From an uncultured Dactylococcopsis sp. (GTDB taxonomy: Bacteria > Cyanobacteriota > Cyanobacteriia > Cyanobacteriales > Rubidibacteraceae), in NCBI GenBank assembly GCA_964463655.1, contig CAYXDG010000006.1, positions 3,405 through 67,404 on the forward strand: a DNA stretch of 64,000 bases, read 5' to 3'. Under the pieces are notes generated by a model that did no database searches, was not told where the DNA came from, and saw only the letters and a list, made by a program, of their open reading frames with translations. Both the position numbers and the translations under genes were made by a program. This document shows positions 1 to 64,000 of this stretch, piece by piece. The stretch's first letter is position 1, and each line of letters opens with the position of its first letter.

Positions 1-1095
1 ATTTCCGTTTTCATCTTCAAATGCAGGAATAATTCCAGGTGTGTCGATGAATTGGTAAGCAGGTCCGCCAGCAGCGGTAATTTCATCTATCAGTAATTGC
101 AGAGTTTCATCTGCTGCTCCAATATCACTGATTTCAGAGCCGTCATTGTCTTGAACTTCCTGTAAACCAATGATGTCAGGGGTGTTGAGATTACTAACGA
201 TTTGTTCAGCAATGGCGGTAAATCGTCCATCTGCAACGTCTGTGTCTCCATCGTCATCATTGGGATCAAGGTTCAGAACGTTATAACTGGCGACGGTTAA
301 TTGTCCTTCTCCTGCTTCAAGAGTAGTGGTTTCAGGTTGTAGGTCACTGGGAGTGACTGTAAATTCTTCAGTGGGTAAGATTTCAAAATTCCCAAAGCTA
401 TAGGAAATAACACCGGTGATATCTCCCAGTTGCGCTCCTACATTCACTTCTGGGAAGTCAAAGTCGGGCAGTAGGTCGCTTTCAAAGTCGATTTGGACTT
501 TTTCAGGGTTAAAGTCATCGGGACTGATGTTGAGAGTGCCACGGTTACTAATTCCTGTAGCATTTGCACCGTTATCAACTACGGTAAAAATTTCCCCAAA
601 ACGGTTAGTCGGCGCTACTGCAACCACATCTTGAGCGGTGACTAACATTGCTTCTAAAGATTCAAAGAAGTCAATCCCATCTTCAGTGGGATTAAACTCG
701 CTAAAGCTATCATCATCAATGGTTTCTGTAGGGGGAATGCGTCCACCTTCACCAATTAAAGCTGGATTAGGAAGATCATTTCCCTCACTAACCACTTCAA
801 TGTCGTCTGGAAAAGCAATTTGGGTTTGAGTTAAATTGCGATTATCCTCTCCACCAGATTGAAATTCGCTAACTTCTCCCGTGACGTTTACCTCATCGCC
901 AACACTCACGCCAGGTTGAGCATTGAGAAAGATAAAAAGCCCATCCGAGGTGCTGTTATTGCCATCTCCTGTGGGGTCTTGGATATAAAAACCGTTATCG
1001 ACAACTGCGGTGACAATTCCCCCTTCTGCGGTAACGGTATTACCTAATAAAGGCGAAGTGTGTCCCTCGCCCTGTATTTCATAAATTTTTACCAT
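1..1095 (-). CDS. Extracellular nuclease-like protein, endonuclease/exonuclease/phosphatase (EEP) family; partial, runs off the left edge
   Basis: Hand translation from ATG at 1095 (AAGGAG SD upstream): MVKIYEIQGEGHTSPLLGNTV...FYIQDPTGDGN..TSDGLF, then VASYNVLNLDP and PDIIGLQEVQD EEP motifs. No stop seen to base 1. Absent from the ORF track. Confidence 0.8.
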   Translation of the reverse strand, partial: MVKIYEIQGEGHTSPLLGNTVTAEGGIVTAVVDNGFYIQDPTGDGNNSTSDGLFIFLNAQPGVSVGDEVNVTGEVSEFQSGGEDNRNLTQTQIAFPDDIEVVSEGNDLPNPALIGEGGRIPPTETIDDDSFSEFNPTEDGIDFFESLEAMLVTAQDVVAVAPTNRFGEIFTVVDNGANATGISNRGTLNISPDDFNPEKVQIDFESDLLPDFDFPEVNVGAQLGDITGVISYSFGNFEILPTEEFTVTPSDLQPETTTLEAGEGQLTVASYNVLNLDPNDDDGDTDVADGRFTAIAEQIVSNLNTPDIIGLQEVQDNDGSEISDIGAADETLQLLIDEITAAGGPAYQFIDTPGIIPAFEDENGN

Positions 1096-1137
1096 CGATC
1101 ACTCCTTGCTTAAGCATTTTACACTCCATTGAACAAA

Positions 1138-1151
1138 CTATCTTAAGATAG
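1138..1151. promoter_or_regulatory. Perfect 14-bp palindrome CTATCTTAAGATAG, candidate operator upstream of the nuclease gene
   Basis: Self-complementary. Lies 16 nt upstream of a minus-strand TAAAAT (1116-1121), so it covers the expected -35 position. Confidence 0.3.
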
Positions 1152-1330
1152 ATAAGTTAGTTTTTTTTCCTTCCCAATGTCATGGTTAGGTCAGTAATTT
1201 ACTAATCGCTGAAATTTACTTACCCTCAGATACGCTACCACAAAAAACAAACCATATTTCAATCTATAATTTAAGGAATGGTTATCATTAAGTTAATTTC
1301 AGATCAAAATTGAAGATGAATCTAGTAAGC

Positions 1331-1338
1331 GCGATCGC
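1331..1338. repeat. HIP1 octamer GCGATCGC (first example; dispersed throughout the window)
   Basis: Seen at 1331, 1776, 3358 and many later positions, coding and non-coding. Hallmark of cyanobacterial genomes. Confidence 0.95.
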
Positions 1339-1685
1339 TGTTAAAGACGGTTTAAGGAATAGAAGTCTTCAAATTAGTCAGTTAAAATAAAATAGGTTTA
1401 TGATAATCTACATTAGGCGTAATAAAAGCAAACTTCTACTAAGATTACAATGACCAGCCTTAGTGACAATTCCTATAGTTTGAACAATTTCACCTTCTAA
1501 ATCAGAGGTATCGCTTTCTCCCTGAATTTCAGACCTACTGGCAATGGTGGAGTCTTCAATCACTAAATCCCCAGCGTCTCTAGTGGGGGTATGTTTGAGA
1601 TTGAGACTCAAGTTACTGATTACAAAGTCATTTTCAGTTTAAGGAACACCGTCGTTATACTAAAGCAACTGTCGTCAAGGAGTGA

Positions 1686-3485
1686 GTGGTGAAAAGAAAG
1701 CAAAGAAAATGGTCCTTTTCAAAAGAAATCATCTCGTCAATGATCGGAATCGGGTCTCTATTTGTGATGGGAGAGGCGATCGCTGCTGAAAAAATTAATC
1801 TTCGCATCGGTCCGATAAAATATCAGATTCAAGTGAAAGATTTAGAAGCGTATGGGAAAACAGGAGAAGTTCCTCCTTCCCTAAAACTATTAAAACCTTT
1901 TCTGACTCCAAAGGTGCAAAACTGGTTGACCCGTCGCTTAAGTTTTGACCAAGAGGTGATTGATCAGTTTGTATTGAGAACACTGCGATCGCCCCAACTC
2001 GAACCTCTCATTGAACAGTTACAAACGGCGTTTCCTGAAGCGGACTTTCAAGAGTTGATGTTAGGCTTATATGTAGCGTTTCAACGGGGAGAGGGGTTAA
2101 GTGTCTTGGAATTGATTAGTGCTTATCCCGAAGAAACCTTAACCATTGACGCGACTGCCGCGATCGGACTGGGACTACAATTAAATTTATCTTACTTGCA
2201 AAGCCGACTCTTAGCCCCAATTCTCGCTCAAGAATTAGCAGTGGAATCTTCAGCCACAACGTTTCCCACCACCCTCGATCCCACGGCGACAGGAGTGTTT
2301 AATTTTACAGAACGCAGTTTAATCTTTCACGATCCTCATCGAGAACGGACCATTTTTGCTGACTTTTATCTACCAGAAGCAAAAAATCCTCCACTGGTTA
2401 TTTTTTCTCATGGATACGCAGCCAACCGCCGTTTTCTCAACTATTTAGCTCGACATTTAGCCAGTCATGGTTATACGGTGGTGACCCTCGATCATCCTGG
2501 TAGTAATATTAATCTGTTTTCCGATCGTGACTTGAACGAAGAAGCGAGGGAATTATTATCTCCTGAAGAGTTATTACACCGTCCTCAAGATATTAGTTTC
2601 CTCTTAAATGAACTGAATCAATTAAACCATTATTCGCGCGTGTTACAGAATCAGTTCAACACAGAAGATGTTACAGTCATTGGTCATTCTTTAGGCGGTT
2701 ATACAGCCTTAGCGTTAGCAGGAGGGGAGTTGGACTTAAAAGCAGTTCGTCGCTTCTGTCGCCAAGTAAGTCCTCTTGCACGTTCTCCCGCCGACTGGTT
2801 ACAATGTGCTGGGGCGAAGTTACCCAATAGTACCCTCCGCTTGCGCGATCGGCGCGTAAAGCGAGTGATTGCCCTGAATCCGATGATTAGTCATTTGTTT
2901 GGGGAGGAAGGATTAACTAACGTCACCATTCCTACCCTGATGTTTAGCAGTAGTGAAGATGTCATTACACCGACTCTCACGAATCAACTCAAACCCTTTG
3001 CCCAACTTTCAGGTGAGAAGTATCTCCTCACTGCGATCGGAGCAACGCACATGAGTGTTACAGATATTCAGGGTCATCAGAGTGCTGTTGGACAAAATAC
3101 CCTCGTTCCTGAACTGATGGGAAAAAATGCAGAACCAGTCCGCAGTTTGATTCGTGGCACAACTTTGGCGTTTTTAAGGCAAAACAGCCATCAAGCAGAA
3201 CAATATCAACCCTTCCTCACCCCAGAATATACCCAGTTTCTCTCCACCCCTGATTTGTCCTTCCGTCTCACTCAGACAGTCTCTCCCAGTTTGAAGCCTT
3301 GGTTACAAGGGATTGACTGGACTCGTCAACGGTTTTTAGTGCGAAAAGAGGAATGGCGCGATCGCCGACGCAGCACCCAAGTCGATTTAGATTTACCAAG
3401 ATTGAGAAACCGAGAGGTCACCCATCAATCTTATCAGGGAGAATTAGAAAAGATTTTCACGGATCTTTCTCGCACTCAGGGTTAA
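1686..3485 (+). CDS. Alpha/beta hydrolase with N-terminal DUF1400 domain (predicted dienelactone-hydrolase-like)
   Basis: Signal-like N-terminus, PLVIFSHG, LDHPGS, GHSLGG nucleophile elbow. Typical cyanobacterial architecture. Confidence 0.85.
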   Translation: MVKRKQRKWSFSKEIISSMIGIGSLFVMGEAIAAEKINLRIGPIKYQIQVKDLEAYGKTGEVPPSLKLLKPFLTPKVQNWLTRRLSFDQEVIDQFVLRTLRSPQLEPLIEQLQTAFPEADFQELMLGLYVAFQRGEGLSVLELISAYPEETLTIDATAAIGLGLQLNLSYLQSRLLAPILAQELAVESSATTFPTTLDPTATGVFNFTERSLIFHDPHRERTIFADFYLPEAKNPPLVIFSHGYAANRRFLNYLARHLASHGYTVVTLDHPGSNINLFSDRDLNEEARELLSPEELLHRPQDISFLLNELNQLNHYSRVLQNQFNTEDVTVIGHSLGGYTALALAGGELDLKAVRRFCRQVSPLARSPADWLQCAGAKLPNSTLRLRDRRVKRVIALNPMISHLFGEEGLTNVTIPTLMFSSSEDVITPTLTNQLKPFAQLSGEKYLLTAIGATHMSVTDIQGHQSAVGQNTLVPELMGKNAEPVRSLIRGTTLAFLRQNSHQAEQYQPFLTPEYTQFLSTPDLSFRLTQTVSPSLKPWLQGIDWTRQRFLVRKEEWRDRRRSTQVDLDLPRLRNREVTHQSYQGELEKIFTDLSRTQG

Positions 3486-3575
3486 AAGCAAGTCTCTAAA
3501 ACTTGTATGGCAATTTTCACTCTCATGAGGGACATTTTAATTTGGATTCCTTGTTCCTTATTCTTGATGAATTGC

Positions 3576-3603
3576 CAAATAACAAATAACGAATAACAAA
3601 TAA
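3576..3603. repeat. Heptamer tandem repeat (CAAATAA)x4, one variant copy
   Basis: caaataa caaataa cgaataa caaataa. Confidence 0.8.
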
Positions 3604-3727
3604 CATAATTAATTGTTGAGATAACAGCTTTTATGATTTGTAATCAATTGATCATTGATATGCTTAACATTATTTTTCTAATTCAGCCATTGGTTGATCG
3701 CCTCTTGTTGGAGTTGATGGCTAAAAA

Positions 3728-3745
3728 GGTGGGCAAAGCCCACCC
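3728..3745. repeat. REP-like small dispersed palindrome GGTGGGCAAAGCCCACCC
   Basis: GGTGGGC-AAA-GCCCACC hairpin. Copies at 29501 and 61292. Confidence 0.8.
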
Positions 3746-3761
3746 GACCAATTCTGAAATC

Positions 3762-5153
3762 CTAGCGAGTTGCTGCAACGGCGAGGTTTTCAGGAAGAAG
3801 ATTCCGCAAGCGCTGACCGTACAAGTTTAAAGCATTACCGCCTAGTAATAAAGCGAGGTAATCGCGATCGTAATCAGCGCTCGTGGCGGCATCGCTAACA
3901 CAGCCTTCTAAAACACCATCCCAATGACCATAGTCGCCAGAGAAACAGGCGATATGTTTACCCATTTCACCCATTGCTTGCGGAATATAGGAAGGGCCTG
4001 GATCATCAGACTCAAAGGAAGCAAAGATTTGTCCCCGTCGGAAATAGTCTAAAGGATCGCGGTGACGCAAGTCGTAGTGTTCATAGAGGGTCTCATCATC
4101 AATATGAGTGGGATCGGTTTGCTTGTTCCAAAGCAGATCAAACAAGTTCCGTGCTTGAGAGATGATGTTAACGTTGTTTTCGCTTCCCTGTTCTTGGATC
4201 ATCAACTTGGTAAAGTCCATTAGAGAGGGACGATAGGGATTCTTGGGGTCAAAATCACGGATTCGTTTTTCCCAGTGTTCGTGGAACGCATGGGCGAGGT
4301 CTGGAATCCAACCGCAACCCCCTTCGAGGAAACCCACTCGTAAAGTGGGGAACTGTTCAAACGCGCCATCAAACACCATTCGCGCTAAGGCTAGCTGCTG
4401 CTGGTTACGTTGCACAAAAATATGAGTGAGAACAAAGGTTTCGGTGTGATCTGCAATTCCACCAATCATATCCGAACCGGGTCCGCCGTGAATTCCTAAG
4501 CCAATGTCGAGATCGACTGCAGCTTGGAGAATGGGACGGAAATCAGGGTGAGAAATTACTTTACAGGTGCGAATTTCAGGGAACGCATCGGGTGCTTTAG
4601 GATGGGGGATAGGAAGATTGGGCGCGACTGCCACTGAAATCATTCCCAGTTCGTTGACGCAGCGATACATTTCTTTCACTGCTTCTTCGACATCCTGTAA
4701 GCAAATGACCCCAATGGGTTGCAGGCGATTGTCATAGCCTTTGCAATCATCTGCCATGTAGTTGTTGTAGGCTTTACACAGTGCGATCGCGAGGTCTTTG
4801 TCTAAAATACTCGAAAAGATCAAATTTAATGTCCCGTAAATGGCATGAACATCAATTCCTTCCTGATCCATCTGTTCAATACGAATTTTATTGAACATCG
4901 CCCCCAATGTGGTATCAGGGTTAAGGGTGCGAAAACCGCCTTTTCCTAATCCTTGGGGTTTGGGAAACATCCGCACGAAATCATTGGCTTTGGTTTGCGG
5001 ATTCCAATCCACGACTCTAGCGCGTTGATCCCCTAAACTATCCACCACTAACCCGATGCGATCACGGTATTCTGGTTCTAGATAATCCCGCATAATCAGG
5101 GGATTTTCTAATTTATGGGCATCTGCGTCAATAACTAATAAGCCGTTATACAT
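3762..5153 (-). CDS. Amidohydrolase family protein (Amidohydro_2, ACMSD/decarboxylase-like TIM barrel)
   Basis: IDADAHKLE metal motif, LGIHGG, FLEGGCGW, FSGDYGHWD. Confidence 0.85.
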   Translation of the reverse strand: MYNGLLVIDADAHKLENPLIMRDYLEPEYRDRIGLVVDSLGDQRARVVDWNPQTKANDFVRMFPKPQGLGKGGFRTLNPDTTLGAMFNKIRIEQMDQEGIDVHAIYGTLNLIFSSILDKDLAIALCKAYNNYMADDCKGYDNRLQPIGVICLQDVEEAVKEMYRCVNELGMISVAVAPNLPIPHPKAPDAFPEIRTCKVISHPDFRPILQAAVDLDIGLGIHGGPGSDMIGGIADHTETFVLTHIFVQRNQQQLALARMVFDGAFEQFPTLRVGFLEGGCGWIPDLAHAFHEHWEKRIRDFDPKNPYRPSLMDFTKLMIQEQGSENNVNIISQARNLFDLLWNKQTDPTHIDDETLYEHYDLRHRDPLDYFRRGQIFASFESDDPGPSYIPQAMGEMGKHIACFSGDYGHWDGVLEGCVSDAATSADYDRDYLALLLGGNALNLYGQRLRNLLPENLAVAATR

Positions 5154-5183
5154 TAATGAAGACTCCTCACAAAGGTTTTCTAT

Positions 5184-5504
5184 TTAATTGGATTGTTGTT
5201 TGGTTGGTTGAAATAGCTGACGTAAACCAAACCAATTTTCAAATGACCAAGCCATCGAAATTAAAATCACGATTCCTGGATATTGTTTGAACGCTGGTTC
5301 ATTTTTTTCAAAAACAATGTGTCCCCCAATAGCTAACACTTGGGTCAAGACACCGCAAAGTAGGGCAATTCGCCAATCGATAAATAAATAAGCGATTCCG
5401 ACGAACACAAGGATATTAACAATGTGGTGCAAAGCCTGATTAATTGGGTTTTGATGACTTGCAAGGAAATGTGCTTTTGCTTGTTGGAAGTAACTCAACG
5501 TCAC
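5184..5504 (-). CDS. Mpo1-like (DUF962) small membrane protein
   Basis: HQNPINQALHH and GGHIVFEKNEPAF motifs with hydrophobic segments between. GTG start after GGAGA. Confidence 0.8.
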   Translation of the reverse strand: MTLSYFQQAKAHFLASHQNPINQALHHIVNILVFVGIAYLFIDWRIALLCGVLTQVLAIGGHIVFEKNEPAFKQYPGIVILISMAWSFENWFGLRQLFQPTKQQSN

Positions 5505-5613
5505 TCTCCTTATTCACTGATGTTGAGATTCTACCTGACCAAGATACTACTTGATGCTGAGAATAATCTGAGCAAAAGATTAAGTTTTTCAAATCTTTTG
5601 TAACCGTTTTATC

Positions 5614-6111
5614 CTACCACCACTTTAGGGCAAAATACCCAGTTTGTTGGGACAGTTCTTCTTCTGTCAACCAGTCCACCAGCTTATATGTTCCAAAGAC
5701 ATGATCCCACCAATCGACTCCTAAACCAAAGTTATGATGCCACATTCCGTATTTATGATGGACATAGTGAACGGGCATTTTCATCCAGAAGCATTTGGTG
5801 GGGTTTTCGTGCTGGAGTTGATGGGCATAAGCAGAGAAAATCGAGTAACACAGCGCACCCGCTAGCCAACCCATTCCCACTTCCCAAGAGATGAAAAATG
5901 GCAATAACATCGCGATCGCGCTACCCTTTACATAGTCTAGAAACTCCCACAGCACCCCTTGTCCTTCATTACGGCGATGGTGGTCGCGGTGGCGTTCCCC
6001 CAGTTTCTGCGAGGCGTGCATCAGCCGATGAATCCAGTATTCCACGAAACTGGCAACAACAAAAGCGCTAATTAAACTAATACTCAGAGCAATCATAATT
6101 TTAACCCTCAC
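5614..6111 (-). CDS. Sterol desaturase / fatty acid hydroxylase superfamily protein
   Basis: Four His boxes (HRLMH, HRDHH, HQLQH, HYVHH) and NFGLGVDWWDHVFGT. Confidence 0.85.
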   Translation of the reverse strand: MRVKIMIALSISLISAFVVASFVEYWIHRLMHASQKLGERHRDHHRRNEGQGVLWEFLDYVKGSAIAMLLPFFISWEVGMGWLAGALCYSIFSAYAHQLQHENPTKCFWMKMPVHYVHHKYGMWHHNFGLGVDWWDHVFGTYKLVDWLTEEELSQQTGYFALKWW

Positions 6112-6119
6112 ACTCTCTC

Positions 6120-7070
6120 TTAAATTTTATACAACATTTGTTTGATGATCTTCCAACTCGGTTGTTTTAAAAATTGTTTAATTGTTCCCAGCGCGATCGG
6201 GGCAAGTGCTAAGATATTACCGATCACCAGTCGCCACCGTTGCCAAGATAAATAATTTTCTAGTGTGGGGGAGACTTGCCAAAATCGACTAACCGAACAG
6301 GACATTTCATCTTCTTCTAAAGTCGTAATTTCATGCCACCATCCCACAGGAATAAATAGCACTTCTCCCGCTTCTAAGATAATGGTTTCTTGCTGTTTTT
6401 GGGCGGTTTCAAATTTAGGAAATGTTTGAAAATCAGCATTTTCAATATCCACCCGACTATAACAAGCTCGTAGTTTCAAACCGTGACGTAAATGTGTCCA
6501 GATCGAAAACGGATATAAATTTTCAGTGACCGTTGGCGGAAATAGAACTACTTTTTTCTTGCCATAAAGTTGGCAGATTGTCCCATCAACAATATCATAA
6601 TGGAGAGAAGAAGTATGTCCCCCATGTCCCATATACATCCGATAACCTGTGATTGGTTTTAATTTCAGTTTTGCTCCTAATTCCTGTAAAGAATTAATCT
6701 GGCTTAAGGGGGTATTTTCTAGAGAAGCCTTTGCTAAATAAATGTCTTCTGTTTTAGCTTGACCATTTCGCAACATTCGGGCATACTCTGAAAATAGCAT
6801 CGGTTTGAGGTCAACGCCACTGCCAATGCTTTGCCATTGCTGTTTATCCTGTTGATAGCGCTGCTGTCCATAGTAGCGGACTAAAAATTCTTGCTCTGCG
6901 ATCGCATTACACAAATAGTCTAAACTCCAATGAGCATCTTCGGCAAGCAATCCAGTTAAAACTAAAGGCTGATTCTTTTTTTGATATAATTCTAAGAAAC
7001 TCTCAGGGGAGATTTCAGAGATATCAACTTTCGGAATTGACATTATCTTCTGACGTTCAAAACTCTGCAC
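6120..7070 (-). CDS. JmjC / cupin-like Fe(II)-2OG oxygenase (Cupin_8)
   Basis: SSLHYD facial-triad motif, QLYGKKKVVLFPP, GEVLFIPVGWWHEI. Alternative ATG start at 7043. Confidence 0.85.
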   Translation of the reverse strand: MQSFERQKIMSIPKVDISEISPESFLELYQKKNQPLVLTGLLAEDAHWSLDYLCNAIAEQEFLVRYYGQQRYQQDKQQWQSIGSGVDLKPMLFSEYARMLRNGQAKTEDIYLAKASLENTPLSQINSLQELGAKLKLKPITGYRMYMGHGGHTSSLHYDIVDGTICQLYGKKKVVLFPPTVTENLYPFSIWTHLRHGLKLRACYSRVDIENADFQTFPKFETAQKQQETIILEAGEVLFIPVGWWHEITTLEEDEMSCSVSRFWQVSPTLENYLSWQRWRLVIGNILALAPIALGTIKQFLKQPSWKIIKQMLYKI

Positions 7071-7092
7071 AAATATTATACCTTTAACGCTG

Positions 7093-8775
7093 ATGTCTAA
7101 TTTTTTATTGAATACTTTAAAAATTGCCTCTCAAGTTGCTAAGTTTCAATTTGAACAAGAAACAAAGGCAGTTTCTGAGACACAAGCGAAGTTTCTCAAA
7201 ACTGTTTTAAAGTCCCATCAAGAGACAGTTTTGGGCAAGGAAGAAAAACTGGAGGCAATTCAAACTATTGATGAATTTCGATCGCGCATTCGAGTTCGTT
7301 CCTATGCTAATTATGAACCATATATTGATCGCATGGCACAAGGAGAAGAAAATATCTTGACGCGCGATCGCGTTACCTATTTTAACACCACCAGTGGCTC
7401 AACGGGCAAACAAAAACTCATTCCAGTGACCCGAAAATTCCAAAACTCATTAGGAAAAGCCAATTTAGTGAGTATTGGTTTTCTCAATAGTGCTTTAAAA
7501 AAACAAGGGAAACAGTTGGGAAAACTCCTGCTAACCAATAGTACAGATATTTCTGGTTATACCACTGGGGGAATTCCTTATGGGAGTGGATCTGCTGGCG
7601 TTTTAAAGATGGGAAAATGGGTCTATCAACAACTGTTTGCAAACCCTTATGAAACCCTCCAAATTCGTGATAGTATTGCCCGTCACTATATCTCTCTCCT
7701 GTTTGCGTTACAGAGTCCAAGTTTGGGAGGAATGGCTGCTAACTTTCCCATGTTAATTCTTCGCACTTGCCAATACTTAGAACAATATAGCAAAGATTTA
7801 ATTCATGACTTAAAGTTTGGTAAAATTCCCACATGGCTGAATCTAGAATCTCATCTTAGAAACCAATTGGAAAAACAACTCTTTCCACAACCGCAACGTG
7901 CAGAAGAGTTAGAAATGATCCTCAAGTCCCAAGGATATTTAACCCCGAAAAAAGTTTGGCAAAACTTGTCTTATGTTGCCACAGCTAGAGGAGGAACATC
8001 TGATTTTTATCTGCAACGTTTCCTCGATTATTTTGAGGATACCTCAGTTTTTGGCGCTGCTTATACCTCCGCAGAAGCCACTTATAGCATTTATCCAGAT
8101 GTTAATATTGATGGGAGTGTTTTAGCAGTGGGAACGGGTTTTTTTGAGTTTATTCCTGAAACAGAAATAAATACTGATTATCCTAATACCCTTCTCGCAA
8201 CAGAAGTGGAAGTGGGAAAACGTTATCGTATTCTTGTCACCAACTATAATGGTTTTTATCGTTATGATAATGGCGATGTTGTGGAAGTAGCTGGGTTTTA
8301 TAATCAAGCACCTTTAATTGTTTTTCGTTATCGTCAAGGAGGGATTATTTCCTCAACGGTAGAAAAAACAACAGAAGCTCATGCAGTGGAAGTCATGCGA
8401 TGTTTACAGATTGAATTTAGTCTAATTCTAGAAGACTTTTGTATCACGCTTTCGGAAAAAGAAACCCCTGCTCATTATATCCTGAATATTGAACTGACCA
8501 CGGAAGAAAATGTTCCTGATTGGCATAAATTTCTAGAACGATTTGATGAACTTCTCAAAGAAATTAACCCTCGTTATGGCGCAAAACGTCAAGAATTAGT
8601 TCCTCCCCCACGCTTACATTTATTAGGCAAGGGAAGTTTTGATGTTGTGCGTAAACGTCAACGAGAAAAGGGAATTCCAGACTCACAATTAAAGTTTCCT
8701 CATATTAGTGAAGACCGCAGTTTAGTTGCTGGGTTACAAGTTTTAGAAGAGTATCAATTGTCTGATGGCGAGTGA
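7093..8775 (+). CDS. GH3 family acyl acid amido synthetase (ANL superfamily)
   Basis: TTSGSTGKQKLIP P-loop, YTSAEA, GFYRYDNGDVV motifs. Confidence 0.9.
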   Translation: MSNFLLNTLKIASQVAKFQFEQETKAVSETQAKFLKTVLKSHQETVLGKEEKLEAIQTIDEFRSRIRVRSYANYEPYIDRMAQGEENILTRDRVTYFNTTSGSTGKQKLIPVTRKFQNSLGKANLVSIGFLNSALKKQGKQLGKLLLTNSTDISGYTTGGIPYGSGSAGVLKMGKWVYQQLFANPYETLQIRDSIARHYISLLFALQSPSLGGMAANFPMLILRTCQYLEQYSKDLIHDLKFGKIPTWLNLESHLRNQLEKQLFPQPQRAEELEMILKSQGYLTPKKVWQNLSYVATARGGTSDFYLQRFLDYFEDTSVFGAAYTSAEATYSIYPDVNIDGSVLAVGTGFFEFIPETEINTDYPNTLLATEVEVGKRYRILVTNYNGFYRYDNGDVVEVAGFYNQAPLIVFRYRQGGIISSTVEKTTEAHAVEVMRCLQIEFSLILEDFCITLSEKETPAHYILNIELTTEENVPDWHKFLERFDELLKEINPRYGAKRQELVPPPRLHLLGKGSFDVVRKRQREKGIPDSQLKFPHISEDRSLVAGLQVLEEYQLSDGE

Positions 8776-9020
8776 TCAGAGTTTACTATATCTAGATCAC
8801 ATACTATTATGTTATGAATAACAATATACTGTCTTCAAAAACAAGAACTGTAGTTGATTGAGGCGAAATTGAGTGAGAAATCGCAAGAAGAAAGGAGAGA
8901 GGGAGATGGTGCTGGGAGAGCATTTGCTCTAAAATATTTTCCGTGAGCTAGACTTTCCCTCTAATCTGCACGTTATAATTTGTTACGGAAGCTAATATTG
9001 TTTATTATTTGCATTATTTT

Positions 9021-9365
9021 ATGAGTAATCCTGCTCTACACGCCTTCTATGTAGGTCGCGCCTTTGCTGAGGTACTTGGGGAACGGTTGGAAGATACTGT
9101 CACCAATGGACTGAGTGAACTGGGTCAACTAGAAGCTAAACAGCGAGAAGCGATGCGAGAATTTGTGGAAGAAGTGATGGCTCGCGCTGAGAAAAACGAA
9201 GGTCAATCGGTTTCAACCAGCACTCAACCCACTACTTCCACGCGATCGCAAGCCAGCAAACGTTCTCCCGAAGACATTCAAGCGATGGTGGATGAATTAC
9301 GAGCTTCGATCGCCAGCTTAAGGACAGAACTAAACGCCTACAAAAGTCAAAAAGGATCATCTTAA
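9021..9365 (+). CDS. Conserved cyanobacterial protein (DUF6825-like) upstream of ABC1 kinase
   Basis: MSNPALHAFYVGRAFAE N-terminus and coiled-coil C-terminus. ATG at 9021 preferred over the TTG at 9009. Confidence 0.7.
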   Translation: MSNPALHAFYVGRAFAEVLGERLEDTVTNGLSELGQLEAKQREAMREFVEEVMARAEKNEGQSVSTSTQPTTSTRSQASKRSPEDIQAMVDELRASIASLRTELNAYKSQKGSS

Positions 9366-9414
9366 AAAGTTTACTTATCCCTCTATCGCCAAAACGCTAT
9401 CAAGGAATCGTGCT

Positions 9415-11160
9415 GTGTCTGCACTCTCTGAGAAATCAAATCAGTCTCTAAACCAACCCGTTATTCCAGCTTCTTCACCAGCCCCAGAAGCAGGGAAAAA
9501 AGCCTATCGTTGGAATCAAGAAAACTACTCTCGCAACCGTCGGCGTTTCGACATCTGGTTATTTGTCCTTTCTGTGATCTTTAAGCTCTGGTTAGAGGAC
9601 AAAGAATGGAGCTATATCGGCGGTTACACAAAGGAAAAGAAGAAAACTCGGCGAAAAGCAAGAGCAGCTTGGATTCGGGAAAGTTTTCTCGAACTCGGTC
9701 CGACTTTTATTAAGGTTGGTCAATTATTCTCCACTCGCGCCGATATTTTTCCCAGTGAGTATGTTGAAGAGCTATCTAAGCTCCAAGACCGCGTCCCTGC
9801 TTTTGATTTTGAGCAAGTGGCAGCGATTATCAAGGAAGACTTAGGAAAACCAGTTGAGCAAGTGTTTCAAAGTTTTGACCCCACCCCGCTAGCTGCTGCG
9901 AGCTTAGGACAAGTTCACAAAGCGCAACTCCAAAACGGAGAAACAGTGGTGGTGAAAGTCCAACGACCAGGCTTGAAAAAATTATTCACCATTGATTTAG
10001 CGATTCTCAAACGCATTGCCCGTTATTTTCAAAATCATCCTCGTTGGGGAAAAGGACGGGATTGGGTGGGCATTTATGACGAATGTTGTCGCATTCTTTG
10101 GGAAGAAGCGGATTACCTCAATGAAGGACGCAATGCAGATACCTTTCGCCGTAATTTCCAAAATTACGATCGCGTGCGTGTGCCGAGGGTGTTTTGGCGC
10201 TATACTTCATTACGGGTGCTAACCCTAGAGTATCTCCCAGGGATTAAAGTTAGCCATCATGAGGCTCTAGAAGCAGCAGGCATCGATCGCAGCATGATTG
10301 CTCGTTTGGGCGCGGAAACCTATCTCCAACAATTGCTTTATGACGGCTTCTTTCATGCCGATCCTCACCCAGGCAATCTGGCTGTAAGCACCCAAGGCCA
10401 ACTCATTTTTTACGATTTTGGCATGATGGGACGGATTAAGAGCAATGTTCGGGAAAACTTAATGGAAACCCTTTTTGGGATTGCGGAAAAAAATGGCGAT
10501 CGCGTCCTCAATTCTTTAATTGAATTAGGTGCTCTGGCTCCAGTTGGTGATACCAGTGCAGTGCGACGATCCATTCAATATATGCTCGATCACTTTATGG
10601 ACGAGCCATTTGAGGAACAATCAGTGGCTGAAATCAGTGATGACCTCTATGAAATCGCCTACAACAACCCCTTCCGCTTCCCTGCCACCTTTACCTTTGT
10701 CATGAGGGCGTTTTCTACCCTAGAAGGAGTCGGGAAAACCCTCGACCCTGAATTTAACTTCATGGCAGTGGCTCAACCTTATGCAATGGAACTTATGAAC
10801 AGTAACGGTTACGATAACGGTCAAACCTTTCTCGATGAAATTGGGCGACAAGCGGCCCAAGTCAGTTCAACTGCCCTCGGCTTACCCCGTCGCTTAGAAG
10901 AAACAATTGATAAACTAGAGAGAGGAGATTTGCGCTTGCGAGTGAGATCGATCGAAAGCGATCGCCTTCTCAGGCGGATGAGCACTGTGCAATTAGGCAC
11001 AAACTACACGCTGCTGATTGTGGCTTTTACAATTTCAGCAACCATTCTTGTGGTTAACGAATTGATCACTTTAGCAGTGATTATGGCTCTAGCTGCTGGT
11101 GCTTCCGCATTGGCCTTGATGCGCCTATTAAAACGACTCGATCGCTGGGATCGAATGTAA
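9415..11160 (+). CDS. AarF/ABC1/UbiB family atypical protein kinase
   Basis: LGPTFIKVGQ, AAASLGQVHKA, VVKVQRP, FFHADPHPGN, DFGMMG. Confidence 0.93.
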   Translation: MSALSEKSNQSLNQPVIPASSPAPEAGKKAYRWNQENYSRNRRRFDIWLFVLSVIFKLWLEDKEWSYIGGYTKEKKKTRRKARAAWIRESFLELGPTFIKVGQLFSTRADIFPSEYVEELSKLQDRVPAFDFEQVAAIIKEDLGKPVEQVFQSFDPTPLAAASLGQVHKAQLQNGETVVVKVQRPGLKKLFTIDLAILKRIARYFQNHPRWGKGRDWVGIYDECCRILWEEADYLNEGRNADTFRRNFQNYDRVRVPRVFWRYTSLRVLTLEYLPGIKVSHHEALEAAGIDRSMIARLGAETYLQQLLYDGFFHADPHPGNLAVSTQGQLIFYDFGMMGRIKSNVRENLMETLFGIAEKNGDRVLNSLIELGALAPVGDTSAVRRSIQYMLDHFMDEPFEEQSVAEISDDLYEIAYNNPFRFPATFTFVMRAFSTLEGVGKTLDPEFNFMAVAQPYAMELMNSNGYDNGQTFLDEIGRQAAQVSSTALGLPRRLEETIDKLERGDLRLRVRSIESDRLLRRMSTVQLGTNYTLLIVAFTISATILVVNELITLAVIMALAAGASALALMRLLKRLDRWDRM

Positions 11161-11220
11161 TAAATTGGTCAAATAAACCTGTTATTTTTATTTTGTACAT
11201 TGGTTATTCAAAAAAAAGCT

Positions 11221-12000
11221 ATGAAACGTCGCTTTGATGGGCGAACTGACACGGGAGTTGTGCGTGCAGTCAACCAAGACTGCTTCTATTATGATCCGCG
11301 AGGACGTTTTTTTATCGTCGCCGATGGCATGGGAGGACACGCAGGAGGACAAGAAGCCAGTCGCCTTGCCACTCAAACTATTAGCCAATATTTAGAACAA
11401 CATTGGAATAGTGATTTAGAATCAGAAACCCTACTCCACAAAGCAGTTGAGGAAGCGAACGCAAAAATCATTGCGGATCAAAAAACTCATCCTGAACGTG
11501 CAGAAATGGGAACAACTCTTGTGGCAGTTGTTTTCCGTCACGGACAATCTTGGTGTGTTCACGTGGGAGACTCGCGACTCTACTTGTGGCGAGATAATGT
11601 CCTCACCCCCCTCACTGAAGATCATACTTGGGTAGCGTGGGCTTTAAGATCAGGAACCATCTCTCCCGAAGAAGCTGGAATTCATCCCTGGCGTCATGTT
11701 TTATCTCAATGTCTTGGACGCAAAGAACTCTGTGCGATCGAAACAGATATTCTCAATGTTCAACCAGGCGATCGACTCCTACTCTGTAGCGATGGTTTAA
11801 CAGGAGAAGTCTCAGACGAAGAGATTGGTATTTACCTAAGAGAAGCTGAAACCTGTGAAGAAGCCGTGAACGAACTGATTGAAACCGCTAAAGAAAATGG
11901 GGGGTCTGACAATGTTACGGTAGTTGTTATTGAAGAAGGAGAATCCGAAGATAGCTTTAGCACTCAAGAAGAAGCAGATACCTTATCCTCAGACTATTAA
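11221..12000 (+). CDS. pphA: PP2C-family Ser/Thr phosphatase (PphA-like)
   Basis: NQDC, VADGMGGHAGG, HVGDSRLY, LLCSDGLT, GGSDNVT. Follows the ABC1 kinase as in the known cyanobacterial arrangement. Confidence 0.85.
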   Translation: MKRRFDGRTDTGVVRAVNQDCFYYDPRGRFFIVADGMGGHAGGQEASRLATQTISQYLEQHWNSDLESETLLHKAVEEANAKIIADQKTHPERAEMGTTLVAVVFRHGQSWCVHVGDSRLYLWRDNVLTPLTEDHTWVAWALRSGTISPEEAGIHPWRHVLSQCLGRKELCAIETDILNVQPGDRLLLCSDGLTGEVSDEEIGIYLREAETCEEAVNELIETAKENGGSDNVTVVVIEEGESEDSFSTQEEADTLSSDY

Positions 12001-12014
12001 AAGTTTTAAGGAAA

Positions 12015-12035
12015 GAGGGCGCAACCCGCGCCCTC
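12015..12035. terminator. GC-rich hairpin between convergent genes
   Basis: GAGGGCGC-AACCC-GCGCCCTC. Confidence 0.55.
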
Positions 12036-12045
12036 CTAGTGATGA

Positions 12046-12963
12046 TTATTGGAAGGTTTCCTCAAACGGAGAGGGTTCATCCAGAGGAGACGATTCTGCA
12101 GGAGATGGCCGATCGCTGTCCACATCTGCTAAATCCCCTAAATTAAATAAGAAAGGAACACTGCTTTTGTTTTCCCCTCCTAATACCAAAACATTGGGCA
12201 TTTGCGCCCCTCCTTGTCGCCAAGCCTCGATTGCTTCTTTTTGTAGCACCAGCGACCCCCCTTGCGCCCGTAAGGTATCCGCTAACAACCGTTGTGCTTC
12301 AGCACGTCCTTTCGCCCGATTGATGTCTGCTTGCGCCTTTTGTTCGGCTTCTCTGGCAATATAAACCGCCCTTTGAGCGCTTTGTTCTGCGATTTGTTTA
12401 TCTTCCACTGCTTGGGCAAAGGCTTCTGTAAAATTGAGATCAATCACACTGGTATCGAGGATAATAATCCCATATTTATCCAAGCGCTCACTGAGAGCAA
12501 CATCAAAATCCTCCTTCAACTCATCCCGTCTGGTGATCGCCTCTTCAGCAGTTTTTCGCGCTGCTGCCACTTTAAACGATTCTTGCGTTTGGGGAGAAAT
12601 AATTTTCGCCACCACATTACTTAATGTCCCTTGTTTCCGACGAATATCCACCACTCGCACAGGGTCGAGACGGAAGTTAATGGCAAAACTTGCATTCAAA
12701 TCTTGTAAGTCTTTTGTCGCACTTTGGGCAGGGACTTCATATTTTTGCACCGTCACATCATATACATCCACTTTAGAAATAATGGGCGGTTTAAAGTGAA
12801 TCCCTTCTAAAAGCGCTCCGTCTTGGGCTTTTCCTAGAATACTCAGCACCCCTGCTTCCCCTGGATTAATAACAGAGTAGGAATTGAAGCCAAGGATCAG
12901 TAGTAGTGCTGCAATGATTCCGCCCGCGATCGAGATTATACTTTGGGAATTGGGTTTATTCAA
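12046..12963 (-). CDS. Prohibitin / SPFH (band 7) protein, copy B
   Basis: N-terminal TM, VINPGEAGV, SATKDLQ, KQIAEQ coiled coil. TTG start after GGAG. Confidence 0.9.
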   Translation of the reverse strand: MNKPNSQSIISIAGGIIAALLLILGFNSYSVINPGEAGVLSILGKAQDGALLEGIHFKPPIISKVDVYDVTVQKYEVPAQSATKDLQDLNASFAINFRLDPVRVVDIRRKQGTLSNVVAKIISPQTQESFKVAAARKTAEEAITRRDELKEDFDVALSERLDKYGIIILDTSVIDLNFTEAFAQAVEDKQIAEQSAQRAVYIAREAEQKAQADINRAKGRAEAQRLLADTLRAQGGSLVLQKEAIEAWRQGGAQMPNVLVLGGENKSSVPFLFNLGDLADVDSDRPSPAESSPLDEPSPFEETFQ

Positions 12964-12991
12964 AAAAATTAGCTCCTCGTATGAAATTGGT

Positions 12992-13957
12992 TTATCTTAA
13001 GTTGCCATACCCTGGGGGAAGATTCAGGGGAGATAAGGAGTCTTTTTCCTCCTTTTCAAAAGGAGAAGGCTCATCTAAAGGGGATGCTTCTTTAGGAGAA
13101 GGACGGTCTTGATCAATATCCGCTAAATCCCCTAAATTAAACAAGAAGGGAATACTGCTTTGGTTTTCCCCTCCTAAAATTAACACATTGGGCATTTGCG
13201 ACCCTCCTTGTCGCCAAGCCTCGATCGCCTCTTTTTGTAGCACCAGAGACCCCCCTTGCGCCCGTAAGGTATCCGCTAACAACCGTTGTGCTTCTGCTTT
13301 CCCTTTGGCTCGGTTAATATCCGCTTGCGCTTTTTGTTCAGCTTCCCTAGCAATATAAACCGCCCGTTGAGCGCTTTGTTCGGCAATTTGTTTATCTTCC
13401 ACCGCCTGAGCAAACTCCTTGGTAAAATTCAGGTCAATGACGCTTGTATCAAGGACAACAATGCCATATTTGTCCAATCGATTATTTAATGCGATATCAA
13501 AGTCCGCTTTTAACTCATCCCGCTTGGTGATTGCTTCTTCGGCGGTTTTTCGCGCTGCTGCAATCTTAAACGATTCTTGGGTTTGAGGGGCAATCACTTT
13601 CGAGACAACATTACTCAATGTTCCCTGTTTCCGTCGAATGTCCACCACTTTCACAGGGTCAAGACGAAAATTAATCGCAAAACTCGCCTTTAAATCTTGT
13701 AAGTCTTTGGTTGCACTTTGGGCAGGCACTTCAAACTTTTGCACCGTCACATCATACACATCCACTTTCGAGATAAAAGGAAATTTGTAATGAATTCCCT
13801 CTAATAAAGCATCTTCTTGAGCTTTTCCCAAAATGCTTAAAACCCCTGCTTCTCCCGGGTTAACGACAACATAAGAATTAAAGCCAATCAGGATTAATAA
13901 AGCAGCAACAATTCCACCAATAATCGCGATGAGGCTTTGGTTTGTTTGTTTGGCCAA
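12992..13957 (-). CDS. Prohibitin / SPFH (band 7) protein, copy A
   Basis: Same motifs as copy B. TTG start after GGAGAG. Confidence 0.9.
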   Translation of the reverse strand: MAKQTNQSLIAIIGGIVAALLILIGFNSYVVVNPGEAGVLSILGKAQEDALLEGIHYKFPFISKVDVYDVTVQKFEVPAQSATKDLQDLKASFAINFRLDPVKVVDIRRKQGTLSNVVSKVIAPQTQESFKIAAARKTAEEAITKRDELKADFDIALNNRLDKYGIVVLDTSVIDLNFTKEFAQAVEDKQIAEQSAQRAVYIAREAEQKAQADINRAKGKAEAQRLLADTLRAQGGSLVLQKEAIEAWRQGGSQMPNVLILGGENQSSIPFLFNLGDLADIDQDRPSPKEASPLDEPSPFEKEEKDSLSPLNLPPGYGNLR

Positions 13958-14124
13958 GATTTCTCTCCTTATTCACTATTGGGTACGGTTTTCATTCATT
14001 GTCTCATAGCTAAGGGATATCCTAACGAGATATCATGATTAATCAGGTTGCTTGCTCACTTTTTGCTTCAATAACATGGGACAATTACTTGAGAAGCGCG
14101 ATCGCTGCTCTAAATTAAGATTGA

Positions 14125-14529
14125 TTATTCTCTATGGAGACGTTTTAATTCTTCTCGTAAAGCCTCTACTTGTTGGCGAAGCGTATCAATATCCTCGCCT
14201 CCCTCTGCTTTTGAAGATTCCTCCCTTTCGCTGCTCGCGTCTTCCTCTTCTTCAATAATTTCAATTCGTCTAGGTTCTCCTGTGCCAGAAGTTCCCCCAG
14301 AAGACTGATTTTGTCCCCGTTGTGCTTCAGAAATTAGTTCTTGCACAAATTGACGGGCTTCTTCTGAATTCATTTCGCCTCGTTTCACCAACTCATCCGC
14401 CAGTTTTTGGCCCTCAGTGCGGAGTTCTTTGAATTTTTCAGAGGCTTGTTCTTGTGCGTAGTCTGCTAAACCAACACCGAAATAGAAGGCTTTTTGTATA
14501 ATATCGCCGAGTCCAAATTGATTTGACAT
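14125..14529 (-). CDS. Phasin-like (COG3937-type) protein
   Basis: KAFYFGVGLA...ADELVKRGEMNSEEARQFVQEL pattern. Confidence 0.75.
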   Translation of the reverse strand: MSNQFGLGDIIQKAFYFGVGLADYAQEQASEKFKELRTEGQKLADELVKRGEMNSEEARQFVQELISEAQRGQNQSSGGTSGTGEPRRIEIIEEEEDASSEREESSKAEGGEDIDTLRQQVEALREELKRLHRE

Positions 14530-14756
14530 AGATTGACTAATCCTCCCAAGGAAATCATGACTATCCCTATTTCATAGCTTAACTTGTCTGCCCACTCGAA
14601 AAAAATTGACAAATAGGCAATGATATGCTAGAGGGAGAAAATTAAGGATCAATTTCAATTTCGATACAATCAAGACACCAACCATCAATATTGTTCGCTT
14701 GTTACCCCTTGTGGCTTTATGATGGGGGGGTGTGGTGTGAAGTGAAAGGAAATAAG

Positions 14757-15488
14757 ATGACTGCTCAAAGCCAACTTATCTCCGTTAAGGTATTGCGAGG
14801 CGCAATTAAACGTAGCGTTGACCCGATCATCAGGAAAAAAAGATACCAAACAATTGCCCTTGCTGCCAAAGATGGAGAAGTTCTCAAACGATTATTTGAT
14901 ATTGTTTTCTCTAGCGCGGTGTTAGTAATCTGCTCTCCGCTCTATCTATTATTAGCAATTCTGATTAAATTCAGTTCATCAGGACCGGTGTTCTACGTTC
15001 AAACACGCATCGGGAAAAATTATCGACCCTTTAGTTGTATTAAATTTAGAACAATGGTTCAGAATGCTGATGCGTTGATGGAACGTTTAATGCTGGAGTA
15101 TCCAGAATTACGACAGGAGTACGAAGAGAATTTTAAACTCAAAAATGACCCCCGCGTCACCGCAGTGGGGAAATTTTTACGCTATACCAGTCTCGATGAA
15201 CTCCCGCAATTTTGGAATGTTCTCAAAGGAGATATGAGTGTGGTCGGACCGCGTCCCCTTGTCCCCGAAGAACTATACAAATATGGTCGCCATATTGATA
15301 AAATCTTGACCATCCGACCAGGGATTACAGGACTCTGGCAAGTGTCTGGACGAAACGACATCCCTTATGAAAGACGAGTCAACATGGATGTGTATTATGT
15401 TAACTTTCGGAACTGGTTGCTTGATTTTTGGGTCATCGTCAAAACGATTGGTGTGATGCTCTTTCCTCAAGATAATGGAGGATATTAA
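14757..15488 (+). CDS. hepC: Polyprenyl-phosphate sugar phosphotransferase (HepC-like)
   Basis: [56 protein letters not shown] at 14757 after AAAGGA. Confidence 0.85.
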
Positions 15489-15600
15489 TTGACACTTGAT
15501 AATTAATGGTTAACAATTAAGTATTTGTTATCAGTTGTTAGTTTCCGACCAATGACTGGTAACAGATATTGGCTCTCAAATTAAGGATAAATTGACAAAA

Positions 15601-16680
15601 ATGACCGAACGGAAAACCGCTTTGATCACGGGAATTACAGGTCAAGATGGTTCATATTTGAGTGAACTGCTTCTCGAAAAAGGCTATGAAGTGCATGGGA
15701 TTATTCGTCGCACTTCTACGTTTAATACCGATCGCATTGATCATATCTATGTTGATCCTCACCAAGAAGATGCAAGATTATTTCTCCATTATGGTGATCT
15801 CACTGAGGGAACAACCTTGCGTCGTTTATTAGAAGCGGTTCAACCGATCGAGATTTATAATTTAGGCGCACAATCTCACGTCCGAGTCAGCTTTGATTCC
15901 CCAGAATATACCGTAGATACCGTAGCAATGGGAACATTGCGCTTATTAGAGGCAATTCGCGATTATCAACATCGCACTGGGATTCAAGTAAAATTCTATC
16001 AAGCAGGTTCTTCGGAAATGTTTGGGAAGGTGCAGGAAATTCCCCAAAAAGAAACCACTCCCTTCTATCCTCGCAGTCCCTACGCTTGTGCAAAAGTGTA
16101 TGCCCATTGGCAAACGGTTAACTATCGTGAATCCTATAATTTATTTGCCTGTAATGGGATTTTATTTAACCATGAGTCACCGCGACGGGGTGAAACATTT
16201 GTCACCCGAAAAATCACCCGCGCGATCGCCCGAATCCTAGCAGGAAAGCAAAAACTCCTGTATATGGGGAATTTAGACGCAAAACGAGACTGGGGCTACG
16301 CCAAAGACTATGTAGAAGCCATGTGGTTAATGCTACAACAAGAGCAAGCAGATGATTATGTAGTCGCCACAGGAGAAACCCATTCCGTGCGAGAATTCCT
16401 AGAACTGGCTTTTAGCTACGTTAACCTCAACTGGGAAGACTATGTGCGCTTTGATGAGCGCTACCTGCGTCCTGCGGAAGTCGAGTTATTAATTGGTGAT
16501 CCTGCAAAAACTAAAGAAACGTTAGAGTGGAAACCCTCAGTTAACTTTGAAGAATTAGTCATGCTCATGGTTGATGCAGACCTACAAGCACTCGGACTCA
16601 CCCCTCCTGAAATAGAAGGACGGAAACGGGTAAAGGATAACGCCTATATTCGCCACAATGTTGGCTCAATTTCATATTAA
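15601..16680 (+). CDS. gmd: GDP-mannose 4,6-dehydratase
   Basis: [38 protein letters not shown]. Confidence 0.97.
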
Positions 16681-16736
16681 ATGCTGACTCTCCTCACTCA
16701 AACCAGTAAGGAAGTTTATTATGGAGGACAACCCCA

Positions 16737-17675
16737 ATGCTCGACTTAAGTGATAAACGCATCGTTGTTACAGGTGGCGCTGGCTTTTTAGGTCGTCAGG
16801 TGATTGATCAACTGCGTCAAGCAGGAGCGCAGTTAGAGAAAATTACCGTGCCGCGATCGAGTGACTGCGATCTCCGTGACTTTAGCAATTGCCAAAAAGT
16901 TGCCGACCAACAAGATATTATCATCCATCTCGCTGCCCATGTGGGAGGAATTGGCTTAAATCGTGAAAAACCAGCCGAACTCTTCTACGATAACTTAATG
17001 ATGGGAGCGCAACTGATCCACGCAGCTTATGAAGCAGAAGTGCAAAAATTTGTTTGTGTGGGAACAATCTGCGCCTACCCCAAATTTACCCCCGTTCCCT
17101 TCAAAGAAGATGACCTTTGGAATGGGTATCCCGAAGAAACCAACGCCCCCTATGGCATCGCAAAAAAAGCCCTCCTCGTACAATTGGAAGCCTACCGTCA
17201 ACAGTATGGGTTTAATGGTATTTATCTGCTACCCGTGAACTTATACGGCCCAGAAGACAACTTTAACCCCGCCAGTTCCCATGTCATCCCCGCCTTAATT
17301 CGGAAAGTGTATGAAGCGCAACAGCGAGGGGAAAAAACCCTTCCTGTGTGGGGAGATGGTAGCCCAACGCGAGAATTCCTCTATTCCACCGATGCAGCAC
17401 GGGGAATTGTCATGGCAACGCAAAAATATAATGATCCAGACCCAGTTAATTTAGGCACAAACGAAGAAGTAGCCATTAAAGACCTTGTGGAACTGATCTG
17501 TGAACTCATGGATTTTCAAGGGGAAATTATCTGGGAAACCGATAAACCCAATGGTCAACCCCGTCGCTGTCTCGATACCCAAAGGGCAAAAGAACGTTTT
17601 GAGTTTATCGCCGAAACCGAATTTAAACAGGGCTTAAAAAATACAATTGACTGGTATCGAGAAAATGCTGATTAA
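16737..17675 (+). CDS. fcl: GDP-L-fucose synthase
   Basis: VTGGAGFLG, AAHVGGI, CAYPK, YGIAK, WGDGSPTREF. Confidence 0.95.
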   Translation: MLDLSDKRIVVTGGAGFLGRQVIDQLRQAGAQLEKITVPRSSDCDLRDFSNCQKVADQQDIIIHLAAHVGGIGLNREKPAELFYDNLMMGAQLIHAAYEAEVQKFVCVGTICAYPKFTPVPFKEDDLWNGYPEETNAPYGIAKKALLVQLEAYRQQYGFNGIYLLPVNLYGPEDNFNPASSHVIPALIRKVYEAQQRGEKTLPVWGDGSPTREFLYSTDAARGIVMATQKYNDPDPVNLGTNEEVAIKDLVELICELMDFQGEIIWETDKPNGQPRRCLDTQRAKERFEFIAETEFKQGLKNTIDWYRENAD

Positions 17676-17756
17676 AACATTAATAAAACTGATATCTTCT
17701 TAAAGGAGTCTTGTTGTATTGTTAATTAGAAGCAAATTTTGTAAACAAAACTTAGA

Positions 17757-19163
17757 ATGATTTTAGATCAGTTAATGTCTTGTCTTGACATAATAGACCT
17801 CAGTCCCCTTTCCTTACTCGCCACAGCAGAAAAAGAAGCTGCTGAACCAGAAGGGTCACTCATCCTAGCAGGTGTCTTGTTGAGCTTAGTCACAATTTAT
17901 ATCGCCAGTAAAATTGGCGGTGAACTTTGCTCTCGCATCAACCTCCCTCCCGTTTTAGGAGAATTAGTGGGCGGTGTTTTGATTGGTGTGTCTGTTTTAG
18001 GATTACTAGCTTTTCCTGAAAGTGGCGCAACGGCCGAAGATTCGCTCATTATGGCTTTTCTAGAGCGAACCACTGATCTCACCCCAGAAACGATCGAGCC
18101 TGTGTTTGCAGCACAAGGAGAAGTGATCACTGTTTTATCAGAATTAGGGGTGGTCATTTTACTGTTTGAAATTGGCTTAGAATCTGACCTGAAAGAACTC
18201 TTGCAAGTGGGCCCACAAGCAGCGTTAGTGGCGGTAACGGGGGTAGTTGCTCCCTTTGTGGGGGGAACAGCTGGGTTATACTATGGTTTTGGTGTTCCTG
18301 CTGTGCCTGCGGTCTTTGCTGGGGCAGCGCTCACCGCTACGAGTATTGGAATCACCGCAAAAGTCTTATCTGAATTAGGACGTTTGAATTCTAAAGAAGG
18401 ACAAATTATCATTGGTGCTGCAGTGATTGATGATGTCCTGGGCATTATTATTTTGGCAGTTGTGGCGAGTCTGATTAAAACGGGCAACATAGAGGTGAGT
18501 AATGTTCTCTACTTAGTGGTCAGTGCTGGCGTATTTCTAGTAGGAACAATTCTGCTGGGACGCTTTGTGACTCCGTTTTTAATGGGCATGGTCAAGGAAA
18601 TGAAAACCAGAGGAGAGTTATTATTAACCTCGTTGGTGTTTGCCTTTGCTTTGGCTTATATTGCCACAGCGATTAACCTAGAAGCGATTTTAGGCGCGTT
18701 TGCAGCAGGGTTAGTGTTAGGAGAAACCGAAAAACGCAAAGAGTTAGAAGAACAAGTTGTCCCCGTTGCTGATATCCTAGTGCCAGTGTTTTTCGTTTGT
18801 GTGGGCGCAAGAACCGATTTAGGCGTTCTCAATCCTGCTAATCCCAGTAATCGAGAAGGTTTGATTTTAGCAGGCTTTTTGATTGTCGTTGCTATGATTG
18901 GAAAAGCGATCGCTGGCTATACCATATTCGGTCGTCCCGATTTGAATAAACTCGCCATTGGTGTGGGAATGATTCCTCGGGGAGAAGTGGGTCTGGTTTT
19001 TGCTGGCGTGGGTTCAGCAAGTGGTGCTTTGTCCCCCGCAACCGAAGCAGCGATCATTGTCATGGTGATTGTCACCACCTTTGTCGCCCCTCCCTTCTTG
19101 CGAGTGGTCTTCCCTGATACACCAGTAAAGGAAGTAGAGACCTCAAAACAAGAAGGAAACTAA
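17757..19163 (+). CDS. Cation:proton antiporter (NhaS3/NapA-type Na+/H+ antiporter)
   Basis: Multi-TM, LFEIGLE, ATSIGIT, AAVIDD, GMIPRGEV. Confidence 0.9.
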   Translation: MILDQLMSCLDIIDLSPLSLLATAEKEAAEPEGSLILAGVLLSLVTIYIASKIGGELCSRINLPPVLGELVGGVLIGVSVLGLLAFPESGATAEDSLIMAFLERTTDLTPETIEPVFAAQGEVITVLSELGVVILLFEIGLESDLKELLQVGPQAALVAVTGVVAPFVGGTAGLYYGFGVPAVPAVFAGAALTATSIGITAKVLSELGRLNSKEGQIIIGAAVIDDVLGIIILAVVASLIKTGNIEVSNVLYLVVSAGVFLVGTILLGRFVTPFLMGMVKEMKTRGELLLTSLVFAFALAYIATAINLEAILGAFAAGLVLGETEKRKELEEQVVPVADILVPVFFVCVGARTDLGVLNPANPSNREGLILAGFLIVVAMIGKAIAGYTIFGRPDLNKLAIGVGMIPRGEVGLVFAGVGSASGALSPATEAAIIVMVIVTTFVAPPFLRVVFPDTPVKEVETSKQEGN

Positions 19164-19277
19164 GAAAACGTTACAAATTGGCTCTGTTGGGATAAACTAA
19201 TTGGTTAACTGCTACGGTTATGCTAAGTTCCTATAATGATTGAGGGCGCGGTCTTTATCGTGTGAGGAGTAAGAGTA

Positions 19278-21125
19278 GTGAAACGAGTTATATCAGTCGG
19301 TTCTCTGGTAGCAGCGATGCTGGTGGCGACACCCGCCCAAGCTGGAAAGCTGACCTTTTGGCGGTTTAATGAAAATGATAACCGCCTCATTTTTCAAACA
19401 GAGGACAGGGTACAACCCAAAGCACAATTAATATTTAACCCAACACGGGTGGTCATCGATTTACCCCAAACCGTTTTTGGCCACTCTTTGGTCAATCAGC
19501 CAGTGGGGGGAGTGGTTCGCGCTGTGCGGGTGGGTCAATTTAATCAAGAAACCACTCGCTTAGTGGTTGAATTAGCCCCTGGCTACACCGTTGACCCACA
19601 ACAGGTCAAAATCAGAGAAGAAAGTCCCCAACGCTGGTCAGTGGAGTTACCCCCAGCGCAACGGGTGTCAAATGAGACGGCGCGTAGGTCGGAGATTGAG
19701 CCGAAGGCATCACCTTCCCAAGAGCGAACCACCGTGAACAGCAACCCCCCGCTTTTGGAAGGAGCAATCATTGACAATCCCTATTTTCAAGTCACTCGCA
19801 GTGGCTTATTATTGCGCTTAAATGGTTCTCTAGGGAAAGATATTCAAGTGGAACGCAGTGAGGACGGAAAAAAGATTTCCTTCCGCTTACCCAGAGTAAC
19901 GCTACCTTCCGATCTGCCCCCTGTTTTGCCAGTTGAAGATTATGGCATTAGCTATGCCCAATTCCAAGCGGGCCCGAATAACAGCGCAGAAGTCACCTTG
20001 CACGTGAATGAAGACAGCCCCAATTGGCAAGCATTCCCAACGGTGGCCCGTCGTGGTGGCGTGGTTTTCTTACCTGAAGGAGGGATGGGCGCAGTACGAG
20101 GGAATTTGTCCAGTCCTCCCCTCCCTCGGTGGGTCGCCGAAAAAGTTGAGCAATCTCAAAGAACGGTCGTGCAAGCAGTTGATTTAGTAGAAAATCAGTT
20201 AATGATTCGGGCTAATGGCACGATTAGCGGACAGGGGAGTTGGAATCGCGTCAGTGGTGTTTATGAACTCAGAATCCCCAATGCACAGTTAGCTGAACCC
20301 GTGCGCGGGCCGCGCTTAACTCGCAATAGCCCAGTGTCGCAAATTCGAGTCCGACAAGAGGATGAAGAAACGGTGGTGGTTCAGGTACAGTCAGCGCCGG
20401 GGGTGAAGATCCTCGATCAGGTGAATCAACCCAGCCAGAATACCCTCGCGATCGCCCTGCGACAAGTCAGACAAACCAGAGCAGCCAATTTACCCCCTCT
20501 GGTCAATCAACGACAAAGCATTCCCGTCCCCCGTCCCTCCAGCCCCCCTCCCTCCCCTGCTCCTTCTCCCAATCGTAATAACGATGGCTTACTGGTGGTC
20601 ATTGACCCAGGACATGGTGGCAAAGACCCAGGCGCGGTGGGAATTGGCGGATTGCAAGAAAAGCACGTGGTTTTACCCATTTCTCACCATGTTCGCCAGA
20701 CTCTGGAAAGTCAAGGATTACAAGTCAAAATGACGCGGTGGGACGATCGCTTTATTAGTTTAGCTGGACGGACAGAAATGGCTAACCGCTTGAATGCTGA
20801 TTTGTTCATTAGTATTCATGCTAATGCCATCAGTATGAGTCGCCCCGATGTCAATGGCGTGGAAACCTTCTATTATTCCAATGGTCGCGCTTTAGCACAG
20901 GCGATTCAAAACAGTATCCTCGCTAACATTAATATGCGTAATCGCGGGGTGAAACAGGCAAATTTTTATGTCCTACGGAACTCAGCTATGCCATCTGTTT
21001 TGGTGGAAGTGGGGTTTGTGACAGGGCGAGAAGATGCCCCTCGTTTGGCGAATCCCAATTTCCGTAAACGAATGGCGGACGCGATCGCAGAGGGAATCTT
21101 ACAATACGTCCGACAAACTCAATAA
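19278..21125 (+). CDS. amiC: N-acetylmuramoyl-L-alanine amidase with AMIN domains
   Basis: AMIN domains (PTRVVIDLP, VRVGQF), IDPGHGGKDPG, FISIHAN, PSVLVEVGF. Confidence 0.9.
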   Translation: MKRVISVGSLVAAMLVATPAQAGKLTFWRFNENDNRLIFQTEDRVQPKAQLIFNPTRVVIDLPQTVFGHSLVNQPVGGVVRAVRVGQFNQETTRLVVELAPGYTVDPQQVKIREESPQRWSVELPPAQRVSNETARRSEIEPKASPSQERTTVNSNPPLLEGAIIDNPYFQVTRSGLLLRLNGSLGKDIQVERSEDGKKISFRLPRVTLPSDLPPVLPVEDYGISYAQFQAGPNNSAEVTLHVNEDSPNWQAFPTVARRGGVVFLPEGGMGAVRGNLSSPPLPRWVAEKVEQSQRTVVQAVDLVENQLMIRANGTISGQGSWNRVSGVYELRIPNAQLAEPVRGPRLTRNSPVSQIRVRQEDEETVVVQVQSAPGVKILDQVNQPSQNTLAIALRQVRQTRAANLPPLVNQRQSIPVPRPSSPPPSPAPSPNRNNDGLLVVIDPGHGGKDPGAVGIGGLQEKHVVLPISHHVRQTLESQGLQVKMTRWDDRFISLAGRTEMANRLNADLFISIHANAISMSRPDVNGVETFYYSNGRALAQAIQNSILANINMRNRGVKQANFYVLRNSAMPSVLVEVGFVTGREDAPRLANPNFRKRMADAIAEGILQYVRQTQ

Positions 21126-21989
21126 ATGCGAGAACAGGAGATTAATTTGCTGACTAACCATCTACCCCAATCTGGCAACTATCCCATCGGTGTCTTTGAC
21201 AGTGGTTTAGGGGGCTTAACGGTTCTCCGAGAACTTTATCGACAACTCCCCCAAGAATCAATCCTTTATTTTGCTGACACGGCTCGCCTTCCTTATGGTA
21301 CTCGCTCTGAGGAGGAAATTTTTCAATTTTGCCGTGAAATTTTACACTGGATGACTACACAAAAGGTGAAAATGGTCATCATGGCTTGTAACACTTCTTC
21401 GGCGTTAGCTCTGGAAACAGTGCGATCAGAGTTTGATATTCCCATTCTTGGGGTCATTCTCCCAGGAGCGCGGGCCGCTGTAGAAGCAGGGAAACGCATT
21501 GGTGTGATTGCGACCCCAGCTACCACTAATAGCAATGCTTATCAACAAGCGATTCGGGAAGTGAATCCCCGCGCCAAAGTCTGGCAGGTGAGTTGTCCCG
21601 AATTTGTTCCCCTGATTGAACAAAACCGACTCAATGATCCTTATGTGCGAGAAGTCGCCCAGCACTATCTCGCTCCCTTACAAGAAAGAGAAATTGACAC
21701 TTTAGTGTATGGCTGTACCCATTATCCCTATCTCGCTTCAGTTTTTGGGGATATCCTCCCTTCGACGGTGACGTTTGTCGATCCCGCAGAACACGTGGTG
21801 GTGGCAGCAGAGCGAGAATTAGAATTGATGGGAAATAAAAATCTAGATACACCAGCCCCGACTCGGTTTGGTGTTAGTGGTGATGCTAAACAGTTTGCAC
21901 AGCGATCGCGTCATTGGTTGGGTTGTACTCCAATTGTGGAGAAGATTCAATTACCCACTCTTGTCTATCGCGAAAGCGTAACCCGATAG
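21126..21989 (+). CDS. murI: Glutamate racemase
   Basis: FDSGLGGLTV, ACNTSS, GCTHYP. Confidence 0.95.
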   Translation: MREQEINLLTNHLPQSGNYPIGVFDSGLGGLTVLRELYRQLPQESILYFADTARLPYGTRSEEEIFQFCREILHWMTTQKVKMVIMACNTSSALALETVRSEFDIPILGVILPGARAAVEAGKRIGVIATPATTNSNAYQQAIREVNPRAKVWQVSCPEFVPLIEQNRLNDPYVREVAQHYLAPLQEREIDTLVYGCTHYPYLASVFGDILPSTVTFVDPAEHVVVAAERELELMGNKNLDTPAPTRFGVSGDAKQFAQRSRHWLGCTPIVEKIQLPTLVYRESVTR

Positions 21990-22013
21990 AGGAAACAGTA
22001 CCCAACAGACAAG

Positions 22014-22868
22014 TTAACGATCGCGCAGCGCTTCTCTCATTTTATCCACAGGAACGGACTGTCCCAGCCACTGTTCTAGGGCGATCGCGCCCTGTTGAAT
22101 GAGCATCTCTAACCCATCATAAATGACAGCATTGGCTTGTTTTTGGGCGAGTTGCAAGAAGCAAGTAGGACGAGGGGTATAAATTAAATCATAGGCGATC
22201 GCGCCTTCAGGGAGTTGTTTTAAGGTCTCTGCTTCCACAGGAGAAGCGGATGTCTGCGGAGACATTCCCACTGGCGTTGTATTCACTAACAACTGTGTCT
22301 GTGAGATTAATCTTGGCAATTCTTCCCAAGTATAAGCGTTAATCTGTGCCGAGAGTCCAGAATTATCCCAACTGCGCTTAAATGCGCCTAATTTTTCGCG
22401 ATCGCGCCCAATCACGGTGATATTTTCACAGCCTAACTTCACACAACCGACAATCACGGCTCGCGCTGCACCGCCATTGCCTAAAATAATAGGCATGATT
22501 TCCGACCAATTTCGGGTGAGGGATTGCAAAGGGGCAATAAACCCATCCACATCCGTATTCGTTCCTTCCCAGCCCGTTTCTGTGCGCCAGACAGTGTTCA
22601 CAGCGCCCACTTGTTGCGCTTGGGGGGTAACGCGATCAAGGTAGGGAATAATCGCCTGTTTATGGGGAATTGTCGCATTAAATCCCACTAACCCGATCGC
22701 TGCCAATCCTGCTAAGGCTCGTTCTAAATCCCCTTTTTTCACAGGTAAGGGAATATAGACATAATTTAATCCTAAGTGGTTCAGGGCTGCATTGTGCATC
22801 ACTGGGGATAAAGAATGTTCCACAGGATCGCCAATCACGCCTAATAATTTAGTTTTACCTGTAATCAT
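22014..22868 (-). CDS. aroE: Shikimate dehydrogenase
   Basis: HSLSPVMHN, TIPHK, GAVNT, NTDVDGF, GNGGAA. Confidence 0.95.
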   Translation of the reverse strand: MITGKTKLLGVIGDPVEHSLSPVMHNAALNHLGLNYVYIPLPVKKGDLERALAGLAAIGLVGFNATIPHKQAIIPYLDRVTPQAQQVGAVNTVWRTETGWEGTNTDVDGFIAPLQSLTRNWSEIMPIILGNGGAARAVIVGCVKLGCENITVIGRDREKLGAFKRSWDNSGLSAQINAYTWEELPRLISQTQLLVNTTPVGMSPQTSASPVEAETLKQLPEGAIAYDLIYTPRPTCFLQLAQKQANAVIYDGLEMLIQQGAIALEQWLGQSVPVDKMREALRDR

Positions 22869-22992
22869 ATTATTAGATTAGGAATGAATCCATGATTAAT
22901 GACTCATGACTAGGAGTACACTTGCCAAGTTGTTCAGGACGCGATCGCGCTGACCCGCTTTAGGAAATCACTCTGATTAGAATTGATCGCGC

Positions 22993-23469
22993 TTAGGACT
23001 CAGATTCCAGTTGACTTTGAAGCTGTTGAATCTGTTCTAGAGACAGCCCCGTTCCCTGAGCCACTTGCTCGGCGCTGAGACCCATTCGCAGTAAGTTCAG
23101 AGCAACTGCTTGCTTTTCTTCTTGTCGACCTTCTTCCTTGGCTTGCAATTCCAAATGAGACAGTAGTGGCATTTCCGTTTCCTCCGTTGCTTGTTTCACT
23201 TGATCGTTAAATTCTTTCTGTAATGCTTCTGGCAACACCATCATCCAATCGATGACTCGGAATAGTTCTAATATATCACCGCGCTGATAACCTCGTTGAT
23301 AGAGTCCTCGCACAATTGTCCATTTCCATTGCGCCCTCCCTTGAGCATCTTGGGTGGTACTTTTGCTCTTGAGATGAGCCATGATAATTGGAGCAAATAG
23401 ATTGTCGCTGCTTTCCAATTTTTGCCATTGTTCCTCAAAATCTAACAGTTTGACGATGAGAAACTCCAG
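22993..23469 (-). pseudogene. 5'-truncated Rpn-like (PD-(D/E)XK nuclease / putative transposase-invertase) gene; C-terminal half only
   Basis: LEFLIVKLLDFEEQW..LESSDNLFAPIIMAHL, ELFRVIDWMMVLP and an ALNLLRMGL..QVAQGTGLSLEQI tail. In-frame TAG at 23521-23523 inside a REP element. No nuclease N-terminus. Confidence 0.75.
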
Positions 23470-23502
23470 CTTTATTGCTTCACTGAACAGAGAACTATTG
23501 AT

Positions 23503-23533
23503 GTTGGGTTTCGCTTCGCTCTACCCAACCTAC
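23503..23533 (-). repeat. REP-like small dispersed repeat GTAGGTTGGGTAGAGCGAAGCGAAACCCAAC
   Basis: GTTGGGT...ACCCAAC stem with GTAG tail. Confidence 0.8.
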
Positions 23534-23557
23534 AAGTTAACTTAGTCCAAAATACGC

Positions 23558-26026
23558 TTAACTTTCATTGCTGATTGGAATCTGTTTAGTAAGGGTTTCA
23601 TTGGTTTTCAAAGAAACAGCGCGATCGCCGACACCATCTTTTCCCCACATCGCAACTTCTTTCAAAGTTAAAGATAACACTCGTCCTTGATTGGTTAATA
23701 GTTTCACGATCTGATTGTCTGATCGCGCTTCTGTCATGGCTATCAGGCGATCGCTGCTATTAACAAATTGTAATCCTTGCGTGCCAATGTCTCCGCGACT
23801 CCCTCGCCTAATGACACTCACAGGCATCCGTTTCGCGTAACCCAGTTGGGAGACAATCAGAATCGTTGCATTTTCTTCCAGAGAAACACAACCGACAGGT
23901 GTTTCCTCTTGACGCAAGCGAGTGGCGAAGTTTCCTTGAGCAGTGCGACTCATGAGGGGTATTTGTTGGTCATTGACAGGAAAGCGCAGAATCCGTCCCC
24001 CAGAGGTAGCTAAGAGGAGGTCTTGTCCTTCTTCCGTGAGACAGCAATCGGCAACGCGATCGTCCTCTTTTAACCGTAGCAGACTTAGCCCCCGATTCCC
24101 AATACTTGCCACATCCGACGCAGACAACCGTTTGATTCGTCCTTGCTGAGTCAGGAGGATAACATCTTTTTCAGGAAGAGGGAGATGAGACAAGGGGGTT
24201 TCTTCGCTTTGACTGGACATCCCTTGTAAGACTTGGTTTAGGGAGGCTTTTTGTTTTCCAGAAACAGGGGGAAGATTATCGGTTTTTAGGTTGTAGGCTT
24301 TACCTGCATCCGTAATGGTGATTAAAGATGAGTCTGGTTTCAGTTTGCTCCGAAAAACGACAAAATCCTTGCTTTTGCTCCCTGTTTCCGTTGTTGGTTT
24401 TTCACACCAATAAACGCTTCCTTGCCGGGTAATTTCCACTAAAGCAGAGTCTGGAATCGTTTTTGCCGTTTTCTGAGGAGAGGGAGTCTCTGTTTTAGCA
24501 GTCGCCGATTTTTTCGGTTTAGCTTCCTCTTGAATAATGCGGGTGCGTCTTTCATTCCCATAGCGTTTTTTCAGGGCGCGTAGCTCTTTTTTCAAGGCTT
24601 TGAGCAACTCATTACGATTTTCTAATAGGTTTTCTAACTGAGCGATTTCTTCCCGTAAATCATTCACTTCTGCTTCTAGCTTTTGACGCTCTAACCCTGT
24701 TAAACGGCGCATGGGCATTGCTAAAATAGAGTCGCCCTGTTGCTCGCTAATCCCTAATTGTTCCTGTAACTGAACTTTTGCCGTGCTACCGTCCGCAGCA
24801 TTGCGAAGGATGTCAATGACTGCATCAAGATTATTCAGCGCTGCTAACAACCCTTCTGCAAGGTGTAACCGTTTTCGTGCTACGCCTAACTGATGGCTGT
24901 ATTGGCGAGTAAGAGTTTGTTCGCGAAATTCTAGGAAATGGTCTAAAAGTTCTCGTAAGGTAAGCTGACAGGGTTTATTATTGACCAGAGCTAGAAGAAT
25001 CGCCCCAAAGTTCGTTTGCAGGGCTGTTTGATGATACAGTTGCCCTAAGACAGTCTCAGGGGAAGCATCCCGTTTCAATTCAATAACAACTCGGACTCCT
25101 GTGCGATCGCTTTCATCTCGAATATCAGCAATCCCTTCTAAGCGCCCTGCATTGACTAATTCAGCAACTTTTTCAATCCAACCTGCTTTATTCACCTGAT
25201 AGGGAAACTCACTCACCACCAAAGCAGCGCGATCGCGCTTCCGTTTCCCTAAGTTCAAATACTCCACATTCACCACACCACGCACCCGAATCGTTCCCCG
25301 TCCTGTGCGATAAGCGTCTCTGACCCCTTCTAAGTCGATAATTTCCCCCCCTGTGGGAAAATCAGGTGCTGGTATCAACTCCCATAATTTCTCATCAGGT
25401 AAGTCTGGCTTGTCAATGAGTTTAATTAACCCATCCACCACTTCGCCTAAATTGTGTGGGGGAACATTGGTCGCCATTCCCACTGCAATTCCTGAACAAC
25501 CATTGAGGAGGAGTACGGGAAGCTGGGCGGGAAGGACAACTGGTTCTTGCTGGGAATTGTCAAAATTTCCGACAAAATCCACTGTTGCTTCCCCAATATT
25601 GCCCAAGAGAGCTTCTTGCGCGATCGGGGCTAAGCGGGTTTCCGTGTAACGCATGGCGGCGGGAGGATCATTATCCAACGAGCCAAAATTCCCATGTCCT
25701 GATAAAAGGGGATAACGAGTGGCAAACTCCTGCACCATCCGCACCAGTGCATCATAAACCGCCTGGTCGCCATGAGGGTGATATTTCCCCAACACATCCC
25801 CCACCACACGAGCGCATTTGCGAAAGGGGCGATCGGGCGTTAACCCTAATTCGTGCATAGCGTATAAGATGCGACGATGGACAGGTTTTAAGCCATCCCG
25901 CACATCGGGAAGTGCCCGTCCCACAATCACACTCATGGCATATTCAAGATAGGATTGTTCCATCTCCGTGCGGAGGGCGGTGGGGATAATCTGATTTCCC
26001 CCCATAAGATTTAACTGTTGTGCCAT
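23558..26026 (-). CDS. gyrA: DNA gyrase subunit A / topoisomerase IV A-type paralog
   Basis: [22 protein letters not shown], catalytic AAMRYTE, C-terminal pinwheel repeats. No canonical QRRGGKG GyrA-box seen. Confidence 0.9.
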
Positions 26027-26063
26027 TCGTAATAACCTAGAAAAGTAGTGGAGAGACTTTTAT

Positions 26064-26942
26064 CTACTCTGAATCAGGTGGATTAATTTGTAAACGAGTG
26101 AGGGTTGCTTCCATCACGGGGGAAGTAAAAAACTCTGCGGTATCCGAGAGTAATTTTTCTCCCCAGAGGTTTTCTTCTAAGAATTCGAGGTTAGCATACC
26201 GACTGTCTGAGCGTAAGGCGTTGGTTGCCAAAGAAAGGGCTTCTTCTTGGTTTCCGCGCTGATAGAGGGCGACCGCGATCGCGAGTTGGGGTTCGCTGGC
26301 ATTTTCCGCGATTTCGGCAGAGATGCGCCATTTTTCAACCGCAGCATTCACTTTTCCCTGTTCATACTCAATCAAGCCAATGTTGTTAAGTGCGGGCCAA
26401 AATCCCTCTTCTAGTTCATAGGCTTTATTGTAGGAGGCGATCGCGCGATCGTACTCCAGCAATTTCAGATAGGCATTCCCCAAGTCAAATAGTGCTTCTG
26501 GGGAATCTGATTCTAAGGCTAACCCCGCCTCAATGGTGTCTGCTGCTTGCTGATAATTCCCTTGTTGGAAATACGCCGATCCCAAAGTAAACTTCACTCG
26601 GGCTTCTTCTGGGGCAATTTCCTGAGCCTTTTTCAGCGCAGAGATGGCTGTCTCCAGATTTTCATTCCTCGCTTCTAACGTTCCCAAAATAAACCAAGGT
26701 TGATAAGCATTGGGAGCAAGTTGCGTTGCCACCTTTGCTCTAGCCAGTGCAGCCTCAAACTGTTGAAAGCGTACCAGTTGCGCTGCATCTTGCGCTAGGG
26801 CTAGCCCTTGCTGTTCCAAATTTTCAAAATCTGGCTCTAGTGTGTGTGGCAAGAGTGCTTGGGAGTAAGCTGGAGGAAGCGCAATCCCCCACAGTCCCGC
26901 ACAAGCCACCAGAGAAATTAACCCGTTTTGTTTTAACCCCAT
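26064..26942 (-). CDS. Tetratricopeptide repeat protein with signal peptide
   Basis: Several TPR motifs (FTLGSAYFQQG, FDLGNAYLKL, LNNIGLIEYEQG). ATG at 26942 preferred; the ORF is open to 27005. Confidence 0.85.
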   Translation of the reverse strand: MGLKQNGLISLVACAGLWGIALPPAYSQALLPHTLEPDFENLEQQGLALAQDAAQLVRFQQFEAALARAKVATQLAPNAYQPWFILGTLEARNENLETAISALKKAQEIAPEEARVKFTLGSAYFQQGNYQQAADTIEAGLALESDSPEALFDLGNAYLKLLEYDRAIASYNKAYELEEGFWPALNNIGLIEYEQGKVNAAVEKWRISAEIAENASEPQLAIAVALYQRGNQEEALSLATNALRSDSRYANLEFLEENLWGEKLLSDTAEFFTSPVMEATLTRLQINPPDSE

Positions 26943-27021
26943 AGTGCGGATTGCCTTAAGCGTTGTCTTCAATCTTGTCCTAATATAGTTCACGACACCC
27001 ATCATTAATAAATTTTTAGCA

Positions 27022-27498
27022 ATGACCGTAACCCTTAAGTTAACTCAAGATAGCATCGATCGCTTAGATTTATCATCGGTTCAACAACAAATTGATTCCA
27101 TTCTCAGTGAGGGAAAGCTGACGGAATACGAACAAAGCATCCAATTTGAGATTGATTATCCACGCGATCCCACTGATCCCCGTGAACTTTCAGAAGTCCC
27201 AGAAATCCGCCTTTGGTTTTTGCGGCTAGACACTGTTTATCCTTGGTTTATCTTTCTTCTCGACTGGCGCAACGGAGAATTAGCCCGTTATACCGCCATG
27301 TTAGTGCCTCACCAGTTTAGTCGCGCTGAGGGGATTCAATTCAATCCTGAAGCCTTGGAAATTTTTGTGATGGGGAAAGTTTTTATTTTATATGATTGGC
27401 TGCGATCGCAGAATATTTCTGGAGTTGGGCGCATTACTGCTTTTAGTCAAATGTTGGGATATGAAGTCGATGAAGCCTTTTTTAAGAGCTTAACTTAA
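27022..27498 (+). CDS. CRR6 family NdhI maturation factor (DUF1817)
   Basis: DPRELSEVPEIRLWFLRLD, YTAMLVPHQF. Confidence 0.9.
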   Translation: MTVTLKLTQDSIDRLDLSSVQQQIDSILSEGKLTEYEQSIQFEIDYPRDPTDPRELSEVPEIRLWFLRLDTVYPWFIFLLDWRNGELARYTAMLVPHQFSRAEGIQFNPEALEIFVMGKVFILYDWLRSQNISGVGRITAFSQMLGYEVDEAFFKSLT

Positions 27499-27503
27499 AA
27501 TAA

Positions 27504-27719
27504 AAAAAAGAACTCAGACAATTACAGTTAATCGTAGAAGAAAATAAAACACAATTAACGGAGGCTTGGCATGGGGATTTTGGCGATATTAGTAATGTTC
27601 ACACTGGCGAAGAAACGTTAATTTTAAATCAACATCAGCAAGCGGTCTCAACAGTCGCCTTCATCAGTGGCAGTCAAGACAATACCTGCTTAATTTGGGA
27701 GAAAAACTTGCTAAACTAA
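27504..27719 (+). pseudogene. Start-less open frame joining a DUF4160-like C-terminus to a WD40 repeat remnant
   Basis: Hand translation: KKELRQLQLIVEENKTQLTEAWHGDFG, then DISNVHTGEETLILNQHQQAVSTVAFISGSQDNTCLIWEKNLLN*. Bounded by TAA codons with no start codon at the 5' end. Confidence 0.55.
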
Positions 27720-27747
27720 AAATAGTGAGATTAACAAGAGGTAGCGT

Positions 27748-28326
27748 ATGGGTATTTCCTTAAAGAAAGGAGAACGAGTCTCTTTAGACAAAGTATCTCC
27801 TGGCTTAGAAGCTGTTTTTGTCGGGTTAGGTTGGGATGTCAATCAAACTGATTCTGGTCCAGATTTTGACCTTGATGCTTCTGTTTTTCTGCTAGGAAGC
27901 GATGAAAAGTTACTGTCTGATAATCACTTAGTATTTTATAATAATATGAAAAGTCCCGACCCAGACAATTCTATTGAACACATGGGAGATAACTTAACAG
28001 GTGAAGGAGAAGGAGATGACGAAGTGGTCATTGTTAACTTAAAAAAAGTTCCTGAAAATGTCGCAAAATTAGTCTTTGTCGTAACGATTTATGAAGCAGA
28101 TCAAAGGAAACAAAACTTTGGACAAGTTGAGAATGCGTTTGTCCGATTAGTTGATGTGAAAACCAAAGAAGAAGTCTTACGCTATGACTTAACTGAAGAC
28201 TATTCCGTAGAAACTGCTCTCATTATGGCAGAACTGTATAAAAAACAGGGACAATGGCGCATGAGCGCGGTTGGCGCTGGCTATGAAGGTGGATTACAAG
28301 CAATTTTAAATCGTTATCATAACTAA
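27748..28326 (+). CDS. terD: TerD family stress protein
   Basis: GLGWD, DFDLDAS, GDNLTGEGEGDDE. Confidence 0.9.
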   Translation: MGISLKKGERVSLDKVSPGLEAVFVGLGWDVNQTDSGPDFDLDASVFLLGSDEKLLSDNHLVFYNNMKSPDPDNSIEHMGDNLTGEGEGDDEVVIVNLKKVPENVAKLVFVVTIYEADQRKQNFGQVENAFVRLVDVKTKEEVLRYDLTEDYSVETALIMAELYKKQGQWRMSAVGAGYEGGLQAILNRYHN

Positions 28327-28330
28327 AAAA

Positions 28331-28927
28331 ATGTCAATTAACTTACAAAAAGGACAACGAATTTCTCTCAAAAAAGAAGCCCCAAGTTTAAATCGATTAA
28401 TGTGTGCATTAGGCTGGGATGTCATTGATCGTTCTCGCGGTTTAACATCTATGTTTCAAGCAGATTTTGATCTGGATGCGTCGGTTTTATGCTTAGATGA
28501 AAACGAAAAACTCAGTGGCAATTCTAATGTAGTGTATTTTGGCAATCTGCGCCATCACTCAGGGGCAATTACTCATTTAGGAGATAACTTAACAGGCGCT
28601 GGGGAAGGAGATGATGAGCAAATTTTAGTAGATTTACCTGATATTCCCGCAGAAATGTATAAGTTAGTTTTTGTGGTAAATATCTATGATGCTGTTAAGC
28701 GCAAGCAAGATTTTGGACAGGTAAAAAATGCGTTTGTTCGTTTAGTCGATCTTTCCAATAATAAAGAAATTGCTCGTTATACACTCTCAGGAAATGACTA
28801 TCAAGGAAAAACCAGTATGCTCCTAGCAGAAGTTTATCGTCACAATGATGAATGGAAAATGGCTGCAATCGGCAATGGTTTAGAATTGGATGGTTTGCAA
28901 GCAGTGGTGAATTCTTACATTAAATAA
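28331..28927 (+). CDS. TerD/TerZ family stress protein
   Basis: MSINLQKGQRISL, GWD, DFDLDAS, GDNLTGAGEGDDE. Confidence 0.9.
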   Translation: MSINLQKGQRISLKKEAPSLNRLMCALGWDVIDRSRGLTSMFQADFDLDASVLCLDENEKLSGNSNVVYFGNLRHHSGAITHLGDNLTGAGEGDDEQILVDLPDIPAEMYKLVFVVNIYDAVKRKQDFGQVKNAFVRLVDLSNNKEIARYTLSGNDYQGKTSMLLAEVYRHNDEWKMAAIGNGLELDGLQAVVNSYIK

Positions 28928-28936
28928 CACCCCGCA

Positions 28937-28956
28937 CTCCCCTTTCAAAAGGGGAG
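28937..28956 (+). terminator. Hairpin CTCCCCTTT-CA-AAAGGGGAG after the terD pair
   Basis: Perfect inverted repeat 9 nt after the stop codon. No U-tract. Resembles the CCCCTT/AAGGGG dispersed repeat. Confidence 0.45.
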
Positions 28957-29017
28957 ATAATTTAAAAATCCGATATCAATCAGTTGTGAAAAATTAGCTG
29001 ACGGAAGCTCCCCAGAT

Positions 29018-29464
29018 ATGAGTTATTGGCTCTTAAAATCTGAACCCACAGATTACAGCATAGAGGATTTAGAGCGCGATCGAGTCGCACTTTGGGATGG
29101 CGTGCGAAATTATCAGGCGCGTAATTTTTTGAAAGCAATGCAGCCATCAGACATCGCTTTTTTCTATCATTCTAATATTAAACCACCCGCGATCGTTGGC
29201 TTAGCTCGTATCATTGAAAATCAAGTCATTGACCCGACCCAATTTGATTCCGATAGTCAATATTATGACCCGAAAGCAACCCCAGAAACCCCCCGTTGGC
29301 ACACAGTTAAAGTTGAATTTATCGAAAAATTTCAGCAGCCAATTTCCTTACAGCAATTAAAAGCAACGTTTAATCCTGAAGAATTCATTTTAGTAAAAAC
29401 AGGAAACCGTCTGTCAGTGATGCCCGTTGCTCAAGATGTTGCCCAACGGATCTTAAAAATGTAA
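29018..29464 (+). CDS. EVE domain protein
   Basis: YWLLKSEP, WDGVRNYQARN, FFYHS, YYDPKA, RLSVMPV. Confidence 0.92.
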   Translation: MSYWLLKSEPTDYSIEDLERDRVALWDGVRNYQARNFLKAMQPSDIAFFYHSNIKPPAIVGLARIIENQVIDPTQFDSDSQYYDPKATPETPRWHTVKVEFIEKFQQPISLQQLKATFNPEEFILVKTGNRLSVMPVAQDVAQRILKM

Positions 29465-29500
29465 TCGCGATCGAGAGTTTTTTTCTATCTCACTTAAAAA

Positions 29501-29520
29501 GGTGGGCAAAGCCCACCCTA
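29501..29520. repeat. REP-like palindrome GGTGGGCAAAGCCCACCCTA
   Basis: Same family as 3728 and 61292. Lies between convergent genes. Confidence 0.8.
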
Positions 29521-29529
29521 AAATCAGTT

Positions 29530-30693
29530 TTAGTGATGGTGATGATGGTGATGATCACCGTGATCATGACTATGATCATGAGCGGAGCTTGATTTTTCGC
29601 TGGCTAAGTGTGGGTTAACCGCTAGTGCTGTTTCTGAGAGAAGGGCTGCGATTTGGTCATTAGCCCAGTCTGCTGCCATTTTCAGAAACTCAGGATGGTC
29701 ATTCGCACAAGCCATTTGCACGAAAGTAACATCTCTGTGCTTGCGCTTCACATCATGGATAATGTGGTCAACATCTAAGAGGGTTTCGTGGTTTTCCGTT
29801 GCAAAGCCAATGGGCATCATGACCACTGCTTTTGCGCCTAATTCAATAAGATTTTTGGCAGCTAAATCAGCATTGGGTTGCGTCCATTCAATGAGAGGGG
29901 TATCATGATTTAACCAGCCTACAGAAATCAAGGGATATTTGTTAATTAATTTCTCGCGCACACTTTCATAAAGTGCTTCACTTTCCATAATGCCAGAAGT
30001 GAAACCTTTTGCTTTATGAGGACAGCCATGATTCATTAAAACAATGCCAATTTCAGAAGGAAGATAAGCGTCTGCGAGTTCGCTTTGAATTTTTTCTTCC
30101 ACTAACTTTGCCATTAAATCAATGTAGTCGGGCTGGTTATAAAAAGAAGGAATATAACGCATTCCTGTTACCCATTGTTCTTTCCCAGAATTGAGTTCCC
30201 GCAAGGCTTCATTGACCTGTTCAACGGCAATGCCACTGGTGAAAATGGAGTCAACGACGAGTAAGGGATAGATTAAAATTTTATTGTATCCCTGTTCTTT
30301 GATTTGCGCTAAAACTTGATTGGGAAGATAAGGTTTACAGAAGTTAAAGGCTTTGAAGACAGAAACTTTGTCGCCCCAAGTTTTTTGTAATTCTTGTTCG
30401 ATTCCTTCCCGTTGTGCTTCAAAGATTTTGTTGTGAGGGGAGATGAAATTGCCATGCTGGTGACTCCATTCGTGGAAGTCAAACATGGCGAGTAATTTCC
30501 CTAGGGGAGGATACATCCAAGTGGGAACGGGTGCGAATTTTGCGGTGAGTAAATTAAGGGCTTGTTCGTTATAATTGGCAAAGTCATCATAACTTTCCAC
30601 TTCGCCATAGCCCATTAATAGTACAGCAACACGATCGCTGCCATTCAAAGTCTCTTGATTGATTTGTTGTGTTGTTTCTGGAGTTGCAACCAC
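29530..30693 (-). CDS. Atypical ferrochelatase-family (class II chelatase) protein with His-rich C-terminus
   Basis: VAVLLMGYG, ILIYPL, MNHGCP, PIGFATENHETL. No CAB tail. Ends HDHSHDHGDHHHHHH. Confidence 0.8.
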   Translation of the reverse strand: MVATPETTQQINQETLNGSDRVAVLLMGYGEVESYDDFANYNEQALNLLTAKFAPVPTWMYPPLGKLLAMFDFHEWSHQHGNFISPHNKIFEAQREGIEQELQKTWGDKVSVFKAFNFCKPYLPNQVLAQIKEQGYNKILIYPLLVVDSIFTSGIAVEQVNEALRELNSGKEQWVTGMRYIPSFYNQPDYIDLMAKLVEEKIQSELADAYLPSEIGIVLMNHGCPHKAKGFTSGIMESEALYESVREKLINKYPLISVGWLNHDTPLIEWTQPNADLAAKNLIELGAKAVVMMPIGFATENHETLLDVDHIIHDVKRKHRDVTFVQMACANDHPEFLKMAADWANDQIAALLSETALAVNPHLASEKSSSAHDHSHDHGDHHHHHHH

Positions 30694-30858
30694 GATTTCT
30701 GTCCTCTTTCGCCTTAAATGTTAAATCAGTTTTAAGAAATAAGCTCAGTCGTGAAAACTGCTGCTAATCCCTCAAATTGAATAGGATATGCTCAAGTTTC
30801 CAACTTATTCAATACTATCCTAACATCCCCTCTAGGGGCATCTGCTGAAAGTAAACCT

Positions 30859-31530
30859 TTAACTAGAAAAAAGTGGTAGGATTAAAGCGATAATGATTCC
30901 TCCTAAAACCAGAGTTTCAGTTATTTTCAAGATGCGATCAGAAACGGGAAATTGCAGACCTCTACGCCAAAAACGGAGTTGATCCTCTTCTCGTCTGTCT
31001 AAAGCAAACATGGAAGTTAATAATGGGATTCCCCCCACTTTGACTCCTAATAAAAGATGTAAGGCGAGACTGATCACAATACCAAGCCACGCCAGCAGAT
31101 GACCGAGATACGCTAAGTGATTCATTTCTCCAGCAGGTAGCCATTCTTCTTTCATCATTCGACCCGTGATCACGGCAAGAGTGGCTGAAATTAACATTAT
31201 AGTGTTGCCTAGACGGTGAAGAGAAACCCACCAAATTGGCTTTCCGACTTGTTGAAACTGACTCAAGGCAGGGGTTTGTAACAAGCGATGTGAGCCAAGA
31301 TGGAAACTGTACAAAGCAAAAACTGGTAAGAATAGAAAAAAAGTCAAAGCGATCGTGCCGTGAATTCCTTGGATATCATTAAGATTGGGTAAAGGAAGAC
31401 TCCCCCAACGTTTGTCATAGGTATTGTAAACCCAAAAACCCGAAATAATTGCTAACAAGACTAAAACTGCGCTCAAGCCATGCAGCAGTCTTAAAAGAAG
31501 AGGTTGATAAGGACGTACTGGTTGCGACAT
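30859..31530 (-). CDS. Cytochrome b/b6 domain membrane protein (Ni/Fe-hydrogenase cyt b-like)
   Basis: TM helices with His ligands (RLLHG, GIHGT, SLHR, GHLLAW, ALHLL). Confidence 0.75.
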   Translation of the reverse strand: MSQPVRPYQPLLLRLLHGLSAVLVLLAIISGFWVYNTYDKRWGSLPLPNLNDIQGIHGTIALTFFLFLPVFALYSFHLGSHRLLQTPALSQFQQVGKPIWWVSLHRLGNTIMLISATLAVITGRMMKEEWLPAGEMNHLAYLGHLLAWLGIVISLALHLLLGVKVGGIPLLTSMFALDRREEDQLRFWRRGLQFPVSDRILKITETLVLGGIIIALILPLFSS

Positions 31531-31587
31531 TGCAATCTAGATTACCAAAAGAAAGAAGGGATATCATCTAATCGCTTCTGATTGTAA

Positions 31588-32766
31588 CTAATTCCCAAGG
31601 GGCGATCGTTCTCTCAAAGCCAGAAAAAAGCCTCCTAAAAGGGCTAAAACCGCAGCGGTATTAAACACCCCAGTTAACCCACCTGCTGCCAAAATGGGGC
31701 TAAAGAGAAGGGGAGAGATAAATTGTCCTAAGAAGCTAGTGCCGATCGCGATCGCGAGAATACTAGACCGCAGACTTTTCGGGGCTAAATTGGACAAACT
31801 GCTGTAAAGATTGGGGAGCGCCAAGCCAAACCCAATCCCAAACACAAGCGCTGAGGTCAGAAGAAAGAGAAATTGTTGGAGAAAGGGGATACTGAACAGA
31901 CTCAACCCCATTAAACCAAAACCGATCGCGATCGTGCCATTGATGGACAACTGTTTAACAATCTTTTTCGAGGCAAAAACGGAAATTAACGCTGCGCCTA
32001 ACGCTCGTATAGCCAGTAAAACACCATTTTCAACCGTTCCCAATCCTAGGGTTTCTTCCAGATACAACGGGGCGTAAATCACTACAGAATACATAATTGC
32101 TGCGGTGAGTGTCACTAATAACAAGCGCTCGATCGCAGCAGCACTGGATAAGAGTTTTCTTAATGTCGTGGATAAGCCAACATTCTCATGGTTTGAGGAG
32201 GATTGAACGTCTGGAAACGCAGACTGACTCATCATCGCTAAGGGAAACGCCACTGCATAAATGATGAACGCATAGCGCCAGTTGATCGATCCGACTCCAC
32301 CCCCTAATAAGGGAAAGATAATTCCTGTAACGGTTAAAACCGCAGTGGCATAAGCCAAGATTTGAGCGCGAGTGTCTTGATCATATAACTTTCCTAACAA
32401 GCCTAAACTCCCCGCAGCGATCCCCCCTGCTGTTGCACCCAGTAACGCTCGACTCGTCAGCAGTAACCAAAAATTGCTGAGGAATGCTCCCATTGTGCCA
32501 AAAATTCCATACAATACCAAGGAAGGAATGAGGACTCGTTTGGGAGAAACCCAATCGGCGACTAAGCCTAAAAGCGGACTGAATAAGGCTAAGGTGAGAG
32601 CATGAACGCTGACTAAATGAGTCGCCAGAGCGCGATCGAAGTTGAGGTCGTTAATCACTTGTGGTAACACTGGGGCAACCAACCCCCCTGTCATGGTAAT
32701 CAACGCACCCGTGGCTAAAATAATAAACTTTCGACTTGACTCTCCTTGCACCCATTGATGTCTCAT
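31588..32766 (-). CDS. MFS transporter
   Basis: About 12 hydrophobic segments, GLVADWVSPKRV motif-A-like, SRALLG. Confidence 0.9.
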   Translation of the reverse strand: MRHQWVQGESSRKFIILATGALITMTGGLVAPVLPQVINDLNFDRALATHLVSVHALTLALFSPLLGLVADWVSPKRVLIPSLVLYGIFGTMGAFLSNFWLLLTSRALLGATAGGIAAGSLGLLGKLYDQDTRAQILAYATAVLTVTGIIFPLLGGGVGSINWRYAFIIYAVAFPLAMMSQSAFPDVQSSSNHENVGLSTTLRKLLSSAAAIERLLLVTLTAAIMYSVVIYAPLYLEETLGLGTVENGVLLAIRALGAALISVFASKKIVKQLSINGTIAIGFGLMGLSLFSIPFLQQFLFLLTSALVFGIGFGLALPNLYSSLSNLAPKSLRSSILAIAIGTSFLGQFISPLLFSPILAAGGLTGVFNTAAVLALLGGFFLALRERSPLGN

Positions 32767-32773
32767 GCTTTTG

Positions 32774-32815
32774 TTATTGGTTATTGGTTATTGGTTATTG
32801 GTTATTGGTTATGGG
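32774..32815. repeat. Heptamer tandem repeat (TTATTGG)x5 plus 1 imperfect copy
   Basis: Direct reading. Reverse complement of the 48428 tract unit. Confidence 0.95.
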
Positions 32816-32819
32816 TTCT

Positions 32820-32864
32820 CCCCTTATTAAGCCAGAGCAAAGCGTGAGGAGGCTAGGGGGGATC
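32820..32864. repeat. Small dispersed repeat CCCCTTATTAAG...GTGAGGAGGCTAGGGGGGATC
   Basis: Aligns with 59277-59319. Confidence 0.7.
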
Positions 32865-32994
32865 GTTCTTCGGGATACAACTTGTGGTAGTTAACACGCG
32901 AAGCACCATGAACCATGAACCTAGGAGCAACAGGCGAAGCATTATTAATTATTCTCTGATATTCTGGAGACAAAACGCTTACTGGGATGAGGAC

Positions 32995-34077
32995 GTGGTA
33001 CAAACAAAATTTTGGCAAGAAGTGATGACCACTTCTGGAAAAGGTTTATTAATTGCTTTGATTGTCACAATTGTTGGCAGTGCGATCGCCCTTGATTATT
33101 TAGTAAACCCTAATGATGGCGTTACCCTACCCCTATTGCTCTCTATTTTAGGCAGTGCTGGCGCTGGTGTCATCATCATTCCCATATTAAAACGACTGAA
33201 AGCCGGACAGTTTATTCGCGAAGACGGCCCCCAAAGTCACTTGAAAAAGGCGGGAACTCCCACAATGGGCGGAATCTTCTTCATGCCGATCGCACTCCTG
33301 ATCGCCATTCTCTGGTCAAAGTTTAATCCCCAAGTGATCGCTGTGTCACTGGCTACCTTGAGTTATGGGCTGATTGGCTTTGTGGATGATTGGCAGATTT
33401 TGGTGAAAAAGTCAAATCAAGGGATTTCACCGCGTCTGAAGTTAGGCTTACAAATTCTAAGTGCGATCGCATTCTCTGCGTGGTTGGCGTTTCAGTCTGC
33501 TTCCGAGATGACGAATGTTCCTCTTCCGTTTGGAATCATTCTCCCTCTGGGAGTCTTCTATTGGGGATTAGCAGTATTTGTGTTTGCGGCGGAAAGTAAC
33601 GCAACCAATCTCACCGATGGAGTCGATGGTTTAGCTGGAGGCACTTGCGCGATCGCCTTTTTAGGGTTAACGGCGATTCTTCTTACCTCTGATCCAGACT
33701 TGGCACTTTTTTGTGCTTGTGTCAGTGGTGCTTGTGTCGGGTTTGTTGTCCATAACCGCAACCCAGCAAAAGTTTTTATGGGAGATACGGGATCATTGGC
33801 ATTAGGTGGTGCTTTGGCGGCAGTGGGAGTCAGCACTCAACAACTCTTCCCCCTCTTCCTTCTCAGTGGTATTTTCTTCGCGGAATCCCTTTCGGTTATT
33901 GCACAGGTGAGTTACTACAAAGCAACCAAGGATGAAAATGGGATCGGAAAACGATTGTTTAAGATGGCCCCCCTTCATCATCATTTAGAACTCAGTGGCT
34001 GGTCAGAAATCCAGATTGTTGGCGCTTTTTACGCGATCGCCCTTCTGCTTACGATTATTACTTTTTTCTCAGTTTAA
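32995..34077 (+). CDS. mraY: Phospho-N-acetylmuramoyl-pentapeptide transferase
   Basis: KAGTPTMGG, GFVDD, NATNLTDGVDGL, FMGDTGS, MAPLHHHLE. Start uncertain (GTG 32995 after GAGGA, or ATG 33025). Confidence 0.95.
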   Translation: MVQTKFWQEVMTTSGKGLLIALIVTIVGSAIALDYLVNPNDGVTLPLLLSILGSAGAGVIIIPILKRLKAGQFIREDGPQSHLKKAGTPTMGGIFFMPIALLIAILWSKFNPQVIAVSLATLSYGLIGFVDDWQILVKKSNQGISPRLKLGLQILSAIAFSAWLAFQSASEMTNVPLPFGIILPLGVFYWGLAVFVFAAESNATNLTDGVDGLAGGTCAIAFLGLTAILLTSDPDLALFCACVSGACVGFVVHNRNPAKVFMGDTGSLALGGALAAVGVSTQQLFPLFLLSGIFFAESLSVIAQVSYYKATKDENGIGKRLFKMAPLHHHLELSGWSEIQIVGAFYAIALLLTIITFFSV

Positions 34078-34085
34078 AGAAATAA

Positions 34086-35375
34086 CTATAGGGATTTTGC
34101 CGATCGCCAATAAGAAAGATTAATCGGACTTTTATGGATAGTCAGAGCAATATTTAGGGTTTCTAAAGACTTAAATAACCAATGGGCTTCTTGTCTTGGG
34201 GTATTTTCATAATGATTGTACAAAATGGCAAGGCGACTGGTTAAATAAGGATAAAGTTTATCCGATAGTAGTAAAATTTTTAAGAGTAGCCCGATCGTCT
34301 GAGTCGGCCCTAAATTCGTCACCAAATCCAAATAAAAATAGTGGTTAATGTTGTAACGACTTTCTACCACTAAAAACTTTAATAAACTATTAGCTAGGCG
34401 CAGCATTAACTGTTCATTAGGTTTCTGTTGATCCCATTCTTTCAAAGTCCGTTTGATCTGAGTAGCAATCCGTTTATTGAAATGCTGTCTCTGATAGGGA
34501 GTATTAATCGAGGAGGTGAGATATTCATAAAGGTCTCTTTTATAAACTTTTAAGGTATCCGCTTTACTACTATGAATCAAAAAACGTCTGGCTAAATCTT
34601 GATAAGTTGACTTTCCTTCTACCCCACTAATAAAATGTTGTAAAGTGGCAATTAAGTCTGGCTCTTTGAGTAAAGTTGGATTGGGAATCTGCTGTTCAAA
34701 ACCTTGTTCTTTTGAGAAAGACTTAAACGGCTTAGCAAATCCAGATAAGCGAATTTGATTCGTAACATAATTCGCTAAAGATAATTCAAATTCGCGCTCC
34801 TTTTGAACCTGAATATTTTTTAAAGTTGTCACGGTATGAGAATAAACTTCAGTGGGAAAAATGCAATCTTGAAATAAAAATGGATAACGCCCTAATAGGG
34901 TAGAGAAAGGTTGAGATTTATCTTTTTGGGCTGCTTCATCAACAGTAAATAAACCTGGCAAGCGCTGCAGCTTCAAATAATAGTTGCTTTTGATAAAACG
35001 AGCAACTTGTTCTCTAATGCGACGACAAGAATGGGTTTGAGAACGGAAAAGAGACTGACTTTCTTGAAAAATTTTAATCAATTCGCTAATAAATTGCTGT
35101 TGTTCTGGTGACTCTCTTAACCAGTGATTAATTACAATATAACAGCAATTGTTAATAAAACTAGGAAAGTCCATTTCAGGATCATCAGTCTTAGCAAGTT
35201 GCTCTAAAGTCTCACGAATTTCTGGGTTTTCGTAGCCAGTAGCTACGATAAAAAGATGATGATAGCGTCGGATTACTTTGTCAGGTGGTTCTTGTTGAAC
35301 ACAGGATTCTAAGTGTTCATAAATTTGTTCTTGCTTCTGATAGATTGCTGACACTTGAGTTGGCATTTTTAGCAA
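34086..35375 (-). CDS. Hypothetical protein (429 aa, predicted helical)
   Basis: Long ORF with no catalytic motif that I recognise. Confidence 0.75.
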   Translation of the reverse strand: MLKMPTQVSAIYQKQEQIYEHLESCVQQEPPDKVIRRYHHLFIVATGYENPEIRETLEQLAKTDDPEMDFPSFINNCCYIVINHWLRESPEQQQFISELIKIFQESQSLFRSQTHSCRRIREQVARFIKSNYYLKLQRLPGLFTVDEAAQKDKSQPFSTLLGRYPFLFQDCIFPTEVYSHTVTTLKNIQVQKEREFELSLANYVTNQIRLSGFAKPFKSFSKEQGFEQQIPNPTLLKEPDLIATLQHFISGVEGKSTYQDLARRFLIHSSKADTLKVYKRDLYEYLTSSINTPYQRQHFNKRIATQIKRTLKEWDQQKPNEQLMLRLANSLLKFLVVESRYNINHYFYLDLVTNLGPTQTIGLLLKILLLSDKLYPYLTSRLAILYNHYENTPRQEAHWLFKSLETLNIALTIHKSPINLSYWRSAKSL

Positions 35376-35474
35376 AAAATGAGATAAAAATGGACAAGGG
35401 TTAAAATAAAATAGGTATTACCAATAATTTTCAGTTAGAAAACGCTCTCAATTTTAATTAAGGACAGTAGAAAT

Positions 35475-36827
35475 ATGATAACTTTGTCTATGTTAGCAGA
35501 AATTATTCATCCCTTTAACTTGATCCTCAGTGAGGATTGGAGAGAGCAAAAAGTTAGTGGGATTAGTACCGATACCCGAACTCTCAAATCGGGAGAAGTC
35601 TTTGTAGCGTTGCGAGGGGAAAATTTTGATGGTCATGATTTTCTTGAAAGTGCTTTGTCGGCCCAAGCAAGCGCCGTCATTGTCAATCGGGATTTTACAG
35701 GAAATCTTCCCTCTTCTGTTGCACAATTTTATGTGGAAAATACGTTAACCGCTTATCAACAAATTGCTCATTGGTGGCGACAGCAACATCAAATCCCTGT
35801 AATTGGAATCACAGGATCAGTTGGAAAAACAACCACGAAAGAGTTGATTGCTTCGGTGTTATCTGAGTATGGTCGAGTTTTAAAGACAGAAGGGAATGAA
35901 AATAATGAAATTGGTGTCCCCAAAACTTTATTGCGTCTGACCTCAGACCATGACTATGCGGTGGTGGAAATGGCGATGCGAGCGCGGGGAGAAATTGCCC
36001 AACTTACGGATATTGTTCAGCCAAGCATTGGTTTAATTACTAATGTGGGAACGGCTCATATTGGTCGGTTGGGGTCGCGAGAGGCGATCGCGCAGGCTAA
36101 ATGTGAACTCTTAGCGCAGATGCCGAAGCAGTCTCTTGCTATTTTAAATCAGGATAACGAACGCTTAATCAAGACCGCAGCAACACTCTGGCAAGGAAAA
36201 ACCCTCACCTATGGACTAACAGGGGGCGATCTGCAAGGGCAAGTTTCTGGGGAAATGCTCACCGTTGGAGAGTTCAACTTTCCTTTACCCTTACCAGGAG
36301 TTCACAATGCCTCTAATTATCTGGCCGCCTTAGCTGTGGCACAAGCGCTTAACCTCGATTTAACCCCTTTTCAAAAAGGAATTACCGTGCAACTGCCAGG
36401 AGCGCGATCGCGCCGTTATTCTCTTGCCAATGACATTGTTTTTCTTGATGAAACCTATAATGCAGGAGTAGAATCGATGATCGCCTCCCTCAAGCTCTTA
36501 AAAGAAACCCCAGGCGATCGTCACCTTGCCGTTTTAGGCACAATGAAAGAACTAGGAGATCAGTCTTTAGCTTTACATCGTCAAGTAGGAGAAACCGTTG
36601 CCCAACTTAACCTTGACTATCTGTTGGTGTTAGCGGATGAGCCAGAAACGGAAGAAATGGCCCGCGCTGCCAGTTCGATTCCTAGTGAATGTTTTGACAA
36701 TCAAGCTGAAGTGATCCAACACTTAAAAACCCTCATCCAATCAGGCGATCGCGTTTTATTCAAAGCCTCTCATGCGGTGGGTCTAGGAGAAGTTTTAGAC
36801 CAATTGCGAACATTGATGTCCTCTTAA
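35475..36827 (+). CDS. murF: UDP-N-acetylmuramoyl-tripeptide--D-Ala-D-Ala ligase
   Basis: GITGSVGKTTTKE, NEIGVP, DETYNAG, FKASH. Confidence 0.95.
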   Translation: MITLSMLAEIIHPFNLILSEDWREQKVSGISTDTRTLKSGEVFVALRGENFDGHDFLESALSAQASAVIVNRDFTGNLPSSVAQFYVENTLTAYQQIAHWWRQQHQIPVIGITGSVGKTTTKELIASVLSEYGRVLKTEGNENNEIGVPKTLLRLTSDHDYAVVEMAMRARGEIAQLTDIVQPSIGLITNVGTAHIGRLGSREAIAQAKCELLAQMPKQSLAILNQDNERLIKTAATLWQGKTLTYGLTGGDLQGQVSGEMLTVGEFNFPLPLPGVHNASNYLAALAVAQALNLDLTPFQKGITVQLPGARSRRYSLANDIVFLDETYNAGVESMIASLKLLKETPGDRHLAVLGTMKELGDQSLALHRQVGETVAQLNLDYLLVLADEPETEEMARAASSIPSECFDNQAEVIQHLKTLIQSGDRVLFKASHAVGLGEVLDQLRTLMSS

Positions 36828-37396
36828 TCAACTGCTTTAAACCTGTGTCATTACTTCTTCTGAATGTTGTAGAAGGAAAAAGAAAAGGAATTCGTCTCAA
36901 AAAAATCAAGGCGTTCCTTTTAGATTCAAAGTTTCAAAATAGAGAGTATCAAATTGATCCCTCAATCTGTGGGCTAACTTCCAAAACCAATCTCGCCTTT
37001 GATTAGCAACTTTCTCATGACAACGAGCCAGATGTTTTCTCGCTTTCTCTCTACCTCTCGAACCGTTTTGCTTTCGAGATAAATGTTTGTTAGCTTTCCG
37101 AATCTTTTTAAGGGAACGCTTTAAAAATAGAGGAGAATGAATCTCAAATCCTTCTGAACAAGTTAAAAACTTTTCAACCCAAAATCAAATCCAGCGATTT
37201 TATAGCAGTACACAATTAGGTTAGGACATTTAATGTGGCCGGGAGTGCGACCGTCTCGGTCGCTACTATTCTCCAGAATGTCCCAAACAAAACCTGTAGC
37301 GCTATATAACTTAGACTGGACTAACCCAACAACAATCAACATAAATGTCAATTATTGTTCAGTGATTCGCTTAGTCTAAGTAACCAGACCATTGGT

Positions 37397-39004
37397 TTAT
37401 TGAGTTTCCTTGATCGCAGTGATCAGATCAAGAGGAATAATCTCTGTTTCGGGATAGTAGAAAGAGAGAATTTCTGGTGCTGACCAACCTTGTTGAGCGA
37501 GGTAACGTGCCCCCATTTGGCTTAATCCCACACCATGACCAAAACCACCCCCAACGAAGCGATAACCTTGGAGGATTTCCTGATCATTGCGGATCGGATC
37601 AATGTAAAACAGGGTGCTACGAGGGGGTCCGAAGGCGCTGCGGACTTCTGTTTTTTCTAAGGTGATGATTCCTTGGTCGGTTTCAACATCTATTTTGATA
37701 ATGCGCCCAGATCGCGATCGCGCCGTGACATTCATTTCCTTAATCTCAGTTATCTCTTCAGCAAGGGGATGATTAATGCGAGTGAGATATTTTTGTAAAT
37801 TCTCTGTTAGTTGAGTAATAGTGCTTTGACGTTCCCAGCGAAAAGCTGACGTTCCTGTTTCATTAAACCCTTGTTTTTGGTTGATAAAGGCGCGAAAATT
37901 CTCTTCATCGCTGAGGGGACGTTTTTCTAAATCCCAAACCGCTTGCGCCGAGTCAACCACCGATCGCAGATAGGGGCGTTGGCGACCATCCCAAATATCG
38001 CTAAAAAACGCTGTCACACCGCCTGTGGTGGAAGAATAGAGAGCATCTACTAATTCTCCCTCATAACTGAGGACTTGTTTAGCGGTTTCAGCGATCGCGC
38101 GATCGCTGCGTTCATTGGTTTCACTGAGTCCCCAATAAACCTGACAATGGGTATTAGCACAAATTTCATAATCATCTGCTGCAAACCGATGCAAATTCCG
38201 CAAAGCATAGGTACGCGCAATAATCGCTTGGGCTTTCACCGCTTCTAGGGGAGCTTGGGGGCCAATTTCATGAGGAACAACCCCTCGCAAATAGGCTTCT
38301 ACAGGAACAATATTAACGAGGGTGTAATGGCCATAAGAATTGGGCTGTAGCCGTAATTCTCCTGGATAGAGGCGACGAGGGGCATCAGGAGCATTCACAT
38401 AGATCAGTTCCTGTTGATGGCGAATTTCTAGCGTTTCTGGAGTGTAGCTTTTTTCACCAACCACCAGCGACACTGCTACCAATTCTTCTAGGACTTCAGT
38501 TGCTAAATAGGGGGTATCATAGCCCTCATTTTGTAAACTTTCTAGCAATAACCGCCGTAATAAGGGGGTGTGATAGACACTGGGGTCAGCCCAAACTTGC
38601 CAGCGTTCTGGCTGGGTCACTTCCACCTTCAAGCCGAGAGTCGCCCAGTTTTGGGCGCTGGTTTCGGCGGTTTCAAAGGTGGCATGATCGCTGAGAACCA
38701 CACGCTCTCGAACTTTTGGTTGAGGGAGTGGTACGGTTTTAATCTCTAATGTGATGCGATCGCTGCTGAGGGTTTGGGTTTCCCCATTGTCTTCTAAGGT
38801 GATTGTTAAGGGGGTTTGATTGGGGCTAGTGATGGTCATTTCATCTTTTAGTTCCTCTCCGAAGCGCTGCACAATGCCCACTTCTATGGGAAATGATTCA
38901 CTTTTTGCTGCGATTGCGCTCAAGATAGGAAACACGGCGATCAAACTGATTATCGAGACAAGGCACTTGTCAGCAATCCCCCTTTGATTTTTCTGATTCA
39001 TCAT
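37397..39004 (-). CDS. SpoIID/LytB domain protein
   Basis: YLRGVVPHEI, KAQAIIARTYA, HCQVYWG, GFGHGVGLSQMGA. Confidence 0.9.
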   Translation of the reverse strand: MMNQKNQRGIADKCLVSIISLIAVFPILSAIAAKSESFPIEVGIVQRFGEELKDEMTITSPNQTPLTITLEDNGETQTLSSDRITLEIKTVPLPQPKVRERVVLSDHATFETAETSAQNWATLGLKVEVTQPERWQVWADPSVYHTPLLRRLLLESLQNEGYDTPYLATEVLEELVAVSLVVGEKSYTPETLEIRHQQELIYVNAPDAPRRLYPGELRLQPNSYGHYTLVNIVPVEAYLRGVVPHEIGPQAPLEAVKAQAIIARTYALRNLHRFAADDYEICANTHCQVYWGLSETNERSDRAIAETAKQVLSYEGELVDALYSSTTGGVTAFFSDIWDGRQRPYLRSVVDSAQAVWDLEKRPLSDEENFRAFINQKQGFNETGTSAFRWERQSTITQLTENLQKYLTRINHPLAEEITEIKEMNVTARSRSGRIIKIDVETDQGIITLEKTEVRSAFGPPRSTLFYIDPIRNDQEILQGYRFVGGGFGHGVGLSQMGARYLAQQGWSAPEILSFYYPETEIIPLDLITAIKETQ

Positions 39005-42000
39005 TGATGATTGACACCACTGGTAATTTTACGCTCCATCATATTTTCTCCTTGAAGCATTCGTTTGGCTGCATCTAAGAGTATTTCTTCTAAATAGGGT
39101 TTGGTGAAGTATCCTTTTGCTCCTAACCGCGCTGCCATTTGTCGATGACGTTCTGCTCCTCGGGAGGTTAACATTCCCACTGGCAAATCAGCAAACCGTT
39201 CTTCTTCTTTCACGCGGGAGAGGAGTTCTAAGCCATCCATTTTAGGCATTTCAATGTCACAGAACATCATATCGCAGGCTAAGCCAGCGCGGAGTTTTTC
39301 CCATGCTTCTTTTCCATCCCTTGCTTGTTCCACGCGGTATCCAGCTTTAACAAAGCTCATGGAGAGTAATTCACGAACTGTAATCGAGTCATCGACGATT
39401 AAGACCATTGGTTCAGCATCTACTTCAGACAGTTCTTGTTCAACAGGAGGGGGAATCACATCTTTACGAACTCGTCCGTAGAAGAGGTCAATCAGTTGTA
39501 AAACATCGGCGATCGCCATCACGCTGCCATCGGAAGTAACGGTGACCCCAGCAATGCCCACTGGTCGGGGAACTGGGCCGGTCAGTTGTTTAATTACAAC
39601 TTCTTGTTGTCCTACTAACACTTGATCCACTTGAACAGCAATGACACTCCCTGTACTTTGGAGAACCACCACTGACATTTCTTCTGCTTCTTCTCTGGCT
39701 GCGAAGACATTGCTTCGAGTCATGGTTCGATTGTAATATAGGAGTTCCGACAAGTGTTTAAATGGAATCTCGGCGGCAGTTTTCTGCGATCGAATGAAGC
39801 GTTCTCCTTTTTCATTAATGAAAATTTGATCTTTGGTGGTTTGAATTTGTTCTTCGACCCCATCGACTGGAAACGCGATGTCAGATTGATTGAGCTTACA
39901 ACGCAGAGCCGTGGTAATACTCAAGGTTAGTGGCAGCACGATCGTAAAGATTGTTCCTTTGCCAAGAGTAGAATCAATATTAATAGTTCCTCGGAGTTTA
40001 TTCAAGGCCGATCGCACAACATCCATTCCGACCCCTCGTCCTGACCAGCCATCTGCTACATCTTTGGTACTAAATCCTGGATGGAAAATGAAGTCAAAGG
40101 CATCAAGATCAGAAAGATTTTTTGCTTCTGCTTCCGAAGTTATGCCTTTCTCGATCGCTTTTTTTCGGATGCGTGCTGCATCAAGTCCTGCGCCATCATC
40201 GGAAATCGAAATAATGGTTTGGTTTCCTTTGAGAGTCGCTGCAACTTTAATCAATCCTGTTTCTGGTTTCCCTGCTTTCTTACGTTCTTCTGGCAGTTCA
40301 ATACCATGAGTAATGGCATTATTAACCAAGTGTGTCATCGGGTCATAAAGTTGTTCTAGAATCATTTTATCGACTAACGTCGTTTCCCCTTCTATTTGCA
40401 ACTTGGCTTTCTTGTTGAGCTTGATTGAAATTGACCGTACGGCTCGGGGTAAGCGATTGGAGACTTGGGAAAAAGGCACCATTCGCGCTGAGGTGAATCC
40501 TTCTTGGAGTTGGGTAGTGACTTGACGGAAAACTCGCGCTTCTTGCTCCACTTTATCCACTAAGAATTCAATATCAGAGCTAGATTCCCGAACCCGCACA
40601 ATCAACTCAATCATTTCTTGAGAGAGGGTGTGAAACCCACTAAAGCGGTCCATTTCCAAGGGATTATATTGTTCTCCATTGTTGCTCGGGTAGCTCCCAA
40701 AACCACTATCATTGCCTCTTGTTGTTAGGGAACGGTTGCCATAATGAGACTGACTGTTCATTAATGCTGCTTCTAGCAAAGACCGTTCATAGAGGTCTTG
40801 CATTCTCACTCCAAGTTCGTTGAGATTTTGAACTTGTTCTAATAAGTTATCTAAGAATTGTCGCAATCGTTCTTGGTCTTGTTCCAAGCTATTCCGATTC
40901 ACCACTAATTCCCCAATTAAGTTATTCAGATTATCCATGAGGCGGACGGAGACTTTAACGGTCTGTTCATATCCCAATGAGCGGCCTACTGCTGCTTTCG
41001 GCGTGGAGGCTAAATCGTTGTCATTGTTTGTTCTTATGAGGGACTCTGATGGAGTCAGGGGAGATTCTTCGATATAGGCTTCTAAGGTAGCGCTATCAAT
41101 TGCTTGCGGAGCGAGTTGTGTTTGAGGAGGGGCTTTAATCAGTTCTTCTAATTGCTCGATCGCTTGGTAATATTGAATTTCATGGCTAAAGGAAAAGGCT
41201 GAGATTTCTGAGGCTGCTGCTTCATATTCTGGGTTGTATGCTTCTGCTTGTAGAAACGTGCCGGGGCTAGTTTCAAAAACACCTCCTAAGTCTTCTCGGG
41301 GTTCTTCGGGCTGAGATATTCCCTCTTGAATGACTTCAGATTGTTCTTCTTCCAAGAATAGATCAAGCTCATTGTTAGCCGAGAAAGTTCCTTGGTGTTC
41401 GGTTTCCTTTGGATCATCGAGGAGTGCTTCTAGTGCATCATCCAGATTTTGAGTTTCATCGTCACCAAAAAGGTCATCTAGGGAATCGTCATCATCTTTA
41501 GGTGCGAGATCATCTTCGTCCCAGAGCCACTGTGAGTTATCCTCGGCTTCATTGGCTGTTTCGTCTTCCAAGAGTTCAATGATGGTCTCATCGGGGCGCT
41601 GACGATAGTTGGATTTTCCTTGGCTCTTTAGTTTTTGTTGCTCCGTCCAAGGGTCAAGATTGAGGTCTAGGGTATCGTCGGACGCACTTGACACTCGTTG
41701 CTTGCCAAATCGTGAGATTTCTGGTTGATCGGCGATGGTTTCTTGTTGGTTGATCTCTTTTTGTCTGGGAATTTCAATTTTGATTTCATCCTCATCGCTG
41801 TTTGTTTGCGTATCCCACGGCGAAGATAAAGAGGATAGCTGCCTTGACATTGCCTTGAGGGGTTGGCTAGGTTTAATTGTATTGGGCTGTCCTCTAGCAA
41901 TTAATTTTTGTGCTTCTCGAATGTCGGCGATCGCGCATTCGGCTGCTACCTTAACCGAGTTTTCTGTTGCTGCGATCGCGCTTTTCGCTGTTTTTAGCAA

Positions 42001-42630
42001 CTCCACCCACTTCGTTAATTGTCTTTGCCCTCCAATTTGCTCTAAAGTCTGACAATGTTCTTTGATATCATTACGGTAGTGTGACGGATTTTCGCCATTT
42101 AAAATGATTTCCATTGCTTCTAACTCAGCATTGACTTGCTCATCAAAAAAGAAGTCATTATCTGAGACTAACTCACTCATGGTTGCTTCTTCATGGAGAA
42201 TCCGAGACTTGAGGTGACGTTCAGCTTCTGCTAATTTGGGTCGTAGTTCTTGCCACACTGCTTGCTCGATCGGCTTTGTATATTCTACTGGTTCGTTTAG
42301 GGCGTACATTTCCAATAGACCCTTAAACATCTCAAAAATACGCCACAGAATGTCTTCAAGTTTCTTATCGCTCACCACTGAAGCCGTTCTCATCATCCCA
42401 AAACAGTCTTCAAAAAACTGAGCGGTTTGTTGAATGGTCTCTAGATTATTCTTGGCTGCTCCTCTGGTTAAAACTTGAGCAGATTGATGGAGACTTTCTA
42501 GGGTTTCTCTTTGCTTGACAACACCTGATACGTTGAGCAACCCGCGCTCAATCTTTTCCAGATGAGTTTTTGCTTCTTGTAAGTATTGTTTTCGATTTTG
42601 GGAGTTAGATTCAGTTGGCTGCATAATCAC
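39001..42630 (-). CDS. Hybrid CheA-CheW-receiver chemotaxis kinase (PilL-like) with degenerate N-terminal Hpt
   Basis: HLVNNAITHGIE, SDDGAG, FHPGFST, SGRGVGMDVV, CheW domain, receiver VDDS..CDIEMP..TKP. Confidence 0.9.
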   Translation of the reverse strand: MIMQPTESNSQNRKQYLQEAKTHLEKIERGLLNVSGVVKQRETLESLHQSAQVLTRGAAKNNLETIQQTAQFFEDCFGMMRTASVVSDKKLEDILWRIFEMFKGLLEMYALNEPVEYTKPIEQAVWQELRPKLAEAERHLKSRILHEEATMSELVSDNDFFFDEQVNAELEAMEIILNGENPSHYRNDIKEHCQTLEQIGGQRQLTKWVELLKTAKSAIAATENSVKVAAECAIADIREAQKLIARGQPNTIKPSQPLKAMSRQLSSLSSPWDTQTNSDEDEIKIEIPRQKEINQQETIADQPEISRFGKQRVSSASDDTLDLNLDPWTEQQKLKSQGKSNYRQRPDETIIELLEDETANEAEDNSQWLWDEDDLAPKDDDDSLDDLFGDDETQNLDDALEALLDDPKETEHQGTFSANNELDLFLEEEQSEVIQEGISQPEEPREDLGGVFETSPGTFLQAEAYNPEYEAAASEISAFSFSHEIQYYQAIEQLEELIKAPPQTQLAPQAIDSATLEAYIEESPLTPSESLIRTNNDNDLASTPKAAVGRSLGYEQTVKVSVRLMDNLNNLIGELVVNRNSLEQDQERLRQFLDNLLEQVQNLNELGVRMQDLYERSLLEAALMNSQSHYGNRSLTTRGNDSGFGSYPSNNGEQYNPLEMDRFSGFHTLSQEMIELIVRVRESSSDIEFLVDKVEQEARVFRQVTTQLQEGFTSARMVPFSQVSNRLPRAVRSISIKLNKKAKLQIEGETTLVDKMILEQLYDPMTHLVNNAITHGIELPEERKKAGKPETGLIKVAATLKGNQTIISISDDGAGLDAARIRKKAIEKGITSEAEAKNLSDLDAFDFIFHPGFSTKDVADGWSGRGVGMDVVRSALNKLRGTINIDSTLGKGTIFTIVLPLTLSITTALRCKLNQSDIAFPVDGVEEQIQTTKDQIFINEKGERFIRSQKTAAEIPFKHLSELLYYNRTMTRSNVFAAREEAEEMSVVVLQSTGSVIAVQVDQVLVGQQEVVIKQLTGPVPRPVGIAGVTVTSDGSVMAIADVLQLIDLFYGRVRKDVIPPPVEQELSEVDAEPMVLIVDDSITVRELLSMSFVKAGYRVEQARDGKEAWEKLRAGLACDMMFCDIEMPKMDGLELLSRVKEEERFADLPVGMLTSRGAERHRQMAARLGAKGYFTKPYLEEILLDAAKRMLQGENMMERKITSGVNHQ

Positions 42631-42795
42631 CTCGGTCTCTTTAATTATTTTGGCGTTTTTAGTGAGTAAAGTTTATTATATTGACTGAAATCACATTTGA
42701 GAAGTTAAGGGCTTGGGTTTTGGGGCAAAGCAATTGATTGGTATTAACTTATTCTATAATCTAGCACCTTATTATTTGTACGGTTTAGCTACCAC

Positions 42796-43731
42796 TCACT
42801 GTTCTTGTCGATAGCCGAACTCAGCGACAAGTCGCGCTGAGTCTCTCCACTTTGATTGTACTCTAACAAATAATTCTAAATACACTTTTCCCGCCATAAT
42901 TTTTTGCATTTCAGCACGAGCAGCGCTACCAATACGTTTGAGCATTCCTCCTTTTTTGCCAATTAAAATTCCTTTCTGAGAAGGACGTTCGACATTAATG
43001 GTTGCTCTGATGGTGGTTAACTCTTTTTGTTCAATCATTTCATCAATGATAATGGCGACAGAATGAGGAATTTCTTGGCGAGTTTCTCGTAGGATTTGCT
43101 CTCGAATTAATTCGGCCATCACTAACTGTTCTGGTTGATCGCTGACCACTGCTGGGGGATAATAATAAGGGCCAATTTCTAAGTGGGTGCTGAGCTTGGT
43201 TTGCAGTTGTTCAATTCCCACACCTGTTAAGGCTGAAAATTCTAAAGTTTCCCAGTTTTGATCTTGAAAAAGCTCTTGATAAGTTTGCCAATTTTGCTCT
43301 TTTTGTTCGGTGCTGATTAAATCAGTTTTATTAAAGCCTACGATGACAGAAACGGCTTTTTTCTTGAGTAATTGAATAATATAACGATCGCCCCCTCCTG
43401 CTGGAGTTGACCCATCGACAATGAATAAACTTAAATCCACGGCTTCGATCGTGCTTTCAGCATTTTTCACAATCACTCGTCCTAACTCATGATGAGGTTT
43501 ATGAATCCCTGGGGTATCCACAAAAATAATTTGGGCGGTTTCTGTGGTTAAAATTCCTCGTATGCGGTTGCGAGTGGTTTGCGCGACGGGGGAAGTAATC
43601 GCGACTTTTTCCCCTACCAAACAATTCATCAGAGTTGATTTTCCCACATTAGGTCGTCCAATCAGTCCAACAAATCCCGACTTAAATTCTGGCGGTGCGA
43701 CAGGAATCATTCCGATTTCATTGATGATCAT
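42796..43731 (-). CDS. era: GTPase Era
   Basis: GRPNVGKSTL, QTTR, DTPG, NKTD, KH domain. Confidence 0.96.
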   Translation of the reverse strand: MIINEIGMIPVAPPEFKSGFVGLIGRPNVGKSTLMNCLVGEKVAITSPVAQTTRNRIRGILTTETAQIIFVDTPGIHKPHHELGRVIVKNAESTIEAVDLSLFIVDGSTPAGGGDRYIIQLLKKKAVSVIVGFNKTDLISTEQKEQNWQTYQELFQDQNWETLEFSALTGVGIEQLQTKLSTHLEIGPYYYPPAVVSDQPEQLVMAELIREQILRETRQEIPHSVAIIIDEMIEQKELTTIRATINVERPSQKGILIGKKGGMLKRIGSAARAEMQKIMAGKVYLELFVRVQSKWRDSARLVAEFGYRQEQ

Positions 43732-44872
43732 TTTCTTCTCCTGTTTCTAAAATGGTTAAAACATATTCTCCTTCATTGACACCTTGATTAATTGCTCGAT
43801 CGAACACCCAACCTGATGCTTCTGCTTCTATTTTAATGACATCCATTTTTTGGGCTGCTTTATCCATTGTTAAGATTTGATAAATTATCTCACCTGCGAC
43901 AACGGTTTGTTTTAATTCAACACAGCTTTGAATAATACCACCCGTGGGAGCATAGTATCTTTTCAGTTGATCTTTACTAACGATCTCGAGGGGATAATTT
44001 TGAGTTTCAGGAACAGGAAAACCAGAGACTTTAACAATGCCTTGACTGGCTAAATAATTCTGAATTCCTCTCACGCCTGTTTGAACAGATTGAGGATTTG
44101 CTGTCATGCCACTCCCCAATTCTAAGGTAAAGGAAGCAACCTGAAATGTCAGTTTTCTTCCCAATTTGAGAAAGGCTTTTTCCAAGGATAGCCAAGGTTT
44201 AATAAAGGCTTCATCAAAGGTGTAACCAGTGGGCTGATCCACCAGCAGAGCCACATCAAAAAGAAAGGCTTTGGTCTGTTCTTCTCGACCAGGAAAGGTA
44301 AATAAATAATCAACCCCTTGATTGCTTGAACTATGGAGATCAATAACATAATTGGCATCGATCGCCAAGGATTGTAAAATTTGTTGATATTGGGTGGGAT
44401 AGGGAAGATAACTGGCTTTTTGATTCAATTTAATTCTCCCTTGAAACTGGTGCTGAATTTTGTTAATATAGGCTTGATAAATGGTTTCTAAGGAGTCGTT
44501 TAAATAAGTTTTTACAAATTGGTTTAAGTTTTCAGTTTCTGTGTTATAATTCCAAAAAATACGATTCCAATCTTTGCCATCATAACTATTATACCGTCCC
44601 GAACTAAAGAAATGCGATCGCTGATTCATGCCCACAGGATTGCAAGCAGGGACTAGCCAAATTTCCCCAGATAGTTGGGATTTGTCTAACTGAGAGAGCC
44701 ACGCAAAAAGCTCTTTAATGACAAGATTGCCAACAATTTCTGCCCCATGTAAATTGGCTTGAAGATAAACTTTTTGACCTGACTTTTCCCCAAAAAATTG
44801 ATAAACTTGTAGGGTAAGGCGATCGCCAGAGGAGAGACGACGGAGATTGAAGGTTTTAACTTGAGCTTCCAT
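43718..44872 (-). CDS. Succinylglutamate desuccinylase/aspartoacylase family (M14-like) protein
   Basis: QANLHGAEIVG, NPVG, DWNR, IDLHSS, TLELG. Confidence 0.85.
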   Translation of the reverse strand: MEAQVKTFNLRRLSSGDRLTLQVYQFFGEKSGQKVYLQANLHGAEIVGNLVIKELFAWLSQLDKSQLSGEIWLVPACNPVGMNQRSHFFSSGRYNSYDGKDWNRIFWNYNTETENLNQFVKTYLNDSLETIYQAYINKIQHQFQGRIKLNQKASYLPYPTQYQQILQSLAIDANYVIDLHSSSNQGVDYLFTFPGREEQTKAFLFDVALLVDQPTGYTFDEAFIKPWLSLEKAFLKLGRKLTFQVASFTLELGSGMTANPQSVQTGVRGIQNYLASQGIVKVSGFPVPETQNYPLEIVSKDQLKRYYAPTGGIIQSCVELKQTVVAGEIIYQILTMDKAAQKMDVIKIEAEASGWVFDRAINQGVNEGEYVLTILETGEENDHQ

Positions 44873-45024
44873 GAAAAAATAGGAGACGACGAAGGAACAA
44901 TTAGTGAAAAGGAATCATCCACTAAGGATAGACATTGCCAAATTGTAGGCAAAATAGTAACCTTAATGTCAAAATCAAGAACAGATTAATCTGATTTATT
45001 AGCAACGCGAGGCATAAGAACATC

Positions 45025-46962
45025 GTGTCGAAGACAACAGTTCGGCAAACCAACACACCCAGCAAGCGATCGCTCTGGGAACATACCCTACAGTTTACGA
45101 AAGGGGTGGCAAAATCTGCCACAGGGACAATCGTTTGTCTTAGTTTACTCAGTGGCGCTGTGATCACAGGGGGTCTTGTGGGATTAGCCCTCAGTTTCCG
45201 TAATTTGCCAGATGTGAGGGTCTTAGAAAGTTATTCTCCCACAGAAACCAGTTATATTTATGACATTAAAGGTCGTTTGCTCAGTCGTCTGCATGGGGAA
45301 GCCAACCGTGAGGTGGTGGAGTTAGAAGAGATTTCCCCAGAGTTGAAACAAGCCGTCCTCGCGATCGAGGATAGTCATTTTTATCAACATCAAGGAGTGA
45401 ATCCCACCAGCATTGCCCGCGCTTTATTGGTCAACTGGGAAAGCGGACAAGTGGTAGAAGGCGCTTCGACCATCACCATGCAGTTGGTAAAAAATGTTTT
45501 CCTCTCTCCAGAGCGGTCTTTTAATCGTAAACTGGCCGAAGCGGTGTTAGCCTTACGAGTGGAGCAAGTCTTTAGTAAAGATGAAATTTTAGAAATGTAT
45601 CTCAATACGATTTATTGGGGACATAATAATTATGGCGTGGAAACGGCGGCCAAAAGCTACTTCCAGAAGTCTGCGGATGAATTAACCCTCTCTGAAGCAG
45701 CGATGATGGCAGGATTAATTCAAGCGCCAGAACAGTACAGTCCGTTTATTAATTATGGGGAAACCAAACGGCGACAAGCAGTGGTGTTAAACCGTATGGA
45801 AGAATTAGGTTGGATTACCGCAAAAAATGCAGACGAAGCCCTTTCAGCCCCTCTATTAGTAGGAAAACCCACCGCTTGGCAACAAAGCAAGCTGCCCGTG
45901 ATTACAGAAGCCGTCAGAGCCGAATTAAATCAGCGTTTCGGTAAAGAAGTTATCGAAGAAGGAGGGTTGCGCGTCCAAACCAGTATTGATCTCTTTTTCC
46001 AGCGCATGGCTGAAGAAACCGTACAGGATGCTCATCAACAGTTAACGCAACGGGGTTTGAGAAATCACCAGATCGCGATCGTAGCGGTTGATCCGCGGAC
46101 TCATTTTGTCAAAGCAATGGTGGGAAGTGTTAATTATGAAAGCAGTCAGTTTAATCGGGCGATGCAATCCCGCCGTCAACCAGGGTCATCCTTCAAGCCG
46201 TTTGTTTTCTACACAGCTTTTGCGACGGGGAAATACACTCCAGAGTCAATGATTCAGGACACTCCTGTTCGCTATCGTGATGGCTCTGGCTACTATGAAC
46301 CTCAGAATTATGGGGGCGGTTTTGCCGGGTCAGTGAGTCTGCGCTCCACTTTGAAGCAATCTCGTAACGTCCCTGCTGTTAAACTGGGTCAGGAGATCGG
46401 GTTGAGTAATGTCATTGAGGTTACCAATAAGCTAGGAATTGAAAGCCCATTACAGCCTGTTATTTCACTGCCATTAGGCTCGATCGGGGTCACTCCTTTA
46501 GAAATAGCTGGCGCTTATGCGACTTTTGCCAACAATGGCTGGCATTCCGATCCAACATTTATCGTGCGGGTCACAGATAGTCAAGGCAATGTCTTGTTAG
46601 ACAATCAGCCAGAACCGAAATTAGTCTTGGATCAGTGGGCAGTTGCCTCTCTCAATAGCGTCTTACAAGAGGTGGTACTATCGGGAACAGGAACGGCTGC
46701 TCAGTTAGGTCGCCCTGTTGCTGGTAAAACAGGAACAACCACCTCCGAACGAGATGTGTGGTTTGTGGGTTATGTTCCCCAGTTAGCCACTGCGGTTTGG
46801 ATTGGTAATGACGATTATCGTCCCCTTGGTTATGGGGTGACAGGAGGCGGTTTTGCTGCTCCAGTCTGGCGTAAATTTATGCAAAGAGCTTTAGAGGGTG
46901 AACCTATCCAGCAATTTGCAGCACCCAGTCAATTTCAGCGCCCACAACCCTCCTCAAACTAG
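45025..46962 (+). CDS. Class A penicillin-binding protein (PBP1A family)
   Basis: EDSHFYQH, GASTITMQL, RKLAE; GSSFKP, SRN, GKTGT. Confidence 0.95.
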   Translation: MSKTTVRQTNTPSKRSLWEHTLQFTKGVAKSATGTIVCLSLLSGAVITGGLVGLALSFRNLPDVRVLESYSPTETSYIYDIKGRLLSRLHGEANREVVELEEISPELKQAVLAIEDSHFYQHQGVNPTSIARALLVNWESGQVVEGASTITMQLVKNVFLSPERSFNRKLAEAVLALRVEQVFSKDEILEMYLNTIYWGHNNYGVETAAKSYFQKSADELTLSEAAMMAGLIQAPEQYSPFINYGETKRRQAVVLNRMEELGWITAKNADEALSAPLLVGKPTAWQQSKLPVITEAVRAELNQRFGKEVIEEGGLRVQTSIDLFFQRMAEETVQDAHQQLTQRGLRNHQIAIVAVDPRTHFVKAMVGSVNYESSQFNRAMQSRRQPGSSFKPFVFYTAFATGKYTPESMIQDTPVRYRDGSGYYEPQNYGGGFAGSVSLRSTLKQSRNVPAVKLGQEIGLSNVIEVTNKLGIESPLQPVISLPLGSIGVTPLEIAGAYATFANNGWHSDPTFIVRVTDSQGNVLLDNQPEPKLVLDQWAVASLNSVLQEVVLSGTGTAAQLGRPVAGKTGTTTSERDVWFVGYVPQLATAVWIGNDDYRPLGYGVTGGGFAAPVWRKFMQRALEGEPIQQFAAPSQFQRPQPSSN

Positions 46963-47276
46963 GGGTGCAGTTCGGATTTCATCCGCTCTAAAGTTTGGTG
47001 CATCTGGTCAAACATTTGTTGTGGGGTCATGCTAAACTGTCCCAGTTGATTTTTAAGCTGTTCCACAGTCATTTGCGCCATAAAATCTTCTGAGAGTTCA
47101 AAGCGTTTCATAAAAATCTTATATCGTTCGAGAAGCTCTTCCATGCGCTCAATGTAGAGCTTTTTACCTTCATAATCAAATTTGCCATATTTGCCTCCCA
47201 ATTCCATGAGGTCTTGATAGTCTTCAAATAACTGCTTAGCCTCTTGTTGGACGACTTCCGAATCAAAAATTCCCAT
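46959..47276 (-). CDS. DUF1825 family protein
   Basis: FDSEVVQQEAKQLF, FMKRFELSEDFMAQMT. Confidence 0.85.
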   Translation of the reverse strand: MGIFDSEVVQQEAKQLFEDYQDLMELGGKYGKFDYEGKKLYIERMEELLERYKIFMKRFELSEDFMAQMTVEQLKNQLGQFSMTPQQMFDQMHQTLERMKSELHP

Positions 47277-47381
47277 GATAATCCGTTGCTTAATATAGTG
47301 TTTTACTAATTATCTTCTAATTTTAAGGGAAGAAAAACACAGCAGACAATTCGGTTTCCCGTATGATCAGGGAAACATCCA

Positions 47382-47825
47382 ATGATTGAATCAATGTTCT
47401 TGACACCCGAAAAAAGTCAAAAATTAGCCGTGATCTTGGCAATGGTCAGTGGGGTGACTCCCTTGTCAGGGCTACACAAATTTTATCTGGGACAACCTTG
47501 GTGGGGACTGGTTTATCTATTTCTCTCCCTGACATTAACTCCTCTTGAGAGTGAAGTGTGGTTTCTCCCTTACTTTGGCATCGCTCAGACTGCTAGTTTA
47601 TTAGAAGCAGTTTGGTATTTTATACAGTCAGAAGACAATTTTCAGACTCGTTTTAATCAAAACTCAATGTCTTCTTTTGGCGATCGAGAAACCCAGAAAG
47701 TGCGTTTAGTGGGAGAAACCGTCGCAGCGATCCGTCAGTTAGATCAGTTGCGCGAAGAAGGATTACTGTCTGAGTATGAGTTTGAACAACAACGTCGTCA
47801 GCTTATGGAGAGGATTCGGAATTAA
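47382..47825 (+). CDS. TM2/NINE domain membrane protein with C-terminal SHOCT-like segment
   Basis: GLHKFYLGQPWWG; LDQLREEGLLSEYEFEQQRRQL. Confidence 0.8.
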   Translation: MIESMFLTPEKSQKLAVILAMVSGVTPLSGLHKFYLGQPWWGLVYLFLSLTLTPLESEVWFLPYFGIAQTASLLEAVWYFIQSEDNFQTRFNQNSMSSFGDRETQKVRLVGETVAAIRQLDQLREEGLLSEYEFEQQRRQLMERIRN

Positions 47826-47828
47826 CCC

Positions 47829-48350
47829 ATGTTTGTGTTAAATCCCCGCTTACTTTGGTTACGGAATAAGATTAAAAATGATCCTTACTATCGCTTTCAG
47901 TCTTTAGAAGAGATCGCGATCGCGGCTCAGTTAGGGATTACCATAGAAGTCAACACCGCAACTGTAGATGATTGGTTACGTCTCCCTGGTGTTTCCATTC
48001 GTCAGGCACAAACCCTAACCGTTTTAACCACGTCGGGTATTCAGTTTTTCTCCTTGGAAGAAATTGCAGTGGCTTTGAATCTTCCCCCACAGCGCCTGCA
48101 ACCTTTAGCCCCTATTTTAAGATTTAGTTTTGTCGATGAAGAAAGCACGCTCTCCCCAGTCCAGATTAACCCCAATACGGCCACTGTGGAAGCATTAGCC
48201 CAAATCCCCTTTCTAGATGAAACCCTAGCTGCAAAAGTTGTGGCGAATCGGCTTGAGCAAGGGAATTATCGCAGTTTAGCCGATTTTCATCAACGACTTG
48301 GATTAGAGGCAAAATTGACTTCACAGTTGATGCACTATTTACGGTTTTAA
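47829..48350 (+). CDS. ComEA-like helix-hairpin-helix DNA-binding protein
   Basis: IEVNTATVDDWLRLPGV and INPNTATVEALAQIP HhH repeats. Confidence 0.85.
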   Translation: MFVLNPRLLWLRNKIKNDPYYRFQSLEEIAIAAQLGITIEVNTATVDDWLRLPGVSIRQAQTLTVLTTSGIQFFSLEEIAVALNLPPQRLQPLAPILRFSFVDEESTLSPVQINPNTATVEALAQIPFLDETLAAKVVANRLEQGNYRSLADFHQRLGLEAKLTSQLMHYLRF

Positions 48351-48427
48351 TGCAATTGATACAATCGGGCAAAAATTAGTGTGCGAGGCAAAACCGACAT
48401 GGTATGGTGATCCCTTCAATGGGTGGG

Positions 48428-48483
48428 AACCAATAACCAATAACCAATAACCAATAACCAATAACCAATAACCAATAACCAAT
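48428..48483. repeat. Heptamer tandem repeat (AACCAAT)x8
   Basis: 56 bp perfect tract. Confidence 0.97.
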
Positions 48484-48624
48484 TTAGAAGCTGGAAAGGT
48501 GATTGCCTTACCTAAATTACTCCAGCCATTTGAAGTTTCTCTGTTTCGGTTTGATTTGTCAAGTCAAATTTAAGCAATTTCAGCCAGTTAATTCAGAGTT
48601 TTTATTGAGAATTAAAGCAGACTT

Positions 48625-48951
48625 TTAGCTCTCAGGACATTGAACCGCAGGACGCAAAGCTGCATTTTCTCGCAGTTGCTTGAGGTATTCTTCTAGGGCT
48701 AAAAGTTGTGATAAATTCAAAGAATAATAAACCCAACGACCTTCTTGACGCGATCGCGCTAACCCTGCTTCTCTTAAAATCTTTAAATGAAATGATAACT
48801 TGGATTGGGAAACATCCACGCGATCGCGCAGATCGCACACACATAATTCTTGTTCTTGTAATAATTCTAGAACCTGCAACCTTAAGGGGTCTGATAATGC
48901 TTGAAACCCTGTCGTCATTAATTGAGAATCTACTTCTGATGTGGTTAACAT
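48625..48951 (-). CDS. ArsR/SmtB family transcriptional repressor
   Basis: FQALSDPLRL, ELCVCDL metal site, SQSKLSFHLKIL HTH. Confidence 0.9.
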   Translation of the reverse strand: MLTTSEVDSQLMTTGFQALSDPLRLQVLELLQEQELCVCDLRDRVDVSQSKLSFHLKILREAGLARSRQEGRWVYYSLNLSQLLALEEYLKQLRENAALRPAVQCPES

Positions 48952-49336
48952 TGCGATCGTTTTTAAGCTAAAAAAACTAATATTTAACTAAATTGTATAT
49001 GATTCGATAAGCACTTTGAGCGGTTTTCTCGATCGCTGCTCATCTTGAGTTGCCTTTGTCGATAGATATTCGTGCCAATTTTTAGCATCTCACTATGAAT
49101 TTTAGCACAATTTTTCTCTGGCTAAGTCTTTTCCTGATTTCCCTTGAGAGTTGATAGTCTCACAAGAGTTTTTCGGTTTTGATCGCTAATAGTAAACTCT
49201 GCTTAAATTGAGATCAAGTTGAAAACAATTCCTTGTCGGATCAGGCAATCAGACAAATCAGTTAAACGCTTCAAAATGAGCAAGACAATTTTTAAAAAAT
49301 CCCCCTCAACCTGTAAACTAATGATACAAGGACGTA

Positions 49337-51508
49337 TTGGAACTAAGACCCGTGAATTTAGACGTTTGGCCTGGAAAACCAACCCCTCTCGGTGCGACGT
49401 GGGATGGTGAAGGGGTTAACTTTGCAATTTTCTCAGAGAATGCGGAAGAAATAGAACTTTGTTTATTTACTGGACAAGATCATGAAATTCGTCTTCCTCT
49501 CAAAGAAGTGCATAATTATGTTTGGCATGGTTATATTCCTGGATTGCAGCCCGGACAGCGCTATAATTATCGAGTCTATGGAAACTTTATCCCTCAGCAG
49601 GGATATCGATTTAATCGCAAGAAACTCTTACTTGATCCCTATGCTCGTGCGGTAGCTGGAGACATATACTATGGACAAGAAACCTTTGCTTATCCTTGGG
49701 AATCACAGGAGAAAGACTTAGCTTGTTCCAATACAGATGATAGCCATCTCATTCCTAAGTGTGTAGTGGTGAATAATGTGTTTGACTGGGAAGGAGATAA
49801 ACCGCTACAAACTCCTTGGTATCAAACGATTATCTATGAAGTTCATGTCAAAGGCTTTACTCAACAACATCCCAAAATTCCTCAACACTTGCGGGGGACT
49901 TATGCAGGGTTAGCCCATCCCACTGCTATTAGCCATTTTAAATCGTTGGGGGTGAGTGCGATCGAATTACTCCCTGTCCATCACTTTTTACGCTATCCAG
50001 GCCATTTAGTGGATAAAGGACTGCATAACTATTGGGGGTATGATTCAATTGCCTATTTTGCCCCATATTCGGAGTATAGCGCAGGCGATCGCCTAGGAGG
50101 ACAAGTTAAAGAATTTAAAGGGATGGTCAAGGCGCTCCATCAAGCAGGGATTGAAGTCATTCTGGATGTGGTCTATAACCATACGGGAGAAGGAAACCAT
50201 TTTGGGCCAACAATTTGTTTTCGGGGAATTGATAATGTGGCTTATTATCGTTTAGTGGATGATGATCCGCGCTACTATATGGACTTTACAGGTTGTGGGA
50301 ATTCTCTCAATGTACGTCATCCGCAAATTCTTAAACTAATTATGGATAGTCTGCGCTATTGGGTGGAAGAAATGCACGTGGATGGGTTTCGCTTTGATTT
50401 GGCTTCAGCTTTAGCGCGAGAATTGTATGAGGTGGATAGTTTAGCCGCGTTTTTTAATATTATTCATCAAGACCCTGTGCTGTCCAATGTCAAATTAATT
50501 GCTGAACCTTGGGACTTGGGAGAGGGAGGGTATCAAGTGGGAAACTTTCCCCTTCTCTGGTCAGAATGGAATGGTAAATATCGGGATACAGTCAGAGATT
50601 TTTGGCGAGGTGAAGAGAATATCTTAACCGAGTTTGCGTTTCGCTTTACAGGGAGTCCCGACTTATATCAAGCCAATGGAAAACTTCCTCATGCTAGTAT
50701 TAATTTTATGACAGCCCATGACGGATTTACCCTGCGTGATTTAGTTAGTTACAACGAGAAGCATAATCACGCCAATGGGGAAAATAATCATGATGGGGAA
50801 GATTATAATCGATCGTGGAATTGTGGCGCAGAAGGAGCAACAGACGATACAGACATTTTACAACTGCGATCGCGCCAACAACGAAACTTTCTGACCACTC
50901 TCATGTTATCCCAAGGCGTTCCCATGCTCTTAGGCGGTGATGAAATGGGACGCACCCAACAGGGGAATAATAACGCTTATTGCCAAGATAATGAGCTAAC
51001 ATGGTTTAATTGGGCTTTATCGCCAGAAAACGAAGCTCTACTGGCTTTTACACAAGATTTAATTGCCTTTCGCCAACAACATCCCGTTTTCCATCGTCGC
51101 AACTGGTTTCAGGACCGCACCATTTATGGGTCACAAGTGAGAGGTTTAAGTTGGTATCATCCTGATGGCAATCAGTTAAGGGAAGATCAATGGCGAGAGA
51201 ATCAGCAGATGAAAGGGATCATGGGGTTTCTCAATGGAAATGAACTATCCGCACCTGATCCGCGAGGGAAACCAGTGTGCGGTGATAGTTTCTTGTTACT
51301 GTTTAATCGTCATGATGAAGAAACAAGATTTAAATTGCCAAGAGTTTTGCAACAATGGCGTTGGGAAGCGGTGATTGATACGACTCAAGTGCGGTTGTTA
51401 TCAGGGGAAACGGTTTACACAGGAGAAGAGGAGATTGTCTTAAAGACTCTTTCTCTGTTAGTCTTGAAAGGAATTGCTCAAGAGGGCGATCGCGTTTCAA
51501 GCCTTTAA
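49337..51508 (+). CDS. glgX: Glycogen debranching enzyme (isoamylase)
   Basis: [43 protein letters not shown]. Confidence 0.96.
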
Positions 51509-52512
51509 GTAAACTGTCTGAGGAAGCGTAAATCGCTATTATACAACCGACGAATATCATCCATTTGGTGTAAAACCATGGCAAAACGTTCAACACCTAA
51601 ACCCGCAGCAAAACCTGTATATTTTTCAGGATCATAGCCCACTGCTTTCATCACATTGGGGTCAACCATCCCACAACCCAACACTTCTAACCACTTTCCT
51701 TTCCACTGAACATCTACTTCTGCTGAGGGTTCGGTGAAGGGGAAATAACTTGTCCGAAAGCGTACCGCTAAATCATCCCCAAACATTTGTCGTAAAAACT
51801 CTTTAATGCTTCCTCGCAAGTCTGTGAATCTTAATCCTTCCTCGATCGCTAAAATTTCTAATTGATGGAAGACTGCCGAGTGAGTTGCGTCAACAGTATC
51901 TCGCCGATAAACCCGTCCTGGTGCAATTACCCGAATCGGAGGATCATGTTTTTCCATGTAGCGAATTTGTACAGAAGAGGTATGAGTCCGCAATAACTTC
52001 CCATCTGGAAGATAAAAGGTATCCTGCATATCTCGCGCTGGATGGTCTTGGGGAGTGTTGAGCGCTTCAAAGTTGTAGTAATCGCTTTCTACCTCAAACC
52101 CTTCGGCGACAGTGTAGCCTAACCCAACAAAAATGTCCAACATTTTGTCAATCATCCCATTGAGGGGATGAACTTGTCCCAGTGGACGCATCACCCCAGG
52201 CATTGTGACATCAAGGGTTTCTGTGGCGAGTTGGGCTGCTAGCTGTGAGCGCTGTAAAGTTTCACGGCTTTGCTCGATCGCGTTTTGAATTTCTTCCTTA
52301 ACATCATTAGCCAGTGAGCCAATGCGGGGACGTTCCTCTGCTGATAATTTTCCCATCCCCCGCAACACTTGGGAGAGTTGGCCTTTTTTTCCCAGATATT
52401 GCACTCGCAGTTGTTCAAGCGAATCTAAATCATGGCTCTGCGCGATCGCGCTCATTGCTTCAGTTTTTAAGTCTGTAAGTTGGGTTTCTAAATCTAAGGA
52501 AGAAGAAGTCAT
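51505..52512 (-). CDS. pheS: Phenylalanine--tRNA ligase alpha subunit
   Basis: [38 protein letters not shown]. Confidence 0.97.
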
Positions 52513-52693
52513 GTTGACAAGGGGGGTAATCAATCTCTATCAGTTTAACAAGCAGTGCATCAAGCCGAACCGAGTTAACATCAAAAACAAACCTAAAAGT
52601 TCGCGCTATTGTGTTTAAAAAAGTTGTAGCATAAATAACAACTCAGTAAAGATTAGACTGTACAAATAAATAGTAAGTTAAACCGTTTGAGCA

Positions 52694-54565
52694 GTGGGTT
52701 ATCCAAATCAGACACAACAAATTCCCAATCCCCCCGCAATCGTAGAATCCGTTCAACGATGCACAGGCGCTTATGCCCTAATGGACAGTTTAAAGCGACA
52801 TGGCGTTAAACATATTTTCGGTTATCCCGGGGGTGCGATTCTCCCCATTTACGATGAACTCCATCGCGCCGAAGCACGGGGAGATGTCAAACATATTTTA
52901 GTCCGTCACGAACAAGCTGCAGCCCATGCTGCGGATGGATATGCACGCGCGACAGGGAAGGTGGGCGTTTGCTTCGCCACTTCCGGCCCTGGGGCGACTA
53001 ACTTAGTGACAGGACTCGCCACCGCCCACATGGACTCGATTCCAATGGTAGCAATTACAGGACAAGTTGCCCGTCCCGCCATTGGAACTGACGCTTTCCA
53101 AGAAACTGACATTTTTGGGATTACCCTTCCCATTATCAAGCATTCTTATGTGGTGCGTCACGCTAGTGATATGGCAAGAATCATCGCGGAAGCGTTTCAC
53201 ATTGCCAGCACGGGACGACCGGGACCTGTTTTAATTGATATTCCCAAAGATGTGGGCTTTGAAGAATGCGATTATGTCCCCGTAGCTCCTGGAAAAGTTC
53301 ATCTTCCAGGTTTTCCTCCCACTCAAAACCCTCACCCAACTACCTTCTCCCAAGCAATTAAGCTGATTGAAGCCGCTGAACGTCCTTTACTATATGTTGG
53401 GGGTGGAGCGATTACCTCTGGCGCTGATCAGGAAATTAAGCAGCTTGCAGAGCATTTTCAAATCCCTGTGACGACCACCTTGATGGGGTTGGGGTCATTT
53501 GATGAAAATCATCCCCTCTCTGTGTCAATGTTGGGAATGCACGGCACCGCTTATGCTAATTATGCAGTGAGCGAGTGCGATTTGTTAATTGCGGTTGGCG
53601 CAAGATTTGACGATCGCGTCACAGGAAAATTAGATGAGTTTGCTTCCCGTGCCAAAGTGATTCATTTTGACATCGACCCAGCAGAAGTGGGGAAAAACCG
53701 CGCTCCTGATGTAGCGGTTGTGGGGGATGTCCGCACCTGTTTACAGCAAATGCTCAAGCGGATTGAAGAGTTAAACATTCCTCAAAATAGCGATCGCACC
53801 AAATCTTGGTTAGCGCGAATCAATCGCTGGCGAGAAATCTATCCCTTAGTTGTTCCTCATTATGAGGACTCCATTTCTCCCCAAGAAGTGATTGTGGAAG
53901 TGGGAAAACAAGCCCCCTACGCCTACTATACAACCGATGTGGGACAACATCAGATGTGGGCTGCCCAGTTCATTCAATATGGCCCGCGACGCTGGATTTC
54001 TAGCTCTGGTTTAGGGACAATGGGGTATGGCTTACCTGCAGCAATGGGGGTTAAAATCGCCGTTGAGGAGGAACAGGTCATCTGTATTAGCGGTGATGCC
54101 AGTTTCCAGATGAACTTGCAAGAATTGGGAACATTAGCGCAATATGGCATTCAGGTGAAAACTGTCCTGATTAATAACGGTTGGCAAGGAATGGTGCGAC
54201 AATGGCAACAAACCTTCTTCCAAGAACGCTATTCGGCTTCAAATATGCAGGTGGGAATGCCTGATTTTGTTAAGTTGTGTGAAGCATACGGGGTGAAAGG
54301 AATGCTGGTGCGCGATCGCGCAGAATTATCTAGTGCGATCGCCGAAATGCTCAATCATGACGGCCCCGTCTTACTGGATGCTCAAGTAACCAAAGACGAA
54401 AACTGTTATCCAATGGTCGCGCCAGGAAAAAGCAATGCTCAAATGCTCGGCTTACCTGAAATTCAGCCATTAGACCAAGCAGTTGAAGGGGTTTACTGTA
54501 GCAACTGTCGCGCTCAAAATCCAGCAATGAACAAGTTTTGTCCTGAATGTGGCACGAAACTCTAA
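52694..54565 (+). CDS. ilvB: Acetolactate synthase large subunit with C-terminal zinc ribbon
   Basis: [34 protein letters not shown]; CSNC..CPEC. Confidence 0.95.
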
Positions 54566-54585
54566 AAATGGCTAGGTAGAGAAAC

Positions 54586-54614
54586 ATCCCTCAACCAATG
54601 GTTGGGGGATTTTT
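54586..54614 (+). terminator. Hairpin with U-tract after ilvB
   Basis: ATCCCTCAACC-AAT-GGTTGGGGGAT followed by TTTT. Confidence 0.65.
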
Positions 54615-54645
54615 GGGTGAGTCCCTACATTAACTTGGTCACTGT

Positions 54646-55143
54646 TTACCAACCCCAAGTCCCCGCTGCCCCCTTAAACGGGCCGACAATATCGCTAGTG
54701 ATCCAACCGCCATAGAAATCTCCAGCTTGCGCTTGGGTTTGTTCCCCATCCACATAACAGGCCTCCATTTTAGCTGGATAAAAAGCGAAATAACCAGCAA
54801 TTTCAGGGTAACGCTGACTGGGATTCGGATAATCCCAAACGCCATTCATCGCTTCTTGATCTCCCACTTTTAAGGTATAGTAACGAGCTTTTCCTTTCCA
54901 CTCGCAAAACGTTTGATAGTTGGTTTGAGTTAAATATTCCTGTTTAACATCTTCTGCGGGAATGTAATAGACAGGGGGATGGCTCGTTTCTAACATTCTC
55001 AGAGATTTTGTGGTGTCTGCGATGACTTCCCCATTAAATACCACTTGGATATGCTTAGAGGAGGGTTCTAAGCGGGGAGGACGAGGATAATCCCACACTG
55101 ATTCTTGTCCTGGTTTCGGTTCGATGCGTTGACGATTAAACAT
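54646..55143 (-). CDS. DUF427 domain protein
   Basis: ESVWDYPRPP, ETSHPPVYY, CEWKG, GDFYGGWIT. Confidence 0.9.
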   Translation of the reverse strand: MFNRQRIEPKPGQESVWDYPRPPRLEPSSKHIQVVFNGEVIADTTKSLRMLETSHPPVYYIPAEDVKQEYLTQTNYQTFCEWKGKARYYTLKVGDQEAMNGVWDYPNPSQRYPEIAGYFAFYPAKMEACYVDGEQTQAQAGDFYGGWITSDIVGPFKGAAGTWGW

Positions 55144-55155
55144 GATTCATTATTC

Positions 55156-55383
55156 TTAGGAATTGATCAAAGGAATGCGCGATCGCTGCAATTGTTCTTC
55201 AGTTACCCAAACACTGTGAAATCCATAAGGAACTCGTTGAGGCATAATCACTCTTGCCACCGGCTCGGCTGTGAAATTTTTGCCATCAATCACCACTAAC
55301 TCAGAGGTGTCTTGGTTGGTATCATGAACAAAGGTTAACACCCAACCGTCATCTTCTTCCATGCTATCTGGACGGGGGACAAA
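55156..55383 (-). pseudogene. C-terminal remnant of a carotenoid oxygenase (RPE65/CCD family)
   Basis: FVPRPDSMEEDDGWVLTFVHD...PVARVIMPQRVPYGFH. Similarity stops upstream of FVPRP. Confidence 0.8.
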
Positions 55384-55521
55384 AGATCGAAAAAGTAAAA
55401 TGAGGAAAGAAATGTTGTTTCATCGGCTTCAGGAACATACCCTTCAGGCTTTCACAAGTTTAATAAATAGAATGTGTTGATTTTAATTTTATCTGAAATC
55501 CTTTAAGTTTGCTACTAAATT

Positions 55522-57810
55522 ATGTATGACTGGCAAGTTTTATCCCCAATTGAAATTCCTCAATCATTTTTAGAGGCTGTTGCCGAGTATCAGCCTGAAT
55601 ATCCAGAATATACCGCACAATTGTTATGGCAAAGAGGAATCTGCGATCGCACAACTTTAAACCAATTTCTTAACCCTACTATTTATCTTCCTACATCTGG
55701 ATTTACGGCCTTTGGACAACAAATGAACTGGGCGATCGCGCGGTTAAAAAAAGCGTGGGAAACCCAAGAAAAAGTCACGATTTGGGGGGATTTTGATGCA
55801 GATGGAGTCACTGCAACCAGTGTCCTTTGGGAAGGATTATTGCCGTTTTTCTCACCCGAAACCCTTACTTATTATATCCCAAATCGTCTCACAGAATCTC
55901 ATGGCTTAAACCAACAGGGGTTAGAAAGGTTAGCAGCAAAAGGGGTTAGTTTAGTGATTACTTGCGATACAGGAAGCACGAACTTAGACGAGATTGAAAT
56001 TGCAAAAACTTTGGGCATTGATATTATGATTACTGACCATCATACCCTACCTTTAGAAGACCCAGATGTGGTTGCTATTCTCAATCCCAGATATCTGTCA
56101 AAAGATCATCCCCTTTCCTCTCTTTCTGGGGTTGCAGTTGCTTATAAACTCATTGAATCTCTCTATGAAAGTTTCCCTGATATTCCCAACAAACCAGCAG
56201 AAGACTTATTAGATTTAGTGGCGATCGGACTGATTGCAGATTTAGTAGAATTGCGAGGAGACTGTCGCTATTTAGCCCAAATTGGCATTCAAAAATTAGC
56301 CCAACAACTCAATCATCCCACTCGTCCTGGAATTGCAAAGTTATTAAAATTATGCAAACGCACTGGCGATCGCCCGATGGATATTTCCTTCGGTCTTGGC
56401 CCTCGAATTAATGCGATTAGTCGCATTCAAGGAGATGCCAGTTTTGCGGTAGAATTATTAACCAGTGAAGACGAAAAACTCTGTCAAGAATTAGCCCGAA
56501 AAACAGAAACTGCTAATACTCGCCGAAAAGAACTGCAAAAAGAAATGGAACAAGATGTCAAACGGCGAGTTAACGATCTAGATTTATCGACAACGGGAGT
56601 AATTATCTTAGCAGATGCACAATGGCAAGCTGGGATTTTAGGATTAGTGGCTGGAAAAATTGCTCAAGAATATGCCCGTCCAACCATTCTTTTAAATCTA
56701 GATAGTTCTGGTTTTGCAAGAGGTTCAGCGCGGTCAGTGCAACAAATTGATCTCTATGAATTGCTGCGATCGAAACAACATTTATTACATCGTTTTGGCG
56801 GTCATCCCTTTGCTGCTGGACTCAGCTTAAAAGTAGAAAACCTCTCCATTTTTCAAGAAGCAATTAATCAGCAATTTCGTCAAAAGTATGGCTTACAGAC
56901 TCCTGAACCGATCATCAATATTGATTTAACCGTAACCGTACAGGAATTAGGAAAAGACTTATTTAAGTCATTGAAATTGTTAGAACCTTATGGGATGGGA
57001 AACCCTCTCCCACGGTTACTGATCAAAAACTGCTGGTTTACAGAAGTTTGGAATAAAAATATCCAAGATTATACCAAGAAGAAAGTGCAGTATATTCGGA
57101 CAACATTTAAGATTTGCGATCGCACAAAACCAGAAGGCTTTCATGGGATGTGGTGGGGACATTATAAAGATGAACTACCTGAAAATCAATCGTTTGATGC
57201 AGTAGTAGAATTAGATTTGAATACTTATGAGAAACGCCATGAAGTGCGGTTAATCGATTTAAAAATTAGCGAGGAAAAAATGTCTCATCACAATCAAAAA
57301 AGGGAAGACATCTTGATTCTTGATCGCCGTGGAGAAAGCAACGATTCCGCAGTAATAATGAATCTTAATCAACCTGTAATTAAACTAGAAACTTGTCCTC
57401 GAAATTGGGAAGAATTAGGAAAAACTCTGCAAATTGCCAAACGAGAAAATAGCGCGATCGCTCTCACCTACACTTATCCCCAACCGTTATCTCCAGAAGA
57501 GATTTGGAAACAGCTGCTTGGGATTGCAAAATATCTGAGTCGTACTGGACAACTGATTACAGTTGAGAAACTCCAAAATGAATTACAGTTGAGTCGAACA
57601 ACCATAGAATTAGGACTAGCAGCGCTCATCGAGATCGGCTTTATCATTGAAGGAGAAGAACTGATCAAACTAATTGGAAACGCCAATTCTGATCTGTTCC
57701 ATGAAGAGAAAGTCAAAGTGTTTTTAGAAACAGTTCGAGAAGAACAATTTCGTTGTCAGTATTTCTCCGAAGTTCCTACCGAAGTGATTACAGCAGCGAC
57801 TCATTTCTAA
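55522..57810 (+). CDS. recJ: Single-stranded-DNA-specific exonuclease RecJ
   Basis: GDFDADG, TCDTG, ITDHH, RGSARS, GGHPFAAG. Confidence 0.95.
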   Translation: MYDWQVLSPIEIPQSFLEAVAEYQPEYPEYTAQLLWQRGICDRTTLNQFLNPTIYLPTSGFTAFGQQMNWAIARLKKAWETQEKVTIWGDFDADGVTATSVLWEGLLPFFSPETLTYYIPNRLTESHGLNQQGLERLAAKGVSLVITCDTGSTNLDEIEIAKTLGIDIMITDHHTLPLEDPDVVAILNPRYLSKDHPLSSLSGVAVAYKLIESLYESFPDIPNKPAEDLLDLVAIGLIADLVELRGDCRYLAQIGIQKLAQQLNHPTRPGIAKLLKLCKRTGDRPMDISFGLGPRINAISRIQGDASFAVELLTSEDEKLCQELARKTETANTRRKELQKEMEQDVKRRVNDLDLSTTGVIILADAQWQAGILGLVAGKIAQEYARPTILLNLDSSGFARGSARSVQQIDLYELLRSKQHLLHRFGGHPFAAGLSLKVENLSIFQEAINQQFRQKYGLQTPEPIINIDLTVTVQELGKDLFKSLKLLEPYGMGNPLPRLLIKNCWFTEVWNKNIQDYTKKKVQYIRTTFKICDRTKPEGFHGMWWGHYKDELPENQSFDAVVELDLNTYEKRHEVRLIDLKISEEKMSHHNQKREDILILDRRGESNDSAVIMNLNQPVIKLETCPRNWEELGKTLQIAKRENSAIALTYTYPQPLSPEEIWKQLLGIAKYLSRTGQLITVEKLQNELQLSRTTIELGLAALIEIGFIIEGEELIKLIGNANSDLFHEEKVKVFLETVREEQFRCQYFSEVPTEVITAATHF

Positions 57811-57850
57811 TTAATTTTGTAGCAATTGTTTTGACAAACATCCTTCCCAA

Positions 57851-59236
57851 TTAAATAGATTGAGAAAAGGCTTTCTTTTGACGTTTTTTCAGGTAAGTAT
57901 CAAAGACGCTGGCAATATTGCGAATCAATAATCGTCCTGCTGGCGTAACTTCAATTTCATCCCCTTGAATTTCCACTAAGCCATCTTTTGCTAGGGCTTT
58001 TAATTCGGTATATTCTGAGGCAAAATAGTCTGAGAAATTCGCATCCAGTTTGATGTTATATTTCTCTCGCCAACGCTGCGGAGACAAATGAAATTGACAC
58101 ATTAATTCAATGATAATCGATCGCCGTAACTGGTCTTCTCCGTTTAATTGCACGCCTTTGGCTAGGGGAAACTGATTGTTATCAATGTTGCGATAGTAGT
58201 CTTTGATCCGCTTTTGATTTTGGGCATAAACGTCTTGCAACATACTGATTCCTGTCATCCCAAAGGAGAGAAGATCGGAATCGGGTTGGGTAGTATAGCC
58301 TTGAAAATTGCGATGTAATTCCCCATTTCGTTGCGCGATCGCGAGTTCGTCATCAGGTTTGGCAAAATGATCCATTCCGATAAAAACATACCCCTGATTC
58401 GTCAGTTTTTCAATGGACATCTGCAAGATTTTTAACTTTTCTTCCCCACTGGGTAATGCAGATTCTGGAAGACGTTTTTGCACAGGTTTTAACCAAGGAA
58501 CATACGCAAAACTAAACACCGCCACGCGATCGGGATTTAATTGAATTGTCTTTTTAATGGTCTCTTGAAATGTCTCTAACGTTTGATAGGGCAATCCATA
58601 GACTAAATCAACATTAACACTTTCAAAACCTGCTTCTCGTATCCATTCCATGACATTAAATAGCATGGTTTCAGATTGAACACGATTAATGGCTTCTTGC
58701 ACTTTTGGATTAAAATCTTGAATGCCAAAACTAATGCGATTAAACCCTAAATCTCGCAAAAACATCAGATAGTTTTTATCCACAGATTTGGGATTAATTT
58801 CAAGGGAAACTTCTGCATTGTCTTCTAAGGAAAACGCTTGACTCATCTTTGTCCATAGCTTTTCCACTTGTTCTAAATTAAGATAGTTAGGCGTTCCGCC
58901 TCCCCAATGAAATTGATTCACTTTTCGATTAGAATCTACTAAAGAAGTCACTTGGTCAATGTTTCTAAAAACATAATCCAAATAAGGCTCAGCAAACTCT
59001 TTCCGTTGGGTAATTAAGGTATTGCAACCGCAGAAATAACAGGGGGTTTCACAAAAGGGAATATGACAATACAACGAGAGGGGTGTTTGATTCCCCACTG
59101 CGATCGCGTTTTTAAATGCGTTTGTCTCAAAGGATTCTTTTAGTTCCGTTGCAGGGGGATAACTGGTGTAACGAGGGAGAGGGCGATCGTATTTTTTCAG
59201 AAGTTCGGTGTCAAATTCAACAGTTTTAATGGTCAT
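57851..59236 (-). CDS. hemN: Oxygen-independent coproporphyrinogen III oxidase
   Basis: PRYTSYP, HIPFCETPCYFCGCN radical SAM motif, GGGTP, RNFQGY. Confidence 0.95.
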   Translation of the reverse strand: MTIKTVEFDTELLKKYDRPLPRYTSYPPATELKESFETNAFKNAIAVGNQTPLSLYCHIPFCETPCYFCGCNTLITQRKEFAEPYLDYVFRNIDQVTSLVDSNRKVNQFHWGGGTPNYLNLEQVEKLWTKMSQAFSLEDNAEVSLEINPKSVDKNYLMFLRDLGFNRISFGIQDFNPKVQEAINRVQSETMLFNVMEWIREAGFESVNVDLVYGLPYQTLETFQETIKKTIQLNPDRVAVFSFAYVPWLKPVQKRLPESALPSGEEKLKILQMSIEKLTNQGYVFIGMDHFAKPDDELAIAQRNGELHRNFQGYTTQPDSDLLSFGMTGISMLQDVYAQNQKRIKDYYRNIDNNQFPLAKGVQLNGEDQLRRSIIIELMCQFHLSPQRWREKYNIKLDANFSDYFASEYTELKALAKDGLVEIQGDEIEVTPAGRLLIRNIASVFDTYLKKRQKKAFSQSI

Positions 59237-59276
59237 TATTTTTGTTATTTGTTATTTGTTCTTGGTTCTTTGTTCC

Positions 59277-59319
59277 CCCCTTTCAAAGCCGGAGCTTTAG
59301 TGAGGAGGTTAGGGGGGAT
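59277..59319. repeat. Small dispersed repeat CCCCTTTCAAAG...GTGAGGAGGTTAGGGGGGAT, preceded by degenerate TTATTTG heptamers
   Basis: Aligns with 32820-32864. Confidence 0.7.
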
Positions 59320-59321
59320 TG

Positions 59322-60062
59322 CTAACTGGTAACTAACTGGTCGCTGCTAACTGCTTTTTCCGTGCTACCAGGTTTGTCTTGACGGGTAAGAAGATCAAAC
59401 ATTCGATCGCCAATGCTTTCTTTTATTTCATCTTCTAATTCATGGAACACATCGCGATTCAATTGAAACACATAATTCGCTTCTTCCACGATCGCGCTGA
59501 CGGTTTCTTCATCAACGGAAATCGAGTTTAACGCATCCCGATATTTTGCCTTAAATTCACGTTTTGCTTCCACAGTTTGCATTGCGTCAAATTCATGTAA
59601 TCCTGTTCCTTGATCAGGAGGTAAATCCATCGCCGATCGCGCAATTTTTCTTAAACTTTGACCACCGGAAAGATCGCCCAGATAACGCACATAAGAATGG
59701 GCAATTAACCGTTCTGGTTGCGTTTCACTGATTTCTTTGATGCGATTGACGTAAACTTGTCCTGCTGGAGAAGCAGAGATTTTGTTTTGCCAATCATCTC
59801 CGAAATAAAAAGCTAAATCTTCTTCCAGTTTCTGTTTCCGTTCCAACTCTGGGAAATAAATTTTTCCCACCACAGGATGTTCCCGATGACGATAAATTTC
59901 TGCTTCTAGGGTGGAATAGACAAAATACAAATCTGCGGTGAGTTCTGCAAAGGGCTTTTTCTCCATTACGCCTTTGAGAAAGCATTTCATAAACGCAGTA
60001 TTTTCCGAAGCGGTGTGAGACTGTTTCGTTCCTTCACGGAGTCGTTGCGCGAGATGACTCAT
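59322..60062 (-). CDS. ho2: Heme oxygenase, Ho2 type
   Basis: SHTASENTAFMKCFLKG, YLGDLSGGQ, and the LLTRQDKPGSTE tail characteristic of cyanobacterial Ho2. Confidence 0.9.
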   Translation of the reverse strand: MSHLAQRLREGTKQSHTASENTAFMKCFLKGVMEKKPFAELTADLYFVYSTLEAEIYRHREHPVVGKIYFPELERKQKLEEDLAFYFGDDWQNKISASPAGQVYVNRIKEISETQPERLIAHSYVRYLGDLSGGQSLRKIARSAMDLPPDQGTGLHEFDAMQTVEAKREFKAKYRDALNSISVDEETVSAIVEEANYVFQLNRDVFHELEDEIKESIGDRMFDLLTRQDKPGSTEKAVSSDQLVTS

Positions 60063-60134
60063 GATTCAATCCCTCTTCAAATCTTTATTATTATTTATGA
60101 CTATAAAGTGATAAACTACAAATTGCACTCAATT

Positions 60135-60150
60135 TGTAAAATTCTTTACA
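60135..60150. promoter_or_regulatory. TGTA-N8-TACA NtcA-consensus palindrome in the ho2/acsF divergent promoter
   Basis: TGTA-AAATTCTT-TACA. Extends to TTTGTAAA-N4-TTTACAAA (60133-60152). Confidence 0.45.
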
Positions 60151-60173
60151 AAGTTTGACGAAACGAGTGGCGA

Positions 60174-60206
60174 ATCCATTGGATATGTCTATGATATCCA
60201 TTGAAT
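60174..60206. promoter_or_regulatory. Direct repeat ATCCATTG(G/A)AT with 22-bp period; first copy palindromic
   Basis: 60174-60184 and 60196-60206, flanking a TATGAT -10-like hexamer at 60190-60195. Confidence 0.35.
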
Positions 60207-60229
60207 AACTTTAAGGAGAAAGTGTAACC

Positions 60230-61285
60230 ATGTCAACAGCCGTCCCTCAACCCGAAATTAAAACCTCGATGAAGGAAACGTTACTCACCCCTCGCTTCTA
60301 CACCACAGACTTTGATGGAATGGCAGAGATGGACTTATCGAGTCACCAAGCGGAGTTAGAGGCAATGGTGGCGGAAATGAAAGCTGATTACAACCGCCAT
60401 CACTTTGTCCGCACCGAAGCATTCGAGAAATCTTGGGAGCATATCGACGGAAAGAAAAGAGAGGCGTTTCTAGAATTCTTAGAACGGTCTTGCACCTCTG
60501 AATTTTCAGGATTTTTGCTGTTTAAGGAACTTTCTCGCAAGCTGAAAGGGCGTAACCAACTGTTGGCTGATATCTTCCACTACATGGCGCGAGACGAAGC
60601 GCGACACGCGGGTTTTTTGAACAAAGCGATGAAAGATTTTAATATCACCCTTGATCTCGGCTATTTAACCAAACATCGGACTTATACGTTCTTTAAGCCA
60701 GAATGGGTGATTTATGCGGTTTACCTGTCAGAAAAAATCGGTTATTGGCGTTATATCACGATTTATCGCCACTTAGAACAGCATCCCGAATACGAGTTTT
60801 ATCCGCTATTTCAGATGTTTGAAAGCTGGTGTCAGGATGAGAACCGACATGGGGATATTTTTAAAGCATTACTTCGATCGCAGCCCAAATTATGGCAAAC
60901 TTGGCATGGTCGTCTCTGGGCCCGTTTCTTCCTGCTAACGGTGTTTGCCACTCATACTCTCACAGTTCACGAACGAGAAGATTTTTATGAGTCTTTAGGG
61001 TTAGATGCAACGGAATTTGACCGTCATATTACGCGGAAAACCAACGAAACCGCAGGACGTTCGTTTCCAGTGATGTTAAACGTGGATCATCCTAAATTTT
61101 TCAAACGTTTAGAAACCTGCGCGGAACGCAATCGCAAAATCAACGAAATTGACAACAGCAACGCCCCTAGTTGGCTAAAACGGTTACGGAAATTGCCCTT
61201 AATTACTGCAATTTTTGCAGATTTGGTGCGCTTGTATTTCATCAAGCCCATTGATGCAGTCAGCGAATGGGAAGCGGTTTATTAG
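60230..61285 (+). CDS. acsF: Mg-protoporphyrin IX monomethyl ester cyclase, AcsF (ChlAII-type)
   Basis: LLTPRFYTTDF, SCTSEFSGFLL, DEARHAGF, DENRHG. PEWVIY and TVFATHTLTV resemble the low-oxygen paralog. Confidence 0.95.
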   Translation: MSTAVPQPEIKTSMKETLLTPRFYTTDFDGMAEMDLSSHQAELEAMVAEMKADYNRHHFVRTEAFEKSWEHIDGKKREAFLEFLERSCTSEFSGFLLFKELSRKLKGRNQLLADIFHYMARDEARHAGFLNKAMKDFNITLDLGYLTKHRTYTFFKPEWVIYAVYLSEKIGYWRYITIYRHLEQHPEYEFYPLFQMFESWCQDENRHGDIFKALLRSQPKLWQTWHGRLWARFFLLTVFATHTLTVHEREDFYESLGLDATEFDRHITRKTNETAGRSFPVMLNVDHPKFFKRLETCAERNRKINEIDNSNAPSWLKRLRKLPLITAIFADLVRLYFIKPIDAVSEWEAVY

Positions 61286-61291
61286 ATTAAT

Positions 61292-61312
61292 GTAGGGTGG
61301 GCATTGCCCACC
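61292..61312. repeat. REP-like palindrome GTAGGGTGGGCATTGCCCACC
   Basis: Same family as 3728 and 29501. Confidence 0.8.
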
Positions 61313-61332
61313 TAAAAATCAATGGAAATGTA

Positions 61333-63369
61333 TCATTTCTGATGTTTGACTGAAAAAGAAATCTTTTCTGGAGGATAATTCATTCGTTCACAGAATTTAC
61401 ATAAAAATGTAATGATTCCATTAGCACTAATATTACCTTCAACATAATTATTTTTGACAAATTCTGCTGGTCTTCGTAAAGGTTTGTCAGGATCAAAATT
61501 CCAGCGAAATTCTTGACTTTGCTGAATATGTCTAAATTGGGTTGGTGAAAAGTGATAGAGATATCGACAGACATTGATTAGCAAGTCTTTCCAAGTTTTT
61601 AGCTTGACACTTTCTTCATTGTCAATGTATAGAAATAAAGGTTTACTACCACTAAAACTATCTTCACTGGTTAAATCAAAAAGCTGCTCATCTGGTTTAT
61701 TTTTTTCATATTTTGTTGTCGGATATTTCCAGATTGACATTGCATCTTGTGCTAATTGCTTAGCTCGATCTAGTATATCTTTCTCTCCCCATTTACTACC
61801 ACGATCGAGCTTAAAACTAAGTTTTAATTTACTTTCTTTATAATCAATTGCTTGTTTTTCTTCCAAAGAATTATTCGACAGTTCTCTATTTTTTGCTGTT
61901 AAACTGAGATTGCCTAAAGTATGTAAATATTTTTTGTAAATTTCTTGCCAGTTTTCTCCGAGACTTTCTTTCCATCCTTTAGTTAATTTTTGTGGCATAA
62001 TATGCTCGATCGTCAATTCATCGACATTGATTAAGTATGACGAATTATAATTTTCTAGGGATTCTAATAAGAAATTTTTGTTCTTTGATTGTGTTCGGTA
62101 AATTTCTTTATAAATTAGAGCATTTTCAAATTCTTCATCGCTGGGAAATCTTTGTGAAGCTGTTTTTTCTAGAATTTTAAATTTGAATATTTCTAAATAC
62201 TCGCTCTCCCAGCTTGACTCTTTTTTTATTTCCTTAGAAAAAGTAATAAACATTTTATTTAAGCCTTGGGTGGAATTATCAACTATCATTTTCCGAAACG
62301 CATAACTTTCAATGATGTATAAAATTTCCTCAACTTCCTTTTCAGTTAATCTTCCGTATTGCAAATCATTAAACACATCAAATAAATAAGGGTGACAGAC
62401 TGTAAATTCTATTTTATTCAATCTGATCAATTTCTGGTTAATGCTTTCATTTTTATGACTCTTAATTTGAACTAACCAGCTATAAATATCAGCAAAATAA
62501 AGTAAGTCTTTAACAATTGCTTCCTTATTATTTTCAAATTTATCACTTGCAAATTTTTTGAAAACAGTATAAACATCACCTCTTTTAACAGAGACTTTTT
62601 CCTTATAAATCAAATAATTTCTAACGAACTCTGCAAGATTTCCCACTAAATTTTCAATTTTTAGCCAGTAATTATTATACATTTTATCCTGCTCCGCAGG
62701 TGGCAAATCCATTAAAATATAATTACGGATTAAGTCTCCAGCAGTCAGATCAACGCCCGTTGAATTCAAACTCTCAAAAATTAGCTGAGGATCATCTTGC
62801 TCTGTATCTAAGTTAATTAAAACTATTTTTATTTTTTGAAAAGACTGAAATAATTGTAAAGGGGATAATTCTCTGGATTTTATTTTATTGTAGAAAAAAT
62901 GATAATTATTAACAATGTTTGACTCTGCTTCTAGGGAAGAGTAATTTTCAAAAAGGCTTTCAAAGTAACCTTGATCCTGCTTGTTAGGCTTGAGTCTGAT
63001 TCTTTTATGTTGTTCAGGAGAATATTTATTAATTAAAAAATCTAGAAGTTGTTCGGGTAAAAACTTTTCTTGATCGAGAATTTGATCTTGCTTCTTCAAA
63101 TAATTATGAAGCGCAATCAACATGATTGAAATTGTAGTTAATCTTTGCTGTCCATCAATTACTGTATATTCGTCAAAACCTCTTCCAATTGTAACCAGTG
63201 TACCAAGAAAGTGATCATTACGAGATTGGTTACTCAGATCAACAATATCACCCCAGAGCTTTTGGCAATTGATTTTCGTCCAAGCATAATCCCTTTGATA
63301 AACGGGAATAATAAAACTCTTACCTGAACCTTCTAAAAATTGATAAATTGGTAAATGTGTTACTTGCAT
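61333..63369 (-). CDS. DUF262 + DUF1524 (GmrSD-like) protein with extra C-terminal domain
   Basis: IPVYQRDYAW, DGQQRLTT, IFESLNSTG (DUF262); TIEHIMPQ and LGNLSL (DUF1524 HNH-like). Confidence 0.88.
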   Translation of the reverse strand: MQVTHLPIYQFLEGSGKSFIIPVYQRDYAWTKINCQKLWGDIVDLSNQSRNDHFLGTLVTIGRGFDEYTVIDGQQRLTTISIMLIALHNYLKKQDQILDQEKFLPEQLLDFLINKYSPEQHKRIRLKPNKQDQGYFESLFENYSSLEAESNIVNNYHFFYNKIKSRELSPLQLFQSFQKIKIVLINLDTEQDDPQLIFESLNSTGVDLTAGDLIRNYILMDLPPAEQDKMYNNYWLKIENLVGNLAEFVRNYLIYKEKVSVKRGDVYTVFKKFASDKFENNKEAIVKDLLYFADIYSWLVQIKSHKNESINQKLIRLNKIEFTVCHPYLFDVFNDLQYGRLTEKEVEEILYIIESYAFRKMIVDNSTQGLNKMFITFSKEIKKESSWESEYLEIFKFKILEKTASQRFPSDEEFENALIYKEIYRTQSKNKNFLLESLENYNSSYLINVDELTIEHIMPQKLTKGWKESLGENWQEIYKKYLHTLGNLSLTAKNRELSNNSLEEKQAIDYKESKLKLSFKLDRGSKWGEKDILDRAKQLAQDAMSIWKYPTTKYEKNKPDEQLFDLTSEDSFSGSKPLFLYIDNEESVKLKTWKDLLINVCRYLYHFSPTQFRHIQQSQEFRWNFDPDKPLRRPAEFVKNNYVEGNISANGIITFLCKFCERMNYPPEKISFSVKHQK

Positions 63370-63502
63370 GCCCTCAATTAAGATTGTTATTGCTGGACTG
63401 ATTGTTTACTGATTAGCAAACACTCTTTAATTTTAGGGTATCACGATCACACTTGTAATGCTTATTTTACCTGAAAGTCAAGCGCGATCGAGCTTGAGAT
63501 GT

Positions 63503-63524
63503 GGTGGGCAAAACCAACACTACA
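63503..63524. repeat. Degenerate REP-like copy GGTGGGCAAAACCAACACTACA
   Basis: Partial match to the GGTGGGCAAAGCCCACCCTAC family. Confidence 0.45.
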
Positions 63525-63754
63525 CTCTAAATTAAAGAATAGCGCAAGGTTCTACGGTTCGATTTTCAATCTACGCGCTTCATCCTCTTGCATCTCCATA
63601 GGCATTAGGTGCTCAAGCGGCATTGAATTTTTAATACATAATACCATTTCTAAAAGCTAAGTTACAGTTGATCCCCTCTTCGCCCCCACCCCCTTACATC
63701 CCCCTAATAGGGTTAATCGAAATGGTATAAGATAGGAATTACAAAAAAGCATCT

Positions 63755-64000
63755 TTAATAAATTTCCGAATTAAGGGCTTTAATAATTGTCATTTCAAGA
63801 CCATGATTGACTACGCTTAAAATCGGCATATTTTCGCGGTCAAAATGAATCTGATAAGCCCCTTCTGAAAAACACCGAATCAGCGTCTCTAGCATTATAG
63901 AAAAACTCAAATACATCACATCAATTCCTTCAAAAACTGAAATTACTGGATGTTCTAGCTGAGGATGCAATGGTTGTGAATCGGAAGGTAAAATATACCA
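63755..64000 (-). CDS. C-terminal part of a probable SMI1/KNR4-like protein; runs off the right edge
   Basis: Frame is open to the window edge (WYILPSDSQPLHPQLEHPVISVFE...YLSFSIMLETLIRCFSEGAY). Pattern resembles the C-terminus of cyanobacterial SMI1/KNR4 proteins. Confidence 0.45.
   Translation of the reverse strand, partial: WYILPSDSQPLHPQLEHPVISVFEGIDVMYLSFSIMLETLIRCFSEGAYQIHFDRENMPILSVVNHGLEMTIIKALNSEIY

Follow-up and report, generated by a model that had tools for sequence, protein, structure and literature searches.

A five-gene cyanobacterial locus as the proposed decorating half of a conserved pathway to a probable ceramide-like amino lipid

We analyzed a 64-kb stretch of cyanobacterial DNA (the window) in which a sequence-only reading had pointed out four co-oriented genes back-to-back with a GH3 gene. 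An ORF check recovered all five genes at the positions given there, including the gaps of 30, 109 and 8 bp between the co-oriented genes, and Pfam searches bore out the claimed family for five out of five ORFs (Table 1). The catalytic motifs were likewise intact in all five proteins, as judged by motif reading and orthologue comparison.

Table 1. Features of the five-gene locus and its surroundings (positions refer to the window)
Feature	Position	Strand	Length	Remarks
Terminator-like hairpin	3731..3745	-		Directly 3' of the ARO stop codon; possible operon end; consensus scan
Amidohydro_2 gene	3762..5153	-	463 aa	Last gene of the minus-strand operon; re-read as a putative ARO
Mpo1-like/DUF962 membrane protein	5184..5504	-	106 aa	Putative Fe(II) dioxygenase module
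Short FA_hydroxylase-superfamily membrane di-iron enzyme (FAH)	5614..6111	-	165 aa	
JmjC/Cupin_8 Fe(II)/2-oxoglutarate oxygenase	6120..7070	-	316 aa (ORF)	
Divergent intergenic region	7044..7092	.		Very short; common to the JmjC operon and GH3; sequence reading
GH3-family acyl-acid amido synthetase	7093..8775	+	560 aa	Pfam GH3, GH3_M, GH3_C
MFS transporter	31588..32766	-		Pathway membership uncertain; similarity to the MFS of genome L005

For the JmjC gene, the ATG at 7043 (MSIPKV...) is the more likely start, giving a protein of 307 aa, and would leave 49 bp to the ATG of GH3. Matches in a consensus promoter scan were not above chance, and the terminator-like hairpin is weak evidence, as the total of such hits was not above that in shuffled sequences. 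The five-gene region contains four HIP1 sites, approximately the density of the window as a whole (64 sites in 64 kb, with 0.55 expected), supporting the earlier suggestion that these genes are long-standing residents. The MFS gene shows no local linkage to the five genes. Its product and a cluster-linked MFS of another genome (L005) share 48% identity over 350 aa, and by sequence it may be related to the transporters that accompany GH3 elsewhere. In many loci, GH3 is flanked by MFS genes with 44-67% identity to the L005 protein.

The Mpo1-like protein (PF06127, 4.3e-13) comprises two to three hydrophobic helices. Across 23 orthologues, no variation occurs at its residues H17, H26, H27, H62 and E66, and the same holds for all four His boxes of FAH (HRLMH, HRDHH, HQLQH and HYVHH; PF04116, 1.6e-14). 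The JmjC protein matched Cupin_8 (1.8e-38) as well as JmjC_2, found its best PDB matches in FIH and JMJD5, and carries the facial triad (H157-Y-D ... WWHE), which does not vary among its orthologues. In GH3, the N, M and C domains were detected at 1.3e-82, 4.4e-24 and 4.4e-19, respectively, the TSGST, YTSAE and YDNGD motifs are intact, and the nucleotide motifs are conserved in orthologues. Its best PDB match was JAR1 (8.6e-37), and with 77.9 bits it fell far short of the OlsH model cut-off of 620.

The Amidohydro_2 protein (PF04909, 6.9e-17) had been proposed to perform an amide-cleaving 'break' step. All of 25 orthologues retain its candidate ligands, D11-x-H13, H222, E277 and D407-Y-G-H410-W-D412. 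They fit the ligand pattern D-x-H plus D-x-(P/G)-H-x-D of amidohydrolase-related dinuclear oxygenases (AROs), whose motif is defined in PMC13154177. Foldseek searches with an AF2 model (pLDDT 82) returned PtmU3, ACMSD, DitZ, TruffO, SfbO and AibH as top matches. Given the ligand set of DitZ, PtmU3 and SfbO, the protein is probably an O2-dependent oxygenase, a candidate hydroxylase or oxidative decarboxylase by sequence and model. The same ligand set, which is not the H-x-H of hydrolases and decarboxylases, speaks against an amide hydrolase, and with it the 'break' step falls away. Orthologues of the ARO are 74-92% identical across cyanobacteria, with the next class near 33%. The closest relative outside the orthologue group (47% identical) lies in a gene cluster that also encodes a CylC-like halogenase, an ACP-type carrier protein, a fatty acyl-AMP ligase (FAAL) and ketosynthases of the KSIII type, a setting that suggests acyl-chain substrates.

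Among 401 cyanobacterial genomes, the Amidohydro_2, Mpo1-like and FA_hydroxylase genes (the trio) always occurred together, in 20 genomes. A close GH3 was present in 23 genomes and carried by 19 of the 20 trio genomes, and a second alpha-oxoamine synthase (AOS) was present in 27, including every trio and every GH3 genome. Orthologues of a tandem-GNAT acyltransferase were found in all 27 AOS genomes and in none of ten controls. Fisher tests of co-occurrence gave p values of 1e-27 to 1e-33, uncorrected for phylogeny, with carriers spread over approximately 14 families. JmjC is the least conserved member; its orthologues occurred in only six of the 27 sampled pathway genomes (0/10 controls), and it is not a fixed part of the set. 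In a tree, cyanobacterial GH3s formed two paralogue groups, with the window GH3 grouping in one clade with every GH3 that adjoins the trio.

Gene order told the same story. The arrangement of GH3 divergent from JmjC-FAH-Mpo1-Amidohydro_2 recurs in Halothece-group MAGs and in one Nostocales genome and is far from chance. A neighbourhood search placed GH3 within 5 kb of the trio in nine of 19 other sampled genomes, mostly directly divergent from FAH, and the JmjC gene repeatedly adjoins GH3 across loci. The Mpo1-like gene adjoins the ARO gene in 20 out of 20 genomes examined and FAH accompanies both in most loci; in one genome (G212), FAH is split from these two genes and still adjoins GH3. Together, co-occurrence, synteny and gene families support the functional linkage and lipid orientation initially proposed.

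The linkage extends beyond the five genes. In other loci, GH3 is also linked to genes for an MFS, an SdmA-like Rieske protein, the AOS, the GNAT and an SDR reductase, the last of which adjoins GNAT in most loci examined. One Nostocales genome brings the whole set together within 14 kb (synthase, MFS and GH3, followed by JmjC, FAH, Mpo1, Amidohydro_2, Rieske, radical SAM, GNAT and SDR), with adjacent genes lying 3 bp apart at one point and overlapping by 4 bp at another; its JmjC and GH3 are 50% and 60% identical to those of the window. In the window organism, the synthase-GNAT-SDR core is located on another contig (C10). The true BioF lies on C30 (449 bits, cut-off 426), whereas the C10 AOS falls below every equivalog cut-off, scoring best on BioF and 114-166 bits on Spt models with cut-offs of 500-670. 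The GNAT has a tandem fold like that of MshD, glucosamine N-acetyltransferase and N-myristoyltransferase. The description as a compact make/modify/break module does not hold: the locus is an accessory part, probably the decorating half, of a larger, conserved cyanobacterial pathway, whose committed enzymes (AOS, tandem GNAT and SDR) are encoded beside it in other cyanobacteria. As claimed from the outset, the set contains no PKS or NRPS genes, and no characterized cluster in the searched literature matches the combination.

These data also bear on whether the locus could be self-contained, with GH3 making an N-acyl amino acid conjugate, the oxygenases modifying it and the amidohydrolase hydrolyzing it again. 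GH3 enzymes do couple acids to amino acids, and ornithine lipids are modified by FA_hydroxylase-family and 2OG-type hydroxylases (OlsE, OlsC). Moreover, the product of OlsH is an N-acyl amino acid lipid (PMC12493201). However, the Amidohydro_2 protein carries oxygenase ligands, GH3 and the trio never occurred without AOS and GNAT genes in the sampled genomes, and all share one operon in Nostocales, which makes such a module improbable.

We instead favor, with moderate confidence, a reading in which the five genes make up one half of a pathway to an N-acylated long-chain amino-alcohol lipid, contributing amide ligation and oxidative tailoring; the pathway as a whole would probably yield a ceramide-like amino lipid. 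On C10, the second AOS, distinct from BioF, would form an alpha-amino ketone by condensing an acyl thioester with an amino acid, the tandem-GNAT enzyme would N-acylate or N-acetylate the amine, and the SDR would reduce the ketone. GH3 would activate a carboxylic acid by ATP-dependent adenylation and couple it through an amide bond to a pathway amine, as OlsH does with ornithine; the likeliest acid is a free fatty acid, perhaps a hydroxylated one. OlsH, the GH3 precedent, forms lyso-ornithine lipid from free fatty acids (PMC12493201). Four oxygenases (the His-box di-iron FAH, the Mpo1-like Fe(II) dioxygenase, the ARO and JmjC) would then decorate or trim the product, presumably yielding a hydroxylated N-acyl long-chain amino-alcohol or amino lipid. 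In some lineages the JmjC 2-oxoglutarate hydroxylase may act on the amide-linked head group, partly alternating with the Rieske oxygenase of others. Substrates, step order and product are proposals. The pathway contains two amide-forming enzymes, GH3 and the GNAT N-acyltransferase, a point against this reading, as is the lack of a conserved ACP, head-group transferase or ARO reductase partner in the cluster.

Instead of a membrane lipid, the same genes might produce a secreted small amphiphile (for instance a signal or toxin, a surfactant or a metal chelator), with GH3 placing an amino acid on an oxidized acyl acid and the MFS pump exporting the product. An MFS gene adjoins GH3 in many loci, with a siderophore exporter as the best named MFS relative; natural-product clusters typically show such extensive tailoring by oxidation and radical-SAM chemistry, and one of them, with FAAL and CylC-like halogenase, also houses the closest non-orthologue of the ARO; and distribution is patchy (approximately 7% of genomes). 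Yet conservation across orders is very high for secondary-metabolite genes (ARO as above, AOS 68-87% identity), FAH and the Mpo1-like protein are integral membrane enzymes, the cluster lacks PKS, NRPS and carrier protein, and in the window genome the set is split between two or more loci. We therefore consider a secreted product rather unlikely, while noting that the MFS exporter, Rieske and radical-SAM enzymes would fit it too.

Two further readings received little weight. In a catabolic or remodelling route, FAH and the Mpo1-like protein would alpha-oxidize 2-hydroxy or long-chain acids, much as yeast breaks down phytosphingosine, and GH3 would activate the shortened product again; lipids would be recycled or detoxified and no new one made. 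This route draws on the Pfam description of yeast Mpo1 as a 2-hydroxy-fatty-acid dioxygenase and on the FAH-Mpo1 adjacency, called invariant (G212 being the exception), but is hard to reconcile with the strict co-presence of biosynthetic-type AOS, GNAT and SDR, their inclusion in the Nostocales operon and the lack of linked beta-oxidation or lyase genes; we give it little credence. Modification of hopanoids or other triterpenoids could be suspected from the Rieske gene, whose only NCBIfam match is SdmA (239 bits), the SDR (best matches HpnA, 205 bits, and SdmB, 143 bits), the radical-SAM gene, which resembles HpnP and HpnR, and FAH, which resembles sterol oxidases. Every named match is far below its cut-off, however, and squalene-hopene cyclase is missing in 12 of 27 pathway genomes in all, while present in seven of ten non-carriers. 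Its absence from the window genome refutes this reading there, and we regard it as highly implausible in general.

Compared with known systems, FAH and the Mpo1-like protein belong to the same Pfam families as yeast Sur2 and Scs7 (PF04116) and Mpo1 (PF06127), sharing conserved His ligands and membrane embedding, but they are minimal (165 and 106 aa) and lack a cytochrome b5 domain. The window GH3 has the full three-domain architecture and nucleotide-binding motifs of plant GH3s (JAR1, GH3.5/6/12), but represents a distant bacterial clade to which the phytohormone context does not apply. With AROs (DitZ, PtmU3, SfbO, AibH2 and BarH-type oxidative decarboxylases; PMC13154177, PMC10811679), the window protein has in common a PF04909 TIM barrel, a D-x-H motif at the N terminus, a D-x-x-H-x-D loop at the C terminus and further His and Glu ligands, and these AROs are among its best structural matches, although it is only 16-21% identical to the solved AROs, approximately 100 aa longer and without a small Rieske ferredoxin partner. 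Its C-terminal motif, D-Y-G-H-W-D, has Gly in place of the Pro demanded by the published filter, which this clade would therefore escape.

Ornithine lipids are decorated by FA_hydroxylase- and 2OG-family hydroxylases (OlsE, OlsC), families represented in the window set as well. In the OlsH/OlsI ornithine lipid pathway of planctomycetes, a bacterial GH3-family enzyme uses ATP and a fatty acid to form an amino lipid with an amide linkage (PMC12493201). The window GH3, in contrast, has no OlsI-like alpha/beta-hydrolase conserved as its partner, synteny being absent for the hydrolase gene at 1686-3485, and depends on the AOS pathway, not on ornithine.

Finally, bacterial ceramide synthesis (Spt, bCerS and CerR of Caulobacter and Bacteroidota) employs the same three adjacently encoded enzyme classes as AOS-GNAT-SDR: a PLP alpha-oxoamine synthase, an N-acyltransferase of the GNAT type and a NAD(P) reductase of the epimerase family. 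Only two cyanobacteria, Scytonema julianum and Moorea producens, are reported to contain sphingolipids, and these are also the ones with more than one AOS (PMC8895605). A Scytonema genome has the GNAT orthologue. The cyanobacterial AOS differs in its BioF-leaning, sub-threshold scores, GNAT and SDR match bCerS and CerR at the superfamily level only, and a dedicated ACP or acyl-CoA synthetase is missing. In turn, the cyanobacterial cluster adds GH3, ARO, Mpo1-like protein, FAH and Rieske or JmjC to a set of enzyme classes that the known ceramide pathway uses without them.

Five neighbouring genes in the window encode an Amidohydro_2-family protein (AMID), an Mpo1-like protein, a fatty-acid hydroxylase (FAH), a JmjC/Cupin_8 protein and, divergent from these four, a GH3 enzyme. 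ORF calling and Pfam searches confirmed all five ORFs with the coordinates, gaps and families that a sequence-only reading had assigned to them, including spacings of 30, 109 and 8 bp between the four minus-strand genes. The JmjC reading frame probably begins at the ATG at 7043, which would leave 49 bp between the divergent JmjC and GH3 starts.

Coordinates of the five window genes and of the AOS-GNAT-SDR operon elsewhere in the same genome
Feature	Location	Strand	Details
AMID (Amidohydro_2)	3762-5153	-	463 aa; Pfam PF04909, 6.9e-17
Mpo1-like (DUF962, PF06127)	5184-5504	-	106 aa; Pfam score 49.6 bits (cut-off 24)
FA_hydroxylase (PF04116)	5614-6111	-	165 aa; Pfam above gathering score
JmjC/Cupin_8	6120-7070	-	316 aa; Cupin_8 133 bits
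GH3	7093-8775	+	560 aa; N, middle and C domains 1.3e-82, 4.4e-24 and 4.4e-19 (Pfam)
AOS-GNAT-SDR operon	contig C10, 24104-27625 (locus L076, 8105-11644)		62-75% identical to cluster-linked orthologues

The host, a unicellular and halophilic cyanobacterium, belongs to the Halothece/Dactylococcopsis group; the nearest GH3 loci come from Halothece and Dactylococcopsis MAGs. Four HIP1 sites fall within the five-gene region, the usual density for the window. G+C content is 0.38-0.39 at 6000-9000, covering JmjC and GH3, compared with 0.44-0.47 in the AMID gene and its flanks; despite this dip, HIP1 sites are present in both JmjC and GH3. A promoter and terminator consensus scan of the locus returned matches not above those in shuffled sequence. 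Downstream of GH3 (9009-13957) lie genes for a DUF6825 protein, an ABC1/UbiB-type kinase, a PP2C phosphatase and two tandem SPFH/prohibitin proteins, a block whose synteny is confined to the Halothece group (loci L001 and L003).

Conservation of the five genes was assessed by tblastn against 23 loci containing GH3 and further loci drawn from whole-genome searches. Of 401 cyanobacterial genomes sampled, 20 had an AMID orthologue, at 74-92% identity and clearly set off from the next class of homologues at ~33%. The Mpo1-like gene directly followed AMID in all 20 genomes, and FAH came next in nearly all, forming a syntenic trio. Of the 19 further genomes sampled, 9 have GH3 no more than 5 kb from this trio, mostly divergent directly from FAH. 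A phylum-wide search recovered the close GH3 in 23 genomes; these covered 19 of the 20 trio genomes, even when the two loci were far apart on the chromosome. In a maximum-likelihood GH3 tree, every trio-adjacent GH3 fell into one 28-row clade (support 98/98); the 16 rows of a second clade show linkage to MFS, JmjC or AOS-Rieske genes. Of the five families, whose co-localization across cyanobacteria the sequence-only reading had proposed as a check, JmjC is the least constant: it had orthologues in only 6 of 27 pathway genomes (0 of 10 controls), and repeatedly adjoins a GH3 gene in related loci. The association extends beyond the five to further partners.

These partners emerged from ORF clustering of 25 loci, in which GH3 or the trio was often flanked by genes for an MFS transporter, a Rieske oxygenase, an alpha-oxoamine synthase (AOS, recognized as a class I/II aminotransferase-fold protein), a GNAT acyltransferase and an epimerase-family SDR. 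Co-occurrence is nested: AOS orthologues (at least 68% identity) were present in 27 of the 401 genomes, a set that includes every trio and every GH3 genome, and GNAT orthologues were found in 27 of 27 AOS genomes versus 0 of 10 controls. Fisher tests for co-occurrence gave p = 1e-27 to 1e-33, values that ignore shared ancestry, with the carriers spanning ~14 families. Named carriers include Allocoleopsis franciscana, Mastigocladopsis repens and Synechococcus sp. PCC 7336, whereas Synechocystis sp. PCC 6803 and Nostoc punctiforme lack the cluster. In the window's own genome, whose contig C6 holds the five genes, the AOS, GNAT and SDR genes form an operon on contig C10, in which GNAT and SDR overlap by 4 bp and the gene order is the same as in relatives; it probably forms the core of a pathway served by the window's genes. 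An ECF sigma/anti-sigma pair, divergent from the operon in this genome only, was considered as a conserved regulator and rejected, as it is not kept in two genomes of the same genus.

One Nostocales genome carries both parts fused into a single cluster of ~14 kb (L108), comprising AOS (minus), MFS (plus) and GH3 (minus), then a plus-strand run of JmjC, FA_hydroxylase, Mpo1-like, Amidohydro_2, Rieske, B12 radical SAM, GNAT and SDR, and finally MacB (minus). AMID and Rieske are separated by 3 bp, GNAT and SDR overlap by 4 bp, and the JmjC and GH3 proteins are 50% and 60% identical to those of the window. Judged from gene order and homology, this single cluster indicates that the window's five-gene arrangement is ancient and one arm of an 11-12-gene system. 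The sequence-only reading had instead proposed a compact module that makes, modifies and breaks an N-acyl amino acid or oxidised lipid; the five genes are incomplete on their own, with AOS and GNAT present in every trio and GH3 genome sampled. That they strictly depend on these two partners disfavours both a self-contained module and a catabolic role in alpha-oxidation.

The C10 AOS is not BioF: BioF proper is encoded on contig C30 of the same genome (449 bits against a cut-off of 426) and the C10 protein scores only 232 bits against the same model. It lies under the equivalog cut-offs of all AOS models compared (BioF, Kbl, ALAS, Spt and CqsA); against the NCBIfam Spt models it reached 165.8, 159.6 and 114 bits, short of the respective cut-offs of 640, 500 and 670. 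Its best PDB match is the Sphingobacterium Spt, by a slim margin. The GNAT partner has a tandem GNAT fold like that of MshD, glucosamine N-acetyltransferase and N-myristoyltransferase.

Rieske orthologues were found in 20 of the 27 pathway genomes, always beside AOS, and were missing from the window's family and one other genus. JmjC was present in four of the seven genomes lacking Rieske versus 2 of 20 bearing it (p = 0.02), a skew that weakly suggests that JmjC may take the place of the Rieske enzyme. The only NCBIfam match of the latter is SdmA (239 bits). This and further SdmB-, HpnA- and HpnR-like matches had prompted a hopanoid or triterpenoid modification role; however, this genome has no shc, which refutes that role here; in total, 12 of the 27 pathway genomes lack the gene.

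Several genomes carry additional genes at these loci. In several of them GH3 is followed by genes for two proteins, one GST-like (335 aa) and the other of 152 aa without a Pfam family (L065:13384-14951, L068, L061 and L064). Three genomes, one of the same genus, have a threonine-synthase/cysteate-synthase-like PLP enzyme between FAH and GH3 (L058:7310-8506, L060 and L072), which, by analogy with capnine synthesis, hints at an unusual amino-acid building block, possibly a sulfonate. B12 radical-SAM copies inside the clusters of other genomes are plausible pathway members. The window's own genome has a four-gene run on contig C16 (L077:7243-13138) encoding a B12 radical SAM (DUF4070), an MFS, a SnoaL-like protein and a cytochrome P450. 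We rejected its radical SAM as a pathway member, since the family is ubiquitous and multi-copy in cyanobacteria, with similar identity in all controls, so that no pathway link can be claimed for the run.

The PDB sequences closest to AMID are DitZ, ACMSD and PtmU3, and a Foldseek search with the AlphaFold (AF2) model (pLDDT 82) of this PF04909 TIM barrel returned PtmU3, ACMSD, DitZ, TruffO, SfbO and AibH1H2 as top neighbours. Apart from ACMSD, these neighbours belong to the amidohydrolase-related dinuclear oxygenases (AROs). AROs are defined by an N-terminal D-x-H and a C-terminal D-x-P-H-x-D/E motif, both absent from hydrolases and decarboxylases of the same fold, which carry H-x-H in place of D-x-H on the first beta strand (PMC13154177). 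AMID has a matching D11-A12-H13, invariant in 25 orthologues, as are H222 and E277, the latter at the position of the ACMSD catalytic histidine. In its C-terminal loop, D407-Y-G-H410-W-D412, the three ligand residues are likewise invariant across the 25 orthologues, with Gly replacing the published Pro; remoter relatives retain the canonical D-Y-P-H-x-D. The candidate ligands, three histidines and three carboxylates, equal in number those of the SfbO di-metal site. On the strength of this ligand set and the ARO structural neighbours, AMID is probably an oxygenase that uses O2 for hydroxylation or oxidative decarboxylation at a predicted two-metal (Fe or Mn) site, not an amide hydrolase. The break step of the sequence-only reading would thereby give way to an oxygenase step, which further disfavours the make/modify/break module. 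"Amidohydrolase family protein" is probably a misleading annotation for such genes, and AROs of the D-Y-G-H-W-D clade would slip past the published filter.

The nearest non-orthologous relative of AMID, 47% identical and with the same ligand set, lies in a cyanobacterial-type fatty-acid natural product cluster (L106:5700-16778) together with a CylC-like halogenase, an ACP, a phosphodiesterase, a reductase, a FAAL and two KSIII ketosynthases. This setting suggests acyl chains as ARO substrates.

Alignments of the other four proteins showed the catalytic motifs to be intact, as had been read from the single sequence. Two are membrane enzymes. FAH has an N-terminal TM helix and, invariant in 23 orthologues, the His boxes HRLMH, HRDHH, HQLQH and HYVHH, in the HX3-4H and HX2-3HH pattern of the PF04116 superfamily. 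The Mpo1-like protein, a putative dioxygenase, has two to three TM helices and invariant H17, H26, H27, H62 and E66. JmjC retains the facial triad (H157-Y-D159 and WWH) of Fe(II)/2-oxoglutarate oxygenases, a group built on a double-stranded beta-helix; its best PDB match is FIH (7e-19), and it also resembles JMJD5. FIH and JMJD5 hydroxylate amide-linked residues. Both JmjC copies in the SW_9_44_58 MAG (L003:7041-7975 and L014:10533-11380) align in two frames, reflecting either a frameshift or an assembly error. GH3 keeps the nucleotide-binding motifs TSGST, Y-x-S-x-E and Y-x-x-G-D in 16 orthologues and is closest in the PDB to JAR1. Contig C16 (47597-47947; L025 and L026) also holds two short GH3-like fragments, flanked by genes for Uma2-family nucleases. 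One has an in-frame TAG, and together they probably represent what is left of a second GH3 paralogue that has decayed.

These data partly support a conserved, undescribed lipid or acyl-amide pathway, for which we infer substrates and step order from enzyme families. AOS would condense an amino acid with an acyl thioester, the tandem GNAT would N-acylate or N-acetylate the amine and the SDR would reduce the ketone. GH3 would activate a carboxylic acid as its adenylate, with a free and perhaps 2-hydroxylated fatty acid as the most plausible substrate, and couple it through an amide bond to one of the pathway's amines; GH3 acylation of ornithine with free fatty acids by OlsH, a planctomycete enzyme making lyso-ornithine lipid, provides a precedent (PMC12493201). 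FAH, the Mpo1-like protein, ARO and JmjC or Rieske may then hydroxylate or oxidatively trim the product, and MFS and MacB may transport it. As the sequence-only reading had anticipated, no characterized cluster matching this set was found in the literature searched. The main rival to a membrane lipid is a secreted amphiphile, for which the MFS linkage, extensive tailoring and patchy distribution speak; against it stand the membrane enzymes in the set and sequences that are very highly conserved.

The AOS, FA_hydroxylase and Mpo1 families have sphingolipid roles in yeast. Pathway carriers make up ~7% of the sampled genomes and include Scytonema relatives, a GNAT orthologue being present in a Scytonema genome. 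Cyanobacterial sphingolipids have been reported only from Scytonema julianum (acetylsphingomyelin) and Moorea producens, each with more than one AOS; Nostoc punctiforme has BioF only and no sphingolipids, and the same study, finding no genetic basis in the latter, flagged the second AOS gene in the producing species (PMC8895605). The Scytonema GNAT and these reports are compatible with a ceramide-like product. A more specific version of the membrane-lipid reading is possible, if rather doubtful: a cyanobacterial de novo sphingoid or ceramide-type route built on a BioF-like AOS, with GH3 as an ATP-dependent, CoA-independent N-acyl (ceramide-type) synthase and with ARO, the Mpo1-like protein and a minimal His-box hydroxylase as tailoring enzymes.

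On the question of whether, and by what route, cyanobacteria form sphingolipid-like lipids, the gene set offers a concrete, conserved candidate pathway that would escape standard BGC rules. Three enzyme groups that are still poorly understood also gain a biological setting: bacterial GH3 ligases other than OlsH, the Mpo1/DUF962 proteins of bacteria, and a clade of dinuclear oxygenases with the amidohydrolase fold. If a ceramide-type route proves true, the isolated cyanobacterial sphingolipid reports would gain the genetic basis they lack, and bacterial Mpo1/DUF962 proteins and this ARO clade their first physiological substrates.

Compared with known systems, the window's GH3 scored 77.9 bits against the OlsH model NF052613, matching N-terminal stretches only and falling short of the equivalog cut-off of 620. 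A possible analogue of the alpha/beta-hydrolase partner OlsI, encoded on the plus strand at 1686-3485 and convergent with the AMID gene, consists of DUF1400 fused to a lipase/PAF-acetylhydrolase-like alpha/beta hydrolase; it was rejected, as none of 24 related loci has an equivalent gene in synteny. At the level of enzyme class only, with the AOS itself under the Spt cut-offs, the pathway core resembles the bacterial ceramide pathway (Spt, bCerS and CerR), sharing the same clustered triad of AOS, GNAT-type N-acyltransferase and epimerase-family reductase.
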